Origin: Candidatus Thorarchaeota archaeon
GTDB taxonomy: Archaea; Asgardarchaeota; Thorarchaeia; Thorarchaeales; Thorarchaeaceae
Assembly (NCBI GenBank): GCA_029855935.1
Contig: JAGSHN010000012.1
Span: forward strand, 64,001 to 128,000
DNA length: 64,000 nt
Direction of reading: 5' to 3'
In this document: positions 1 to 64,000 of the stretch, in pieces
Layout: every line of letters begins with the position of its first letter
How positions within the stretch are numbered: position 1 is the first letter of the stretch
The notes under the pieces: generated by a model
Database searches by the model: none
What the model was told of the DNA's origin: nothing
Seen by the model: only the letters and a program-made list of their open reading frames with translations
Translations under genes and position numbers: made by a program

Positions 1-8
1 CCTCTACG

Positions 9-1910
9 TCACCCCTCCTGTGTTTCCACTGACGTCCGTTGCAGTGCCCTCGTTTCCATCTCTGTCAAGGTCTCGTATATCCCTGCATAGATGCCGCCTG
101 CAGCCAGAAGCTCCTCGTGCGTTCCAATCTCGACAACACGTCCTCTCTCCATCACGACAATGAGATTGGCATTCCGGATGGTGCTCATCCGGTGAGTGAT
201 GACGAACGTGGTCCGCCCTCTCATCAGATTCTCGAGTGCCTGCTGTATGAGCATCTCCGTCCTAGCGTCTACCGCGCTCGTTGAGTCATCCAATATCAGT
301 ATTCTGGGGTCGGCGAGCAGGGCCCGTGCTATTGCAATCCTCTGTCGCTGACCACCACTGAGCGTGACCCCACGCTCTCCCACCATCGAGTCATATCCCT
401 CTGGTAGCCTCTCGATGAACTCGTGTGCCATGGCAGCCCGCGCGGCGGCCTCTATCTCCTCTTGTGAGGCATCAGGTCTTGCAAAGGCAATGTTCTCCCT
501 GACAGTGGCGGAGAACAGGAACGGGTCCTGATGTACGATGCCAATCCTGCGCCGGAGGTCAGTAAGACGATACATCCTCACGTCTATTCCGTCGACCAGC
601 ACACGGCCTGGCGGTCTCACAGGACAGACAGTACCGTCTATCTCAATCTTCCCATCTTTGGCATAGTATCGTCGTCCCTCAATCTCCACGCAACCGTGTT
701 CGTCCAGTCTGTACGTCCTGCCCCGATACTGGATAGTCGGACTGGGGTCAACATCGTAGAGCCGAGGAATCAGTCTTGTCAGACTCGACTTGCCAGACCC
801 CGTTCCTCCGACGAGGGCCACAATCTGCCCGGGTAGGACTCTGAAGCTGACCCCGTCCAGAATCATTCTGTTTCCATCATAACCAAAGCATACGTTCTCG
901 AACTCCACCTCGCCCTGTATGTCTGAAATCTCCACAGGTTGTTCCGGGTCCCTTATCTCGTCTTCGTGGTCGAGAACATAGAAAGTCCTCTCCGCAGCGG
1001 CCGAGGCGCGTTGATACATCCCGATTCCCCAGCTCAGGAATCTGGCTGGCAGGATTAGCATTCCAATGAGTGCGACAAAGGCGACGAACTCGCCGTACGT
1101 GAGACTACCCTCGACGAATCTGACCCCACCGACATAGACCAGCAGACCTGTGATCACTCCCAGCAGTGCTGGCAGCAACGGCTGATACAGCGCCGCCAAC
1201 CTGAACGCCCGTGTAGCCACATCTCTGTACTCCTCGTTGGCCCTGCGGACGCGCTGTCCCTCTCTGTCCTCCGACGTAAAGGAACGGATTATCTTGATGC
1301 CCACTATGTTCTCGGTCAGCACGGAGCTGAGCCGGCCGTACATCTGTCTGGCCCTGAAGAACACTGGTCTGACGTGTTTCGCAAAGGCGACACCGAACAA
1401 TGCGACGACTGGTAGGGCGACAAACATGTACATTGTCAGGCCGGGACTGATGAGCCACATCATGACATAGGTGCCTATCAGCTGGACTATGCCCATGAAT
1501 ATGACACGGTAGCCCCAGACGAGAAACTCCCTCATCGTAGTGACATCGGTTGTGACGCGTGCGATCAGCTGTCCCGTTTCGTTTCTGTCGTAGAAGGCAA
1601 GATCTTTCTCCATCAGCGCCTCGTAGAGGTCCTGCCGGAGTTCGTATATTGATCGATGCGCCGAGAGTACCGCACCGTACCTCGCGATGATGTCAAACAC
1701 TGAGTAGAGGCCCGTGAGCCCCAGATACAACAAGGAGTATGGAATGAGGAGCGCTGGGTCGGCACTGGGAATGACGCTGTCGATGATGGTCGACAGCACT
1801 GATGGAGTGAGAACATTGAAGGCTGTGCCAATTGTGGCCGACACTAGAAAACCAAAGAACAGTCTCTTGTGGCGAAGCGGATACTGCGTCAGCCTCCATA
1901 TGTACCCCAT
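9..1910 (-). CDS. Type IV ABC exporter half-transporter (TMD+NBD, MdlB/MsbA-like) with an insertion in the NBD
   Basis: Hydrophobic N-terminal TMD, Walker A GGTGSGKS, Q-loop VHQD, LSGGQRQR, Walker B ILILDD, H-loop ITHR; about 45 extra aa after RLYDVD. Confidence 0.95.
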   Translation of the reverse strand: MGYIWRLTQYPLRHKRLFFGFLVSATIGTAFNVLTPSVLSTIIDSVIPSADPALLIPYSLLYLGLTGLYSVFDIIARYGAVLSAHRSIYELRQDLYEALMEKDLAFYDRNETGQLIARVTTDVTTMREFLVWGYRVIFMGIVQLIGTYVMMWLISPGLTMYMFVALPVVALFGVAFAKHVRPVFFRARQMYGRLSSVLTENIVGIKIIRSFTSEDREGQRVRRANEEYRDVATRAFRLAALYQPLLPALLGVITGLLVYVGGVRFVEGSLTYGEFVAFVALIGMLILPARFLSWGIGMYQRASAAAERTFYVLDHEDEIRDPEQPVEISDIQGEVEFENVCFGYDGNRMILDGVSFRVLPGQIVALVGGTGSGKSSLTRLIPRLYDVDPSPTIQYRGRTYRLDEHGCVEIEGRRYYAKDGKIEIDGTVCPVRPPGRVLVDGIDVRMYRLTDLRRRIGIVHQDPFLFSATVRENIAFARPDASQEEIEAAARAAMAHEFIERLPEGYDSMVGERGVTLSGGQRQRIAIARALLADPRILILDDSTSAVDARTEMLIQQALENLMRGRTTFVITHRMSTIRNANLIVVMERGRVVEIGTHEELLAAGGIYAGIYETLTEMETRALQRTSVETQEG

Positions 1911-1956
1911 TCTCTCACCGTCAGTACTATCAGATCATCCGAGTCATTGATGCGTT

Positions 1957-2373
1957 TCATCTGCACTTCTCGACAAGAAGTCTTCCGAGATTCTCGCAGG
2001 CCTCGATGTCCTCCTGTGTCGGATGGCCCTTCACTCGCAGTGGTCCGTCACCCACAAACTCTCCACCGAGTTCCCGCAGCCTGTCAGCCACAATGCCTGG
2101 AGCCTCTCCACTCCACCCGTAAGAGCCAAAGGACGTGACCTTTAGACCGTCCAGCCGCGGAAGCTCGGCCATTATCTGTCGCACCTTTGGCAGAGGCCTC
2201 TTCATCCTAGTCGAGCAGCCCAGTGCCAGCGCACATGCATCGCCTAAGCCGTCAAACTCTCTAGCACGTTGCAGCACGCACTCGCCACCAGCCTCAGTGA
2301 TTCCTCTGCATATGGCCTGAGCCATTGCCTTTGTCTTGCCGGTCGTGCTCTCGTAGACAACAAGAATCTTCAT
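1957..2373 (-). CDS. Flavodoxin-like protein (FprA C-terminal-type)
   Basis: MKILVVYESTTGKT FMN-phosphate loop and FGSYGWSGEA motif; start moved to ATG 2373. Confidence 0.88.
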   Translation of the reverse strand: MKILVVYESTTGKTKAMAQAICRGITEAGGECVLQRAREFDGLGDACALALGCSTRMKRPLPKVRQIMAELPRLDGLKVTSFGSYGWSGEAPGIVADRLRELGGEFVGDGPLRVKGHPTQEDIEACENLGRLLVEKCR

Positions 2374-2498
2374 CGTTGTTCCAGCTCCCTTCTCACTCCT
2401 GTTTGAAAAGCCTTCCAAATCGGCATCGCACACTCGTGTGTCAGAGCGTATTTGGTCGTACCGTCCCATCTATATCTCTGAACGCTCACAGTCAACGG

Positions 2499-3194
2499 GT
2501 GTCATCTCAGGAGTTTCTCAGAGAGAAGGCCCGCAGATTGTGTGATCTGCTCGTCTTGCATTACGGGGACCACATATCCGCTCGGACGTTGCCACCGGTG
2601 GACGAGTTGGTCCTGACCATTCTCAGTCAGAACACCACCGACACGAATGCCCGTCGGGCATTCGAGGCACTCAAGGCAAGATATTCCAGTTGGGATGATG
2701 TTGCCGGGGCACCGCCCTCGGATGTGGCCGATGCCATCCGCTCCTCAGGAGCATTCCGGGTGAAGGCCAAGAGAATACAGACAGCATTGCGCGAGATAAG
2801 GCGACGTATGGGCAGCATAGACCTGTCATCACTGGCCGAGATGTCGCTCGAGGAGGCAAAGCAGTTCCTGACATCGCTACACGGCGTCGGCCCCAAGACA
2901 GCTGCAATCGTTCTACTGTTCTCGTTCCATCGTCCTGTCCTCCCCGTCGACACACACGTCTATCGTGTGACCCGTCGCCTCGGTCTGATTGACTCAAGGG
3001 TTTCTCGGGAGAAGGCACACATCATCCTTGAGGGAATGATTCCCCCTGAGTGCATCTTCTCGCTGAATCACAATCTTGTCCGTCACGGGCGTTTCGTCTG
3101 CCGTGCAAGGTCACCCAAGTGTGATGAATGCTTCCTGTTCGAGATATGTGACTATGCACTCGTAGGAGATGCTGGGTCCATCCGACAGGGGTGA
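2499..3194 (+). CDS. nth: Endonuclease III (HhH-GPD DNA glycosylase, 4Fe-4S)
   Basis: ILSQNTTD, HhH LHGVGPKTA, PVDTHV, C-terminal C-x6-C-x2-C-x5-C; probable GTG start 2499. Confidence 0.93.
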   Translation: MSSQEFLREKARRLCDLLVLHYGDHISARTLPPVDELVLTILSQNTTDTNARRAFEALKARYSSWDDVAGAPPSDVADAIRSSGAFRVKAKRIQTALREIRRRMGSIDLSSLAEMSLEEAKQFLTSLHGVGPKTAAIVLLFSFHRPVLPVDTHVYRVTRRLGLIDSRVSREKAHIILEGMIPPECIFSLNHNLVRHGRFVCRARSPKCDECFLFEICDYALVGDAGSIRQG

Positions 3195-3262
3195 CAACCT
3201 TCAAAAGAAGTGTGATGGAATGAGGCCGTCATCCTTGAGTGTGTCACTTGGTGTGATCCCCC

Positions 3263-4570
3263 ATGGTCCTTCCGATACTGGAACCCTCTGCATGGGAGCC
3301 TCTGTTGGTCATCGGCCTCGGCATTGTGCTCGCCTTTGCGGGAGCAGTCGTGATGAAGCGACTGGGAATACCGCAGATACTGGGATTCATGCTGGCCGGG
3401 GTCATCCTCAGTGTCCTTGGCGTGATCACCTCGGATGTCAGGGCCGCACTGTTCCCGGTCGTCAATCTTGCCCTTGGGATGATTGGCTACAATATCGGTC
3501 TTGAGATTCGTAGAGAGGTCTTTCGTGGCAAGACGCGTCAGATGGGGACTATACTCGTTCTTGAGTCAATACTGACGTTTGTCGTGGTCACACTGCTGAC
3601 CAACCTCCTACTCTCAAACATCTATGTTGCAATTGTCTTTGGCGCACTTGCCAGTGCCACGGATCCTGCCTCCACTGTGATGGTCATCTGGGAGCGTAAC
3701 TCGAAGGGCACACTGACGGACACGCTGATGTTCGTCCTCGCCCTTGATGATGTGGTGGCAATACTTCTCGCGAACATCTCCATGTCGCTGGTCACAGTAG
3801 CATACTCCGGTTCTACTCTGCTCGGTGATGCACTCCTCGTCACACTCTTCGACATAGTCGCTTCAGCCGGCGTTGGTGCAGTCTTTGGTGCTGGAATGGT
3901 CTACTTCATTAATCGGGAGGACGACCGAGCCAAGCTTCTTGAGTTCGAGCTGGGCCTGATAATACTGCTCGTCGGGCTGATGACTTGGCTGCACCTGAGT
4001 GCAATCCTGTCGTGTATGATCTTCGGCTTTGTAGTTGGTAACTACGTCAGTCCTGAGAAGGACCCCGTCTGCCACACACTCAAGGTCGTGATGTCGCCGG
4101 TCGTGATGCTCTTCTTTGTGATTGTAGGTGCCTCGATCAATGTGTGGAACGTCCTGAGTCTGACCACGGTCCTGCTGGCGGTACTCTACGTGGGTGGTCG
4201 GAGCGTTGCCAAGTACGTCGGCGCATACACTGGTGGCAGGCTGACGGGCGCCCCCTCGGTCACAACGAGGTATCTCGGCTACTGTCTGATGTCGCAGGCA
4301 GGTGTGGCGGTGGGTCTCTCGCTCATTGTGGAGGAACAGTTTGGTGCCGCGGGCCTTGCCGATATGGGCCTCCTGATTCTAGACGTCGTTGTCATAACGA
4401 CGATGATTCTGCAGATACTCGGCCCCATCTTTGCCTCTGAGGGTCTCCGGCGCGCAGGAGAGTATCCTGTGACATGCGCCCCCCGAACGGGGGTGGCCAC
4501 AACAGGTCCTCCCAATGAACGCTCAATACTAGACGGCGGTCCTCCCGATAGCGCGCCACCTGACCCGTGA
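3263..4570 (+). CDS. Cation:proton antiporter (CPA2/KefB-like)
   Basis: About 12-13 hydrophobic segments, IGLE, ATDPA and ALDD motifs, QAGVAVGL. Confidence 0.92.
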   Translation: MVLPILEPSAWEPLLVIGLGIVLAFAGAVVMKRLGIPQILGFMLAGVILSVLGVITSDVRAALFPVVNLALGMIGYNIGLEIRREVFRGKTRQMGTILVLESILTFVVVTLLTNLLLSNIYVAIVFGALASATDPASTVMVIWERNSKGTLTDTLMFVLALDDVVAILLANISMSLVTVAYSGSTLLGDALLVTLFDIVASAGVGAVFGAGMVYFINREDDRAKLLEFELGLIILLVGLMTWLHLSAILSCMIFGFVVGNYVSPEKDPVCHTLKVVMSPVVMLFFVIVGASINVWNVLSLTTVLLAVLYVGGRSVAKYVGAYTGGRLTGAPSVTTRYLGYCLMSQAGVAVGLSLIVEEQFGAAGLADMGLLILDVVVITTMILQILGPIFASEGLRRAGEYPVTCAPRTGVATTGPPNERSILDGGPPDSAPPDP

Positions 4571-4609
4571 TGCATGCATCTTATGAGGCGACGCCCGCAT
4601 TGTCTTGCT

Positions 4610-4921
4610 ATGTCGTCAAGCAGAGACTGTGTCAGAGATCAGCCGTGGAACGTCCGATGCGGTGTGAAGAGTCAGAAGGGCATCTGTGCCATTGGCCACA
4701 AAGTGGGTGATGAGGTCCTCTTCACAGAGAGAGGCCTGCGTGGCGAGCTATGTATCAGTGCTTTGTACTCGATGCTACCGAAGGTGTTCGCAATGATGTT
4801 CAACGCGTACTTTCCGTGGCTTGAGAATCAGTGTACTGCCATTCACGCGTGCCCCGATGCCGAGAATCCCGTTGTCTTTGAGTTGATGCGGGTCGAACGC
4901 GAGAAAAAGGATGACGAGTAG
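4610..4921 (+). CDS. TIGR04076-family Cys-containing small protein
   Basis: KGICAIGHKVGD...LCISAL...ACPDAENPVVFEL pattern; start 4610 or 4574. Confidence 0.8.
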   Translation: MSSSRDCVRDQPWNVRCGVKSQKGICAIGHKVGDEVLFTERGLRGELCISALYSMLPKVFAMMFNAYFPWLENQCTAIHACPDAENPVVFELMRVEREKKDDE

Positions 4922-4951
4922 GTGGATCTGTGATATCGCTCCGTTTCCCAC

Positions 4952-5299
4952 TCACGAGTCACTCTCTCTCATCTCGCTGTCGTTCCCAAAGGTTTCAATC
5001 ATGTCGCGATGGACCGCATCGCTGTCTGGACGATTGGTCATCACAATTAGTGTGCGGCCGTACCAGCCGCAGTCGAGGCAGTAGTAGGCCGGCTGGAGGG
5101 CCCCAAGAAGACCAAGGTCAACCTGAGATGTTATCTGAATCACTCTGAAGCTCTTGCAGTTCGGGCAGATGGGGATATCCTGTGAGATACCCTTCTTCTT
5201 CATCTCTTCAAGAGCGTGCCTGACAAACTCAAGTCTACGAAGCTCGACTAGCTCCCTCCTTGAGAGCACAGAACCTACCGTGTTGCGCAATCGCAGCAT
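4952..5299 (-). CDS. Zn-ribbon protein, unknown function
   Basis: CPNC-x22-CLDC; start uncertain (ORF open to 5380). Confidence 0.7.
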   Translation of the reverse strand: MLRLRNTVGSVLSRRELVELRRLEFVRHALEEMKKKGISQDIPICPNCKSFRVIQITSQVDLGLLGALQPAYYCLDCGWYGRTLIVMTNRPDSDAVHRDMIETFGNDSEMRESDS

Positions 5300-5597
5300 C
5301 TCCACAAGGTGATACCGTGATGTCACCTGCGGCTCAGGAAAAGACACCGCGTACCACTGTTCGGTCCCGCGTGCACTCAACTTATTAATTCATTTACGCA
5401 TTCCGCTCACAACCGCGTCAGCGAGGTATAATCATGTCATCCGAGTTACGCTCCCTCGGACAATCACCGTGCCGTACGCACATCCTCCCGCCGTGGGGTA
5501 GCAGTCTAGTCACCCCCCGCAGTCCACTCGGGGTGCAGTCTCTCCCCCATAATCCGGCTGCAGAATACTCCGCGGCGTCTGTCAGACTGTTCTGGAG

Positions 5598-6101
5598 TTG
5601 GTCTGCTTGAGCGAGCGCCCCGGCCTGAGTGGCTCACTGATCGACATTGTCATTGTTGTCTTCTCCGTCGGTGTTCTTCTTGGGTCCGTCACTGTCTGGA
5701 TGGCGTCCGCGACAGTCTCGCGCGAGATAGTCTTCGTCACAACAACGGTGGCACTCGTCATTTCTCTAGTCCTTGTGATCAGCGTGGCTGCTCTCGTTGT
5801 GGTTCGACTTCACAGACGCGTGGCCCGTCTTGAGCAGTCGTTGAACAATCGGGATGAGAGGCTGCCCGCAGTGGAGCCATCTGTGGTTGTCGTAACTCTC
5901 ACGAACATCGAGCGTCGGATTCTGAACCGGCTGGAGGAGAATGATGGGATCATCGCACAGGACGAGCTCAGACGTGTCACAGGTCTGAGCAAGTCCACAC
6001 TCAGTGTTTCGTTGTCCTCGCTGGAGCGAAAGGGGCTCATCCGACGGGAAACACGGGGCAGGACGAAGATTGTCCAGATGGTCTCCAGTGTGCGTCGATG
6101 A
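5598..6101 (+). CDS. Membrane-anchored winged-HTH transcription regulator
   Basis: Two N-terminal TM helices, short coiled coil, then LTNIERRIL...QDELRRVTGLSKSTLSVSLSSLERKGLI wHTH; start may be TTG 5607. Confidence 0.85.
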   Translation: MVCLSERPGLSGSLIDIVIVVFSVGVLLGSVTVWMASATVSREIVFVTTTVALVISLVLVISVAALVVVRLHRRVARLEQSLNNRDERLPAVEPSVVVVTLTNIERRILNRLEENDGIIAQDELRRVTGLSKSTLSVSLSSLERKGLIRRETRGRTKIVQMVSSVRR

Positions 6102-6267
6102 TATCGTCCCTAGAACGGTCTGCGCCTCAGGTAACTCTCCATTGTTGTGAATCAGCAGCATAAGCCCCTCCCTCGTTGGCAGAGTGAACGGTTCACAGCG
6201 AACATCTATTACTATCCACTCCGGAAGATGTTCCAGAAACAATCTCCAACGGAGGAAAAGAAGAGCT

Positions 6268-8055
6268 ATGAAGCGCCACATACTGTTGGCCGCACTGATC
6301 GGCCTTCTGATAGGGACTGCAGTTGTCGGGATCGTGCCGGCGCACGCTACGACGCCCTCTGCGTCGCATCACGCTCTGCAGGCCTTTGAGCCATTCGAAG
6401 AGGTTCAGCCAGGAGTCTACCTCTACTGGCAATGGTGGAATGAGAGCTATACGGAGAGCTCCCCCAGTTACCCGAATGGGAGTGATGACTGGAGCGACGG
6501 CTGGGATGACGACTGGAGTGAGCCCAACTGGACCCCGGCTGACGGGGGCGAGTTCTTCTACTATGTGATGGATACGGACGGCAACGGCTACTGGATTGCC
6601 CAGAATATGCAGTTCAAGTCGAACTTCTCGTGGACTTGGAACAATCTGCTGGTCAGCATAGTTGTCGATCCGGACGGGTCCTACGTGTCTTGGCTTTCAG
6701 GCCAAGGTATCGAGGAGGACATCTGGGAAGTGATCTACAGCGAGGAACCGGAGGCACTCACAGGCGACGAGATTGTCGTCTTCTCTGGCTTCTACTACGC
6801 CGACACCTACAGCAGCTATCTCTTCAACATTTCATATGAGTGGTATGACGAGGAGATGCATCCTGTAGACCCGAACACCGTGATTCCTAATCTCGCCGAA
6901 GGCTACGAGTGGGCCGCCGCTATGAACGAGTCGATCAGTGATTCGTTCGAGTGGTCCTACAAGGGATTCGGCTATGACATCCACGAGATGGCTGTTGTCG
7001 CCAACCAGACACGGTGGATGGAGCACTACTTCATGGGTATGAGTGCGTTCAACGACACCAATGGTAATGGAGTTCTTGACCTGGTGTACAACACTATTGG
7101 TATCGACTTCAATGGGGACGGCCAGGTCGACTGGACGTATCAAGAGCTGAACGACACAGCCTCAGAGACCGCCTATGCCTTCTACTCAGAGGAGGCCGAG
7201 CTCGGCGCAGTTCGGACACCGTTCGTAAACTCGGATGGTCAGATTGAGTGGGGCGCAGAGGTGACGGACATCGATGGTGCCTTCTATTCGGACGACTACT
7301 GGGCCTCGATGATGCCAGCGATGCCAGGTGGGTACGAGATGGGCTGGGGTGAGGATGACCCCTCAGAGCCTGTGTCAATACCCGCGACTGTCGACTCGAT
7401 GTCCATGACGTACAGGTTTGAGATGACAGACACGGCTGCGGTTCTCAAGATAGACCAGTACGTCGGCGATTTCCACCAGCCTGGCACGAGCGACCCCGTA
7501 CCGGAGCTTGAGGGACTCAGTCTCTCTCTCGCATACTGGAGCACGTTCTCCACATACAACCTCACGGTCGAGAGTGACGACGAGATCGTCTTTGGCGATG
7601 ACTACGAGGCGGAAGAGGAATTGGTCATAGAGCCTGTCCCTGTTTCCAGTGGTGACGTTTCGTTCCAAGTACAGGACGACCTACTTGCCTCGGTCAACTT
7701 TGGAGGCACCTACGTCTGGGGCCGCGATGGTCAGACATATGATGTGGGGACTGCCCTCTATCCTCTCTTCGAGTTTGAGATGCCCTTTGAGCAGGGTGGT
7801 GGAGAGGGTGCTTTCCTGACTGAGGCTGGTCCACTCTCTGGCGGGGTCTACTACTACAGCTCATCCTACAAGAACTGGGACGGATACTCGATCACTCACG
7901 ACCCCATGTTTGAGGTCTATCCCGATGTGCCCCCAGGGCAAGTGAGTAGCTACGTCAGTGGCCTCGTCACCGCTTCCACGGTCCTCTCAATCGGTGGCGT
8001 AATCGCTGTAGTGGCAGTTGTAGCACGCATATACGTGCTGCGCAAGAGGAAGTGA
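6268..8055 (+). CDS. Large acidic cell-surface protein (signal peptide and C-terminal TM anchor)
   Basis: MKRHILLAAL...AHA signal, D/E/Y/W-rich body, DTNGNG and DFNGDG Ca-loop-like motifs, many NxS/T sequons, TM followed by RKRK. Confidence 0.85.
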   Translation: MKRHILLAALIGLLIGTAVVGIVPAHATTPSASHHALQAFEPFEEVQPGVYLYWQWWNESYTESSPSYPNGSDDWSDGWDDDWSEPNWTPADGGEFFYYVMDTDGNGYWIAQNMQFKSNFSWTWNNLLVSIVVDPDGSYVSWLSGQGIEEDIWEVIYSEEPEALTGDEIVVFSGFYYADTYSSYLFNISYEWYDEEMHPVDPNTVIPNLAEGYEWAAAMNESISDSFEWSYKGFGYDIHEMAVVANQTRWMEHYFMGMSAFNDTNGNGVLDLVYNTIGIDFNGDGQVDWTYQELNDTASETAYAFYSEEAELGAVRTPFVNSDGQIEWGAEVTDIDGAFYSDDYWASMMPAMPGGYEMGWGEDDPSEPVSIPATVDSMSMTYRFEMTDTAAVLKIDQYVGDFHQPGTSDPVPELEGLSLSLAYWSTFSTYNLTVESDDEIVFGDDYEAEEELVIEPVPVSSGDVSFQVQDDLLASVNFGGTYVWGRDGQTYDVGTALYPLFEFEMPFEQGGGEGAFLTEAGPLSGGVYYYSSSYKNWDGYSITHDPMFEVYPDVPPGQVSSYVSGLVTASTVLSIGGVIAVVAVVARIYVLRKRK

Positions 8056-8068
8056 TTGGGCCGCGCCG

Positions 8069-8095
8069 CCCTCCCCTCTTTTTCTTTTTTTTCTT
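8069..8095 (+). terminator. Pyrimidine/U-tract terminator
   Basis: Pyrimidine-only run ending in a long T tract right after the 8055 stop. Confidence 0.65.
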
Positions 8096-8187
8096 GACTC
8101 ATCTGTGTGATTAGCATCAATCTGTGCGCGGAAGACTATTTTACCGCTCTGTGTTCCTCAGTCATCTCCGCAGATGAGGTCAGTACC

Positions 8188-9216
8188 TTGAACAAGACGA
8201 GTATTCTATCGTGGTTTCTGTTGGTGCTCATCATATCGATAGCTGGCACCTTGAGCGCCCGGTCCGGGCCAATCCAACAGAGTAGTCTCTCGGATGATGG
8301 CGGCGCTGTGATAGTCGACCATACGTGTGTCAATCTTGACATTGTTCCCGAGCGGTGGATCTCAGAGGCCAAGAGCGATCTCCGGGTCCACTATGCCCAC
8401 ACGAGTCATGGTGGTCAGATAACCATAGGCCTTGAGAGACTGATGGCCTCCAACTCCTCTCTCGGGGTCGACATAGGCGATAACTATCTGCCAGACTCCA
8501 GTGGTCTGCTGTGCATCTATGACGGGAACGATGGCGAGTCATATATCACTCCTGATCTCTACTGGCAGGCACCGGACGGCCTGCAGATGACACAGAACAC
8601 GCTTGATGCGAACCCTGAGATATCAATCTCCCTCTGGTCGTGGTGCACGCAGCTCGACTACTACTCAGAGGAGTCTGTGCAGGAGTATCTGGATGCAATG
8701 GCATATCTGGAGTCCCAGAACCCGGATGTCACCTTCATCTATATGACAGGCAATGCACAGGCCACTGATGAAGGGGGCTACAACCGGTGGCTGAGGAATC
8801 AGATGATTCGAGAGTACTGCATCCAGAACGGGAAGGTCCTCTTCGACTTTGCAGATCTCGACTCGTGGAGTAACGGCGAACAGGCCACGTACGAATACGT
8901 CGATGGCGACACGACCTATTCGGTACCTGTGGAGCATCCAGACTTCCACGGTGATGAGGCCGGACACACGACCTTCACCAGTTGTGAGCAAAAGGCGCGT
9001 GCATTCTGGTATATGATGGCGATGCTGGCTGGTTGGACGGGACCTGATGGCGAGCACTCTACAACACCCTCGACGACATCCTCCGATACTTCGGCCGGAG
9101 GTTCAACCAACACACTGTGGTCCTGGGTGACTAATTCACAGACACTCATCATAGTTCTCTCCGTGTTCGTGGTGGCCGTCGCGGTGATTGGCGTCCGACT
9201 GCGCAGGAGAGGCTGA
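8188..9216 (+). CDS. Secreted, membrane-anchored protein, possible SGNH-like hydrolase
   Basis: TTG start 7 nt after GAGGT; signal peptide, HYAHTSHGGQI, LFDFADLDS, Ser/Thr linker, C-terminal TM followed by RLRRR. Confidence 0.75.
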   Translation: MNKTSILSWFLLVLIISIAGTLSARSGPIQQSSLSDDGGAVIVDHTCVNLDIVPERWISEAKSDLRVHYAHTSHGGQITIGLERLMASNSSLGVDIGDNYLPDSSGLLCIYDGNDGESYITPDLYWQAPDGLQMTQNTLDANPEISISLWSWCTQLDYYSEESVQEYLDAMAYLESQNPDVTFIYMTGNAQATDEGGYNRWLRNQMIREYCIQNGKVLFDFADLDSWSNGEQATYEYVDGDTTYSVPVEHPDFHGDEAGHTTFTSCEQKARAFWYMMAMLAGWTGPDGEHSTTPSTTSSDTSAGGSTNTLWSWVTNSQTLIIVLSVFVVAVAVIGVRLRRRG

Positions 9217-9261
9217 TGATCCGGACGCCCACGTGGGAGCATTCGCTCACCCTGCTCCGGT

Positions 9262-9876
9262 CTAGTTCCTTCCCCTCAGTCTTGGAATGAACATCGGCAC
9301 GCGTCTTCGATACTCGGCATACTCCTCACCGAACTCTCTGAGCAGTTCGGTTTCCTCCTTGTGTGCCACTAGGTAGTTGACCAGACACACTAGCGGGGTG
9401 GCGGCTAGGGAGTACAGGGCCGACAGGATCAGTGTCATGCCGATGTGAGACAGCACACCCCCCAAGTACTGTGGATGCCTCACGAACGAGTACACTCCAG
9501 TGGTGACAATTTGCTCTGGCCGGTGTAGTTCCGCGACGCGCAGGCTGACCGCGCGAACACCCGCCACACCTAAGATGGCACCTGGTACGAGGAAGGCGAG
9601 TCCTAGCAGCAGATGGTCCAGAGGGATGGAGATGGCCCACATACTCATGTTGCCAGCTGGCACTATGTTGAGCTTGAACCTCTCCTGGGGCGCGAGCCAG
9701 ACTCCAGCCCAGAATCCGAAGTAGAGATATCCCGACACCAGCCCGAGCTGCTCGCCTATCCTGTCGCCGCGTTCCCTGCCGTACTTCTCTCGGAGCTCTT
9801 GGTGTTCATACGACCTGAAGAGGAGAGGGAGGTCGAGGAGGAATCCCACCACACAGAGAAGGAACAGTAACGCCAC
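9262..9876 (-). CDS. Isoprenylcysteine carboxylmethyltransferase/PEMT family membrane methyltransferase
   Basis: TTGVYSFVRHPQY, EETELLREFGEEYAEYRRRVPMFIP. Confidence 0.9.
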   Translation of the reverse strand: MALLFLLCVVGFLLDLPLLFRSYEHQELREKYGRERGDRIGEQLGLVSGYLYFGFWAGVWLAPQERFKLNIVPAGNMSMWAISIPLDHLLLGLAFLVPGAILGVAGVRAVSLRVAELHRPEQIVTTGVYSFVRHPQYLGGVLSHIGMTLILSALYSLAATPLVCLVNYLVAHKEETELLREFGEEYAEYRRRVPMFIPRLRGRN

Positions 9877-10040
9877 ATATCACATCAATGACGTCCCATC
9901 TTATCTCCCCTACGCTGCCAAGCTGGGCAGACGATGAGTCGTGCCGTCGTGCTCGTCTGCTCCCTCGACTGTTGTGATATAGGAAAGAGATTTCTAGGAG
10001 CGAGTCAGATGTCCTGTACGCATCTGCGGGAGTCTTTGTC

Positions 10041-11258
10041 TTGACGGAGCGTCGGGTTGCCACTCAGATGTTATTGCTCTGCGTTCTGGGTGCTCTGGCC
10101 ATCTTCAGCTCAACGATGGCCAAGTCGCCTGTGCTACCTTACTTTGCCAAGTACCTGAACGCTGGGGACGCGGAAAGAGGTCTGATTGGTGCCGCCTCTC
10201 CTGCAACTGGTGTTCTTGTCAGTGCGCCCGTCGGGGTTCTGATGGATCGGAAGGGTCCCAAGCTGCTTCTATGGACTGCGGCCTTTCTGTTCGCATTTGT
10301 CCCCTTCCTCTACTTCTTTGTGACAATGCCAATCCAGCTCTTTGTCGTCCGTTTCATTCACGGATTCGCTACAGCCATTCTCGGGCCAGTGGCACTGGCC
10401 ATTGTGGCTGGCTGGTTTGGAGAGGACCGTGGCGAGAAGATGGCGCTATACTCCTCGTCCACAAGAGTCGGTCGTACGATGGCACCACTCGTGGGCGGTT
10501 TCCTGCTTGCAGTGCCCATCTTCGAACAGCTCGGTGTTGATGTCTATCGAGGGGTGTATCTCCTCTGCGGCCTTGTTGGTCTCTCAGTCCTTGCAATGGC
10601 GATACTTCTCCCCGTCGAGGTCGATAGGATCTCTAGAATGCCCTCTCCGGAGAACACCGTACCCATCTCTGCTGTACTGAGAAGGGACGTACTGGTGATA
10701 TGCGCTGCGCAGGCTGCGACCTTCTTCTTCTATGGCGCGTACGAGTTCTTCTTCCCCCTCTTTTGGGAGGAGCAGATTGGGGCTCCTGAATGGATTGCTG
10801 GCCCTGCGTTCACTCTTCTGACAATCACCCTGTTGGTGGCAGGCCCCGTATTCGGCCGCATATCAGACCGGCGTGGCCGAGTGCCATTCATAGTATCGGG
10901 TCTGTTGTCGCTGAGTGTCTTGGTTGCATTTGCCACGTTTGTCCCTGATATGTTGGTACAGTTCGCATTGATTGTCCCGATTGGCCTGTCCATTGTGGCC
11001 ACAGATGCAACAACCTCGCCCCTCGTCACTGAGCGTGTAGACCCATCCCAGAAGGGCACGGCGCTTGGTCTACTCAGTACAATAATGGACGTGGGACACT
11101 CAACAGGACCGCTGGTCGTGGGTCTTCTGCTTGTGCTCGGTGGTCACAGCTATGTATTCGCCTTCACTACCGCTGCACTCTTTCTGTCACCTATCCCCCT
11201 TCTTGTGCTCCTGATATTTAGGCGCAGAATGAGTGAAGTGAGTGAGCATGCGGCATGA
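10041..11258 (+). CDS. MFS transporter
   Basis: About 12 TM segments, motif A twice (GVLMDRKGPK; GRISDRRGRV). Confidence 0.93.
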   Translation: MTERRVATQMLLLCVLGALAIFSSTMAKSPVLPYFAKYLNAGDAERGLIGAASPATGVLVSAPVGVLMDRKGPKLLLWTAAFLFAFVPFLYFFVTMPIQLFVVRFIHGFATAILGPVALAIVAGWFGEDRGEKMALYSSSTRVGRTMAPLVGGFLLAVPIFEQLGVDVYRGVYLLCGLVGLSVLAMAILLPVEVDRISRMPSPENTVPISAVLRRDVLVICAAQAATFFFYGAYEFFFPLFWEEQIGAPEWIAGPAFTLLTITLLVAGPVFGRISDRRGRVPFIVSGLLSLSVLVAFATFVPDMLVQFALIVPIGLSIVATDATTSPLVTERVDPSQKGTALGLLSTIMDVGHSTGPLVVGLLLVLGGHSYVFAFTTAALFLSPIPLLVLLIFRRRMSEVSEHAA

Positions 11259-11317
11259 CCCTGAAACGGGTCATACCGCTAGCATTGCTGTCTGGCCGAC
11301 AGATGGCAGAGTACCGC

Positions 11318-11896
11318 CTATATCTTGCCCACCAGACTGACAGACGGTGCTAGGTCCTTCTCACCAGGCTTCCATCTGGCCGGGCATACCCTGCCCTCGT
11401 GCTCGGAGACATACTTGGCTGCGAGAAACTTCCTGTGAATCTCCTCGATGTTGCGACCAATGTCGTTGCTATGAATCTCCGCCGACACGAGCTTGCCATC
11501 AGGGTCAATGATGAATGTACCCCGCAGAGAGAGGCCTACGTCCTCCAGATACGTACCGAACATCCTGCTGAGCCTTCCTGCAGGGTCGGCCAGCATCGGG
11601 TACTTGACCTTGGATATGGCCTGGGAGTGATCGTGCCACGCCTTGTGGACGTAGTGTGTGTCAGTGCTGACGCTCATTATCTCTGCGCCCTCCTTGCGGA
11701 AGTTCTCATAGAACTCGGCTGCATCCTCAAGCTCCGTCGGGCAGACGAAGGTGAAGTCCGCCGGATAGAACAGGAGGACTACCCACTTTCCCTTGTAGTC
11801 CGAGAGCCTGATCTTTCCAAAGTCGTCCTTCTCGGGGAGGTATGCGTCGACCTCGAAGTCTGGAACCTCTTCTCCAACCTGTATCACGTTGTCCAA
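11318..11896 (-). CDS. ahpC: 2-Cys peroxiredoxin AhpC
   Basis: FYPADFTFVCPTE peroxidatic motif and VCPARW resolving Cys. Confidence 0.96.
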   Translation of the reverse strand: MDNVIQVGEEVPDFEVDAYLPEKDDFGKIRLSDYKGKWVVLLFYPADFTFVCPTELEDAAEFYENFRKEGAEIMSVSTDTHYVHKAWHDHSQAISKVKYPMLADPAGRLSRMFGTYLEDVGLSLRGTFIIDPDGKLVSAEIHSNDIGRNIEEIHRKFLAAKYVSEHEGRVCPARWKPGEKDLAPSVSLVGKI

Positions 11897-11956
11897 TTAC
11901 ATCACCGGACTTAACGATAGTGAAGTAATATTAAACGATTTCGGTCCGGCATCATC

Positions 11957-12433
11957 TCAGGTGTTGGGTTCGGTATGGGAGATTGTTATGGCTGGCGCAG
12001 ACCGTCCTGACCTCATCCCACGTACCTCTCCTATCCTTGCCGCTATGCCCCCTGCGATTGCACTAAGAAGCCAGATCTGGCTCGGGTCTGTCACTGGTTT
12101 CGCGGCCCATATCTGTGGCCACAGTGGATGTCCACCGACAATCCAACCCAACAGGGAGTCGGAGACAATGGCCAGCAGGAGCATTATGAGGCCTGCAAGC
12201 ACTCCTTTGACAACGGGACAGATGTGGAGGCGCAGGCTGCAGCCCTGGTTCATCAGATTGGAGTAGGTCACGGGAACTACCACAACCGGCACAATGACCA
12301 ACCGGGTCCACCAGAAGAGCGAGAACTCAACGGACAGTCCCAGCATGACACCAACTAAGGTCGTGATCAGATAGAGCGGTAACCAGACCTTGACAATCCA
12401 CATCCATGTCTCGATGTCAGACCTCACAGACAT
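11957..12433 (-). CDS. Hypothetical 4-TM membrane protein
   Basis: Four hydrophobic segments; start 12433 or 12457. Confidence 0.7.
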   Translation of the reverse strand: MSVRSDIETWMWIVKVWLPLYLITTLVGVMLGLSVEFSLFWWTRLVIVPVVVVPVTYSNLMNQGCSLRLHICPVVKGVLAGLIMLLLAIVSDSLLGWIVGGHPLWPQIWAAKPVTDPSQIWLLSAIAGGIAARIGEVRGMRSGRSAPAITISHTEPNT

Positions 12434-12583
12434 TGTCTTATCGCCGTCCGAAGACATGTGGTGATACTAATTACTGATGTGATGTGGTGCTCTGCCTGAT
12501 GCGCGCCGGGGGACCGAACACACCCTATGAGACGATATTGGGAACCTTGATAGGAACGGGTCTCACAATATGACTTGGTGAAT

Positions 12584-12733
12584 ATGGCTCGGCACATTGT
12601 GGTCGCGGATGACATCTACCTGCGACTGAAGGCGCTGAAGAAGCCAGGGGAGAGCTTTAGCAACGTGATCAGACGCCTGATAGAGGAGGCAGACGCAACG
12701 ATGCCTGCAAGAGTGCCCGCGTCAACCTCTTGA
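12584..12733 (+). CDS. Archaeal VapB-like antitoxin/RHH protein (DUF217-like), 49 aa, absent from the ORF track
   Basis: Manual translation MARHIVVADDIYLRLKALKKPGESFSNVIRRLIEEADATMPARVPASTS; YxRLKALKxxGESFSxVIxRL signature; GGTGA upstream. Confidence 0.8.
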   Translation: MARHIVVADDIYLRLKALKKPGESFSNVIRRLIEEADATMPARVPASTS

Positions 12734-12737
12734 CAGC

Positions 12738-14027
12738 TTATGGAGTTACTCGGTTCAGTACCCTTGGGAACGCGCATGCGTCTCTGATGTGATCCAGCTT
12801 GAGGAGCCACCAGACAAGCCGTTCTGTGCCAAGTCCGAACCCTGAGTGTGGCACCGAGCCGTATCGTCTTAGGTCGAGATACCACTGATAGTCTGCAGGG
12901 TCGAATCCCTCTGCCTTCACACGCTCTATGATGTTGTCAAGGTCCTCCTCTCGTGCGCCACCGGTGGTCATCTCGCCGTAGCCCTCCGGGGCCATCAGGT
13001 CGGCCGATAGGACATATCCGGGATTGTCCGGGTCGCGCTTCACATAGAACGGCTTGATCTCCTCCGGGTATCGGTAGATGAAGAAGGGCCTGTCAAAGTG
13101 GTTTGACAGTGCGCGCTCGGCTGGGGCACCAAAGTCTGTCCCGGGCCTCATGTCGATGCCCTTCTCCTGCACAATCTTGACCGCCTCATCATAGGTGATC
13201 CTCTTGAACGGCGGTCTGATTGAGAGCAGGTAGTCAGGGTCGCGTCCGAGTGAGCTGATTGCGTCAGGCATCTTCTCAGCCACTGTCTTGCATATGTACG
13301 AGAAGAGATGCTCCTGAACCTGCATTATCTCCTCAAGGCCCTTGAAGGGGCACTCCGCCTCGATGTGCCAGTACTCTGTCAGGTGGCGGACAGTCCTAGA
13401 CTTCTCGGCGCGGAAGGATGGAGTTATGGAGTAGACATCGCCAAGCGCGAAGATGAGTGCCTCTAGATAGAGCTGTGCGCTCTGGCTCAGGTATGCCATT
13501 CTGTCAAAGTACTTGAGGCTGAACAGCGTTGCACCACCCTCGCATGCGCTGCCCACAAGGATTGGTGGGAAAGTCTCCGTGTAGCCGTTCTCGTAGAACC
13601 ATTCGCGTGCCGCGCGCACGACCTCCGCCTTGACCTGCATGATCTGGGTCAGTTTGCGGCTCCGGATCCAGAGGTGTCTGTTGTCCAGAAGGACCTCGAC
13701 CGACTGATCCTTGGTGATTGGGAACATGTGTGAGGGACCAATCAGCTCAAAACCGGTTATCTCGAGCTCAATTCCTCCGGGCGCTCTCTTGTCCTCCTTT
13801 GCCAGCCCAGTTATCTTCACAGACGACTCTATACCAAGATTCTCTGGTATCTGGACCTGAGGGTTCAGATTGGGATGATGCACGCACTGGAGTACTCCGG
13901 TTTCATCACGCAACACAATGAAGGTTGCCTTGCCGTGTATCCTCTTCCTGTAGACCCATCCTCTGATGGTGTAGGTCTCACCGGGTACTTTCACGTCACG
14001 AATCTTGACGATGCCATCCGTGCTCAA
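12738..14027 (-). CDS. asnS: Asparagine--tRNA ligase
   Basis: OB-fold RGWV...FIVLRD, YLSQSAQLY, FRAEKSRTVRHLTEYW, PHSGFGLGTER. Confidence 0.93.
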   Translation of the reverse strand: MSTDGIVKIRDVKVPGETYTIRGWVYRKRIHGKATFIVLRDETGVLQCVHHPNLNPQVQIPENLGIESSVKITGLAKEDKRAPGGIELEITGFELIGPSHMFPITKDQSVEVLLDNRHLWIRSRKLTQIMQVKAEVVRAAREWFYENGYTETFPPILVGSACEGGATLFSLKYFDRMAYLSQSAQLYLEALIFALGDVYSITPSFRAEKSRTVRHLTEYWHIEAECPFKGLEEIMQVQEHLFSYICKTVAEKMPDAISSLGRDPDYLLSIRPPFKRITYDEAVKIVQEKGIDMRPGTDFGAPAERALSNHFDRPFFIYRYPEEIKPFYVKRDPDNPGYVLSADLMAPEGYGEMTTGGAREEDLDNIIERVKAEGFDPADYQWYLDLRRYGSVPHSGFGLGTERLVWWLLKLDHIRDACAFPRVLNRVTP

Positions 14028-14106
14028 TGCTCATCCCACGTAGGGGGCCTCATTGTGGACCTTATAATAGTATGGCCGTTGCTGACGGATTTCTTTCTGT
14101 GGCTCC

Positions 14107-14829
14107 CTACAGCCCGAACGAGTATACGTACAGCACCATCACAATGACGGCGATTATGAGCGAGGCAATTACCTGCCACTGTCTTGGCTCGGTCATCGGT
14201 TCCTCGACACGTGTGTATCTGAACCTGTCAAAGAAGAGATAGGCTATGGGCAGCGTGATGATGGTCGCCAGTATCTGGTCCGCGATCCAGTGCTGCCTGA
14301 CGAAGAGGGTCGATACCATCACTGCAATGGCAATGGGCCAAGACACGTAGCCATACTCTCTCTTTGCCCTCCAGAGGGCGTATGCTGAGAGCAGGGACAT
14401 TGAACCGTGGAGACTGGGGAAGCAGTTCACCTGTACATCTGTCTGATAGAGCAGCCTCACCTGTTCGGAGAAGAAGTCTGTCCCAGTGACTATCCGCTCG
14501 GGACCGAGCACAGGAAATATCAGATAGATCGCGTAGGCGACGAGGCTGACCACCACATATGAGATGAGCATGGCATTTCTGAACTCGCGCTGGACAAACG
14601 AGAGATACACGTAGCTGAAGAAGATGAACGAGTAGAACACGTACCAGTAGATTATGATCACCGGTGGAATGAGTGGTATCATCAGGTCCAGCGGTGTCGC
14701 CAGTGTCACCGGTGCATGTATGTGCAATGACAACTCTGCCACAGGCGTGTACAACAAGGACACACCAAGAATCACAAGGATGGTGATGATGCCATACAGT
14801 ACCCAGATGTATTCTCTCACGTCCGACAT
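14107..14829 (-). CDS. PAP2-superfamily membrane phosphatase/phosphotransferase (AUR1/IPT1-like)
   Basis: NCFPSLH and STLFVRQHWIAD catalytic motifs, multiple TM segments. Confidence 0.85.
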   Translation of the reverse strand: MSDVREYIWVLYGIITILVILGVSLLYTPVAELSLHIHAPVTLATPLDLMIPLIPPVIIIYWYVFYSFIFFSYVYLSFVQREFRNAMLISYVVVSLVAYAIYLIFPVLGPERIVTGTDFFSEQVRLLYQTDVQVNCFPSLHGSMSLLSAYALWRAKREYGYVSWPIAIAVMVSTLFVRQHWIADQILATIITLPIAYLFFDRFRYTRVEEPMTEPRQWQVIASLIIAVIVMVLYVYSFGL

Positions 14830-14950
14830 TGCGGTACTGGGCATCTCGTCCTACCAAAAATACGTTCCTCTTCAATCTGGCACGTCGCGTACCCCACTGT
14901 GAGTCGGTCGATAACAAGAGGCCGAGTCTTGTAGAGAAGAAATGGTGGAC

Positions 14951-14984
14951 GAGGGGCTATGCACCAAGAGGCGCAAAGACCCTC
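14951..14984 (-). terminator. Stem-loop downstream of the subtilisin gene
   Basis: Imperfect inverted repeat GAGGG...CCCTC, followed on the minus strand by a pyrimidine run. Confidence 0.45.
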
Positions 14985-15007
14985 ATCCTGTTGCTGTTGC
15001 CGGAATC

Positions 15008-16066
15008 CTACCTCTGGATGAGCCCGTATCCGTAGGCTGGGTCCCATCCGGACGGGCCAAGATCCAGTGCGGTGCTGTGGAGATATCCACGAATCGTGTT
15101 GGTTCCCGTGTCGTCAAAGGTGCCGACGGGCATCTTCCCGTTTATGGCAATGATAAGGGCCACGAGTCCGGCCACGTGGGGGCAGGCCATCGATGTGCCC
15201 GAGAGGGTATCATAGCCGCCACCCTTGTAGGTGCTGTAGATTCCGACACCTGGGGCCGTGACCTCGACGTACGACCCGGTGTTCGAGAACGACGCCACCG
15301 CGTCATCCTTGTTGGTTGCACCAACAGCAATGACCTCTGCGTACGCGGCCGGGTAGGAGATCTCCTCGGTGGAGGGGTCTCCGTCACCCTCATTGCCTGC
15401 TGCAGCGACGAGTACAATACCCATGTTGTAGGCATGGATGATCGCGTCGTGGACCTCTGTGGGCGCGGATGAGGCTCCCAGGCTCATGCTGATGACATCG
15501 GCATCATCAGCTGTGCCCTCGATGCCATCAGGACCCTGACAGGCAAGGTAGATTCCTGTCACAAGGTCGCTCCAGTCACCTCTGCCTCCGTTGCCGAGGA
15601 CCTTGATAGCGTATATCTCGACGTTGGCGTACATTCCCACGACGCCATTGCCATCGCGAACAGCTCCAATGGTACCTGCGACGTGAGTGCCGTGTCCGTT
15701 CTTGTCATCGGCGCTTCTGCCACCAGTCGCATCGACGGTCCACTTGATGTTTGAGACAAGATCCGGATGGTCAAGGTCTATCCCAGTGTCGAGGATAGCG
15801 ACTTGGACCTTCGTTGTGGGCTGGTCTCCGTCATAGTTCCCATTGAACACTCTCTCGATGCCCCACGGCGTCTCGGGGTCGTTGTCTTGCCACGGGTATG
15901 TTGTTTCGTCGCCTCCACCCGGCCCCGCCCAGGGCGGTGGTCCGACTAGGGCGACGAACCCTTTGTGCTTCGGAGTCACTGCAAACGCTGCCACCGGGAA
16001 GGTGGACACAGCGAAGAGAAGCAGGATCAATCCGGCGAGGGTCTTAGTCTTCACTTTCTCTCTCAC
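15008..16066 (-). CDS. Secreted S8 subtilisin (Tk-subtilisin-like) with truncated propeptide
   Basis: ILDTG, HGTHVAG, AAAGN, GTSMACPH; PVGTFDD...RGYLHSTALDLG C-terminus; signal peptide. Confidence 0.95.
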   Translation of the reverse strand: MREKVKTKTLAGLILLLFAVSTFPVAAFAVTPKHKGFVALVGPPPWAGPGGGDETTYPWQDNDPETPWGIERVFNGNYDGDQPTTKVQVAILDTGIDLDHPDLVSNIKWTVDATGGRSADDKNGHGTHVAGTIGAVRDGNGVVGMYANVEIYAIKVLGNGGRGDWSDLVTGIYLACQGPDGIEGTADDADVISMSLGASSAPTEVHDAIIHAYNMGIVLVAAAGNEGDGDPSTEEISYPAAYAEVIAVGATNKDDAVASFSNTGSYVEVTAPGVGIYSTYKGGGYDTLSGTSMACPHVAGLVALIIAINGKMPVGTFDDTGTNTIRGYLHSTALDLGPSGWDPAYGYGLIQR

Positions 16067-16133
16067 CTGTCAAAGGAGTCTGTCCGTCATTCGGCTGACA
16101 GACTGCTCTCCAAGTGCCCTGCCACCTAATAAA

Positions 16134-16186
16134 TATTGGGTGAATTCTATAACCTACTTGGTGTAGAGTATATATTTCACCCAATA
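16134..16186. promoter_or_regulatory. Long inverted repeat (candidate operator) in a divergent promoter
   Basis: TATTGGGTGAA (16134-16144) pairs with TTCACCCAATA (16176-16186), extending inward to 16/18 paired bases. Confidence 0.65.
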
Positions 16187-16310
16187 GTCTGGGATACGTT
16201 CGTCGCAACACTCTGATAGAGTTCCATCATCCCATCTCTCAGCGGGTCAAGTCTTAACTCATAGGCTCACAGAGTTTATATAGAATGTCGTCAGACCGTC
16301 CGTGATGGTC

Positions 16311-16796
16311 ATGGCCCGGCGTAATCTCATCTCCATTCTTCTCCTCTCCGTCCTGATCATAGCCGCATCATCGACTGTTGCCTATGCCTCAAGTGTCACA
16401 GTCCGGAGCAGTAATAGACAGGTCTCTGTCACGCTCTCAATTGTGGAGGCATTCTATACGGATGCGGACGGGGACGGATACGAGGACGACGTTGTCGGTT
16501 ATTTCGACATCTTTCTGGGCGGCCGACAGCGCTACACAATGGACATCTCTCCGGCATTGACTCTGCCCTCTGGAGAGTCCTACACCTACCTCTACACGGT
16601 CAACACCCGTCTGTCGACACTACACTGTACGATGTACTTCTACGACCACGCGCTGGAGAGCGGAAACTACACATTCAGTGTTGATATCGTGCTGTATACG
16701 GGTGGTGTTGCTGCAGGGCAGACCCACTACTCCTTCGACCCACCGGGCGGATCTGGCGATGCAGATCCGTGCGGCTTCCTTGTCGTGAGCGCCTGA
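16311..16796 (+). CDS. Secreted beta-rich hypothetical protein
   Basis: Signal peptide (…VAYA), DADGDGYEDD Ca-loop, alternating beta pattern. Confidence 0.8.
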   Translation: MARRNLISILLLSVLIIAASSTVAYASSVTVRSSNRQVSVTLSIVEAFYTDADGDGYEDDVVGYFDIFLGGRQRYTMDISPALTLPSGESYTYLYTVNTRLSTLHCTMYFYDHALESGNYTFSVDIVLYTGGVAAGQTHYSFDPPGGSGDADPCGFLVVSA

Positions 16797-16883
16797 CACT
16801 CCTCCTCGTGACGCGAGTCAGCTCGGTCCGTGGAATGCCGCAGTCCTGAGGGCTTTGGGGGGCCAAGACGGGGTGAAACAACA

Positions 16884-17993
16884 ATGCCACTATCACAGCT
16901 TGACCTAAAGATACTGCATCTAATCGAACTGAGGCCCACAATCTCAGTTCAGGAACTGGCAAAGATGACCGGTGTGAGCTGGATCACAGCCAATCGTCAC
17001 ATCAAGAAGCTGAGAGAGGACCGTGTTCTGTCAGACCCTGTCGCAGTGTTCAATCCCGACCGACTGGGCCTCGAACGTCACGTTGTTTTTCTAGAGGCGA
17101 CAGGAGAGTCTGGTCTGCAGGCGCTTGAGATTGCATGCGATGTCCATCCCTATACTCACTACAGGTCACGGGTGTACGGCCCGTATCCCGGGCTCTTTGT
17201 CCAGTTTGACATTCCTCCCGTAGGTGCCACCCTACTGCAGGAGTTTCTCGACGAGCTGGCAGGAATGGGGCACGGTCAGGTCCGTGTCTCTCGTAGGAGT
17301 TCGGGTTTCAGGGCGTCGACCATCCCGAGCCTCACACTGTTCGACCCCAAGACGATGACGTGGCACTATGACTGGACTAAGTGGACCGAGCAGATAGGGC
17401 GCCTATCCCCGAGGCTCGAGCGCCCTGGGGTCTCTCGTGGTGCGGATCAACGCCTCAACCTCACTGAGGCCGACCTTGGAATCTTGCGCGAGCTCACCTC
17501 GAACGCCAATCTCAATCAGGCGATTCTCCAGAAGATGTTCTCCCTATCACAGAGCACGGTGAGTAGAAAGGTCATCTCCATCCGCGAGCGGTTCATCGAG
17601 TCCGTCCGTGCTCAGATTGACCGGTCCCGGTTCGACATCACGTCCACCAAGATGTTCTACAGCGAGAACGTCGACGATGCCACCCGAGCCCGGCTCTTCA
17701 ATGCATTCTCTCTTGACACTGCCCCGCCGTTCCCGATGTCCATCGACCTGCTCGATGATGGCGGTGTCCTGTTGTGGGGGCGGATGCCACCCTCTCACGA
17801 GCACAATCTGTTCTACGCGCTGTGGCGGTACCTGCATAACCTTCAGGTGTTCACGATGGACACAGTCCGCGACCACAGCCGCCTCTACTGGTTCTACCCG
17901 GCGAACTACGATGTCGAGTCCCAACAATGGAGATGCGACCGCACGTGGATGGTGGAGCAGCCCCTTGATGACCTGCGCAAGGCCCTGAAATAG
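16884..17993 (+). CDS. Double winged-HTH (Lrp/AsnC-like) transcription regulator
   Basis: LDLKIL...ELAKMTGVSWITANRHIKKL and DLGILREL...LSQSTVSRKV HTH units. Confidence 0.85.
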   Translation: MPLSQLDLKILHLIELRPTISVQELAKMTGVSWITANRHIKKLREDRVLSDPVAVFNPDRLGLERHVVFLEATGESGLQALEIACDVHPYTHYRSRVYGPYPGLFVQFDIPPVGATLLQEFLDELAGMGHGQVRVSRRSSGFRASTIPSLTLFDPKTMTWHYDWTKWTEQIGRLSPRLERPGVSRGADQRLNLTEADLGILRELTSNANLNQAILQKMFSLSQSTVSRKVISIRERFIESVRAQIDRSRFDITSTKMFYSENVDDATRARLFNAFSLDTAPPFPMSIDLLDDGGVLLWGRMPPSHEHNLFYALWRYLHNLQVFTMDTVRDHSRLYWFYPANYDVESQQWRCDRTWMVEQPLDDLRKALK

Positions 17994-18041
17994 GCATTCT
18001 CCGGTCCCTGTCTAAAGTATCATGACCGGACGGTGCCGAAG

Positions 18042-18073
18042 AAAAAGCGGGGTGGGGGCACGGAGGGCCCCCA
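18042..18073 (-). terminator. Hairpin plus U-tract terminator of dps
   Basis: TGGGGGC/GCCCCCA stem (18053-18073), then CGCTTTTTC on the minus strand. Confidence 0.6.
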
Positions 18074-18114
18074 ATTCCTAGGATGTGTCCCTGTGCGGGA
18101 CAACTGGTGTCAGC

Positions 18115-18666
18115 CTACCTCAGGAACTTGCTGACGAATGGCGAGGTCTCGCCGCGACGCATGAAGTGGCCCGACGGTCCCTCCCCGAGGAACTCTGAGA
18201 ACCACGACTCATGCTCAATCTCCTCGTGCAGGATGGCCACCACGAGCTCGTACGTCCTATGATCCTTTCCCGCCGTCATCTTTGCAAGCTGAGTGTAGCC
18301 CCTGACAGCACATCTCTCCGCCTCGACAAGGACCTTCAGAATCTCTCTGACATCCGTCGGGTCCTCGGGGAGCAGGGCGGGTGGGCAGGCGGACATGTCG
18401 TGGAACTCCTTCATGTCCTGTGGGAGCTCGCCTCCAAGCTCGTATATCCGTGGTACCAGTGCCTCGAAGTGATTTCTGTCCTCGACTCTCGCGACCTCTG
18501 CTATCTCCTTGAGTCCCTCTCCCTCAAGTCCTATGAGGTGGACTCTGAGAATTGTGTAGTAGTAGTACGTCGTCAGCTCGGCTGAGGCATTCTTGATCAA
18601 CAGCCTGAGGAGCTTGTCCAGGTCGACCCCGGCATTCTCCACCATCTCTCTTGCTACTCGCGCCAT
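18115..18666 (-). CDS. dps: DPS-like (DPSL) ferritin-superfamily protein
   Basis: ASAELTTYYYYTILR, EDRNHFE, SACPPA and AERCA cysteines (thioferritin motif), EEIEHE. Confidence 0.95.
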   Translation of the reverse strand: MARVAREMVENAGVDLDKLLRLLIKNASAELTTYYYYTILRVHLIGLEGEGLKEIAEVARVEDRNHFEALVPRIYELGGELPQDMKEFHDMSACPPALLPEDPTDVREILKVLVEAERCAVRGYTQLAKMTAGKDHRTYELVVAILHEEIEHESWFSEFLGEGPSGHFMRRGETSPFVSKFLR

Positions 18667-18753
18667 TCTATCACCTTACTTCTATCTCGAAGTAACTTCT
18701 ATATAATAGTTTCTACACATATCCTTATATTCAGCCGGTTCCAGTCCTCTGCT

Positions 18754-19158
18754 GTGATCGCCCAACTCAAGAGACATGGACTACGGCTCACGCCGCAGAG
18801 AATGGCCATACTACGCACGCTAGAGGAGATAGGTCATCATCATCCCTCCTTCTCCCAAGTCTGTTCCGCGGTTCAGAGCGACCATCCCAACATCAGTCAG
18901 TCGACCATACTGAAGAACCTCGAGGCCTTTGAGAGGATTGGCATCCTACGCAGCTTTCACTATCGTGGTGAGACCCGATACGAGCTCAACCCTGCGCCGC
19001 ACGTCAATCTGATTCGTGAGGACGGTGCAATAGTCGATATCGAAGATGATGCCATCAGGGGCCTGCTTGTCAAACTCCAGAGGGCTGTGGCAGAGAGAGT
19101 CGGCGCCGACGTGGATCGCATCCTCATAATCGCTGAGACTGAGCAGAACAGAGGCTGA
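18754..19158 (+). CDS. Fur/PerR-family regulator lacking the Cys4 Zn site
   Basis: GLRLTPQRMAIL, HPS, SQSTILKNL, RYE...PHVN; divergent from dps. Confidence 0.88.
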   Translation: MIAQLKRHGLRLTPQRMAILRTLEEIGHHHPSFSQVCSAVQSDHPNISQSTILKNLEAFERIGILRSFHYRGETRYELNPAPHVNLIREDGAIVDIEDDAIRGLLVKLQRAVAERVGADVDRILIIAETEQNRG

Positions 19159-19236
19159 GTGCGGTGTCGCGTGGACTTCCCAATCCTTAAGTGGTTTCAC
19201 GATAATATGTTCTGTTGACTATTGAGGTGAAACTTA

Positions 19237-19482
19237 GTGCAGGTGAGAAAGAGGGACGGTTCTCTCGAGGCATTTATGCCTGAGAAGATCGTCGTCAGTG
19301 CTGTGAAGGCGGGCGCACCCTACGAGGTCGCCCGTGAGATTGCGAGTTCCTTCAAGGCGTCATCGGATGTCGTTGACACGCCCAGCATCCGCGAGTACGT
19401 CCTCAGCGAGCTCAAGTCACGTGGTCACACGTCTGTTGTCAGTAGCTGGGAGAGCTATGACAAGGAGAAGCGCAAATCATAG
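19237..19482 (+). CDS. Stand-alone ATP-cone domain protein
   Basis: MQVRKRDGSLEAFMPEKI ATP-cone signature; GAGGTGA SD. Confidence 0.88.
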   Translation: MQVRKRDGSLEAFMPEKIVVSAVKAGAPYEVAREIASSFKASSDVVDTPSIREYVLSELKSRGHTSVVSSWESYDKEKRKS

Positions 19483-19543
19483 ACATCGGATACACTGATC
19501 GCAAACGATAACCATAGAGTGCATAGTAACCGGGCACCACAGA

Positions 19544-19592
19544 GAGAGGCGAGCGGACTAGATGCCGTGCGCCTCTCGACTATTGCTTTTCT
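19544..19592 (+). terminator. Stem-loop plus U-rich tract after the ATP-cone gene
   Basis: GAGAGGCG (19544-19551) pairs with CGCCTCTC (19570-19577), then GCTTTTCT. Confidence 0.5.
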
Positions 19593-19809
19593 ACTGTTTC
19601 TCGTTCGTACTGTTTGCCTGCAGGGAGCAGTTTCACTATCGTATACGTGACGCTCTTGTCTGCCCGGCTCAGATCTGTTCTCTGTGATGATACATTCTCG
19701 CGAGGGCGGGCTCTGTCAGCCTGCTACTGCGTTACTGTTCGCAGGAAACACCTTGCAAGCCTCGTGCGAAGGAGGACCAGACTGTTGCCAACGGCCCGAC
19801 CGTTCATTC

Positions 19810-20427
19810 TTACTCTCGGAGGCAACTCGCCCCCGCCTTGAGTCCAAGCTCGAAGGCACGAGAGTTGGCGTCACGTGTCTTTGGCGGCACAAGTGCTAGG
19901 ACAGCCTCGCGGACCTTTTCCACGGGGATTGGAAAGTCCTCACAGGCACAGGCTGCACCCACAAGAACGGAGTTCTCAGTCCTCGGATTGCCAGCCTTCA
20001 TCGCCAGCCCGAGTGAGTCAAGCACCACCACCCTGCTCGTCACGGTCCTGACCCGCTCCTCTATCATCTCCAGCGTGACGTAGTTCCTCTCCTTATCGGC
20101 AATCAGCTCTGCTGTCTCGATGGGTGAGGGCATCACTCTGTTACTCATGATGACGACGCCATCATCTCTCAGGTATTCGATGTATCTGAGGGCCTCCGTC
20201 GCCTCCATTGCAATCATCATATCGGCCGTGCCGTACGGAATGATTGGGGAGATGGGCTCTCCAACTCTAAAGTGGACATAGATTGAGCCACTGCGCTGGG
20301 ACAGACCGTGCTGCTCTCCTGTCATTACCTCGAGGCCAGCGTCGACTGCCGCCTTACCCAAGATGGATGAGAGGAGCATCAGGCCTTGGCCACCCACCCC
20401 GGTGAAGATTATATTGTACGTCTTCAT
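19810..20427 (-). CDS. iorB: Indolepyruvate:ferredoxin oxidoreductase beta subunit
   Basis: GVGGQG, EQHGLSQRSGS, EALRY; overlaps the iorA stop. Confidence 0.95.
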   Translation of the reverse strand: MKTYNIIFTGVGGQGLMLLSSILGKAAVDAGLEVMTGEQHGLSQRSGSIYVHFRVGEPISPIIPYGTADMMIAMEATEALRYIEYLRDDGVVIMSNRVMPSPIETAELIADKERNYVTLEMIEERVRTVTSRVVVLDSLGLAMKAGNPRTENSVLVGAACACEDFPIPVEKVREAVLALVPPKTRDANSRAFELGLKAGASCLRE

Positions 20428-22328
20428 TGCCTCACCTCCATCCTCCGCGGAGCATCAACAGGACAGACCTGTCGGCACTCAAGGCATCCATCGCACAGGT
20501 CCTGCTGGATGACCATCTTGCGGTCGCTCTCATCGATGACTATGGCCGGGCAGTAGAACTCCCTGATGCAGGCGTAGATGTTCCTGCATACCTCCTTGTC
20601 ATTGACACTCGGTACGATCTTCTCGCCACGCTTCTTCTTCTCGCGGTCACCGTAGAGTGCGCACTCGCGTCTTGAGATGATGACATTGAACCCCGGTCTC
20701 TGTATGGCCTCCATTATTGGCTTGACGCACTCGCGTGTCTCGTACGGGTCGATGATGGTGACAGAGTCTGCTCCAAGGGCCTCGAAGAATCTCTCCATGT
20801 TGATCTTTCTCGCTGGCGTGTGACCTGCGTCGTAGGTGCTGTTGGGGTTCGGTTGCTGACCAGTCATTGCGGTGACAGAGTTGTCGAGGACGAATAGTGT
20901 GACGTTCGAGTTATGATGAATCAGGTTGACGATTCCGGGCAGGGCGGCGTGATAGAGCGTCGAGTCGCCGACCATTGCAATGACCTTGTCCTCAAGAGCC
21001 ATCTCCATACCTGCGGAGAGGCCCACAGACGCACCCATAGCGAGCATCGAGTCGCTGAAGTTGTTCGGAGGCAGGAACGCCATCGAGTAGCAACCTATGT
21101 CGTTGTTGAAGACGATCTTGTCCCTTATCTTGAGTCTGGTGAGCGCCTGCCGGAATGCCCACAGAGTGCCTCTGTGCGGACAGCCGGGACAGAAGATTGG
21201 CGCCCTATCCGGAAGGACACCCTCCTTTGCTCTCTTGGCCCTCTCGAGAACGGCATCGTAGTCCACGCTGGTTTCCCGACCGAGCACACCCGCAAGGACA
21301 CGTTCGACAATTGGAACATTGTACTCCAGCATCTCAGGGAAGTGTCCGCTCCGCTTTCCAATGATGCGGACCGATGGGTTCGCGTCCTTTGCCAGTGCCG
21401 TGATGCGTGTCTCGAGAAACGGTGAGAGCTCCTCGACCACAATGACGGTGCTCACTCGTTTCAGGAAGTCTGCAATCTTCCTCTCGGGTAGCGGATAGAG
21501 TGTCCCGATCTTCAGCACTGGGAGGCTCACACCGAGGTTCCGCATTGCCTCTTTGACGTGGAGATAACAGACGCCGGCTGTTATTATGCCGACGTCGCCC
21601 TCGCCCTCATCGACCCGGTTGAACTCCGACTCCTCGAACTCCTCACGTATCCTCTTCACCTTCTCAAGGAGCCTGGCCTTCAGCTCGCGTGCGACTGCTC
21701 CGACGGTGAAGTAGCTGTCACGGACATCAGCCCATCTCTTCCTCTTGAACGGTGTGCGTTTCAGGTCGCCCAGGCGCACCATCCCCCGCTGATGATTGAC
21801 CCGTGTTGTGGTCCTCACGATGACGAGGGTTCTGTACCTCTCGGAGACCTCGAAGGCCCACTTGACCATGTCGTAGGCCTCCTGTGCGGTCGACGGTTCG
21901 ATCATAGGGACGTAGGCGGCCTCACCGAAGTATCTCCCGTCCTGCTCAGACTGTGATGAGTGTGCGTGCGGGTCGTCCGCGATCAGGCACACACAACCCG
22001 CTCTGAGTCCTGTGTACGCCATACTGAGCATAGAGTCGCTGGCGACGTTCATACCCACACTCTTCATCGAGGTGAACGACCTCATTCCCGCCATTGATGC
22101 GCCGGCCACGGTCTCGAGTGCAACCTTCTCGTTGATGGCCACATGCATCCTGAAGTCACCGAAGTGCGTCAGCACCTCGCTGAATGTATCCAGTATCTCT
22201 GAGGTGGGACTGCCCGGATACGCTGCGACAACCTTGACATCGGCCTCAAGCGCTGCTCGTACGACTGCCTCGTTCGTCAGCATCAGCGCTGGGCCGTGAT
22301 CCTCTCTCTTGACATCCTCCACTGTCAT
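20424..22328 (-). CDS. iorA: Indolepyruvate:ferredoxin oxidoreductase alpha subunit
   Basis: AYPGSPTSEI, NEKVA, CPGCPHR, DIGCY, GDST...DNSVTAMTGQQ TPP motif, C-terminal ferredoxin CDGCLECRQVCP. Confidence 0.96.
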   Translation of the reverse strand: MTVEDVKREDHGPALMLTNEAVVRAALEADVKVVAAYPGSPTSEILDTFSEVLTHFGDFRMHVAINEKVALETVAGASMAGMRSFTSMKSVGMNVASDSMLSMAYTGLRAGCVCLIADDPHAHSSQSEQDGRYFGEAAYVPMIEPSTAQEAYDMVKWAFEVSERYRTLVIVRTTTRVNHQRGMVRLGDLKRTPFKRKRWADVRDSYFTVGAVARELKARLLEKVKRIREEFEESEFNRVDEGEGDVGIITAGVCYLHVKEAMRNLGVSLPVLKIGTLYPLPERKIADFLKRVSTVIVVEELSPFLETRITALAKDANPSVRIIGKRSGHFPEMLEYNVPIVERVLAGVLGRETSVDYDAVLERAKRAKEGVLPDRAPIFCPGCPHRGTLWAFRQALTRLKIRDKIVFNNDIGCYSMAFLPPNNFSDSMLAMGASVGLSAGMEMALEDKVIAMVGDSTLYHAALPGIVNLIHHNSNVTLFVLDNSVTAMTGQQPNPNSTYDAGHTPARKINMERFFEALGADSVTIIDPYETRECVKPIMEAIQRPGFNVIISRRECALYGDREKKKRGEKIVPSVNDKEVCRNIYACIREFYCPAIVIDESDRKMVIQQDLCDGCLECRQVCPVDAPRRMEVRQ

Positions 22329-22560
22329 CCTTCTGCCGCCTCTGAGGTTGGTCGGTCTAGATTCCCCCGCCACAGATTAAGTATTGTGATGTACACACGC
22401 TAGGTGAAACGGCAGAAGCAGGTAGGTGCCCGTAGTTCCTAAAGGCGAACAGCACGAGAGTTACGACCCGACAAAGGTTGGAGAATCAGACATAGTGTGC
22501 CCAGGGGCGTGCTATCCTGTTCTGAGAGAGATATAATGCTTTATTAGCACTAGCAGGTAC

Positions 22561-23388
22561 ATGGTTCTCCACATAGTTTCTGACATTGGTGGTGATGAGG
22601 TGAGGGTTAAAGGAGGTCGGTTGAAGAAGAACATCGAGATAGATGCCGGAGAGTGGGAATATGTTGAGATTCCGTGTAGGAGTGGCAGCACAATATACAT
22701 TGATGCCTATGAACTGGATGGAGAAACATTCAACGTGTACATTGTTCCTTCAGATGATGTCAAGCGTGCACCCATTCTTGGGACTGTGACGGAATTCGAT
22801 GAAACAAAGGCGCTCTGGTCTAAGGAAAAGGTACCAGAGATTAAGAAGAAGTACGTAGCAAAGGAACGGGATACACTTTACGTCTTTTTTGATAACTACC
22901 ATGCCAAGTCTAGGTACAAATCAATTGACATCGACATCCGAGTTGAGCATCCGCCGCTATCGGTGGGTGACGAACCGTTACGAGAGAGTATCGACATCGA
23001 TCCTGGCTATCTAGAAACGATTGAAATAGATGCCAAACAGGGTGACGTAATAAGAGTCTTTGGTCGCGTCACAAAAGGCAAAGACATCACAATCCACGTC
23101 CTGAGCAAGATCTACGAAACCCCTGACTACGTCCACATCGGCAAGTCGTACTATACAGCCGAGAAGATTGATGAGATTGACATAGACTATCAGTGTCGTA
23201 AAACCGAACCTCTCCTTGTGGTTCTAGACAATACATATTCTCGTCGAACAATGAAGACGGTTGATGTGTCAATTGTTGTCATACGGGGTGGCGAATCTGG
23301 AGCCGGTGAATGGGTTATCTGTCCTTTCTGCCAGCAGAAGAACCCTCTTGGCTCTACCGAATGCAGTAACTGCGGGGCGAGGCTATAG
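22561..23388 (+). CDS. Tandem GOLD-like beta-sandwich protein with C-terminal Zn ribbon
   Basis: Two ~110-aa repeats ending YVFFDNYHAKSRYKSIDI and LVVLDNTYSRRTMKTVDV; CPFC-x10-CSNC. Confidence 0.75.
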   Translation: MVLHIVSDIGGDEVRVKGGRLKKNIEIDAGEWEYVEIPCRSGSTIYIDAYELDGETFNVYIVPSDDVKRAPILGTVTEFDETKALWSKEKVPEIKKKYVAKERDTLYVFFDNYHAKSRYKSIDIDIRVEHPPLSVGDEPLRESIDIDPGYLETIEIDAKQGDVIRVFGRVTKGKDITIHVLSKIYETPDYVHIGKSYYTAEKIDEIDIDYQCRKTEPLLVVLDNTYSRRTMKTVDVSIVVIRGGESGAGEWVICPFCQQKNPLGSTECSNCGARL

Positions 23389-23490
23389 GCCGACTTGCAG
23401 CTTTGATCTGCACAGAACGGTTCTCCGTACGAACCTTGACACAAGAGAAGATGGCTGCCCACTGGGGCCGCCTTTGTCCTTCTGCGGTTC

Positions 23491-23521
23491 AAAAAGGAGC
23501 TGAGAGGACCGAAGTCCTCTC
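23491..23521 (-). terminator. C(UUCG)G hairpin plus U-tract terminator of the acyl-CoA dehydrogenase gene
   Basis: Minus strand GAGAGGAC-TTCG-GTCCTCTC, then CTCCTTTTT. Confidence 0.75.
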
Positions 23522-23530
23522 TCAGTGCGT

Positions 23531-24772
23531 CTAGTCGAACTGACCCTTCTGGCGGTACGGGAGGTACTCCTTGCCGAAGATCTCCCTACCCATCACTATC
23601 TTCATTATGTGCGCGCCGCCCTCGGCACCGATGGTGTAGGAGCGGACGCCCCTGTACGAGGCCTCAAGCGGACACTCCTTCGTGTAGCCAAAGGCGCCGT
23701 GCCACGTCATCGCGCGGGTGATGATGTCCAGAGCGTCGTGCGGTGCTCTGTACTTCGCCGCCGCGGTGAACTTTGCGACATCCAGAGCAGTGTAGTTGGG
23801 ATCCTTCTCGCGGTACACCTTGTCCATCAACCAGGCAGACTTGTAGGTCAGGCCTCTGTCTGCCTCGAGTGCCATCCACGAGTCAACGGCCTCGAACATG
23901 ATTCCCTCGAATGCCGCCAGCGGTCGACCGAACTGCTTGCGCTGCTTGACGTACTCGACACCGATGTCGAAGGCACCCTCGGCTGCACCAAGGCAGGTTG
24001 CCGCTATGAGACACCTTGCGGCCGAGAATCCCATCATAGCGTAGTAAAAGCCTCGACCGCGCTCCCCGATGATGTAGTGCTTGGGAATCTCGACATCCTC
24101 TATGTTGAAACCGCCGGTGGAAACGCCCATTCTACCCATGTCCTCGAAGAGGGTGGTTGTGATCCCGGGATGGAGGCCATCGCCCAGGTTGAGTGGGAGG
24201 ATGAATGCGGTGAAGGCCTTGTGGTCGCCCTTCGGGTCCTCCTTCGCGAGGGTGAAGTAGACACCGCCGTACTTCTCGGACTCCCTGACGCCGCTGATGT
24301 AGACCTTCTCGCCGTTGACCACGAAGTTATCGCCCTTGGGCTTGATGATTGTCTTGGTGGAGTTGACAAGGTCGGAGCCGCCAGTGGGTTCTGTTGTGGC
24401 GATTCCGAAGAACAGGTCCCCCTTGGTCACACGCGGGAGGATCTCGCTCTTCGCCTCGTGCGTACCGTACATGTCGAATATTGCCGCCCAAGATGCCTCA
24501 ACAAGGTACATCACGGGCAATGCGATGGAGAGGTCCGCACGCGCCAGTTCCTCTGCCGCGATGCAGGCCATCACCCACGAGAGACCAGCACCACCGTACT
24601 CCTCGGAGACAGTCGGCGCCCACAGCTGCATCTCGGCCATCTTCTTGATCAGGTCGCGTGGGATCTCGTGATTCCTGTCGTAATCCTGCCAGACTGGAGC
24701 GACATACCTCTGAGCGAAGTCGCGAACGGCCTCGCGGAACATTCGCTCCTCATCAGACTCTTCGAAGTTCAT
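23531..24772 (-). CDS. Acyl-CoA dehydrogenase
   Basis: EEYGGAG, TEPTGGSD, NGEKVYIS, RKQFGRPL, HGAFGY, EGGAHI. Confidence 0.96.
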   Translation of the reverse strand: MNFEESDEERMFREAVRDFAQRYVAPVWQDYDRNHEIPRDLIKKMAEMQLWAPTVSEEYGGAGLSWVMACIAAEELARADLSIALPVMYLVEASWAAIFDMYGTHEAKSEILPRVTKGDLFFGIATTEPTGGSDLVNSTKTIIKPKGDNFVVNGEKVYISGVRESEKYGGVYFTLAKEDPKGDHKAFTAFILPLNLGDGLHPGITTTLFEDMGRMGVSTGGFNIEDVEIPKHYIIGERGRGFYYAMMGFSAARCLIAATCLGAAEGAFDIGVEYVKQRKQFGRPLAAFEGIMFEAVDSWMALEADRGLTYKSAWLMDKVYREKDPNYTALDVAKFTAAAKYRAPHDALDIITRAMTWHGAFGYTKECPLEASYRGVRSYTIGAEGGAHIMKIVMGREIFGKEYLPYRQKGQFD

Positions 24773-24951
24773 CTCAAACTACCTCGTTCTTCTCGGGTTC
24801 CGTTGTCGGTTGACTGGCCGGCCTGAATCTTGGGTCACTTATAGATATTCCCAAAGCCGACCGTTGGAGGTAGCTCTCTGTCGGACAGGACAGACGCGGC
24901 CGGGACACTTGCTGTTCAAGATAGGTGCGCGTCAGTCACTCCTCTGAGTCA

Positions 24952-27483
24952 TCACTCGATTCTGCGCTTTGTCTCTTGGACCAAGTCCATGTGACGGAAT
25001 CCTCTGACGACAATCCACTGTACAACAATCGACGCAACGAAGACTGCGAGGACTGAGAGGATCATTGTCTGGGCGTAGATGCCCACGAGGAACTCGAAGA
25101 AGTCGTTGTTGAACGCGTTTGCCAGCTCGTTCAGGGCCGCGTGACTGAGCGGCACACCAAGTGCCAGACCCACCGTGGTGACGACCAGATTCTCCACAAG
25201 GAACAACCGCTCGATGAGAGATGGCGAGGCTCCCATCATCATCGCCGTTGCGACCTCTCGTCTGCGTTCGAGGACGTTGATGACCGCAGTGGTCAGGACC
25301 ACCGAGCCGGACAGCGCCAATGACAGCCCTATCAGAATATCGAGAAACAGCCTGAGTTCATCCATATACCGGGACATGTCGTCGGCAGCCTCTGCTGGCG
25401 AGATAGCAGAGCGTACTCCAGCAATATGTCTGAACACCCTCTGTCGAACAACAGAGGTGTCTTCCGGGCTGCGGGCCTTGATGTATATCGTGTTGGCGCC
25501 GATCTGTGCCTGACCCACCAGACCGCGGGCCACCGCATAGCTCATCCAGCAGACTAGGGTGGTACTCTCCACGGTCACTCCCGTTACGAGAACACTGGAG
25601 TTGGCCATCGTGAACGTGTACCTGAGAGGATAGAATGATGTCACATTGAATCTTGGATGAAGAACGTTGATGTAGTCACCCTTACCAATGCCGAGCCGCT
25701 TGGCAGTACCGCGAGTGATGACGATTCCACTATCGTTGAACGCCCCATCTGGACTGAGGAATTGAAACTGATGCACAGAGTCTTCAGGGTCCTGCACCCT
25801 TAGCTGGAGAATCACCCTGCTGTCAGACTGGTTCACAGTTAGAACAGTCGAGAACGTGATTCCTGCGTAGGCGGTCTTGACCTCTGGCCAGGACTCTATC
25901 ACTTCAAGGTCATGGTCGATGGCAAAGGGGTCTTTGAAGTCCGTGTACTGAACCTGAAGGTCCCAACCCTCTCTCACCCTCATTGCCTCCAGTGTGATTG
26001 CGAATGAGTCGTTTACGCCAGCAGTGGATGCCACAAGCACGAGCCCTATCATTATGCCACCAATGGTCGAGATTGTTCTGCGCCTGTTTCGAAACAGATT
26101 CCGTAAGACAATCTTGTTTCGCGTCCTCGGCTCCGAGCCTGTGAGACGTTTCATCATCCTCTCCACGAGCGGCTTGCGCCCCATCGTCACTGCTGCCGGG
26201 TCATCCCGCATCGCCTCGGTAGGAGTCATTCTCACGCATCTTCGCGCAGGTACCAGGCTGCCCACGACAACAGCGGCGATACCCAGTATCATGCTCGCCA
26301 GATCTATCTCGGGGTAGAACCCGTAGTAGCGGAAGGGGACGACCATCATGCTCAGATACGTGTCTGTGAACCAGTGACCAATGGCCTCGCCCACGACCAC
26401 ACCTGCCATTCCTCCCACAACTCCTATGACTAGGCCATAGGCGAGATACTTCCGCATTACGTCGCCACTGCCGTAGCCCAAGGCCAGTGCCACACCCACC
26501 TCCTGTCGCTGGGCATTGACCAGTCTTGACATCGTGATATACGTGCCGAGAGCAGCGAAGAGCAGAATGAATGTGGGAAAGATCGAGACCATCTCCGCAA
26601 TCCCATCGAGGTCGAGCTTGAGTCCGGCATAGGAAGGTTCGTCCTCTCTGGGCGTGGGTGGCATCACGTTGTATCCGCGGTCTACAAGGACTGCCCTCAG
26701 TGCCTCCATCGTACGATCCCTGACATCACGTGTTGTGCCGGGTCGCATTGTTACACAGATGTCGTTGGCCGCATCTTGGCTCTCTCCGAGGAGGTGCTGC
26801 ATACTGCTCAGAGGCACATAGAGCAGACCGAACCTCCGTGGCGAGGGCATCAAGTCCTGCCATGAGGCAGCGATCCAGAGATACTCCGCAGTGCCGGCAT
26901 CACCAAGGATGTGAACATCTGTTGAGTCGTTCACGTTCCCGCTGGCAAGGAGGTTGAGATGCGAGCCCGGAGTGAGACCATGATAACTGGCAAGCCGTGC
27001 ATCTACTATCCCCACATACTCATTGTCCGGTCGTGAGGCATTCCAGTTGTCATCGGCAAACCATCTCCCCTCCATAAGCTGAATGTCATTCACAGTCGGG
27101 TGCCGCCCCCCTGTCACATTGATGCCGATGACGCGGACCCCTATCAGGTTCAGCTGCCCTGAGTTGTTCTCGAGCGCTGTCATCTCGCTGACAATCCTGC
27201 ACTCAAAGGAGTCGATCGGGTACGTCTCCTGCAGTGTCGAGATGATGTCAGTGACATTGGCTATGGAGAACATCTCAGTTGAGAGGACGGTACTTATCCT
27301 GAAGTCAGCGAGATGCAGACGGTCGTACGTCAGACTGTAGGTGTTCTCCAAGTTGAGGTAGGCGGGATAGAATCCGGAGAGTGCAGCTGTACCAAGCGCG
27401 ACCATGATTGCCACTCCCGTGAACTGCAGCCTGTGGGTTGCAATATCGCGTCGGACAGAGCGGTACAGGGCACGTCTTGTCAA
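24952..27483 (-). CDS. MacB/FtsX-type ABC permease (duplicated architecture)
   Basis: Two TM-ECD-3TM halves, QRQEVGVALALG and ERRREVATAMMMG coupling motifs. Confidence 0.92.
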   Translation of the reverse strand: MTRRALYRSVRRDIATHRLQFTGVAIMVALGTAALSGFYPAYLNLENTYSLTYDRLHLADFRISTVLSTEMFSIANVTDIISTLQETYPIDSFECRIVSEMTALENNSGQLNLIGVRVIGINVTGGRHPTVNDIQLMEGRWFADDNWNASRPDNEYVGIVDARLASYHGLTPGSHLNLLASGNVNDSTDVHILGDAGTAEYLWIAASWQDLMPSPRRFGLLYVPLSSMQHLLGESQDAANDICVTMRPGTTRDVRDRTMEALRAVLVDRGYNVMPPTPREDEPSYAGLKLDLDGIAEMVSIFPTFILLFAALGTYITMSRLVNAQRQEVGVALALGYGSGDVMRKYLAYGLVIGVVGGMAGVVVGEAIGHWFTDTYLSMMVVPFRYYGFYPEIDLASMILGIAAVVVGSLVPARRCVRMTPTEAMRDDPAAVTMGRKPLVERMMKRLTGSEPRTRNKIVLRNLFRNRRRTISTIGGIMIGLVLVASTAGVNDSFAITLEAMRVREGWDLQVQYTDFKDPFAIDHDLEVIESWPEVKTAYAGITFSTVLTVNQSDSRVILQLRVQDPEDSVHQFQFLSPDGAFNDSGIVITRGTAKRLGIGKGDYINVLHPRFNVTSFYPLRYTFTMANSSVLVTGVTVESTTLVCWMSYAVARGLVGQAQIGANTIYIKARSPEDTSVVRQRVFRHIAGVRSAISPAEAADDMSRYMDELRLFLDILIGLSLALSGSVVLTTAVINVLERRREVATAMMMGASPSLIERLFLVENLVVTTVGLALGVPLSHAALNELANAFNNDFFEFLVGIYAQTMILSVLAVFVASIVVQWIVVRGFRHMDLVQETKRRIE

Positions 27484-27486
27484 GTC

Positions 27487-28236
27487 TCACCACCTCAGCT
27501 CTCTGGCCCTCTTCTGTTGCGTGTTGCTCCGCACTTCTCCCACACGACCATCCCGCAGCTCCACAATCACGTCCGCTATCTTTGCAATCTCGCGATTGTG
27601 TGTCACAACCACGACAGTCTTGTGCTCCTCTTCTCTGACCCTGAAGAGTTCGGTCAGCACCTCAACTCCCGTCCTGTAGTCGAGGGCGCCTGTGGGCTCG
27701 TCGGCAACGATGAGAGCAGGGTCTTTGGCCAGAGCTCGGGCAATAGAGACCCTCTGCTGTTCACCTCCAGACAGTTCTGCAGGAAAGTGGTCAGCTCGCT
27801 CCTCCAGGCCCACCTTTATCAGCAGACGCAGAGCGTGCGACCTGATTGCCTGCTTGCTGAAGTCTCTTCGACCGTCTGTTGTGGAAACACCGACCAGTTC
27901 GAGCGCAAACTCGACGTTCTCCAGTGCGGTGAGAGTTGGAATCAGGTTGAAGAACTGAAAGACGAAGCCGATGTTCGTCCTGCGGTGTTCCGTCAGGCCG
28001 GTGAGATCGGTGGGGAGCTCTCTCCCATCGAACAATATTGTCCCTGATGTGGGAGTATCCACTCCTCCTATCAGATTGAGCAGCGTGGTCTTGCCTGAGC
28101 CTGATGGTCCAAGGATGACGACGAATCGCTCGCGCTCAATGTCCAAGTCTACGCCGCTGAGCGCATAGACCTCGACAGTGCCCATCTGATAGACCTTTGT
28201 CACTCCTCTGATACTGACCAGCGGATCACTACTCAT
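27487..28236 (-). CDS. LolD/MacB-type ABC ATPase
   Basis: [29 protein letters not shown]. Confidence 0.96.
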
Positions 28237-28330
28237 ACTGCGGCCTCAACTCTCTCCTGATGCATCGCGGAGAGAAAAACATTGAGAGTGCATCCTGGCC
28301 AGTTGCAATTACGTCGTGTTCTGTCCCATC

Positions 28331-28642
28331 TCACCCAGTGACGATGACCCTGATGTCACACTCTCTGTCTATCGTCCCACGAAACAGGTATCTGATGTGA
28401 ATTGTGGCCTCACCAGTGCCAGTTGCTCTGAAGATCCACCTCACTCTCTCCTCATCAGCCCCAGTGATACCGGGCATCTCCATCCGCTCCGGATGAAGGT
28501 ACTCCGCCTCCTCACGTTGGAACTCCACACACTGGCCGTCGATGGTGAACTCAGCATCCTCTCCAACCGACCCGTGGCGCATATACTCAAAGCAAAAACT
28601 CTCTCCAGCTGCGACTCTGATACTGCCCTCCTCGCATGTCAC
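28331..28642 (-). CDS. Chagasin/I42-like Ig-fold small protein
   Basis: IRVAAGESF...PGITGADEERVRWIFRATGTGEATIHIRY resembles the I42 pattern; GTG start inferred after GGTGA. Confidence 0.55.
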   Translation of the reverse strand: MTCEEGSIRVAAGESFCFEYMRHGSVGEDAEFTIDGQCVEFQREEAEYLHPERMEMPGITGADEERVRWIFRATGTGEATIHIRYLFRGTIDRECDIRVIVTG

Positions 28643-28783
28643 GCGTCTGATGTCACCGTGTGGCGGTCTCAAGCCTCTCACTCCGTCATTGGTCTGGTGC
28701 AGTGGTCTTGAGATAGACCGCCGCCACTCAATACCTTTGTGATGCAATCTCTCTCACGTGTTGGGGTACGTGCCACCTGACCA

Positions 28784-29629
28784 TCAGTACAGGTCTGAGG
28801 CTTTGATCGGTTCATCTCTTGATAGGCCTCTCGGTCCATAGACAAGTACCAGTATCGTGGCAACAACGAAGACCAGCGGAATCAAGTACAGAGCGCTCAC
28901 AATCGGCAGGGCCTGTAGAACGGTCATCGCTCCGAGCGCATTCTGGGTGGCGTGAAACACCGTCACAACGAACAGATTCCCGTTCGACGAGTTGAACATC
29001 CACACGTAGACAATCGACGCGATGATGTTACCAATGAGGATAATCCAGAACGAGCCATAGATTCGGAGCATTCCACTGTCCTTGACCAGAAAGTGAGGGA
29101 CGTGCCACGCTGCCCAGATGACACCCAGAATGATGCCCGACACCAAGGCATTGTATCTCTCCTGCAGTACAGGTAGGGCGTATCCCCGCCAGCCAATCTC
29201 CTCCCACACGTTCATGACAAAGGCCTGAATGAACATCACCAGCAACAGGAGGGGATCTGGAGGTAAGATTGTCCCCGTCCCCTGGACAACGACCTGTAGC
29301 CACATCCCGGCATAGAACAGTGCCAGCTGGAGGACAAAGGCAACTAGAAGCCACCACAATGGAAACTTTCTCTTGAATAGGTCGAACAGCCCTCGTGTCC
29401 CCTCTACTCCACGGTGACGACGCAGCACGACAATCGCAGCCACTGTGGGTGAGAATCCTCCCATGATGAGGAACGGGACCACCGTGTCACTGGGAAAGAG
29501 ACCGTAGGACGACAGCACCCATGGTAGAAACCCGAGGTAGCCGATGACTAGCACAAGTACTGCATATTCAACTAACCCCAAAGGGGCAGTCCCCTCGTCC
29601 CTCTCTGTAGAGTGTTCTGTGACCGCCAT
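28784..29629 (-). CDS. CPBP (CAAX/Abi) intramembrane glutamic protease
   Basis: EEIGWRGY, WAAWH, HATQN motifs; start MAVTEH. Confidence 0.93.
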   Translation of the reverse strand: MAVTEHSTERDEGTAPLGLVEYAVLVLVIGYLGFLPWVLSSYGLFPSDTVVPFLIMGGFSPTVAAIVVLRRHRGVEGTRGLFDLFKRKFPLWWLLVAFVLQLALFYAGMWLQVVVQGTGTILPPDPLLLLVMFIQAFVMNVWEEIGWRGYALPVLQERYNALVSGIILGVIWAAWHVPHFLVKDSGMLRIYGSFWIILIGNIIASIVYVWMFNSSNGNLFVVTVFHATQNALGAMTVLQALPIVSALYLIPLVFVVATILVLVYGPRGLSRDEPIKASDLY

Positions 29630-29753
29630 TTTGTGCTGTCTTGCAGCCCCGCAATAAAAAAAAAACATTCTCGACCGAGGTGGCACCAGCCACAGAGCAA
29701 CAATCGCTGTGACAGGTCCTATGTGATCACACATGACTGTCTGGTCACGAGCC

Positions 29754-30494
29754 CTACCCGGTCAGTCTCAGAAGATCCGCGATGTGGTCAATGATGATGA
29801 CCGATGGATCTAATTCCTGCGGACTGACATCCGACTCGCACCACGTTATTAGCACTGGTTGCATCCCAGCTCGTTGTGCGGCCACCACGTCGTCATCCAC
29901 GCGATTGCCGACGTAGAGGCACTTGGAGGGGATCACACCAATCTTGTTGGCCACCTTGTTCAGGAGGAATGGCGAGGGCTTTCTGAGGCCCGGCACATTG
30001 GAGTACTCGATGGCGTCGAAGAGGTGGAGTATTCCGTCGTTCCTCAGCATTCTTGCTGGATCAGTGAAACGGTTTGATGCAATGCCCAGTTTCAGGCCTC
30101 TTCTCCGCAGCTCAATGAGAGTCTCGTGACAGCCATCTATGAGACTGGGTCGTTGTCGAGCGAGAAGATCGTCCCACTTAGCCTGATACTCTCGTGCCAG
30201 CCTATCGAGGTTCTCCGTGACTCCGAGGGCCATGAGAAACCGCTTGTCGTATTCGAGCCAGATGTCGTCTGTCGGTCGCCAGTGCTGTCCGACTTGATTG
30301 TCCACCATGTACTTGTCCAGCCACTGGCCTGCCGACTGCATCAATATGGCGACGAGCTCGTCGTAGCTGCGCCCCTCGTGAGTTGTGATGCCGAGCTCTG
30401 TGAGGAAATCGACACGCAGGTCGTGCGCTGGTCTGTAGAGTGTCCCACCAAGGTCAAAGATGATCGCCTTCACAGATGCGTGTTTCTGTGGCAT
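29754..30494 (-). CDS. HAD-superfamily hydrolase
   Basis: FDLGGTL, IASN, RKPSP, YVGNRVDDDV. Confidence 0.92.
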   Translation of the reverse strand: MPQKHASVKAIIFDLGGTLYRPAHDLRVDFLTELGITTHEGRSYDELVAILMQSAGQWLDKYMVDNQVGQHWRPTDDIWLEYDKRFLMALGVTENLDRLAREYQAKWDDLLARQRPSLIDGCHETLIELRRRGLKLGIASNRFTDPARMLRNDGILHLFDAIEYSNVPGLRKPSPFLLNKVANKIGVIPSKCLYVGNRVDDDVVAAQRAGMQPVLITWCESDVSPQELDPSVIIIDHIADLLRLTG

Positions 30495-30565
30495 GACAAG
30501 GCTCCTGTGACGTTACTACAACTCAACTCTTTTTAGTACTACCCGGCTCTCCTCACCTGTTTCAC

Positions 30566-31723
30566 ATGCCCCCCACCGAGGACCTGTTGAAGTCAGTCGA
30601 GGAGCACCTTGAGGCTCACCCCAACGATGCTGCTGCTTGGAATGTGAGGGGCGTTCTTCTCGCTCAGATGAAACGTTTTGGCGAGGCGCTGCGCGCACTC
30701 GATCAGGCTGTCCGGCTCGACCCACAGCTGCGTGATGCGCACGTAAACCGTGGCAGGGTTCTTCTCGCTCTTGGTCCCAAGAGGGCCGAGGAGGCGCTGC
30801 GGTCCTTTGACCGGGCCTTGGCCATCGCACCCGAGGATGTCGAGGTTCTTCGTGACAAGGCAATGGCACTGAGGATGCTCGGCCGGTCGGCTGATGAGCT
30901 TGGATGTCTGCATCGGATGGCTGAGCACAACCCGGATGACAAGGGACTGTGGCTGCGTATTGGTGATCTCCATCTTGAGCTGGGGGAGTTTGCGGAGGGC
31001 GTGAAGAGTTATGACCGGGCGCTGGAGCTCGACCCAGAGCTGGTGCCCGCACTGATTCATCGTGCCATAGCACTCTCGCTCTCCAAACAGTGGTCGAGGG
31101 CTGTCAAGTCGGCAGAGCGGGCAACAAAGATTGCTCCTGATAATCCTGAGGCGTGGCTTGTCCTCGGCGATGTCAATCTGCGTGCTGAGAGGTACAAGGC
31201 AGCCACAAAGGCGTTGAAGCGTGCTGCCCAGCTTCGTCCTGAGGACCCCTCGATTGAGAACACGCTCGGTCTTGTTGCGTTCAAGTCCGGTCACTTGAAT
31301 GACGCTCTGACCCACTTCCGGCGCGCAGTTTCCCTGAAGAGGGACCACAAGTCAGCACTCAAGAATCTGGCACTCATCCATATGGAACTCGGGGAGTGGG
31401 ACCGTGCTCGGGATGCGTGGTTGCAGTTCATCAGAGTGGAGAAGAGCGATCCTCGAGCGTGGGACGCCTATGCCACCACCTGCGCGCGGCTGAACGATTT
31501 CTGTACAGCTCACGAGGCTTGGGAGCGTGCGAGGAAGATTCTCAAGCGAATGGGTGAGGACGCCGAGGCTGAGCGCATTGCAACGCTGGCTCGTGCGGCA
31601 AGAACGAACTGCTCCCGGCTCAAGAAGGCCGCTCGTGCCGAGAGAGAACGCGAGAGGGTGCGCCGCGCGCATCGTGACCCGCGTGACGCGTGGCGCAGGA
31701 TTCGCGAGAAGAAACGGAAATAG
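30566..31723 (+). CDS. Tetratricopeptide-repeat protein with basic C-terminal tail
   Basis: Multiple 34-aa TPR units (AWNVRG...A...DP), Arg/Lys-rich end. Confidence 0.92.
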   Translation: MPPTEDLLKSVEEHLEAHPNDAAAWNVRGVLLAQMKRFGEALRALDQAVRLDPQLRDAHVNRGRVLLALGPKRAEEALRSFDRALAIAPEDVEVLRDKAMALRMLGRSADELGCLHRMAEHNPDDKGLWLRIGDLHLELGEFAEGVKSYDRALELDPELVPALIHRAIALSLSKQWSRAVKSAERATKIAPDNPEAWLVLGDVNLRAERYKAATKALKRAAQLRPEDPSIENTLGLVAFKSGHLNDALTHFRRAVSLKRDHKSALKNLALIHMELGEWDRARDAWLQFIRVEKSDPRAWDAYATTCARLNDFCTAHEAWERARKILKRMGEDAEAERIATLARAARTNCSRLKKAARAERERERVRRAHRDPRDAWRRIREKKRK

Positions 31724-31773
31724 TTCGATGAGTGTCCTCATTCTTGGTCACGGTGCCCCGGCCACTATTGTGT

Positions 31774-32901
31774 CTATGTCACAACGCGTGGCGGAGCGAA
31801 TTGACGGAGCCTCTTGAGTGCCACCACTCTATCTCTGCGTCCAAGCTTGGCCTCCTCAAGTGCCTGTCTGAGGAACACGATGGCCTCATCGTAGTTCTTG
31901 CGAGGGACGGGGAATGGCACTCCATCCTTTCCTCCGAAGGCAAAGGTCATTCGTACGGGGTCCGACCACGACGGAGGCTCACCGTATATCATCTCCGATA
32001 TCAGAGCCAGCCCGCGCACGGTCGCCGGACCAATCCCCTCGACTCGGAGAAGTTCTTCGTATCCACGTGGCTCGATCTCATACGCGCGACGCACTGCGTT
32101 CCAGTTCATCCGACGCGGCAGTACCTTATAGGCAGGCACCTGCAGTGTCCTTCCGTCAGGCTCAATCCAGTCCAAGAGAGTCGACTGTCCGTAGGGTCTG
32201 AGATTCTCAAACATCCGACGCAGGCGTGGCACGCCCTCTTTGACAAGGTCGACGGACGTGTCCCTACAACTGCTTGAGCTGCCAGCCGTCATGTCAAGAA
32301 CATGTTCCTCGACCTTACCGGATATCATTCCCGAGTGCGGCTCCTCGACTATGTTGTCGACATGCTCAGAACACCAGTGATATCGTCTGGCATCACCGCT
32401 CTTGTCATTCATCCCCTGCTGAACAACGGTCCAGTCCCCATCAGCGTCCACGAAGAAGACGTGCTGGTACAGGGAGTATCCGTCCTGAACTGCTGCATTG
32501 TCCACCTTCGCCACCATGCGGCTCGTGTCCGCCAGCTGAGCCCCATCGAGACCGAAGTCCTCTAGGGCTCTCAGCTGTTCCGGCACCCTCAGAGATGCCC
32601 TTCCTTTGCCCCCGACCGCAACCACGCCGTGCGTTTCAAAGGAGAGCACAGACTTGAGCACACCGCATGTGACGGTGGTCGAGCCTGAGCTGTCCCAGTC
32701 GTAGCCCAGCACATTTGACAGCGCCTGAAAGTACACGGGGTCCGCAAGCCTTCTGAGAAGTTCTGTTGTCCCGTACTCGTCGACGATGAACTCGCATATG
32801 GCTGACGCCATGGGCATCATTCGCTTGACGAGCCAGTGTGGAGCCCTCCCGGGATGAAGCCTGAGATCGGCAACTCCGGACCTTCTCATCTGTACCAACA
32901 T
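31774..32901 (-). CDS. DUF763 family protein
   Basis: ADLRLHPGRAP, DWDSSGSTT, KVDNAAVQDGY, VVQQGMN, HhH GIGPATVR, GGKDGVPFPV. Confidence 0.9.
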   Translation of the reverse strand: MLVQMRRSGVADLRLHPGRAPHWLVKRMMPMASAICEFIVDEYGTTELLRRLADPVYFQALSNVLGYDWDSSGSTTVTCGVLKSVLSFETHGVVAVGGKGRASLRVPEQLRALEDFGLDGAQLADTSRMVAKVDNAAVQDGYSLYQHVFFVDADGDWTVVQQGMNDKSGDARRYHWCSEHVDNIVEEPHSGMISGKVEEHVLDMTAGSSSSCRDTSVDLVKEGVPRLRRMFENLRPYGQSTLLDWIEPDGRTLQVPAYKVLPRRMNWNAVRRAYEIEPRGYEELLRVEGIGPATVRGLALISEMIYGEPPSWSDPVRMTFAFGGKDGVPFPVPRKNYDEAIVFLRQALEEAKLGRRDRVVALKRLRQFAPPRVVT

Positions 32902-33006
32902 GTCCCCTCTGCCCGCGAAGAGAGATAAGCATAACAGGTCGCCGAAACTATTGAATCAGGCCTTGGGTCTCGGACCAAGGACAATGGTCTTCGTCCTTAC
33001 GATGTT

Positions 33007-33576
33007 TCACTCGTCTCGACTGTTCTGTGTTTCGCTAGCCTGTTCTCCCTCGTGAGAGAGGAACTTCCTGTAGTATGTGAACATAGTGTACACTAGGGAC
33101 AGTGACACCACTAAGAACGAGAGCAGCGCCACATTGAAGATGACATTGATTGCCTGTGGCACATCTCTAAAGACCTTGATGACCCAACTATCGCCATCCA
33201 TCGTCCCATTGACTGCCAGATGGGTGTCACCAGTTGCATAGACATGAACTCTGGTCAAGGCTGTGGCAACTGCCTCCTGATTGGCACTTGATGCGTCGAC
33301 TAGGTACCTGCAAGAATATAGTGTGCCGTTGAAGTATATCGACACATTAGCCTCAACAGTCGCAAAGGACTGACTGCGTTCTGTGACCACTATGTCTATC
33401 CAGTAGTCGTGACCGCGCTCCAAGAGATATGTCAGGGAGATCTGCGGACTTGCCCCCTCCTCAGTATGGATGACGTACAGATCTCTTGCGCTATAGGTGA
33501 GCAGCGAGGTCCCAGCGAGGGTGACAACGATGACTATCTGCAAGACTATGACCTTTTGCCATTGCTTCTTGTTCAT
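33007..33576 (-). CDS. Hypothetical membrane protein (N- and C-terminal TM, extracellular beta domain)
   Basis: Two hydrophobic segments flanking a domain with NxS/T sequons. Confidence 0.7.
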   Translation of the reverse strand: MNKKQWQKVIVLQIVIVVTLAGTSLLTYSARDLYVIHTEEGASPQISLTYLLERGHDYWIDIVVTERSQSFATVEANVSIYFNGTLYSCRYLVDASSANQEAVATALTRVHVYATGDTHLAVNGTMDGDSWVIKVFRDVPQAINVIFNVALLSFLVVSLSLVYTMFTYYRKFLSHEGEQASETQNSRDE

Positions 33577-33811
33577 TACATCTCCGTCCGGCTTCATCCC
33601 ATTCCTGCGCACCGCGTGATCGCGGTGGCCTCAACACGCTATCTGATGCGGACTCTGATATTACTTTCTGCAACTGGGACGCTGTGGTCCGACTATCGAC
33701 GCCAGAGTGAGTGAGGTCCTCCGCGAGAGAGAATGGATATTGTACAGCTGGCAAGCCTTTTATTTCGGAGGTCGATGTAAATGTGAGATTTCTCACACCG
33801 AGTGATGAATC

Positions 33812-34351
33812 ATGTCTTTCAGTGCTGAGTGGGACCGGGCAGTCAGCTATGAGGAATTCCTGGAGTCGGCCCGAGAGAATGTCGAACTGATGAGAGCACG
33901 GTTCAACGACCTACTCATCAAAGAGGAGGAGGCCGAGACTCTCAAGACACTGCAGAACGACATCTACGTGCTGGTGATAGGCACCGACCGATGCTACGAC
34001 ACGGCTGGGAATCTGCCGGTCCTTGCAAGGATGGCCTCACTCTCCCCGAAGATTCATCTCCGGGTGCTGGACAGTGATAAGAACGCCGAGTTTCATCAGT
34101 TGTTCAAGGTGAACGGGAAGAGAAAGACTCCCGTGGTCCTCTTTCTGAACTCGCAGTTCGAGGAACTATGTCGCTGGATCGAGCGTCCGAATGCCGCCTA
34201 CAAGCTCATCAACGAGAAGACGAACCCCTCGCTGGAGGAGCGAAGAGCGCGTCTCAAACAATTGTACAGCGACCCGGAGATTCTCCGACAGAGTATGAGC
34301 GAGTTTCTCCGTCTCTTCCTACGTGCTGACTTCATTCTCGGGCGGCACTGA
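33812..34351 (+). CDS. Thioredoxin-fold protein (Thioredoxin_9-like)
   Basis: VLVIGTDRCYDTAGNLPVL, NGKRKTPVVLF, WIERP. Confidence 0.8.
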   Translation: MSFSAEWDRAVSYEEFLESARENVELMRARFNDLLIKEEEAETLKTLQNDIYVLVIGTDRCYDTAGNLPVLARMASLSPKIHLRVLDSDKNAEFHQLFKVNGKRKTPVVLFLNSQFEELCRWIERPNAAYKLINEKTNPSLEERRARLKQLYSDPEILRQSMSEFLRLFLRADFILGRH

Positions 34352-34352
34352 G

Positions 34353-35012
34353 ATGGACGACCTGCGCAGGGCCGACTGGTCCGGGCAGCAGCAGATCTCC
34401 GGACTCGCGTCATCGTACAGAGCACGTTATGGAGAGCCCGTATGGCGGGTCCTGCTCTCGCTCCTCGACAGGAGGCGATATCGCCGTGTGATAGATCTGG
34501 GCTGTGGTCCCGGCCTGTTCCTCGCCGATGCGGCACAGCGTCTTGGTGCAGAGATGCTAGTTGGACTGGACGCGAGTGTCGAGATGCTGGAAACAGCAAG
34601 ACAGGTCCTCTCACGGATGGCTCCGGAACAAGATGTGATGCTGGTCTGTCATGACCTCGACGCAGGCCCCCTTCCACTCAGAGATGCCCACCTTGACCTT
34701 GTCTTCTCAGGCTATCTTCTCCACGAGCTTGACCGACCCGAGATGACACTCCGCTCGGTGAGCTCGGTCTTGGTTGATGGAGGCCTCTGTGTATCTCTTG
34801 ACTATGTGTCAGGCAATGAGGAGAGTTTTGTGAAGGCAATGGTCGCTCTCGGAATGGATGAGGGACGCGCTCGAAGTCGATATCCACACATGTGTAGTCG
34901 AAGTGCGGCGGACATAGTGCATCTCTTTGAGGCTGCAGGGCTTACTGACATTCGTCACGTGATGGTCAATGGTCACAGAGCTATAGTTTTAGGCACAAAC
35001 GGTTCTCACTGA
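34353..35012 (+). CDS. Class I SAM-dependent methyltransferase
   Basis: VIDLGCGPG, GLDASVEML, DLVFSGYLLHEL. Confidence 0.9.
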   Translation: MDDLRRADWSGQQQISGLASSYRARYGEPVWRVLLSLLDRRRYRRVIDLGCGPGLFLADAAQRLGAEMLVGLDASVEMLETARQVLSRMAPEQDVMLVCHDLDAGPLPLRDAHLDLVFSGYLLHELDRPEMTLRSVSSVLVDGGLCVSLDYVSGNEESFVKAMVALGMDEGRARSRYPHMCSRSAADIVHLFEAAGLTDIRHVMVNGHRAIVLGTNGSH

Positions 35013-35018
35013 CGTTGG

Positions 35019-35228
35019 ATGTTGGTGACGCGCGTGTCCCCGGATCGTCGACACTCCCCTTGGGCATATGAGGAACACGAGCTGCATTGCCCAAAGTGTG
35101 GTAGCACTCGTGTGGTGCGTGACCTGAACCGGTGGGCTCTTGCACGTGGTGTCCAGCTCTTCAAGTGTGCTGCGTGCGGAAAACGCTTCTACATTCGCGG
35201 AGTCGATGACTACAGGCCCACATATTAG
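35019..35228 (+). CDS. Small Zn-ribbon protein
   Basis: CPKCGS...FKCAACGKRFY; start uncertain. Confidence 0.7.
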   Translation: MLVTRVSPDRRHSPWAYEEHELHCPKCGSTRVVRDLNRWALARGVQLFKCAACGKRFYIRGVDDYRPTY

Positions 35229-35265
35229 GGCTGGTTGTGACTGATGTCTGAGGGAGGTCCTGCCT

Positions 35266-36408
35266 CTGTACCCGGAGAGACGTTTCCTAAGATACCCTTT
35301 CTCGGCGCAGGCACGAAAGGCCACACGCGAGCAGGCCCGTGACGTACGCTCGCTGATAGAGATGCTCTCCGACCCGAGTAACGAGTACATAATTGCAGAG
35401 GCGGAACGCCGGATAATCGCGGCTCTTGACCAAGAGCCAATCCCACTGGTTGACAACCGTGACCGTCGTGATTTCCTCATCTATCCAACTGCTCGTCTTA
35501 TTGTTGAGAGGATTGGGAACCAGCGTCTGAGGGAGTATCAGGCCGAGGCAGAGTCGAAGGCCGTGAACGCCCATCTCTCGGATGAGGTTGACACGGAGTT
35601 CGTTGTCCATATGTGCACCGAGTCCTTTGGGTGGGACGTGCGCATCGTGGGATCGGAGCACGAGAAAGACAGGCTTCCAATTCCTCTTCGACTGTACAAT
35701 CTGAGAATGCGATTCGAGAACTATCTCGAGGTGGCTCCGCAGTTCCATCAGTCGTCGTGGAAGCTCGTCAATCGTCCTCTCGACCGTGGATGGGTCCCAA
35801 TACGACGTTCCGAACTGGACCGCCTGATCTCCGGGAAGTTTCGTCAGATCATTGTCCAGTCAACACTGGAGGTCCCGACTCTTCTCCCCGCAAGGCTGAC
35901 GGAGGCTGTTCAGCGCATAGAGAGCGAGCTTGGGTCCAAGATCCGGCGTACCGCACCTCTTGAGATAAGTGAGACGAGCACGAGCGCATTCCCACCGTGC
36001 ATTGCGCAGATGCACAGCGATGCCTTGGCGGGAAAGAACCTTCCTCACGAGGCCCGATTCGCCCTTGCAGCCTTCCTCCTCAACATCGGGATGAGCACGG
36101 ACGAGGTCATGAGAGTGTTCAGTGCGTCGCCAGACTTTGTTCAAGACCTCGCGCGTTATCAGGTCGAACATATAGCGGGGCAGCGTCGTGGTGCGGCCTC
36201 TCGGGAGGGCGGATACACGGCCCCGGGTTGCAGAAAGATGCAGGGCAATGGCCTCTGTCCTGTGTATCTCGGTTCCGCCTTTGATCCCTTGTGCGAGTAC
36301 GTGCTTCACCCGTTGCAGTTCTACGAAACGCGGGCCTGGGAGATTGCACACGGAATAACGAGCCGTACCTGGTACGGTCGCAAGAGACAGAAGAAGCAAC
36401 ACTTCTGA
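35266..36408 (+). CDS. priL: DNA primase large subunit (probable CTG start)
   Basis: FPPCI, LPHEARFALAAFL, YQVEHI, PGCRKMQGNGLC, HPLQFY; in-frame RYPF motif upstream of ATG 35362. Confidence 0.9.
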   Translation: MYPERRFLRYPFSAQARKATREQARDVRSLIEMLSDPSNEYIIAEAERRIIAALDQEPIPLVDNRDRRDFLIYPTARLIVERIGNQRLREYQAEAESKAVNAHLSDEVDTEFVVHMCTESFGWDVRIVGSEHEKDRLPIPLRLYNLRMRFENYLEVAPQFHQSSWKLVNRPLDRGWVPIRRSELDRLISGKFRQIIVQSTLEVPTLLPARLTEAVQRIESELGSKIRRTAPLEISETSTSAFPPCIAQMHSDALAGKNLPHEARFALAAFLLNIGMSTDEVMRVFSASPDFVQDLARYQVEHIAGQRRGAASREGGYTAPGCRKMQGNGLCPVYLGSAFDPLCEYVLHPLQFYETRAWEIAHGITSRTWYGRKRQKKQHF

Positions 36409-36414
36409 GCCCGC

Positions 36415-37260
36415 TCAGGATGGCCTTGCTGTGCTTCGGGTATAGTAGTACAGGTACTCCTGAGCATATCCTGCGTATCGGCCGAAGTACTCCCTCGCAG
36501 CCTTGGACTTTTTGGCGTACGACTTGCCGCTCTCAGTGAAGATGTCATAGTGTCTCTGAATCACGCGTTCAATCCACACGTCTATCGGAAATGACTCCAA
36601 GAATCCGAGGGAGAAGAGGCATACACAGTCGGCGACCTTATCGCCCACACCGTGCAACGTCTTGAGTTCGTGATGCGCCTCCTCGTAGCTCAGTCGTCTG
36701 AGTTTGCGTTCGGTAACAAGGCCCTCGTCAATCGCCTTGGCAGTACGGACTATGAACTCAGCACGCCAGTCCAGACCGAGTGACCGTAGGTCGTTCACGT
36801 CGGCCCTTGCGAGAACATCGGGACCGGGCATACCGTGATACCTCTGGCCGTGAAACTCGTATGCCGGGCCGTACCCCTCCCTGATCCTCTGAGCAACTCT
36901 CTGGATGGATGGTATGTTGTTCCGTATCGAACAGATAAAGGTCACCAGACAGGGGAAGAACGGATCGGAGACTATTCTCAGACCGGGTGCGAACGCGATT
37001 GCCTCTCTCATCACATCGTCCTTAGCAATCTCTGTCTGGATGTCTCGCAACGGGTCATCGAGCCTGAACAGTCTTCTCACACTAGCAGCGTCGACCTCTT
37101 CCGAGGCCTCATAGAGGAGCCTGTCGCCCTGCTGTTCGACATATATCACCTGTCCCAGATCCGTGCAGAGATACCCATCTCCGTGGCGTGTCCAGCAGAA
37201 GGTCTGGCCACACTCAAGGGTGTCGCGCAGGCTGAAGTCCCTCACCGTAATCTCCTGCAT
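36415..37260 (-). CDS. 8-oxoguanine DNA glycosylase (OGG1/OGG_N, HhH-GPD)
   Basis: FSLRDTLECGQTF, GLRI, GVGDKVADCVCLFSL, FPIDVW, YAGYAQEYLY; start 37260 or 37284. Confidence 0.92.
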   Translation of the reverse strand: MQEITVRDFSLRDTLECGQTFCWTRHGDGYLCTDLGQVIYVEQQGDRLLYEASEEVDAASVRRLFRLDDPLRDIQTEIAKDDVMREAIAFAPGLRIVSDPFFPCLVTFICSIRNNIPSIQRVAQRIREGYGPAYEFHGQRYHGMPGPDVLARADVNDLRSLGLDWRAEFIVRTAKAIDEGLVTERKLRRLSYEEAHHELKTLHGVGDKVADCVCLFSLGFLESFPIDVWIERVIQRHYDIFTESGKSYAKKSKAAREYFGRYAGYAQEYLYYYTRSTARPS

Positions 37261-37298
37261 AGCCCCCACTGCTCCTCCTGACAAGGCTATCTCTACTA

Positions 37299-39392
37299 CT
37301 ACTCTCCTGCGCTCTCGTCAACACCCCGTGAGCCTCTGAGGTAGGCCCTGCGCTTCAGATAGACGAACACAGCGAGCAGTGCCACGATAGTTGTCACGGA
37401 AACGGGTGCGACACTGTCCACCCAGTGCCTGTGGGGATTCCAGTCCCAGTTGTCAGGTATGAGGTCGCCATCGGTGTCGGTGCTGGTGGGCGACATATAG
37501 TGATACACTTCGAATGCGTCAGTCCATCCATCGCCGTCCGTGTCCACAGAGAGAGGGTTGATGTGGTTGAGAATCTCGAACAGGTCGTCGAGCCCATCAC
37601 CGTCAGTATCGATCGATGTCGCGTTCAGTCCCGTGGCTATCTCAAAGGCGTCATCGAGTCCGTCGCCATCGGTGTCAGCAGATAGAGGATTGGAGTGGTA
37701 GACGTAGATCTCCTCATAGTCACTGATACCATCACCATCGGTGTCCGTCAGTATTGGTGATGTGCCGAGTGCTGCCTCCTCGCCATCGGTGATGTTGTCT
37801 CCGTCAGAGTCCTGCAGCACCAGACTTGACCCCCACTTGTATTCATCCGAGTCGAGGGCACCATCGTGGTCCGAGTCCCTCTCACGTGGGTCGCTGCCAA
37901 TCGCTATCTCAAAGTCGTCCTCGAGTCCGTCCGCGTCAGAATCAAGCCGGTAGGGATCGAGCCCATTGTCCACCTCATAGGTGTCACTGAGTCCGTCCCC
38001 GTCCGCATCATCGAGGCACGTGACATTGGTGTGCGCCACAATCTCATCCGGCCCGAGGTTACTGATGACAAGTCTGTACTGGCCCGGCGAGTTGGCGAGG
38101 TACTTGAGATTGATGAGGCCGTCGTTCTCTGTTCTCTCGTAGACAGTCCTGCCCGTCGATACACTGACAATCCTTGCATAGACTGTTGCATTGTTCTGCC
38201 ACGTCACAGTCGCATTGACAAAGCCATCAACGCTCACAACGAATCCGAGATCCGCTGTGCCGTTCACGGGGAGTACGCGTGACCTCCAGAAGGATAGGAT
38301 ATCACCATCACCTGCTCTTCCGAGCAGCATAATGGCACCTGCTGCGGAGGCCACGGCCTCTCTTGCCTTTACAAAACTGTAGTAGAGCTCGTCCGCATCG
38401 TCGTCTATGCCCCCGCTGAGGCTGTCATAGAAGTATCCCTGAGAGGCATAGACGGCCGAGGTATTCCTGTTCCAGAGTTCCCAAGCGAGAGAGTGTTCCG
38501 AATATCCCCTGTCCATCGCGCTGTGCACCATTCCTGCACCGACATCGGCCGACATGACAATCATGAGGTCAGGAATCCAGCTGGTCCTCTGATAGATGTT
38601 GGACTCCAAGCGCGACCTGAGAAGCACCTGAGTACCGTATGGGAACTGGCTCCTGTGAAAGAGCAACCGGTCATACGATATCGCCGTCAGTATCTCCGTC
38701 CCCTGCCCGTCGAGCATCTGGACAAACTCCGCTGCTCCCGGGTCGTGGTCATAACCTGCCCTACCCGTACTGCTGAGGACATAATAGACATCGCAATGCA
38801 GTGAGAGATTGACCAGAATCCTTGCGGTCTCCAACACTGCTGCGACGCTGACTCCAACGTCGTTAGCACCAGGTGTATCATACCGACTGTCGAGTATACC
38901 TGTGACAAGGACCGCTGGTCGCGGCGACGGCCCGATCCCGGTCTGTACTGCGTATAGTGTCTGGTACTGGCCCGTGGTCCCGAACCAGAGTCTACCTTGG
39001 GTGAGGGCATTGAGCGTCGTGTTGACCCATTGTTGGGCCGCTGAGAGCATTGTTGATGGCCTGTCATGCTTGATGTCCCAGGTCCGTGACCCGTACGTCG
39101 AGGCGAGGGTATCGGTGAGATCGTGCATGGAGGTTTCCGAGGAGACATTCCAGATATCCTCCCACAGTGCTGTCACGTTGATGAACGATGCTCCTGCACC
39201 GGCAAGGTGTCCTGTCCACGCTTTCTGTGGGCTCCCCTTTGTATCGGTCATATAGTATCGATCTACATTCTTTGTGGTGTTTCCGAGCGACATCGCCATA
39301 GTCGCACCCAGAATGGTGACAAGTACAACAGCGACTACGACTATGTGATGGGGACGCGAAACAACTTGTCGTGAATCGTACTCGTCGCGCAA
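37299..39392 (-). CDS. Surface protein: degenerate M28-like head, beta domain, 9 Ca-binding DxDxD repeats, C-terminal TM
   Basis: N-terminal hydrophobic segment, VTGILDS...PGANDVGVSVAAVLETAR, 22-aa DTDGDG repeats, TM followed by KRR. Confidence 0.85.
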   Translation of the reverse strand: MRDEYDSRQVVSRPHHIVVVAVVLVTILGATMAMSLGNTTKNVDRYYMTDTKGSPQKAWTGHLAGAGASFINVTALWEDIWNVSSETSMHDLTDTLASTYGSRTWDIKHDRPSTMLSAAQQWVNTTLNALTQGRLWFGTTGQYQTLYAVQTGIGPSPRPAVLVTGILDSRYDTPGANDVGVSVAAVLETARILVNLSLHCDVYYVLSSTGRAGYDHDPGAAEFVQMLDGQGTEILTAISYDRLLFHRSQFPYGTQVLLRSRLESNIYQRTSWIPDLMIVMSADVGAGMVHSAMDRGYSEHSLAWELWNRNTSAVYASQGYFYDSLSGGIDDDADELYYSFVKAREAVASAAGAIMLLGRAGDGDILSFWRSRVLPVNGTADLGFVVSVDGFVNATVTWQNNATVYARIVSVSTGRTVYERTENDGLINLKYLANSPGQYRLVISNLGPDEIVAHTNVTCLDDADGDGLSDTYEVDNGLDPYRLDSDADGLEDDFEIAIGSDPRERDSDHDGALDSDEYKWGSSLVLQDSDGDNITDGEEAALGTSPILTDTDGDGISDYEEIYVYHSNPLSADTDGDGLDDAFEIATGLNATSIDTDGDGLDDLFEILNHINPLSVDTDGDGWTDAFEVYHYMSPTSTDTDGDLIPDNWDWNPHRHWVDSVAPVSVTTIVALLAVFVYLKRRAYLRGSRGVDESAGE
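37434..38009 (-). repeat. Nine ~22-aa TSP3-like Ca-binding repeats
   Basis: DxDxDxxxDxxE motif at 22-23 aa period, counted manually. Confidence 0.9.
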
Positions 39393-39411
39393 CTGTCTGT
39401 CCTCCCGCGGC

Positions 39412-41400
39412 TCATCCTCCTCGATTGTACCGTATCTTCTTCACTGCCAGCCAGATGCCCACCAGCACGGTGACACCGAGCGCGACCCAGGTCGGTATCT
39501 CCTGTGTCCACGGTATCTTTGGATCCCAGTCCTCTCCGTCAGGTATGGAGTCCCCATCAGTATCGTTGTTGAAGGGCAGTAGTCCATTCTCAACCTCATA
39601 CAGGTCGGTGAGACCATCCCCGTCGGTGTCATTTGACAGGGGGTCGAGACCATTGAGCACCTCGAACAGATCTGTCAGGCCGTCACCATCCGTGTCCGCC
39701 ACGAGGGCACTTGTGTTGTGCTCAATCTCCAAGGAGTCTATGAGACCATCCCCGTCGGTGTCATCATTTAGCGGGTCGAGGCCCATCTCAAGCTCTGTGG
39801 CATCGTCGACTCCATCGCCGTCGGTGTCGGTTGACAATGGGCTGAGACCATGCTCTATCTCAAAGCCATCCTTGAGAGAGTCCCCATCGGTGTCGACCAA
39901 CCACGGATTAGACCCTATCATCACCTCGACGTAGTCGGAGGCACCATCCCCGTCCGTGTCTGGTGACCGTGGGTTCGTGCGGAGTTCGTATTCTTGATCA
40001 TCGGTCAGATTGTCGGCGTCGGTGTCGGGTGAGATGGCATCGGACTTGAACAGGTACTCCGTTCCGTCATCGAGGCTGTCCATGTCAAAATCGTGATATT
40101 GCGAGAACGAGTAGTCTACTATTGCGCTGGCGTTCCCCGTATTAGTCACCTGAAACGTATAGATGCCGGGTGCCTGAATATCTGCTGTGATGACGAGGCT
40201 GCCGCTGTTGGATGTGCCCTGTCCTATGTCATTCCCCTGGGGATCCACTATGTGTGCTGCAAGCTGCGTCCCGCTCGTCCATCCCAAGGCGAGTGTCAAC
40301 CGCGAGACACCTGTAAGCGGCATTGTTCCCGCCTCGGTGTAGTTAGTCCCAATTGACATCTGGCCCGCGAACGCAATCTCCCTCCCTGTTCCAAAGTTAC
40401 CTAGCATCCATGTCAGGGAGGCGACGAGGCCCACCGCCTCTGCTGCCTGCGCGTAGTCGTATCTCGCGTTGTTCCAGTTGTCGTCATCCGTCGGGACATA
40501 GTAGTAAGGCTGGCTCAATACGAAGCTCGGGACACCCGCATTGGTGCCATCATACGCACCAGTACGTGTCCATCCTCCTGCTGGTGCTGGACTCTTTGTC
40601 GTGAATCTTGCACCCGCGAGATAGGAGGCCCGTACGGCCACCTCGCCCATGAAGTCCACATTCTGAAAGCCCGAGTCGTGATAGTTCGATACAAAGAGCA
40701 GTCCAGCCGGGGAGCTCGCCTCATGATGCAGGAGTGTCGAAAACCAGAAGATTGCAGCAGGCCGTCTTCCCTCATCAATCAGCTGGTTCATGAACGTCCG
40801 GAGTCCCAGATTCCCACTACTCCCTGAACCATAGCCTGTGGTGATGGTGTTGGTGAGAACAAACATCACATCGTTTGTCAGCGGATATTGATAGAGTAAT
40901 CTGGCTGTCTCGACGACGGCTGCCGCTGAGGCGCCGAAACCATTTGCTCCAGCAGTGTATCTCGATGCAATTGTACCGGCAATGATGATTGGTGCGCGAT
41001 TGTCGGTTGTCCCGTGCAGGACACCGACCAGTGTCTCCTCCACCGTTTCTCTGTCAAAAGCGATATGATTGTCTGTGGCATTTCTCATTGCCTCATCGAT
41101 ATACTCCCACGCGCCCGCGAGCGGGTCTGATGGCTTCCGGTCGAGAGGATACCACACTCTCTGAGGATACAGCTCGGAGAGGTCCTTCACGATAGTCCTG
41201 ATCCGGTCGACACTCACGTCGTCAAATATGCTCTTCCAGACATTGTTGACCTTGGTCGTGGCACTAACCACAGAGTGCCGATACGGCACGGCGCGTTGTG
41301 TGTTCAGCTCTGTGACCACACCAGCCTGATGAAAAATGAAACCAACTCCGAGAATCAGTAGTAGTCCCAATGCGAGGACCGCGCCGTTCCGAGGGCTCAT
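39412..41400 (-). CDS. Paralogous surface protein: degenerate M28-like head, PPC-like domain, 9 DxDxD repeats, C-terminal TM
   Basis: Signal/anchor, IIAGTIAS...[28 protein letters not shown], 22-aa repeats, TM followed by KKIR. Confidence 0.85.
39520..40092 (-). repeat. Nine 22-aa TSP3-like Ca-binding repeats
   Basis: DTDGDGLxDxxE units, counted manually. Confidence 0.9.
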
Positions 41401-41473
41401 ACCAGCGACCCCCCCGTGTGCGCTTGATTAAGCTTTTGAAGTACGCCATCCGAGATGCCCACCGCGAGAGGAA

Positions 41474-41995
41474 TCACCGCAGCTCCTCAGCGTGCTCCAG
41501 TATCAGATTAGCCACAAGTTCTGTGTTGTCAGGTGAGACCACTCTCCACCCCTCCAGCCTCTCGTCCTCTGCTACATCTTCGTCGCAGACTATGGCCACA
41601 ATTCTCTTCACTGCGGGCGGTGGAGGAACTGCCTCCCCCCTGATGCACCACAGACGAGGTATCGGCTCTCTCTTCATCCCCTCAATGATCACTATATCGG
41701 CGTCGAGACGCTCCACAATCTCCCTGAGCGGCAGCCTCTGCCTCCATCTCATCGTTGTGACGCTTGGGCCAACCAGTGCAGTGCCACTGGCACCTGCCTC
41801 CCACAGTCTCCTGGTGTCAGTTCCTGCCTGCGCCAAGACATCCTCGTTGCTGCTCTTCACAGCCGCTACGCGAACACCTCTCCTCATCAGCTCAGGTATC
41901 ACTCTCTCCAGCAGTGTGGTCTTGCCGGATCCCGAGAGGCCGGATATTGCAAACACCCGTTGCGATGACGAGTTCCGAATGGTCCTGTGGGTCAT
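41474..41995 (-). CDS. mobB: Molybdopterin-guanine dinucleotide biosynthesis protein B
   Basis: [39 protein letters not shown]. Confidence 0.88.
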   Translation of the reverse strand: MTHRTIRNSSSQRVFAISGLSGSGKTTLLERVIPELMRRGVRVAAVKSSNEDVLAQAGTDTRRLWEAGASGTALVGPSVTTMRWRQRLPLREIVERLDADIVIIEGMKREPIPRLWCIRGEAVPPPPAVKRIVAIVCDEDVAEDERLEGWRVVSPDNTELVANLILEHAEELR

Positions 41996-42072
41996 ACCAC
42001 CAGCTCGCGGTGTTGCTCCAGTAGGAACCTTAAAAATCGGTTTATCTTGGTCACAGGGCGGAGAGAGCTCCT

Positions 42073-42855
42073 TTGGCCAATGACATTGACAACGACATTG
42101 CGGTTCTGTGTCAGGATGTTCATCGAGACTTTCAGGACGGCTCACGAGTGATTCGTGTCCTGCGGGGGACCGACTTGGAGGTCCGAAAGGGTGAGTTCGT
42201 TGCCATAGTGGGCGCCTCGGGCTCCGGAAAGACTACTCTCCTCAATCTCATTGGCGGACTGGACCGGCCGACAAGCGGGAAGATATTCGTCGATGGCATC
42301 GAGATAACGGCGCTGGACGACGAAGAGATGGCTGAGATGCGGCGCAACAAGATTGGGATCCTGTTTCAGGATCAGTACCTGCTGCCTGTCTTCACAGCGC
42401 TCGAGAACGTCCAGGTGCCGATGCTGTTGAACGAGGTGAGGGCCAAGGAGCGAGAGCGACGTGCTATGGAGCTACTCAAGGCCGTCGGTGTCGACCACCG
42501 TGCGCACCATATGCCTCACGAGCTCTCCGGCGGAATGCGGTCAAGAGTCGCTCTCGCGCGTGCATTGGCAAACGATCCTGCTATTCTTCTCTGCGATGAG
42601 CCGACTGGCGACCTCGACCACAAGACCGGGGGCGAGATAATCCGGCTGATGCGTGACCTAGCCAAGAAACACAACCGCGCAGTCCTTGTCGTCACCCACG
42701 ACCCGGAGGTGGCAAGGATGGCGGACCGCATCCTCCTACTTCGTGATGGCAAGCTTGTGGAGGAGCTAGTGAGCCGTTTCTTCAAGCCCAGTGGCGTCGA
42801 TGTCACCGTAGCTCGCGACCCGGACTCTAGGAGTTCCGCACCAACAGAGGGGTGA
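42073..42855 (+). CDS. LolD/MacB-type ABC ATPase
   Basis: GASGSGKT, LSGGMRSR, CDEPTGDLD, VTHD. Confidence 0.95.
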   Translation: MANDIDNDIAVLCQDVHRDFQDGSRVIRVLRGTDLEVRKGEFVAIVGASGSGKTTLLNLIGGLDRPTSGKIFVDGIEITALDDEEMAEMRRNKIGILFQDQYLLPVFTALENVQVPMLLNEVRAKERERRAMELLKAVGVDHRAHHMPHELSGGMRSRVALARALANDPAILLCDEPTGDLDHKTGGEIIRLMRDLAKKHNRAVLVVTHDPEVARMADRILLLRDGKLVEELVSRFFKPSGVDVTVARDPDSRSSAPTEG

Positions 42856-42859
42856 TGCC

Positions 42860-45742
42860 TTGAGTAGCGGAGGTCGAAGGACCCCACGGGGCAACCGGTT
42901 CTACTCCCTCTCATATGCTCTCGAGTCTATCAGGTCCTACCCATTCAGGGCACTGAGCCTTGCCATCACGCTGAGCCTGGGCCTCTCGCTCATCGGCTCT
43001 GTGCTCATATGGGCTGACACAGGTGTTCAGGTCAGTGTGAACAACTACTTTGACAACACGGCCTTTCAGATGCTTGTCGAGGCTCCGCCGGGGCAGGAGG
43101 CGATACTCTCTCAGGCCGACCAGTATGCAGCGTCGAGCAGTCTGGTCAAAGACACGTTCAAGATAAACTCCACAATCGGGCTGGTCTATGGCAGCCGGCT
43201 GCCCAATGACACAGTCTACGGACTGGATGAGCCCCTGTATTCGTCGGGGATGAAGGACTGCCAGGTCCTCTTTGTTGACAATCAGTTCCTCGAAACGGCG
43301 CGACGCAGCTTTCTTGTTGATGGTGAGTTCTCTCTCCGAGAGGGTGAGGCTCTTGTCTCGGTACAGTTCCTGACGTATGTACACCAAGTATATGGCATAA
43401 CTCTCACGGTCAACTCCACATTCGACCTTGAGCTATTGATGAACGCTCCTGCAGGTCCCTCTGGACCCATTGGGGATATGTCACGGACAAGCCTGCGCGA
43501 TCTGCGGATAGTCGGTGTCTACGAGGTTCTGGGGTACAACTCTCTCATCGAGCAGGCCTTTCCCTCCATTATGCGTTCAAACTATGCCTATGTCCACTAC
43601 GACACTCCTGTGCTAGGCATCCGTGACAGTGTGATGATCCTGTCCGACAGTGTTGACACCTCTGGCATTGAGGAACATGGGTTCTTCAGGCCGCGGCTCT
43701 TCATACGGGCCTCGCCAACAGCGCTCGTCGCCGCGGGGCCCGACAAGATTGCCGAGAATCTTCTCACACTAAAGGCCCGCCTTGAGGAACAGTTTGATGT
43801 CACCGTCTACGGTCTAGGCGAGATTCTCTATCTCCAGCGCGTGGTCGATACCTATCGTGATACGACCCCTCTGATCTCTCTCAACCTACCTCTCTTCATT
43901 CTTGCAATGTTTCTCTCGGTGTTCGCGGCAGACACCTTTATGGCTGCACGCAGGACCGAGGTGAGCGCTCTTCGCTCCAAAGGCGCAAGTTCGGGTCAGA
44001 TCTATGGTATATTCGTTGTAGAGTCCGCCCTGATGGCCATCGTCAGCGTGGTGTTCGGGATTACTCTCAGCGTAGTCTTTGCTGCTCTAATTCCCTCAAG
44101 CGTCGCATTTCTGCAGTTCGACTGGGATGTCTATCAATTCTATCTTCAGAACACAGTACTCACTCCTACGGCTCTGCTGTACTCCACTCTCTTCTGTATA
44201 GTACCACCCCTCCTCTTCATTGTCTATGCTGCGAGAAAGGCCACCCGCGCTGAGATCGGCGTGATGATGGTCGAGGGTACCGAACCTATATCAGAGGGCG
44301 ACGAGGGCAACCGGTTCACACTGGGAATCTCCCTGTTCCTTCTTGCGATGGTGCTCGGTGCCGCATTACTCCTCCCCGCGGACCCGCTCCTCATATCGCT
44401 GGAGCTCGGTCTGGGGACTGCAGCATGGTTCTTTCTGGCATACAACGGCTCACGAGTCACACGTATCGGATTCGCCAACATCACCTCGCGGCTGGCCTTT
44501 GTTCTCGGGGAGAAGAACATAGTGGCCGCCGGGAACCTGAAGATGCGGAGGGGCCGCATCGTTCCACTAATGGTCGTTCTGGTACTCACGCTCTCCTCTA
44601 CAGTCGCCTTCACAGTCCAGGCGACAACATTTCAAACGGACCTGTCAAAGGAGGTCCGCTATGCTGTCGGCGCGGACCTGAGAGTGACCACAACATCAAA
44701 ACCCTTCAATTTCACAAGGACGATCTCCAGCTATCCGGGCGTCGATGATGCAATGGCCGTGCTACAGACGTGGGGTGGGATCAACAATGAGATAATCTCA
44801 ATAGAGGCACTCGACCCGCTGAAGTATTCCGACTTGGGATACTTCGACCAGTCCAGTTTCAACGGTGAGGACCCAGAGGCGATACTGGGACAACTTGCCC
44901 GTGTGGAGAACGGAATTCTGATGAGCAAGTATCATGCCGACCGCTGGAACAAGACGATCGGCGATACAATCACCCTCACCGTCGGCGGCCGTCTTGCAGC
45001 TGTGAGCATCACATTCGTCATCGTGGGTCTTGTCCACACGGCTCCGGGATTCGGGTACGCCTCCATTGCTGATGCCCCGTCGTCCAGGCTCGGTGCTGGC
45101 TTTGGTCTGCAGGCGCCTCACGGTGGCTTTGCAATAGCGAATCTTGAGTTTGTGTCTGCCCAGACGGGTATCAATACCGCCCGTCTGTTCTTCGGCGACC
45201 TCGTGACAGTGAGCGACACAACTCTTCTTCTCAGGTCGCTCAACGACCTCCCGGGCGTGTCAGCGACCACTCCCGAGACCTTCAACCTCTACAGTCATTC
45301 CTTTGGTACAGCCCTCTTCCTGAGCACGGTAGAGGGCCTGTTCTCCATCGGTTTCACCATGTCGTTGTTGCTCAGTATATTCTCGCTGACACTCTTCTTG
45401 GGATCGATAGTACGGGAACGACGTCGTGACTATGCGATACTACGCGCAGTGGGAGCCTCAAGGAAGCAGGTGATACGTGTGGTCCTGGCCGAGTTTGTGG
45501 GCGTGGTTCTCGCCTCCCTGACCCTCAGTCTCATCTTGGGGATGGTCTTCGGCTATGTCCTCAGTATAGTGGTATTCTCCATGAGTCCGTTCTCACGGAT
45601 GCTTGCACCAGTCATTGTTGTTCCTGTCGGCTTCCTGACTGTTGTCGTTTTGTTGGAGCTGGTTGCGATGGTGGGTGGCTCCTATCTCCCGGCGAAGGAG
45701 GCTGCGAAGACGGATCCTGCAATCGTGCTCAGAAACTTGTGA
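42860..45742 (+). CDS. Large MacB/FtsX-type ABC permease A
   Basis: Two ECDs, RRTEVSALRSKGA and RRRDYAILRAVGA coupling motifs, ends DPAIVLRNL. Confidence 0.92.
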   Translation: MSSGGRRTPRGNRFYSLSYALESIRSYPFRALSLAITLSLGLSLIGSVLIWADTGVQVSVNNYFDNTAFQMLVEAPPGQEAILSQADQYAASSSLVKDTFKINSTIGLVYGSRLPNDTVYGLDEPLYSSGMKDCQVLFVDNQFLETARRSFLVDGEFSLREGEALVSVQFLTYVHQVYGITLTVNSTFDLELLMNAPAGPSGPIGDMSRTSLRDLRIVGVYEVLGYNSLIEQAFPSIMRSNYAYVHYDTPVLGIRDSVMILSDSVDTSGIEEHGFFRPRLFIRASPTALVAAGPDKIAENLLTLKARLEEQFDVTVYGLGEILYLQRVVDTYRDTTPLISLNLPLFILAMFLSVFAADTFMAARRTEVSALRSKGASSGQIYGIFVVESALMAIVSVVFGITLSVVFAALIPSSVAFLQFDWDVYQFYLQNTVLTPTALLYSTLFCIVPPLLFIVYAARKATRAEIGVMMVEGTEPISEGDEGNRFTLGISLFLLAMVLGAALLLPADPLLISLELGLGTAAWFFLAYNGSRVTRIGFANITSRLAFVLGEKNIVAAGNLKMRRGRIVPLMVVLVLTLSSTVAFTVQATTFQTDLSKEVRYAVGADLRVTTTSKPFNFTRTISSYPGVDDAMAVLQTWGGINNEIISIEALDPLKYSDLGYFDQSSFNGEDPEAILGQLARVENGILMSKYHADRWNKTIGDTITLTVGGRLAAVSITFVIVGLVHTAPGFGYASIADAPSSRLGAGFGLQAPHGGFAIANLEFVSAQTGINTARLFFGDLVTVSDTTLLLRSLNDLPGVSATTPETFNLYSHSFGTALFLSTVEGLFSIGFTMSLLLSIFSLTLFLGSIVRERRRDYAILRAVGASRKQVIRVVLAEFVGVVLASLTLSLILGMVFGYVLSIVVFSMSPFSRMLAPVIVVPVGFLTVVVLLELVAMVGGSYLPAKEAAKTDPAIVLRNL

Positions 45743-45752
45743 GGTTGGACAG

Positions 45753-48659
45753 ATGACGACCAAGACACAACGACCCATCTATAGAGGCAACCCCTTCTGG
45801 GCTATCTCCTATGCGTTCACCTCGCTACGGAACTATCCCCTACGCAACATGGGCATTGCACTTGTTCTTGCCATAGGTGTGGCGCTTCCGACCACCGTCT
45901 TTGTGTGGTCGTCGACGGGGACAAACATGGTCACCCATCAATACTTTGAGACGCACTCTTTCCAGATGGCAATGCTACCTGACGCCGGAGAGAACTTTGA
46001 GTCCTCTCGTATGGGTGATGCGATGACTGAAGTCACGGCAAGTCCCTACATTGAGGCCGCCCACCTTGTCCCATCAACCATCGGCATCCTCGCGGGCGGT
46101 GTGTTCCCTGAGTGGTCGCAGTACGATATGACTGGGCAGGTGTATCGCGACGGAATGAAGGACATGCGGGTGATGCTCGTCACGAACGACTTCCTCTCAA
46201 ACGCCTCAGTGGACTTTGAATACAATGGCACCTTCCATCTTGACCCCGGACAGGTCCTTGTATCAGAGAACTTCATCACCTACACCGAGCAGGTCTACAA
46301 TGTGACTCTGACAATTGGGAGCACTATTAGTTTCGACCTGTTGCAGCTAGGTTCTCACGCAACAGCTGGTGATCCCAATAGTCTTGGTGCAGTGCGCTTC
46401 TCCAATCTCGTCATTGCTGGCATATATCGCAGTCCGACGAAGCGTCTGTTGGTGACTCAGGTATTCCCCTCGATGTCGCGGAAAAACTGGGATCCGATGA
46501 GCCTCTACACGGAGCCTGTGCTTGGTCTGGCAGACTCGGTGATGATGCTACAGAGTGATGCAGGTGAGGCCGTCATAGCGAACGTCCGCAACAGGGGCTT
46601 CTTCGCTCCTGTCGTCTTCCTGAGGGGATCTGTCGAGGGTCTGATTGAGGGTGGTGTGGGAGCAATCGGGGCACATCTCGTGTCCGTGCGAGAGCAGCTC
46701 TCAGAGGCCTACCCCAAGATAACAATCAAGGGTCTATCAGAGATCTGGAGCCTTGATGCGACGATTCGCACCTACCTCGAGAGCCAGATACTGACGATAA
46801 TTGTCTTCCCCGTCCTCATCATGAGCCTAATGCTCACTGTCTTCACCTCTGAGACGTCCATCGCCCGACGGAAGGGTGAGATAAGCGCTCTTCGTGCGAA
46901 GGGGGCATCCTTCAATCAGGTCTTCTCAACCTTCATGTGGGAGTCTCTCGTCCTCTCAGTCCTTGGATTCGTCATTGGAGTGTTCCTCGCGCTACTGATG
47001 GCTCCGCTGGTGGGATCTGCCAGTGGTCTTTTCCAGTTTGACCGGACTATGATGACCGAGTTCGTCAAGTATCTCACGATTCCCCCACTTGCGCTCGTAA
47101 TTGCTGGTGCACTGGCAATGTACCTCCCCGCGTCATATCTTCTGCACGTGGCACGCAGGATTGATGTTTCAGAGGTAGGCCAACCAACGGCCAATGTGCC
47201 TGATGAGGAGACCGAGGAAACAAGTGTCCTCCGATACGCGGTGGGGCTGTCGCTCGTTCTTGGCTTTCTCCTCGCTCTTCCAGAGATCATGGCGCCTCGC
47301 GGTGCGGCAGCCATCGGTGAAATCGTCCTCACGACGCTTCTACTCTTTGTGGCCTCCTACTTCGGCTCGAAGACGATGCGATACGTAACATCACGGTTGT
47401 CCGGTGGCACCAATTTCCTGCTTGGTGAAAAGGCTCTCTATCTCAGCCGGAGCCTGCGAAAGCGGAAGGCACAGTTCATACCGTTGCTGGTCATTCTAAC
47501 ACTCACCCTGACCACTACGTCGATGATGATCATCCAGTCATCGAGTTTCCGGGCCACCCTAGACCACGAGATTGGCTATGCCATTGGTGCTGACCTACGA
47601 GTGGAGGGTGATGTTCTCCCTGTCGAGTTCAACAAGTCCATCCTGCAACAGCCCGGCGTGTACAGGGTGACACCAGTGTTGCAGTCCATTGGGTCGGTGG
47701 GCTCGAACACATTCTTCCTAGAAGGAATCGATCCGCTCAACTACTCCAAGATAGGCTACTTCACTCAGGACAGCTTTGTCAGCGGTACTGCCCAACAGGT
47801 TTTGTCCGCCCTAGCTGAGACGTATGCGGGCATCATCATCAGCGACTTCTACTCTCAGCTATGGAACCGGAGCATTGGGGACTCTGTCACAATGACGTTC
47901 TCGATGGTCAATGGTACGAGGACAATGGACTTCGAGATCGTCGGAATAATGCGCAGTGCTCCCGGTTTCGGGATGGCATCGGTCACAGATCTGCCCGGCC
48001 GCTCCTTCGGCTCGCAGTTGGGCTTTCAGGTCGTCGGGGAGGGATTCGCTCTGGTCAACCTTGATTTCCTCTATCGTGAGGCGTACATCCACACGGCAGA
48101 CTTGTTTCTAGCAGATGCCGTTGACTTTGCGAACATCACAGCGGCGATAGAGTCGATTCAGGCATTGGGTCAACTGGATGTCTACTCCCCACTCACGTTC
48201 GACATTGCCGCACAGTCGTACTCGATAGACCTCTTCCTGTCCGGCATAAACGGACTGACTATCATCGCCTTCGTGCTGTGTGCGTTGATGGGTCTCTCAG
48301 CAATCGCACTGTTTCTCGGCTCAGCAGTTCTGGAACGGAAGTCGGAGTATGCCATCTTTCGTGCACTCGGCGGGACACGTCGCCAGGTGGTGTCCATAGT
48401 GTTCGGTGAGTTTGCAGGGACAGTGGTGGCAGCGATAGGCATCAGCATCCTGCTGGGTCTTGTGTTCGGCTACTCGATGAGCCTGCTCACGTTCGGGATC
48501 TCCCCCTTCTCGCCCATACTTCCGGAGGTGCTGTCCTTCCCGTTGCAGATAATGGGATTGACCATACTGGCCGAGAGTGCCGTAATGATTCTCAGCTGTT
48601 ACATTCCCGCACGTCGAGCAGGGGCAGTGGACCCCGCCGTCGTATTGCGGAACCTGTGA
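45753..48659 (+). CDS. Large MacB/FtsX-type ABC permease B (paralog of A)
   Basis: RKGEISALRAKGA, RKSEYAIFRALGG, ends DPAVVLRNL; start MTTKTQ after GAGGT. Confidence 0.92.
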   Translation: MTTKTQRPIYRGNPFWAISYAFTSLRNYPLRNMGIALVLAIGVALPTTVFVWSSTGTNMVTHQYFETHSFQMAMLPDAGENFESSRMGDAMTEVTASPYIEAAHLVPSTIGILAGGVFPEWSQYDMTGQVYRDGMKDMRVMLVTNDFLSNASVDFEYNGTFHLDPGQVLVSENFITYTEQVYNVTLTIGSTISFDLLQLGSHATAGDPNSLGAVRFSNLVIAGIYRSPTKRLLVTQVFPSMSRKNWDPMSLYTEPVLGLADSVMMLQSDAGEAVIANVRNRGFFAPVVFLRGSVEGLIEGGVGAIGAHLVSVREQLSEAYPKITIKGLSEIWSLDATIRTYLESQILTIIVFPVLIMSLMLTVFTSETSIARRKGEISALRAKGASFNQVFSTFMWESLVLSVLGFVIGVFLALLMAPLVGSASGLFQFDRTMMTEFVKYLTIPPLALVIAGALAMYLPASYLLHVARRIDVSEVGQPTANVPDEETEETSVLRYAVGLSLVLGFLLALPEIMAPRGAAAIGEIVLTTLLLFVASYFGSKTMRYVTSRLSGGTNFLLGEKALYLSRSLRKRKAQFIPLLVILTLTLTTTSMMIIQSSSFRATLDHEIGYAIGADLRVEGDVLPVEFNKSILQQPGVYRVTPVLQSIGSVGSNTFFLEGIDPLNYSKIGYFTQDSFVSGTAQQVLSALAETYAGIIISDFYSQLWNRSIGDSVTMTFSMVNGTRTMDFEIVGIMRSAPGFGMASVTDLPGRSFGSQLGFQVVGEGFALVNLDFLYREAYIHTADLFLADAVDFANITAAIESIQALGQLDVYSPLTFDIAAQSYSIDLFLSGINGLTIIAFVLCALMGLSAIALFLGSAVLERKSEYAIFRALGGTRRQVVSIVFGEFAGTVVAAIGISILLGLVFGYSMSLLTFGISPFSPILPEVLSFPLQIMGLTILAESAVMILSCYIPARRAGAVDPAVVLRNL

Positions 48660-48734
48660 GGAGGACATAGACGTGAGACTGCGCAGCTCAATAACCTTAA
48701 CTGTTCATTTCTGGCGGAGATGTGTGATGGCCCT

Positions 48735-49751
48735 ATGACCGTGACAGAACAGATAGACTACTATCACGACTTCCCCGACGATGTCGTCGTCAGTGTCGAC
48801 AACGTCTACAAGATCTACAAGACCGCAGAGCTGGAGGTCGTCGCCCTCAGTGGAGTCTCGCTACAGATTCTTGAGGGTAAGATAATGTGCGTTGTCGGTC
48901 CGTCGGGTTCTGGCAAGACAACTCTGACAAATATCATAGGTGGCATCACCAAGGCCACCGTGGGAAAGGTCTACTGGGCCAATCTCAGGACCGATATCAC
49001 CAAACTGCCCGAGCGCGTATTGACAGAGGCGCGGAGAAACTTCATTGGGTTTGTCTTTCAGGTCAACAATCTGCTGCCGCATCTCAATGCCTGGCAGAAT
49101 GTGGAGCTGGCCGCAAGGATTGCTGGTGTTCCACGTCACGTCCGCAAGGAGCGCGTTGACAGGCTCATCAAGCTGGTAGGCCTGGAGGAGCGAAAACGTA
49201 ACAAGGCAACAACACTCAGCGGCGGGGAGCGCTCTCGTGTGGCAATTGCCAGTGCACTTGTGAACCTGATTGACACCGAGGGCAAGGGACTCGTTCTCTG
49301 TGACGAGCCAACTGGCGACCTCGACCCCGAGACAGCAGAACGTATTCTTGAGCTGTTTCAGGAGCTAAACGAGACGCTGGGGACCTCCTTCTTCATCGTG
49401 ACTCACAGCCAGCAGGTTGCATCGAAGGCCGACATCACTGTGGAGATTCGAGATGGTATCATCTCAGGATTCCATCAGGCTGGCATCGACCTGGACACGC
49501 TCGACCACACTCGCATTGTGAAGCTGGACAACAACTATCGTCTGCCGATGCCGCTAGACCTGCTTGAGAAGGCGGGCAACCCGACAGAGTTCAGGATCAG
49601 CTACGAGGATGGGAGATTCATTCTTGAGCCTCAGCGTGGTGAGATGGTCGACCAGCTCCGAGAGCGTCAGACCCGGAGATGCAGAGTCTGCGGGCACGAG
49701 ATACCCCCGGGAAGCTACATCTGCAGCAACTGCGGCTCGACCATCCGGTGA
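48735..49751 (+). CDS. ABC ATPase fused to an AbrB-like domain and Zn ribbon
   Basis: [25 protein letters not shown]; VKLDNNYRLPMP...EDGRFILEP; CRVC-x10-CSNC. Confidence 0.9.
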   Translation: MTVTEQIDYYHDFPDDVVVSVDNVYKIYKTAELEVVALSGVSLQILEGKIMCVVGPSGSGKTTLTNIIGGITKATVGKVYWANLRTDITKLPERVLTEARRNFIGFVFQVNNLLPHLNAWQNVELAARIAGVPRHVRKERVDRLIKLVGLEERKRNKATTLSGGERSRVAIASALVNLIDTEGKGLVLCDEPTGDLDPETAERILELFQELNETLGTSFFIVTHSQQVASKADITVEIRDGIISGFHQAGIDLDTLDHTRIVKLDNNYRLPMPLDLLEKAGNPTEFRISYEDGRFILEPQRGEMVDQLRERQTRRCRVCGHEIPPGSYICSNCGSTIR

Positions 49752-49761
49752 TGCAGGCCTA

Positions 49762-50184
49762 TCAGGGCGGTCTGGCATCCGCGTGACGATAGATTGAGAT
49801 CAGTTCCTCGATGCACCTAAGGTTCGCCATCAGTGCGCGTATTCTCAGCCTAAGACGCCGGTTGATACGAATGTGTTTCCGCTCGAGATGTCGCTCCACT
49901 GTCTGATCGAGGTCGATTCCCTCTTGGTCAAAGTCTGTCAGGATGAGGACAGAACCACGCTCTCCCAGTGTCTCGGCCACTCTGTCGATGGTTTCCTCGA
50001 TGCTGCGTCCCGTGTGAAGGCGCACGATGCGCGATGTCACTCCCAGTGCCCGGAGGACTGACTCGTCCCTCTTGCCCTCTACCAGCACGAGCATCTCAGG
50101 GTACTGCGTGCCAAGGCTGGACAAGAGTTCTATCAGTTTTTGCTCGTTCCTCTTGAGCCTACGAGGTCTAACCGCTGGTGCCAT
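49762..50184 (-). CDS. Stand-alone Toprim protein (UPF0292/RNase M5-like)
   Basis: VLVEGKRD and ILTDFDQEG motifs. Confidence 0.9.
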   Translation of the reverse strand: MAPAVRPRRLKRNEQKLIELLSSLGTQYPEMLVLVEGKRDESVLRALGVTSRIVRLHTGRSIEETIDRVAETLGERGSVLILTDFDQEGIDLDQTVERHLERKHIRINRRLRLRIRALMANLRCIEELISIYRHADARPP

Positions 50185-50202
50185 TGGCTACCTCCTTCTC
50201 TC

Positions 50203-51258
50203 TCAGGGCCTGATCGCGACCTTCATACTCTCCCCCTTGCTCATCATCTCAAGCGCGTCTCGAATCTGGGAGAGTGGCATCTCGTGAGAGATCAACACTG
50301 ATGGGTCAATGTCCCCGGCAATTATCAGTCTCAGGGCCTGCTCGACGTGTCTGGGCGTCAGATGAAATACCCCTTTCAGTGTCAGCTGACCGTAGTGGAA
50401 TCTGACAGTATCGACGGTGAACTTTGTGCCGGTCGCTGCACCACCAAAGAGCACAGTGGTCCCTGCATCCCTTGTCATGTCGACTGCCTGCTCCCACGTC
50501 TGGGGCAGGCCGACAGCCTCGATGACGACATCCGCTCCATATCCTGCCGTTGCATCGCGCACCACTTGGACCGCATTCTCATCGGCTGGGTCAATCACGA
50601 TGTCTGCACCCGCTCGCTTTGCCATCCTTCTTCTCAAATCGGCTAGGTCGGAGACCATCACCGTGGAGGCACCAGCCTTCTTGGCGAGCATTATCAGCAT
50701 CTGTCCTATGGGACCCGCTCCTATTATTGCGACCGTGTCGCCCAGCCTGATTCCCGCCTCCTCAATACCGTGAACGACACATGCGAGGGGCTCTGTCAGT
50801 GCTGCGTGTTCGAAGGGCAGGTCGTCCGGGATCTGATGTGTATTCCACTCGACAACCGGAGCCGGCACCCTGATGTACTCTGCAAAGGCGCCGTTGACGA
50901 GATTCTCCTTCAGTCTGAGGCAGAGGTTGGGTCGTCCTCGCTTGCAGAAGAAACAGTGGCCGCATGGGGCCGAGTTGGTCGCGACAACACGCATCCCCGG
51001 TTGAAACTGCGTGACATCCTCACCGACCTCATCCACAATCCCTGCATACTCGTGTCCGAAGAGTGCTGGAACGTTCTTGATGAGCAGAGGATGGCCTCTC
51101 TTGTATGTCTTGACATCGGTGCCACAGGTCAGCGCCGCCTTTACTCTGACGAGTATCTCTCCAGCACCTATCTCGGGGATGTCGGTTTCCTCGTACCTGA
51201 CATCGCCAACGCCATAGTACATCGCAGCCATCATTCTTCCATGGGGCATTGCAGTCAT
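50203..51258 (-). CDS. Zn-dependent MDR dehydrogenase (sorbitol/threonine dehydrogenase-like)
   Basis: CGTD, GHE, CGHCFFC...C, GAGPIG. Confidence 0.94.
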   Translation of the reverse strand: MTAMPHGRMMAAMYYGVGDVRYEETDIPEIGAGEILVRVKAALTCGTDVKTYKRGHPLLIKNVPALFGHEYAGIVDEVGEDVTQFQPGMRVVATNSAPCGHCFFCKRGRPNLCLRLKENLVNGAFAEYIRVPAPVVEWNTHQIPDDLPFEHAALTEPLACVVHGIEEAGIRLGDTVAIIGAGPIGQMLIMLAKKAGASTVMVSDLADLRRRMAKRAGADIVIDPADENAVQVVRDATAGYGADVVIEAVGLPQTWEQAVDMTRDAGTTVLFGGAATGTKFTVDTVRFHYGQLTLKGVFHLTPRHVEQALRLIIAGDIDPSVLISHEMPLSQIRDALEMMSKGESMKVAIRP

Positions 51259-51383
51259 CGGTGGGCCCCCTGCCAGCGCATAAATGGTTTCCTGAACGGC
51301 TCACGCTGCTCCTGCTCATCATCGACGGACATACCACAACGTCTTAATCGTGACTGGTGTGTCGTCTGGGCGGCGATGGCGAG

Positions 51384-51872
51384 ATGCGAATCAGATCAAG
51401 GTATCCTGAACACCTCGAGTACACGTCCACCACCGACTGGGACGGTGCGACAGGCGCACATGCCAAGACTGGAGAGGGTCGCGAGTTGGTCCTCGACACT
51501 CCTCCGACATACGGGGGTCGGGGGCAGGGACTGTGTCCGGATGAGCTCTTCATCACCTCTGTGATTGGATGTCTGAACAACACCTTTCTCGACTTTCAGA
51601 GGCGCTTTCGGCTCGAACTCATCTCGCTGCATCTTGAGGGACGAGCAACGGTCGAGTTTGATAGTGAGGGCTACAAGATCGTCGGGATAAGGGTGACGGG
51701 CGAGGTGGTCGTTGGTCCCGATGAATATGACGTGGGGGAGCGCTGTATTGAGTTGATGAAGAGATACTGCCACGTATACAGGTCGGTATCGAAGTGCATA
51801 CCGTTCGAGTTTGACATCTCACTTCGTGAGGCAACGGAGGAGGAAGTACAACCGGCACAGGCCTTGGACTGA
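51384..51872 (+). CDS. OsmC/Ohr family protein
   Basis: DTPPTYGG...PDELFITSVIGC and YCHVYRS cysteines. Confidence 0.88.
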   Translation: MRIRSRYPEHLEYTSTTDWDGATGAHAKTGEGRELVLDTPPTYGGRGQGLCPDELFITSVIGCLNNTFLDFQRRFRLELISLHLEGRATVEFDSEGYKIVGIRVTGEVVVGPDEYDVGERCIELMKRYCHVYRSVSKCIPFEFDISLREATEEEVQPAQALD

Positions 51873-51898
51873 GTCACTGCCCCGTTGCTGTCTGTTGT

Positions 51899-52393
51899 TC
51901 ACTGATCATCCCTATTCTCCTGAATCAGTGCAGCAATCCTCTTCATATAGCTCGTTATGTTTGTCCAGTAGCTGCCCTTGAAATAGACGCTGTGACAGTC
52001 CTCGCACAGCCAGAACTCGTCATAGTAGTTGTAGGTCTGTTCAGGGACGAGGCCGTTCACTCTCTCCTTCTGATCCCCCGTCAGATGAATCAGCCGGCCA
52101 TTGCACTTCGAGCAGCGGGCCGTGTCGGGATTGACCTTGGGGGCGATGCGAAAGTGGCGGAACACGTCCGCAATCTCGTTGTCGACATCGCCCCTGACGA
52201 GCATTGCAGTGATTCCCTGCCGGGTGGCCTGCTCGTAGAGTGTCCCATCTGAAGTGAGCAGGATGCGCTCCTGTTCGCGTGCCAGTCTGAGAAGCTCACC
52301 ATCAGCGCAGTCGTGAAGATAGAGCGTGTCCTGACCGGTGAGGCGAAGCCATGTGGCCAAGCGTCCGAGCATAGCGTCCACGACGAACCTCAC
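51899..52393 (-). CDS. Mut7-C RNase (PIN fold plus Zn ribbon)
   Basis: FVVDAMLGRLATWLR, RILLTSD, RCSKCNG, CEDC...YFKGSY. Confidence 0.92.
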   Translation of the reverse strand: MRFVVDAMLGRLATWLRLTGQDTLYLHDCADGELLRLAREQERILLTSDGTLYEQATRQGITAMLVRGDVDNEIADVFRHFRIAPKVNPDTARCSKCNGRLIHLTGDQKERVNGLVPEQTYNYYDEFWLCEDCHSVYFKGSYWTNITSYMKRIAALIQENRDDQ

Positions 52394-52405
52394 TGTCTGA
52401 CCTCC

Positions 52406-53251
52406 TCATTGCCGTAGTGAGGATTGGCGGAGCCTGTCAACTGTCCCGATTGGTACGGTCACACCACCGAGCAGAGCGTAGGACTCTGGGTCATGATAGT
52501 CGCTTCCACCTGTCTCGATGAGGCCGAGCTCCCTTGCAGTCCTCCGGAGAGCATCAAACGCGTCTTTGCCAGGCGAGTTGGGATAGGCATATTCTACTTC
52601 GACGCCCCTCAGGCCGAGTTCCACAAGTTCTCTCAATAGTCCCTGGATGGTCTCTACGGGGAAGAAGAGTGGATGGGCGAGCACCGGGACTGCACCAACC
52701 GAGTCCAGCAGACGGACTCCATCATAGAGGTCAATCATCTCGCGTCGGACGTATGCGGGACGCCCCTCTCCCAAGTACCTCTCGAAGGCCTCGTTGATGT
52801 CCCTGACAACGCCTGCCTCGACAAGCAGGCGCGCGAGATGCGGTCTCCCCGGTGACTCTACGTTCTCCAGTATCGCTCTCACACTCTCCTCGTCGAGGTC
52901 GATACCAAGGTTGCGTAGACGCTCGACCATCTTTGGGAAACGCCGCTCTCTGCCCTCGCGGAAGTGTTGCAGCCTCTTCTCAAGTCTTGGCGAGTGTTCT
53001 GGCACCAAGTAGCCGAGGAGGTGAACCTCCTCCCCGTGCCAGTCTGTGCTTATCTCAATGCCGGGTACGCGGATGAGCCAGTCCGGTGCGGGTGTTTCGG
53101 TGAACTCTTGGAGCCCCGCTGTGGTGTCGTGATCCGTCAGGGCAACGCCGCCGAGATTGATGTCAACCGCCATTCGGACAATCTCTGCTGGCGGATGGAC
53201 GCCGTCTGAGCGGTCGCTGTGAACATGCAAATCCGCTTGGTCTCTACTCAA
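52406..53251 (-). CDS. PHP-domain phosphoesterase (YciV/TrpH-like)
   Basis: DLHVHS..SDG, LTDHD, GIEIS, GRPHLA, LAHP, GGSDYH. Confidence 0.93.
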   Translation of the reverse strand: MSRDQADLHVHSDRSDGVHPPAEIVRMAVDINLGGVALTDHDTTAGLQEFTETPAPDWLIRVPGIEISTDWHGEEVHLLGYLVPEHSPRLEKRLQHFREGRERRFPKMVERLRNLGIDLDEESVRAILENVESPGRPHLARLLVEAGVVRDINEAFERYLGEGRPAYVRREMIDLYDGVRLLDSVGAVPVLAHPLFFPVETIQGLLRELVELGLRGVEVEYAYPNSPGKDAFDALRRTARELGLIETGGSDYHDPESYALLGGVTVPIGTVDRLRQSSLRQ

Positions 53252-53660
53252 CGGGCCTCGCCTCCCTCACTAGAGTCCTGATGAGTGTGCGCACCCCGTG
53301 GCAGATCCGTCTTATCTCATCGTCTGATACTGTGCTGCGAGATGGGCACTCCTCGTCTACGATACATCTGTCAGCACGTGCGTCGTATACAACCGGATAG
53401 TATCTGCACCCTTCGGGTCTATGTTCATAGATCCTGCAGAGTTTCGAGGACGGGTCGTAGAAGAAGCAGTGTCCGTCTATATTGCGTAGTTCGTAAAAGC
53501 CGTCCTGCGCACGATGGACGAACTCATCTCTATCGTATCCGAGCGACTCGATACGTCGAATGTCATCCTGCGTGAGGGTCATCTCGGTCTTGAGGCAGCA
53601 GAGCCTATCCTCATCACAGTCGCCGTTGTGATTACAGACAAACGGGCTCAATATGTTCAT
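53244..53660 (-). CDS. YkgJ/UPF0153 cysteine-cluster protein
   Basis: C...CCLKTEMTLT..D, CFFYD...CRIYEHRPEGCRYYP. Confidence 0.88.
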   Translation of the reverse strand: MNILSPFVCNHNGDCDEDRLCCLKTEMTLTQDDIRRIESLGYDRDEFVHRAQDGFYELRNIDGHCFFYDPSSKLCRIYEHRPEGCRYYPVVYDARADRCIVDEECPSRSTVSDDEIRRICHGVRTLIRTLVREARPVE

Positions 53661-54261
53661 CGCCTCGGTGTGATGGGATTGCTGATGCTCGGTCGTCATC
53701 TGCTGTGGGTCAAGGAGGATGAACGGGCGGCCGGTCCTGCTGGGCCCACTCCACAACGTCGACCACTTGGTGACTGGTTGATTGGTCAGTCCCCATTCTG
53801 CGCATGGCCCTCTTCTATGCCCTAGTGTTTCCTCGGGTCAGCCGTCGGACGAGACCAGTCGTTTGGCCGTGGCCAGACGGACTGCCCGTAGTACTGACCT
53901 CAAGTCCTGTGCTCAGGGGCCTCTTGCCAGTCAGGCTCACGAATGTCAGTTCGTGGAGCCTTCTGATCACACGGACAAGGTCAGTAGGCTGGCTCATTGC
54001 ACCGCGGAGCAGTCGTCCACGGTCGAAGAGAGCGAGCAGGCGCTCAGCGATGTTCATAGTGGTTCATCCATGATGGGCAGCTCGGAGCATAGAACAAAAG
54101 GTTTTCCAAGTGACGTATCTGCTCCAACTCTCCTCGTCCAGACAGGCAGATCTGCGACACATCTCTTCACACTCCTGTTAGCGTGCCTGCGCCGCCAAAT
54201 GCCAAAGCGCTATAAGGCAGTTGGAGAGGTCAGTCGCAGACTCCAGCAGGTGACATCAGAG

Positions 54262-56076
54262 ATGCGAATCGCAGTTATCGACCGACACAGGTGCCGGCCC
54301 AAGGACTGCACTCACGAGTGCAGACGGTTCTGCCCCCGCGTCCGGACTGGCGACGAAACAGTGGTGTTTCCCGATGGTCCTGACAAGCCGCCAGTGATTG
54401 TAGAGGAACTATGCTCTGGTGAGGGCATCTGCGTCAGAAAGTGTCCGTATCATGCGATTAGCATAGTGAATCTACCTGAGAAGCTGGAGACTGACACGAG
54501 CCACCGCTATGGTGTGAACGGGTTCCAGCTGTTCCGACTGCCAATACCAAAGGAGGGCCGTGTGCTGGGCCTGATTGGTCCCAATGGTGTCGGAAAGACG
54601 ACGGCCATAAGAATACTTGCGGGAGAGATCAGACCGAACCTTGGTCGAATTGACGACCCCCCCGACTGGGACGAGATCATCCTTGAGTTTCGCGGGTCGG
54701 AGCTCCAGCCCTTCTTTGAGAGAATGCGAGATGGTGTCATCACCAGTGTCCATAAGCCTCAGACCATCACTGACCTCCCCAAGGTCAGGAACATTGCGGA
54801 GCGTCCAATCAGTGAGCTGCTGGAGTCCGTCGACACGTCGGGCCGTCTTGACGAGCTGAAGGCGGATATGGGCCTTCGAGAGATCTGGGACCGTCCTGTC
54901 AAGTTCCTCAGTGGTGGCGAACTCCAGAGGGTCGCCGTGACAGCGGCAATTGTGCGTGAGGGAGATATCTACTTCTTTGACGAGCCGACAGCATATCTTG
55001 ATGTCCGAGAGCGGCTCCGTGTGGGAAAGGCCATCCGCCAGCTGTCCGAGATGGGAAAGACAGTCGTTGTCGTCGAGCACGACCTATCTATTCTCGACTA
55101 CGTGTCGGACCTTGTCTGCATCTTCTACGGCGACCCGGGTGTCTATGGTATAGTCTCTCATCCTCACAGCACACGCGTGGGCATCAACATATTCCTTGAT
55201 GGTTTCATCCCAGACGAGAACATGCGCTTCCGTGACATGGCAATCTCGTTCAAGGGCATGACCTCTGAGGACGAGGAGTTCATTGGTGCCGAGACACTTC
55301 TCCAGTATGGCAAGATGCGGAAGCGTTTCGAGAACTTTGAGCTTTTGGTCCACGGTGGACGTGTGGCGCGAGGCCAGATCATCGGGATACTCGGTCCCAA
55401 CGGTATTGGCAAGACTACGTTCGTCAAGATGCTGGCAGGCATAATCGAGCCCGACGAGGGCGAGGTGCCGACAAAGACGGTCTTGGGGACTGACCTGAAG
55501 GTGTCGTACAAGCCTCAGTACATTGAGCAGGACTTCCCCGGCACGGTCCGTATGTACCTGCGTGAGGCTGGCGGTGCGGTCATCGACACTGCAGACTTCA
55601 GGACCGCTGTCCTGCGTCGTCTGGGCCTTGAGAATCTGCTCGACCACGCAGTGACGGACCTGAGCGGTGGAGAGCTCCAGAGGACAGAGATTGCGGCGTG
55701 TCTGGCACGGGACGCGGACATCTATCTCTTCGACGAGCCATCGGCCTTCCTTGATGTCGAACAGCGTCTGGCGGCCTCACGTGCCATCCGGCGGATGATT
55801 CAGGGTGCTGGGAAGACAGCGTTCGTGGTGGAGCACTCAATCCTGATGGCGGACTACCTGAGCGACAGTCTGGTCGTCTTCAATGGTACTCCCGGACGGT
55901 ATGGTGAGGCATCACCCGTGATGACACTGCGCAGGGGGATGAATATGTTCCTGAAAGATATGGGGGTGACCTTCCGGCGCGACCCCCAGACTGGTCGTCC
56001 GAGGGTCAACAAGGACGGTTCGCAGCTTGACCGCCAGCAGAAGGCGATGGGCGAGTACTACTACATCGGCAAGTGA
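54262..56076 (+). CDS. rli: ABCE1/RLI ribosome recycling ATPase
   Basis: MRIAVID, N-terminal Fe-S cysteines, HRYGVNGFQLFRLP, two NBDs with LSGGELQR, TFRRD...GRPRVNK. Confidence 0.97.
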   Translation: MRIAVIDRHRCRPKDCTHECRRFCPRVRTGDETVVFPDGPDKPPVIVEELCSGEGICVRKCPYHAISIVNLPEKLETDTSHRYGVNGFQLFRLPIPKEGRVLGLIGPNGVGKTTAIRILAGEIRPNLGRIDDPPDWDEIILEFRGSELQPFFERMRDGVITSVHKPQTITDLPKVRNIAERPISELLESVDTSGRLDELKADMGLREIWDRPVKFLSGGELQRVAVTAAIVREGDIYFFDEPTAYLDVRERLRVGKAIRQLSEMGKTVVVVEHDLSILDYVSDLVCIFYGDPGVYGIVSHPHSTRVGINIFLDGFIPDENMRFRDMAISFKGMTSEDEEFIGAETLLQYGKMRKRFENFELLVHGGRVARGQIIGILGPNGIGKTTFVKMLAGIIEPDEGEVPTKTVLGTDLKVSYKPQYIEQDFPGTVRMYLREAGGAVIDTADFRTAVLRRLGLENLLDHAVTDLSGGELQRTEIAACLARDADIYLFDEPSAFLDVEQRLAASRAIRRMIQGAGKTAFVVEHSILMADYLSDSLVVFNGTPGRYGEASPVMTLRRGMNMFLKDMGVTFRRDPQTGRPRVNKDGSQLDRQQKAMGEYYYIGK

Positions 56077-56078
56077 GA

Positions 56079-56906
56079 CTAACGTTTCAGGCCTCTGTAC
56101 CAGTATGTCCTGTTCCCTCTTCTCTTCTCCTCGTCCATCTCCGCGAGCACTCGCACAGCCTCGTTGGCGCATCTGACAACATCGTCCTCGCCGCGCACCG
56201 CAAACTCGTCCCGTATCCTGTTGGCATAGACGGCACACACTGCTCCAGTCCTGAATCCATAGATGTTGCCAAGCGTGAAGAGTGTAGCTGCCTCCATCTC
56301 GAAGTTAGCCACATTTGCCCTCGTGAGGTCCTTGATCAGAGTCTCGCTCATGCTCTGAGTATAGCCGCCGAACCCTGGTCTTGACTGACCCAAGTAGAAT
56401 GAGTCCGTTGAGGCGGATATCCCAAGATGGTATCTCAGCCCCAGACTCTCTGCAGCCTCTATGAGCGCAAGAACCACCTCGTAAGAGGCAGCAGCAGGAT
56501 ATTCGGCCCTCACATACTGTCTACTCGTCCCCTCCAGTCGCACGGCCGCTGTTGATATGATCAGGTCACCGAGGTCTACGTCCTTCTTCAGGGTGGCTGT
56601 CGACCCGACACGGATGAATGTCCTCGCTCCGACGTTGGCGAGCTCCTCCACGACGATGGCCGTGCCGGGGCCTCCTATGCCTGTTGAGCAGGCTGACAAC
56701 GGGACCCCCTTGTAGGTTCCCGTGTGAGTGACGAACTGACGATGCGATGCCACCTGTCTTCTCGTTTCCCAATACGAGCTTATCTTCTCGACGCGCTGGG
56801 GATCCCCTGGCATCAGAACGACCTCTGCCACGTCACCCTCACCCACCTCTAGATGGTACTGTTTCCTGTCCTCCGTGACTGGCCGGGTTGCTGACACACG
56901 CTTCAT
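56079..56906 (-). CDS. udp: Uridine phosphorylase
   Basis: QYHL, PGDPQR, STGIGGP, IRVGS, RLEGTS, DSFYLGQ, NFEME. Confidence 0.92.
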   Translation of the reverse strand: MKRVSATRPVTEDRKQYHLEVGEGDVAEVVLMPGDPQRVEKISSYWETRRQVASHRQFVTHTGTYKGVPLSACSTGIGGPGTAIVVEELANVGARTFIRVGSTATLKKDVDLGDLIISTAAVRLEGTSRQYVRAEYPAAASYEVVLALIEAAESLGLRYHLGISASTDSFYLGQSRPGFGGYTQSMSETLIKDLTRANVANFEMEAATLFTLGNIYGFRTGAVCAVYANRIRDEFAVRGEDDVVRCANEAVRVLAEMDEEKRRGNRTYWYRGLKR

Positions 56907-57014
56907 CGTGACACACTCTTTCCCCGTATCGTCTTGCGTCCCGCGTTTTGTTCCTTTCGTATCGAAGGTTTCTATAGGCGTTGTGACCAGAGTAGTGTGT
57001 TCAGGTGTCTGCTG

Positions 57015-57905
57015 ATGAGTCCTGTCGACGACCGACTGAAGCATCTACCATTGGGAAAACTTGTCCGTCTTCACAGGCTGCTCTACGAACACGGCCCGGG
57101 CAACGGACGCCTGTTGATACTGCCCATTGATCAGGGGCTGGAGCACGGTCCTGTGGACTTCTTTCCAAATCCCGAGTCTGCCAACCCGGATTTCCAGTTC
57201 AGGCTTGCACGCGAGGGTGGCTTCTCCGCCATCGTTCTGCATCTTGGCTTGGCGCAGAAGTACGCGCGCGAGTATGCGGGAGAGGTGCCCATAGTCCTCA
57301 AGCTGAATGGAAAGACAAACATTCCATCGGATGCGCACGCCCTCTCTGCGCTGACTGCCTCAGTCGAGGATGCTGTGAGAATTGGTGCCGACGCCGTTGG
57401 ATACACTATGTACGTCGGGAGCCCGAACCAACACACGGACTTTATGCAGTTCCGCAGGGTCAAGGCCGATGCTGACAGGTACGGGATGCCTGTGATACTC
57501 TGGTCCTACCCCCGTGGAGAGGCCATCGAACGCAAGGGTGGTCGGGACTCTCTCTATGCCATAGACTACGCAGCCAGGGTGGCCTGCGAGCTCGGTGCGG
57601 ACCTCGTGAAGCTGAACGTACCTGTGGATGACCCTGCACGCAGGGGCGACCAGCCCGAGCCGTACTCATCACTCTCGCTCTCCCTTGAGGAGCGTGTTCG
57701 AAAGGTCATAGAGTCCGCTGGCAGGACGCTTGTGCTGTTCTCGGGGGGTCACAGGGTGAGCGATGACGATCTTCTCCGTAGGGCACGCGTCTGTGTCGAA
57801 CAGGGCGCCACTGGACTGATCTTCGGACGTAATGTGTGGCAACGTGAGTTTGGTGATGCTCTACGTATCGCACACGAGCTGAGACGCATCCTTGGGGCCA
57901 GCTGA
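57015..57905 (+). CDS. fbaB: Class I (DhnA/FbaB-type) fructose-bisphosphate aldolase
   Basis: PIDQGLEHGP, LKLNGKT, WSYPRG, LGADLVK (Schiff-base Lys), SGG, GRNVWQ. Confidence 0.88.
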   Translation: MSPVDDRLKHLPLGKLVRLHRLLYEHGPGNGRLLILPIDQGLEHGPVDFFPNPESANPDFQFRLAREGGFSAIVLHLGLAQKYAREYAGEVPIVLKLNGKTNIPSDAHALSALTASVEDAVRIGADAVGYTMYVGSPNQHTDFMQFRRVKADADRYGMPVILWSYPRGEAIERKGGRDSLYAIDYAARVACELGADLVKLNVPVDDPARRGDQPEPYSSLSLSLEERVRKVIESAGRTLVLFSGGHRVSDDDLLRRARVCVEQGATGLIFGRNVWQREFGDALRIAHELRRILGAS

Positions 57906-57926
57906 TCACGACAGGGTCGTCATGCC

Positions 57927-57938
57927 AAAGTATTATAT
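57927..57938 (+). promoter_or_regulatory. Candidate BRE/TATA promoter for fbp
   Basis: AAAGTATTATAT in the intergenic region upstream of fbp. Confidence 0.5.
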
Positions 57939-58066
57939 GGACATAGAATATCGTCTGCGCGACTGCACCATTCGGACTCCGACAGACCTAAAAGGAGAGC
58001 AGGAGGCGTCGGAATCCTCTCAACAGGTGTTGTCATCACCGGTTCAGTCGTACAGGCGTCAGGAGC

Positions 58067-59224
58067 ATGTTGACGATGGTCGAAACTACAATTAGCGTCA
58101 TCAAGGCCGACATTGGCTCACTGGGTGGTCATGTTGTCGTGCCTGACTTTCTGATGGAGCTCGCACGCAAGAGATTGAAGGAAGCAGTACAGAAGGGCAT
58201 CATCAAGGACTTCTACGTTGCCAATGCTGGCGATGACCTCGAACTCATCATGACCCATCACAGAGGTGAGGGTTCCGAGGACGTCCATCGCCTTGCCTGG
58301 GACATCTTCAATGAGGGCGCCAAGCTGGCACGCGAGAAGAAGATCTATGCTGCCGGACAGGACATCCTCTCCGATACCTTCAGCGGAAACGTCCGTGGTA
58401 TGGGTCCCGGTTCTGCAGAGATGACGATTGAGGAACGCAAGTCTGAGCCGATAGCCGTCTTCATGGCTGACAAGACGGAGCCCGGGGCATTCAACCTCCC
58501 GCTCTTCAGGATATTCGCGGACCCATTCAACACTGCAGGTCTGGTGATTGATCCGAACCTCCATCAGGGTTTCGTGTTTGTAGTCCAAGACATCAAGCAG
58601 TCGGAGCCGCACTTTGTAGGGTTGCGCTGTCCTGAGGAGATGTACGACCTGTTGGCCCTGCTTGGGAGCACGAGCAGATATACAATAAAGAAGATCTATC
58701 GCAAGGACGGCCTCGTGGCTGCCTCTGTCAGCACCGACAAGCTGCATCAGATTGCGGGTAAGTACATTGGCAAGGACGATCCTGTGGCGATCGTCCGTGC
58801 CCACTCAGGTCTTCCGGCCATGGGTGAGGTCCTTGAGGGCTTCACAATTCCTCATCTCGTTGCGGGATGGATGAGAGGCTCTCATGTCGGTCCACTGATG
58901 CCAGTCGGTCTGAAGGACTCTCGTTGTACACGATTCGATGGGCCGCCACGGGTCGTAGGTCTTGGATTCCAGGTTCACGACGGTCTACTCCTCGGTCCTG
59001 TCGACTTCTTCGAGGATGTGGCGTTCGATCAGACGCGTCAGCGTGCGATGGAGGTTGTGGACTATCTGCGGCGTCACGGCCCCTTCATGCCACATCGTCT
59101 TGACGAGGAGTCGATGGAGTACACCACACTGCCGAATGTGCTGAAGCGTCTTGAGGGACGCTTCTCGGACACAGAGATAGTAGTAACTGGTCAGGTATCT
59201 GATGACTCTGACTCGGCCGAGTGA
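58067..59224 (+). CDS. fbp: Bifunctional fructose-1,6-bisphosphate aldolase/phosphatase
   Basis: SVIKADIGS, GDDLELIMTH, AGQD, DKTEPGAFN, GKYIGKDDP (Tyr/Lys pair), GWMRGSH, FDGPP; start 58067 or 58076. Confidence 0.97.
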   Translation: MLTMVETTISVIKADIGSLGGHVVVPDFLMELARKRLKEAVQKGIIKDFYVANAGDDLELIMTHHRGEGSEDVHRLAWDIFNEGAKLAREKKIYAAGQDILSDTFSGNVRGMGPGSAEMTIEERKSEPIAVFMADKTEPGAFNLPLFRIFADPFNTAGLVIDPNLHQGFVFVVQDIKQSEPHFVGLRCPEEMYDLLALLGSTSRYTIKKIYRKDGLVAASVSTDKLHQIAGKYIGKDDPVAIVRAHSGLPAMGEVLEGFTIPHLVAGWMRGSHVGPLMPVGLKDSRCTRFDGPPRVVGLGFQVHDGLLLGPVDFFEDVAFDQTRQRAMEVVDYLRRHGPFMPHRLDEESMEYTTLPNVLKRLEGRFSDTEIVVTGQVSDDSDSAE

Positions 59225-59235
59225 GAGCGTGGCGT

Positions 59236-59271
59236 GGCAGGAGAGATTCCGCGGCTCTCCTGCCTCCTTTC
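59236..59271 (+). terminator. Hairpin terminator after fbp
   Basis: GGCAGGAGAG/CTCTCCTGCC 10-bp stem, then TCCTTTC. Confidence 0.7.
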
Positions 59272-59353
59272 GCCCTGTGAGGTCGATCGCCCACATACAG
59301 CAGTACGAACTGTGCTCAGACGAAACGAAGTGCAGAGAGTGAATGGATGCTCA

Positions 59354-59674
59354 CTATCCGGTGCGCTTTATGATATGATACCCGAACTTGGTCTTGACGG
59401 GCTCGTGGGTCATCTGGCCGACGTTTAGGCTGAACACCGCCCGTTCGAACTCGGGGACCATCTGGCCTCTGGTGAACCAGCCCAGATCTCCACCCTTCTT
59501 CTTTGAGGGGCAACTGCTGTATTGTCTGGCCATCTCTGCAAAGTCGGCGCCCTCAGATATCCTCCGGATGATCTCCACGGCCTGACTGTGTTTCTCAACG
59601 AGGATGTGGCTTGCCCGGACCTTCCCGGCCTTTCCCTTCTCTCTCTTCTTCGTCTTACCTTTGCCCTTTCCCAT
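59354..59674 (-). CDS. Parvulin PPIase with Lys-rich N-terminal tail (Par14-like)
   Basis: RASHILVEKH, SSCPS, GGDLGWF, MVPEFE, PVKTKFGYHII. Confidence 0.93.
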   Translation of the reverse strand: MGKGKGKTKKREKGKAGKVRASHILVEKHSQAVEIIRRISEGADFAEMARQYSSCPSKKKGGDLGWFTRGQMVPEFERAVFSLNVGQMTHEPVKTKFGYHIIKRTG

Positions 59675-59823
59675 TCGACATACCGCCTGTGACGTTTCCG
59701 TGCGTCGCTTCATCGCAGGGATGCCAGTCTGTTAAGAGTTGCTGAGTGAATAATATGCAGATGAGCATTGGGGAATGACACCATTTCATTAGTCATAGTT
59801 TCGCTGGATGCTGTGATGAAACG

Positions 59824-60045
59824 ATGAAGGTCGTGACTATCTGCCTGCCCGAGTCATATGTTGAGGGGATGGACAAGCTCATCAAGAAGGCTATGTACCC
59901 CAATCGCTCTGAGGTGATTCGTATTGCCATTCGCGACCTCTTGATGGATGAGCTCTGGGGATCCCGTCGGTCAGGACACTCCCGTCCTCTGATGACACAC
60001 ATAGAGGAGTCCCTCGCAGAGTCTTGTTCCCGCGCGAGCGAGTGA
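59824..60045 (+). CDS. Ribbon-helix-helix (CopG) regulator
   Basis: MKVVTICLPESYVEGMDKLI...YPNRSEVIRIAIRDL. Confidence 0.9.
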   Translation: MKVVTICLPESYVEGMDKLIKKAMYPNRSEVIRIAIRDLLMDELWGSRRSGHSRPLMTHIEESLAESCSRASE

Positions 60046-60192
60046 CCGTACCTTGCATATCTTCTCTCACCGATGTATTTGACCGAGCTACCTTTTTTTG
60101 TTCTCACTTCTACAGACTCGACCGAGTCTGAGTGTCGTGTATCGACATCAGAGACATACGTGACAATGCTCCACCAATGGAGTTGAAGAAGA

Positions 60193-60822
60193 ATGGTAAT
60201 GCGCAGGTTGTTTGGTCGGAAGAAGGAAGAAAAGAAAGAAGAAAAGGGGACCGAAGAGGCCGTCGAAGAGGCTGCCGAAGCGGCGGCCGAGGAAACAGCC
60301 GCGGAGGCAGCTGAGGGGCCAGTGCCAGAACCGGAGAGTGCTGCTGCCGAAGAGAGCAGCCCACTGGAGGTTGTCAACGAGCCCGCGGCAGAGTCGAGGC
60401 CCGAAAGTGCCGCTCCTGAGGAGACGATTCCCTATCATGACTCTCTTCAGAAGCGACTGAAGTATCTCCTTGAGGAGTCTGAGATCTCATCTACAATTCG
60501 ACCAGAGGACGAGTTTACAATCGAGATCATGGCGATGGGTGAGCGAGTGTGGGTCAGAAAGAGAGCGCACGGCCCTATAGAGTACGGCACTGGTGCCATA
60601 TCTGACAAAGATGTCTTCATCCGGGTCGCGAACGACGTCGTGCGTGAGCTGCTTGACGCACCCAACTTCACAGAGTTCTCGCGTACCTACATGCACTACT
60701 ACCGGAATGCTGACCCAGGAAAGTTCGTAAAGATTGAGCTTCGGAGATCAATCGATGAACTCACGCCTCGCGGCTATGCTCGCTGTCCACTGTTGAAGCT
60801 GCTGGTCGGCGAGTGGAGATAG
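60193..60822 (+). CDS. Hypothetical protein: basic N-terminus, Glu/Ala linker, globular C-domain
   Basis: Coding-like composition; E/A/P low-complexity region at about aa 12-76. Confidence 0.75.
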   Translation: MVMRRLFGRKKEEKKEEKGTEEAVEEAAEAAAEETAAEAAEGPVPEPESAAAEESSPLEVVNEPAAESRPESAAPEETIPYHDSLQKRLKYLLEESEISSTIRPEDEFTIEIMAMGERVWVRKRAHGPIEYGTGAISDKDVFIRVANDVVRELLDAPNFTEFSRTYMHYYRNADPGKFVKIELRRSIDELTPRGYARCPLLKLLVGEWR

Positions 60823-60893
60823 TCGTTCTCTGAGGTACCTTCACCAACCTTATATTGTGGGGCGCAGGGCAACGCGCACCAGTTGCCCTGTGA

Positions 60894-61610
<717 letters not shown>

Positions 61611-61653
61611 AGCGCGCATACGTACGTCACTGTTCGTGCCGTGGGTGGGACCA

Positions 61654-62553
61654 ATGGTGAAGGTATCAATAGAATGTGCCCATTGTCTGCTCCAGAGAGC
61701 CGTGAATCAAGTACAGCTTGCAACAGACGACCCCGAACTTCAGATGCGAGTCATAGCGGAGATGACCCGATTTCTTGCGAAGCGGTTCACTGCAGATGCA
61801 GTCCCCAGCCACATCGGTACGGACCGTGACCTGCTCGTACAGAGGATGACCGGACGTGATCCCTATGCGGACCTGAAGCGGCAGTCCAACAAGATGGCGC
61901 TACAGCTGCTACCCCGCCTCCTCTCGATAGTGGAGTCCTCGCCGGACGGGGAGGCGAGATTCCGGCGGGCCGCCCTGATTGCTGCAGCGGCAAACGCTAT
62001 CGAGTTCGATGTGTCGGGTCGTGACTTCAGCCTTGAGGAACTCCAGTCAATACTAGACAGGGTGGAGCACGATCTCGCTATCGACATGGTTGACGAGTTC
62101 AGGCACCTCTGCTCCGAGGTTGACGAGGTCATCTATCTGACGGACAACGCCGGAGAGATAGTACTCGATACTGTTCTCATATCCGAGATTCGTCGGCTGG
62201 GTCCGCGCGTGGTTGTCTACGTCAAGGGTGGGCCAGTCCTCAACGACGCGACAATGGAGGACGCTGAGGAGGTCGGTCTTCATCGGTACGCCGACGAGGT
62301 GCGTGACACGGGTGCTCCCGCCATTGGGGTCAATCCCGAGCGAAACTCAAGGGAATTCCTCGATGCGGTCCTCTCTGCTCAGCTGATCGTCGCCAAGGGG
62401 ATGGGCAACTACGAGTCTATGACCGAGTTCGACCCGCCCTGTCCCGTCGTCCACATCATGCGCACGAAGTGCAACACAGTCGCAAGTCACGTGGGTGTTC
62501 CGCGGGACAAGAACGTGGTCCTGATACGATATCCTCCGCAGCAGGTCACCTAG
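61654..62553 (+). CDS. DUF89/ARMT1-like damage-control phosphatase
   Basis: N-terminal CxxC, DPY..LK..SN, DNAGE...D, LNDAT, KGMGNYE. Confidence 0.92.
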   Translation: MVKVSIECAHCLLQRAVNQVQLATDDPELQMRVIAEMTRFLAKRFTADAVPSHIGTDRDLLVQRMTGRDPYADLKRQSNKMALQLLPRLLSIVESSPDGEARFRRAALIAAAANAIEFDVSGRDFSLEELQSILDRVEHDLAIDMVDEFRHLCSEVDEVIYLTDNAGEIVLDTVLISEIRRLGPRVVVYVKGGPVLNDATMEDAEEVGLHRYADEVRDTGAPAIGVNPERNSREFLDAVLSAQLIVAKGMGNYESMTEFDPPCPVVHIMRTKCNTVASHVGVPRDKNVVLIRYPPQQVT

Positions 62554-63377
62554 TTTCCCGCGCTGTACGGCCGGATGACCCTCGAGACCGGTTGGGTCTG
62601 GAAGAACGTGAACTTCGTGTCCGGGAACTGGAGACTCAGGTAGTTGTACAGTCTCCTCATTCCTGGTTCCTCGGTGTAGAAGTCACCAGTCTCGATGACG
62701 TTGATGCCCTCCTCGCTCGCCAGCAGTCTGACCTCAGGGGGGAGTGTGCCGGTCACTATTGTGCGAATCCCCTCCCTCTTGGTCCTCACTATCTCAGGCA
62801 TATCTAGAATGGTGCCGGCAACGACAAGTATGTCCTCGACATCTTGGTCGAGATCGCCAGTAAAGAGGATGTTGTCCACAGCAAGTTTTCCGGCAACGAG
62901 ATTGACCAGTGTGGAGTGATTGATGGTGTCCTCGGTGCGACAGACCCTGCCGATGGGCACCTGCGTACCAAGATCCCCCCTGGTCTCGAACTTCCGGAGC
63001 GACTTCATCTCCAAGACGTCCACGAGAGCATCGGTCAGGCCATCACGTGCCGCAATCCACGGACTCCCCATTACGTATAGCGACATGTAGTTCTTGAGAA
63101 TGAGTCGAAGGCGAATCTCGTCGATACCCGTGATTCTGTCCACAGGCCAGATGAAGAGGGGCCGCTCAGTTATGATCAAGTTCGCCTTCGCCTGAGAGGC
63201 CTGCGCGACTGCTCGAGGTGAAGGATATGTAGTCACTAGGACACGACTCACAGCCGTCTGCGCCTGTTCCACGTCTGTCTGCGGACCAACCTCGACGCGG
63301 CTCTCAAGACCCTGCAGGACGAACTCAGGGGGCGCCAGAGTGGCAAGATGGCTCACTATGTCTCTCAGGGTTATCAT
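62550..63377 (-). CDS. Nif3/DUF34-like protein with degenerate metal site
   Basis: Nif3-like layout (LAP, LIITERPLF, GRV, IVTG, GDFYTEEPGM) but His ligands absent. Confidence 0.75.
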   Translation of the reverse strand: MITLRDIVSHLATLAPPEFVLQGLESRVEVGPQTDVEQAQTAVSRVLVTTYPSPRAVAQASQAKANLIITERPLFIWPVDRITGIDEIRLRLILKNYMSLYVMGSPWIAARDGLTDALVDVLEMKSLRKFETRGDLGTQVPIGRVCRTEDTINHSTLVNLVAGKLAVDNILFTGDLDQDVEDILVVAGTILDMPEIVRTKREGIRTIVTGTLPPEVRLLASEEGINVIETGDFYTEEPGMRRLYNYLSLQFPDTKFTFFQTQPVSRVIRPYSAGN

Positions 63378-63482
63378 GGTGCGCACCTGTCACAAGGACC
63401 AGCGTGAACGGGGCTGACGTGCCCACTACCACTGGTAGGTGGCTCCACCTAAGTTTACCGCTCGACGACAGGACGCATTCTG

Positions 63483-63857
63483 CTATTCAGATGGGGTGGC
63501 GTCCATGTCCTCGCCCTCGAAATCTGTGTCGGCCTCGTCGGGGAGTTCCTCACCCTCCTCTTCCTCAAAGTCCTCGTCTACGCTGTAGATCTCCTCGAGT
63601 TCCTCCCCAATATCAATCTCCTCAATCTCAGGCTCCTTGGCCTTCTCTCTCTTCTTCTCCTTCTTCTTGCCCTTCTTCTCAGGCCTCTTGGCCTGCTCCC
63701 CTATCCTGCCATGACGTCTCTTGAGCAGGAGCCAGTATCTCGCCCTAGCCTTGCGTAGTCTCCGCATTCGCCTGAAGTCGGTTGCTGAGGGATTCTGGGT
63801 CTTCCTCAGGCGTGTCAGTTCTCGTACAAGGGCCTTCTCTTTGTTCAAGCCTGCCAT
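63483..63857 (-). CDS. Bipolar hypothetical protein (basic N-half, acidic C-tail)
   Basis: AAGGAG immediately upstream; in-frame stop at 63957-63959 shows the gene is not truncated by the window edge. Confidence 0.75.
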   Translation of the reverse strand: MAGLNKEKALVRELTRLRKTQNPSATDFRRMRRLRKARARYWLLLKRRHGRIGEQAKRPEKKGKKKEKKREKAKEPEIEEIDIGEELEEIYSVDEDFEEEEGEELPDEADTDFEGEDMDATPSE

Positions 63858-63952
63858 CTCCTTCAAAGAGTCGACTGTCCAGAAGTAGTTCTTGTTATAA
63901 CTGTGACGTTGTAGATTCCTATGGGAGAGATGCAGCCATGGGCAATCCTTTT

Positions 63953-63981
63953 CACATCAGACGCAGTCCTCATCTGATGTG
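63953..63981. promoter_or_regulatory. 9-bp inverted repeat
   Basis: CACATCAGA-N11-TCTGATGTG upstream of the last CDS. Confidence 0.4.
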
Positions 63982-64000
63982 CGACTGTGGCGGGAGTGAT

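Follow-up and report, generated by a model that had tools for sequence, protein, structure and literature searches.

The window analysed here, a stretch of 64,000 nt from a Candidatus Thorarchaeota archaeon, carries two adjacent genes, B and A, separated by a gap of 19 nt between the stop of B and A. Their products are paralogues (32% identity over 621 residues, E 6e-75) and share one layout: a hydrophobic segment at the N-terminus is followed by the M28-fold head, a beta-sandwich and nine calcium-type loops, and the protein closes with a TM helix and basic tail. The first-pass annotation had described this arrangement for both genes, and each of its elements was located in both open reading frames (Table 1).

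Table 1. Features of the B and A genes, in window coordinates
Feature	Coordinates	Strand	Evidence
Gene B (P0002), 662 aa; lies upstream in the pair	39412..41400	minus	ORF; translation; Thorarchaeota orthologues; B clade (100)
B N-terminal hydrophobic segment, residues 6-24; predicted signal peptide or signal anchor	41329..41385	minus	Hydropathy 2.35
B M28-fold head, residues 48-339	40384..41259	minus	AF2 pLDDT 94.6; VIA; site map
B beta-sandwich, residues 342-432	40105..40377	minus	Eight strands, AF2 model
B stalk, nine 22-residue TSP3/EF-hand-like loops, residues 437-634	39499..40092	minus	Motif starts 437...613, all spacing 22; Pfam TSP3_bac
B TM helix (635-653) at the C-terminus; basic tail KKIRYNRGG, K-x3-Y motif	39415..39498	minus	
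Gene A (P0001), 697 aa, TTG start, downstream member	37299..39392	minus	ORF; translation; orthologues; A clade (99)
A N-terminal hydrophobic segment, residues 17-35; internal membrane segment in fused forms	39288..39344	minus	Hydropathy 2.55; fusion junctions
A M28-fold head, residues 70-363	38304..39185	minus	AF2 pLDDT 96.8; Foldseek; VIA; Pfam M28; site map
A beta-sandwich, residues 366-457, conserved Y418-x-R-x-E-x-D424 motif	38022..38297	minus	AF2 strands; conservation
A stalk, nine TSP3/EF-hand-like loops, residues 462-660, spacing 22 but for one 23	37413..38009	minus	Motif scan; Pfam TSP3_bac; pattern shared by all genera
A TM helix (661-679) at the C-terminus; basic tail LKRRAYLRG..., K-x3-Y motif	37302..37412	minus	

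Twelve N-x-S/T sequons in A and seven in B fit an extracellular exposure of the two proteins. The K-x3-Y motif was seen by eye in every listed A and B tail, and no NCBIfam model of a C-terminal sorting signal matched these tails at E <= 1. If the N-terminal segment remained uncleaved, each protein would be anchored at both ends, and its repeat region would be a tether rather than a stalk. As for expression, no RNA sequencing run was listed; the single DNA run listed is a hydrothermal vent metagenome, probably the source sample.

Structural comparison assigned both heads to the M28 fold. In VIA alignments with bacterial aminopeptidases, the A head had Z 31-32.5 (rmsd 2.1-2.7 Å over 255-271 residues) and the B head Z ~30 (rmsd 2.2-2.6 Å over 250-267 residues; for 2ek8/1amp, Z 30.3 and rmsd 2.5-2.6 Å over 252-267 residues); Foldseek matched the A head to LapA with E 5e-14. 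Pfam M28 (PF04389) was found in A with 23.5 bits (cut-off 21.3), at residues 158-195 only; B by itself gave no such Pfam match, and single-sequence phmmer searches of PDB found nothing for either head. A family profile built from A and B sequences only matched 1amp/2ek8 at E 2e-5. With AF2 models, Foldseek, VIA and the family profile in agreement, the M28 scaffold proposed earlier for both heads can be considered established. The best matches to both heads, by structure as well as by profile, are secreted M28 leucyl aminopeptidases: AAP of Vibrio/Aeromonas proteolytica (1AMP), LapA of Legionella (6ICA), BSAP of Bacillus (6HC6) and the Aneurinibacillus enzyme 2EK8. Unlike A and B, these are soluble, active di-zinc enzymes with neither TSP3 stalk nor TM anchor; identity is 12-17%. 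In the AF2 models of both proteins, the beta domain that follows the head has eight strands.

The stalk is made in each protein of nine loops with the pattern D-x-D-x-D-G-x-x-D-x-x-E, the final loop closing with DWNP in A and DWDP in B; the motif scan thus reproduced the earlier count of exactly nine repeats of ~22 aa ending in W-[DN]-P. Pfam TSP3_bac (PF18884), a model of predicted calcium loops, scored 70.9 bits in A and 52 bits in B (cut-off 25). No tandem repeat was found at DNA level, which marks the nine loops as old, diverged copies and not as a recent expansion; a sequence search of PDB showed no relative of the stalk. Repeats of the TSP3_bac type are a usual feature of adhesion/cohesion proteins such as CglD and MtsD. 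These Myxococcus surface proteins (NF033765 and NF047639) have the same 22-residue calcium-loop repeats as A and B, but the NCBIfam matches cover the repeats only (51-68 bits versus equivalog cut-offs of 400-800), and heads and anchors differ. Many other surface proteins of Thorarchaeota are also built on fixed-length TSP3 calcium stalks.

Equal stalk length in A and B had been taken as a sign of a heterodimer. Nine loops without indels were present in all genera fetched but one, where B with 13-14 repeats stands beside A with nine. However, nine repeats were also counted in lone A proteins and in an unpaired paralogue, C, while in the other stalked M28 aminopeptidases of Thorarchaeota/Asgard (‘tier-2’, e.g. 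P0038; annotated as ‘M28 family peptidase’) the stalk has six repeats throughout, singles included. Stalk length is therefore a constant of the clade, for paired and unpaired proteins alike; as a lone A keeps its nine-repeat stalk, equal stalks are no evidence of pairing, and we ruled them out as a mark of it.

The genome search confined the A/B pair to one Thorarchaeota family, where the genes were adjacent in the order B-then-A in about 25 genomes; in the 20 loci fetched, all 16 paired loci had this order on the same strand. Gene order and near-zero spacing were kept at only 36-54% identity. Moreover, in one genus the two genes are fused into a single open frame of 1351-1372 aa (G325, G328, G329 and P0020), with a basic linker of ~35 residues between the B TM helix and the A N-terminal segment and a consistent four-segment topology. 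No genome with B in the absence of A was found in this search; on the other hand, A occurred alone in G387, G388 and G389 (96-99% complete) and in G333, with the stalk intact. The pair is thus not obligatory: B is dispensable, and A can work alone. Unrelated neighbours (OGG, PriL and a methyltransferase) were equally syntenic, so that adjacency within one family may partly reflect descent. Complex prediction for the A head with the B head, each with its alignment, gave a score of 0.00 and no verdict either way. Taken together, same-order adjacency in about 25 genomes and fusion in one genus support functional coupling of A and B.

One could argue that A and B are independent, non-associating paralogues, adjacent through in-place duplication in a strongly syntenic region, each being a lone surface binding or adhesion protein with stalk length set by envelope geometry. 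We regard this as rather unlikely, though it deserves serious attention. The three near-complete genomes with lone A keep all its features, the clade-constant stalk length is indifferent to pairing, one genus has stalks of unequal length side by side, neighbours unrelated to A/B are as syntenic as the pair itself, and the weak NCBIfam matches point to adhesion/cohesion proteins. What this explanation would leave unaccounted for is the retention of in-frame B-A fusions in several species of one genus, the constant company of A wherever B occurs, the order and spacing preserved through strong divergence, and the tail motif common to both proteins.

The state of the active site was examined using the numbering of AAP, in which the five co-catalytic ligands are H97, D117, E152, D179 and H256 and the general base is E151. 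In B these positions map as H97 to T143, D99 to A145, D117 to G154, E151/E152 to I186/T187, D179 to S221 and H256 to A282; none of the five metal ligands remains, and the catalytic Glu is gone as well. In A the map reads H97 to I166, E151/E152 to G210/R211 and H256 to A303, with D99 (D168), D117 (D178) and D179 (D241) kept. A thus has two of the five metal ligands, D178 and D241, plus the structural D99 equivalent; it lacks both His and both Glu, and an Arg sits at the E152 position. These assignments of the general base (G210 and I186) come from the MAFFT alignment, and the HMMER alignment was likewise without a Glu-Glu pair. Throughout the A clade, the two His and two Glu are substituted by I/V, A/V, G and R. 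No alternative conserved His or Cys able to rebuild the site was found in either head among 31 A and 31 B sequences, which answers the earlier concern that other zinc ligands might restore it.

The first-pass annotation had listed the motifs GILDS/GTIAS, GANDV/GANGF and AAVxETAR, all of which were found in A and B, and had concluded that the zinc ligands were lost in both heads and that no catalytic EE was present. The absence of EE was confirmed, and for B the loss of ligands is complete; for A the conclusion went too far, as D241 and the bridging D178 are retained. In particular, the change of GADDN to GANDV was misread as a loss in A. GAND is the normal form in active relatives (GANDG in P0019 of the same genome, GANDD in tier-2), the D after N being the bridging metal ligand, and hence A retains the bridging Asp as D178. 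Neither head has a competent co-catalytic site according to the site map, while the retained Asp pair of A could still hold metal.

Could A, then, be an enzyme or a metal-binding subunit with altered chemistry, and B its dead regulatory partner, in the manner of the dead-plus-active tier-2 pairs? The gene order is the same as in these pairs, with the fully dead copy upstream and the less degenerate one downstream, and the equivalents of D99, D117 and D179 are all in place in A. Still, with both His and both Glu, general base included, replaced across the A clade, with no conserved His or Cys in the head, and with the D117 equivalent lost too in some members (Q or S in P0023 and P0032), we find this improbable.

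Another thought is that A and B team up with the neighbouring, divergently transcribed MacB/FtsX-type permeases and ABC ATPases and supply the outer parts of a ‘2+2+2’ envelope machine, as ABC-FtsX-FtsX-ABC adjoins MobB-B-A in all 20 A/B loci fetched. The same transporter block, however, lies beside MobB-OGG-PriL in G355, a genome without any A/B; genus g12 has MobB-OGG-PriL with neither A/B nor an orthologous adjacent transporter block; A-only genomes retain the transporter; and the housekeeping neighbours are equally syntenic. Such a machine seems to us very improbable.

In the tree, built without eukaryotic sequences, A and B formed one clade (support 100) apart from an intact-site clade (99-100) carrying the full H-D-D-EE-D-H set. 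The nearest relatives of A/B belong to the same family and are stalked M28 proteins with an intact catalytic site. Tier-2 proteins have an architecture identical to that of A and B and, within this taxonomic family, have independently formed tandem pairs whose upstream copy is dead. They differ in having a shorter stalk of six loops (~148 aa, against ~197 aa for the nine loops of A and B), no K-x3-Y tail (a looser regular expression matched 0 of 21), another genomic locus and a separate clade; in tier-2 pairs one member has the full H-D-D-EE-D-H site, whereas A and B are both dead. A single ancient duplication, with the dead tier-2 copies as orthologues of B and the active ones as orthologues of A, was rejected by the tree (AU test p 1.4e-5 for B joined with the tier-2 dead copies, a group named after the tree was seen). 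The position of A/B beside intact archaeal M28 clades indicates that catalysis was lost inside Thorarchaeota; judging from this tree, A and B derive from working archaeal surface aminopeptidases.

A possible kinship with nicalin and nicastrin had also been raised. Indeed, nicalin, nicastrin and transferrin receptor 1 (TfR1) resemble A/B in having an M28-like ectodomain without working metal site on a single-pass anchor, and in these eukaryotic proteins the ectodomain is used for binding or scaffolding. TfR1 matched the A/B heads with VIA Z of about 27-28, but TfR has PA and helical dimerisation domains, which A and B lack; none of the three has a calcium-repeat stalk, and their catalysis was lost independently. 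A broad profile found AAP and 2ek8 with 148-150 bits (E 1e-42, ~280 residues) and nicalin with 43 bits (E 2e-10) over 54 residues, all within the universal M28 core; nicastrin was not among its best 60 matches. With the A/B-only profile, only aminopeptidases were significant and neither protein appeared up to E 10; nor was either among the 50 Foldseek or VIA-align matches listed. PF01080, PF06105 and PF09767 (presenilin, Aph-1 and TMEM147/DUF2053) were unmatched in the genome of the window, which is 97.3% complete; in this search the control genomes, too, gave no signal for two of these three families. A literature search on Asgard nicastrin, Thorarchaeota thrombospondin, M28 pseudopeptidases and bacterial TSP3 turned up nothing relevant. 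An Asgard host, the nicalin profile match and a non-catalytic M28-like ectodomain that one C-terminal TM helix anchors in the membrane might suggest that A/B stand to nicalin/nicastrin as archaeal ancestors or xenologues and work in a comparable intramembrane complex. Such kinship is extremely improbable for a clade limited to one family, adjoining intact archaeal M28 clades and lacking both proteins in its own profile. As far as profiles and trees tell, the likeness is analogy only: membrane-anchored proteins of M28 fold lost their catalysis convergently.

The explanation that we favour, by a modest balance of evidence, is that A and B are a co-expressed, non-catalytic surface pair with a binding or scaffolding role. 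It draws on fold, ligand loss, repeats, topology elements, ancestry, adjacency and fusion; calcium binding, surface display, physical association and ligand binding are what we infer for A and B. The heterodimeric ligand-binding or scaffolding complex suggested earlier gains from the non-catalytic heads and the coupled genes, but loses the stalk-length argument and has to allow for a pair that is not obligatory. The pair would have arisen by a single duplication in a family of Thorarchaeota/Asgard M28 aminopeptidases that are stalked, anchored in the membrane and, apart from A and B, catalytically intact; B would then have lost its entire metal site, and A both His and both Glu while keeping two Asp. 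B and A would be co-transcribed, and each protein would be exported via its N-terminal hydrophobic segment and anchored by its C-terminal TM helix. The nine EF-hand-like TSP3 loops between head plus beta-sandwich and anchor would bind ~9 Ca2+ and serve as a fixed-length spacer. The pair may act as one unit, probably 1:1, which binds or scaffolds and does not cleave; binding may take place at the remnant substrate pocket or on the beta-sandwich, and the juxtamembrane K-x3-Y motif that both proteins carry on the cytoplasmic side may serve as a common inner contact.

One could speculate further that A/B is a Ca2+-dependent heteromeric surface receptor, in which two dead heads, kept a set distance away from the membrane, recognise some peptide or protein and are linked to the cytoplasm via the clade-specific K-x3-Y motif. 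We hold this to be unlikely; if true, Asgard archaea would have evolved, on their own, an equivalent of the dead-M28 receptors and scaffolds of eukaryotes (TfR, nicalin, nicastrin).

The results point to a membrane-anchored M28 fold recruited to a non-catalytic role inside an Asgard lineage, independently of transferrin receptor, nicalin and nicastrin, and they take away an attractive link to eukaryote origins that lacks support. Tandem pairs in which a member is dead have arisen at least twice in the stalked M28 family of Thorarchaeota, as dead plus active pairs in tier-2 and as a dead plus dead pair in A/B, and the family thus offers a natural series for the study of how pseudoenzymes originate and of what sets stalk length in the archaeal envelope.

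The heads of the paralogous stalked, predicted surface proteins A (P0001) and B (P0002) have the M28 fold; AF2 models, Foldseek, VIA-align and a profile match agree. Pfam M28 matched A weakly (23.5 bits, residues 158-195) and did not match B, and single-sequence PDB searches with the two heads found nothing; a profile of 16 A/B heads matched 1amp and 2ek8 (E 2e-5, profile positions 21-236). The head models, resting on a 95-row alignment, were very confident (pLDDT 96.8 for A, 94.6 for B). Their best Foldseek matches were Legionella LapA/LapB and the Vibrio/Aeromonas aminopeptidase AAP (E 5e-14 to 4e-13). VIA-align to 2ek8, 6hc6, 1amp and 6ica gave Z of 31-32.5 (A) and about 30 (B), with rmsd of 2.1-2.7 Å over 250-271 residues; the transferrin receptor came next (Z about 27-28).

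Locations of the features discussed (L, fetched loci; g, genera)
Feature	Location	Strand	Remarks
Gene B	window 39412-41400	minus	662 aa, ATG start
Gene A	window 37299-39392	minus	697 aa, TTG start; begins 19 nt past the B stop
MobB-B-A-OGG	window 36415-42145	minus	gaps 73, 19, 14 nt
Y-x-R-x-E-x-D of A	window 38130-38150 (approx.)	minus	residues 418-424, beta-sandwich
K-x3-Y, A tail	window 37302-37355	minus	form LK[RHY][RK]xY
K-x3-Y, B tail	window 39415-39441	minus	form K[KR]xxY
P0018 (group C)	L004 799-2775	minus	658 aa, unpaired, nine repeats
P0019 (canonical M28)	L005 1048-2157	plus	369 aa, own-genome contig C2
MobB-OGG without A/B	L051 9321-10826
B of g2	L019 8277-10601	plus	775-residue open frame
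B-A fusion	L023 7482-11597	minus
B-A fusion	L037 3072-7169	minus
Lone A, genome G333 (g9)	L032 7904-9757	minus	618-aa open frame
Tier-2 tandem, g11	L038 7145-9016 + 8973-10853
Tier-2 tandem, g11	L039 5990-7861 + 7865-9691

The architecture in the first-pass annotation (segments, nine repeats, TM helix, basic tail) was also correct. A and B align end to end (32% identity, E 6e-75) and have in common an N-terminal hydrophobic segment, a C-terminal TM helix and then a basic tail; the AF2 models place an eight-strand beta module behind each head. Pfam TSP3_bac matched with 70.9 bits in A and 52 bits in B (cut-off 25). Each protein has nine D-x-D-x-D-G-x-x-D-x-x-E loops at 22-residue spacing (one of 23 in A), the final loop ending DWNP (A) or DWDP (B). 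The loop has the EF-hand pattern (ligands at positions 1, 3, 5, 9 and 12), from which one Ca2+ per loop would be expected, and we infer that both proteins bind calcium. No repeat was found at the DNA level, therefore the repeat units are old. N-x-S/T sequons (12 in A, 7 in B) support the predicted exposure of the proteins outside the cell. If the N-terminal segment is uncleaved, both ends would be anchored, and the repeats would then act as a tether instead of a stalk. The motif Y-x-R-x-E-x-D, conserved at ≥90% in the A clade and shared by some B members, is a candidate site for binding or for Ca.

The AAP ligands were placed on A and B with the genome's own canonical M28 protein, P0019, as reference (site motifs GAHYD, GANDGASG, FDAEDSG, LLDMVG and DDHRPF).

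Residues of A and B at the ligand and catalytic positions of AAP
AAP	A	B
H97	I166	T143
D99	D168 (kept)	A145
D117	D178 (kept)	G154
E151/E152	G210/R211	I186/T187
D179	D241 (kept)	S221
H256	A303	A282

Since GAND is the usual active form (GANDD in tier-2, the six-loop stalked M28 proteins; GANDG in P0019), the Asp after Asn being the bridging ligand, A keeps two of the five metal ligands and B none; the catalytic Glu is absent from both. Thus the Zn-ligand loss claimed at first stands for B, but not for GANDV of A, whose bridging Asp stays; with A credited with its Asp ligands, the original observation is confirmed. No head His or Cys reaches 90% conservation among the 31 A and 31 B sequences compared, so that a rebuilt zinc site is unlikely. 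Most A proteins have Arg at the E152 position, and this Arg might form a pair with the two Asp residues that A still has.

Word-based searches found about eight relatives each for A and B, in Thorarchaeota only; an exhaustive profile search gave 786 proteins, among them an A/B clade of about 20 cluster representatives (50% identity; E < 1e-90) and tier-2 (E 1e-40 to 1e-20; about 610-625 aa), with the same architecture and shorter stalks. The source names are those of Thorarchaeota; Hodarchaeales and Odinarchaeota are the sources of remoter stalked M28 proteins. Most tier-2 proteins hold the complete H-D-D-EE-D-H set; no intact stalked tier-2 copy was found in the own genome. A third group, C, includes P0018 (own-genome contig C16; Pfam M28 53.6 bits; same architecture). 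Half of the metal site in this paralogue has degenerated: it retains H, D, D179 and H256, with Q in place of D117 and N-M in place of EE. Tree support was 100% for A+B, 99 for A and 100 for B; tier-2 is a separate clade (99-100) and C a weakly supported sister of A+B. A and B nest next to archaeal enzymes with intact sites, which puts the loss of catalysis inside Thorarchaeota. P0019 itself is small and glutaminyl-cyclase-like, with an N-terminal hydrophobic segment and a C-terminal TM helix with RRRR tail, and without the TSP3 stalk.

This nesting, together with profile matches favouring aminopeptidases, speaks against the suggested kinship with eukaryotic nicalin and nicastrin; the likeness is an analogy. 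With an A/B-only profile both were absent up to E 10. A broad profile matched aminopeptidases (E 1e-42 over ~280 residues), the transferrin receptor (E 1e-13) and nicalin (E 2e-10, 54 residues of the universal core), with nicastrin absent from the best 60 matches; neither was among the structural matches listed (Foldseek, VIA-align). Aph-1, TMEM147 and presenilin had no match in the own genome, in a search whose controls were weak.

Among 400 genomes of the phylum, strong A/B matches were confined to the window's own family (13 of the 16 listed genera, g1-g16). About 25 genomes have two matches 2.0-2.1 kb apart on one strand, and all 16 paired loci fetched read MobB-B-A-OGG with abutting or overlapping ORFs. 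In three g8 species and in P0020 (NCBI MDF1538913.1) B-A is a single open frame of 1351-1372 aa; in the g8 sister species G324 and G327 B and A are still two genes. At the fusion junction a basic linker of ~35 residues (reading ...KRRAY..(G/S)..YAKNNAFN...) comes after the B TM helix; it corresponds to A's own N-terminal cytoplasmic region and leads into the A hydrophobic segment, consistent with a four-segment topology. B without A was found in none of the 400 genomes. The juxtamembrane cytoplasmic K-x3-Y was seen by eye in all 31 A and all 31 B tails listed; a looser expression found it in none of 21 tier-2 tails. Order, spacing, fusions, absence of B without A and the common K-x3-Y speak for A and B working as one unit, probably a coupled pair. 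This agrees with the pairing first proposed, within limits: A stands alone at the same locus in three g15 genomes (96-99% complete) and in G333. The lone A proteins fall inside the A clade in trees, therefore B was lost secondarily. In G333 there is no B between MobB and A, and an in-frame TGA lies in the A match. Possibly the locus is in decay; alternatively, the TGA could be a mistake in the assembly.

In genomes without A/B, MobB directly adjoins OGG, so B-A sits inside a conserved MobB-OGG unit. A divergent MacB/FtsX-type ABC transporter block lies beside every A/B locus fetched; this does not speak for a joint machine, as G355 (g11), without any A/B, keeps ABC-FtsX-FtsX-ABC | MobB-OGG | PriL-MT. 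Given this layout and that of g12, which keeps MobB-OGG-PriL, the block is backbone synteny, into which B-A came by insertion or from which it has disappeared.

Equal stalks had been read as a sign of a heterodimer, an argument that fails, as length is set by clade and not by pairing. A, B and lone A of all genera except for g2 B have nine loops, with 195-199 residues up to the TM helix, and unpaired C has nine as well; every tier-2 protein, singles included, has six (about 148 residues). Being constant in paired and unpaired members alike, stalk length is under strong constraint that is clade-wide rather than pair-specific. In g2 a B of 13-14 loops is paired with an A of nine; this B (representative P0036, 760 aa; stalk ~296 residues) is the sole length exception seen.

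We lean slightly towards the reading that A and B, transcribed together, would form a surface pair without catalytic activity on spacers stiffened by Ca, serving in binding or scaffolding; their physical association, and any ligand, we infer. Of the initial interpretation, the pseudoenzymes and probably the coupled pair survive, without the stalk argument and the eukaryotic kinship.

Tandem pairs also occur among tier-2 genes of g11 (loci L038-L047). The upstream copy is dead (D117 to C/A/T; EE to L-F/L-L/L-H) and the downstream copy fully intact; some g11 genomes have a third, degenerate type (D117 to E, EE to R-Y) ~2.5 kb downstream. Dead copies have a conserved ...KDPW[NT] tail, active copies an RRR-type tail. 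Grouping B and the dead copies of tier-2 in one clade, a group named after tree inspection, was rejected by the tree and the AU test (p 1.4e-5). As B does not join these copies, tandem pairs with a dead member arose in this family on two occasions or more, and A/B is the stalked M28 tandem pair in which both members are dead.
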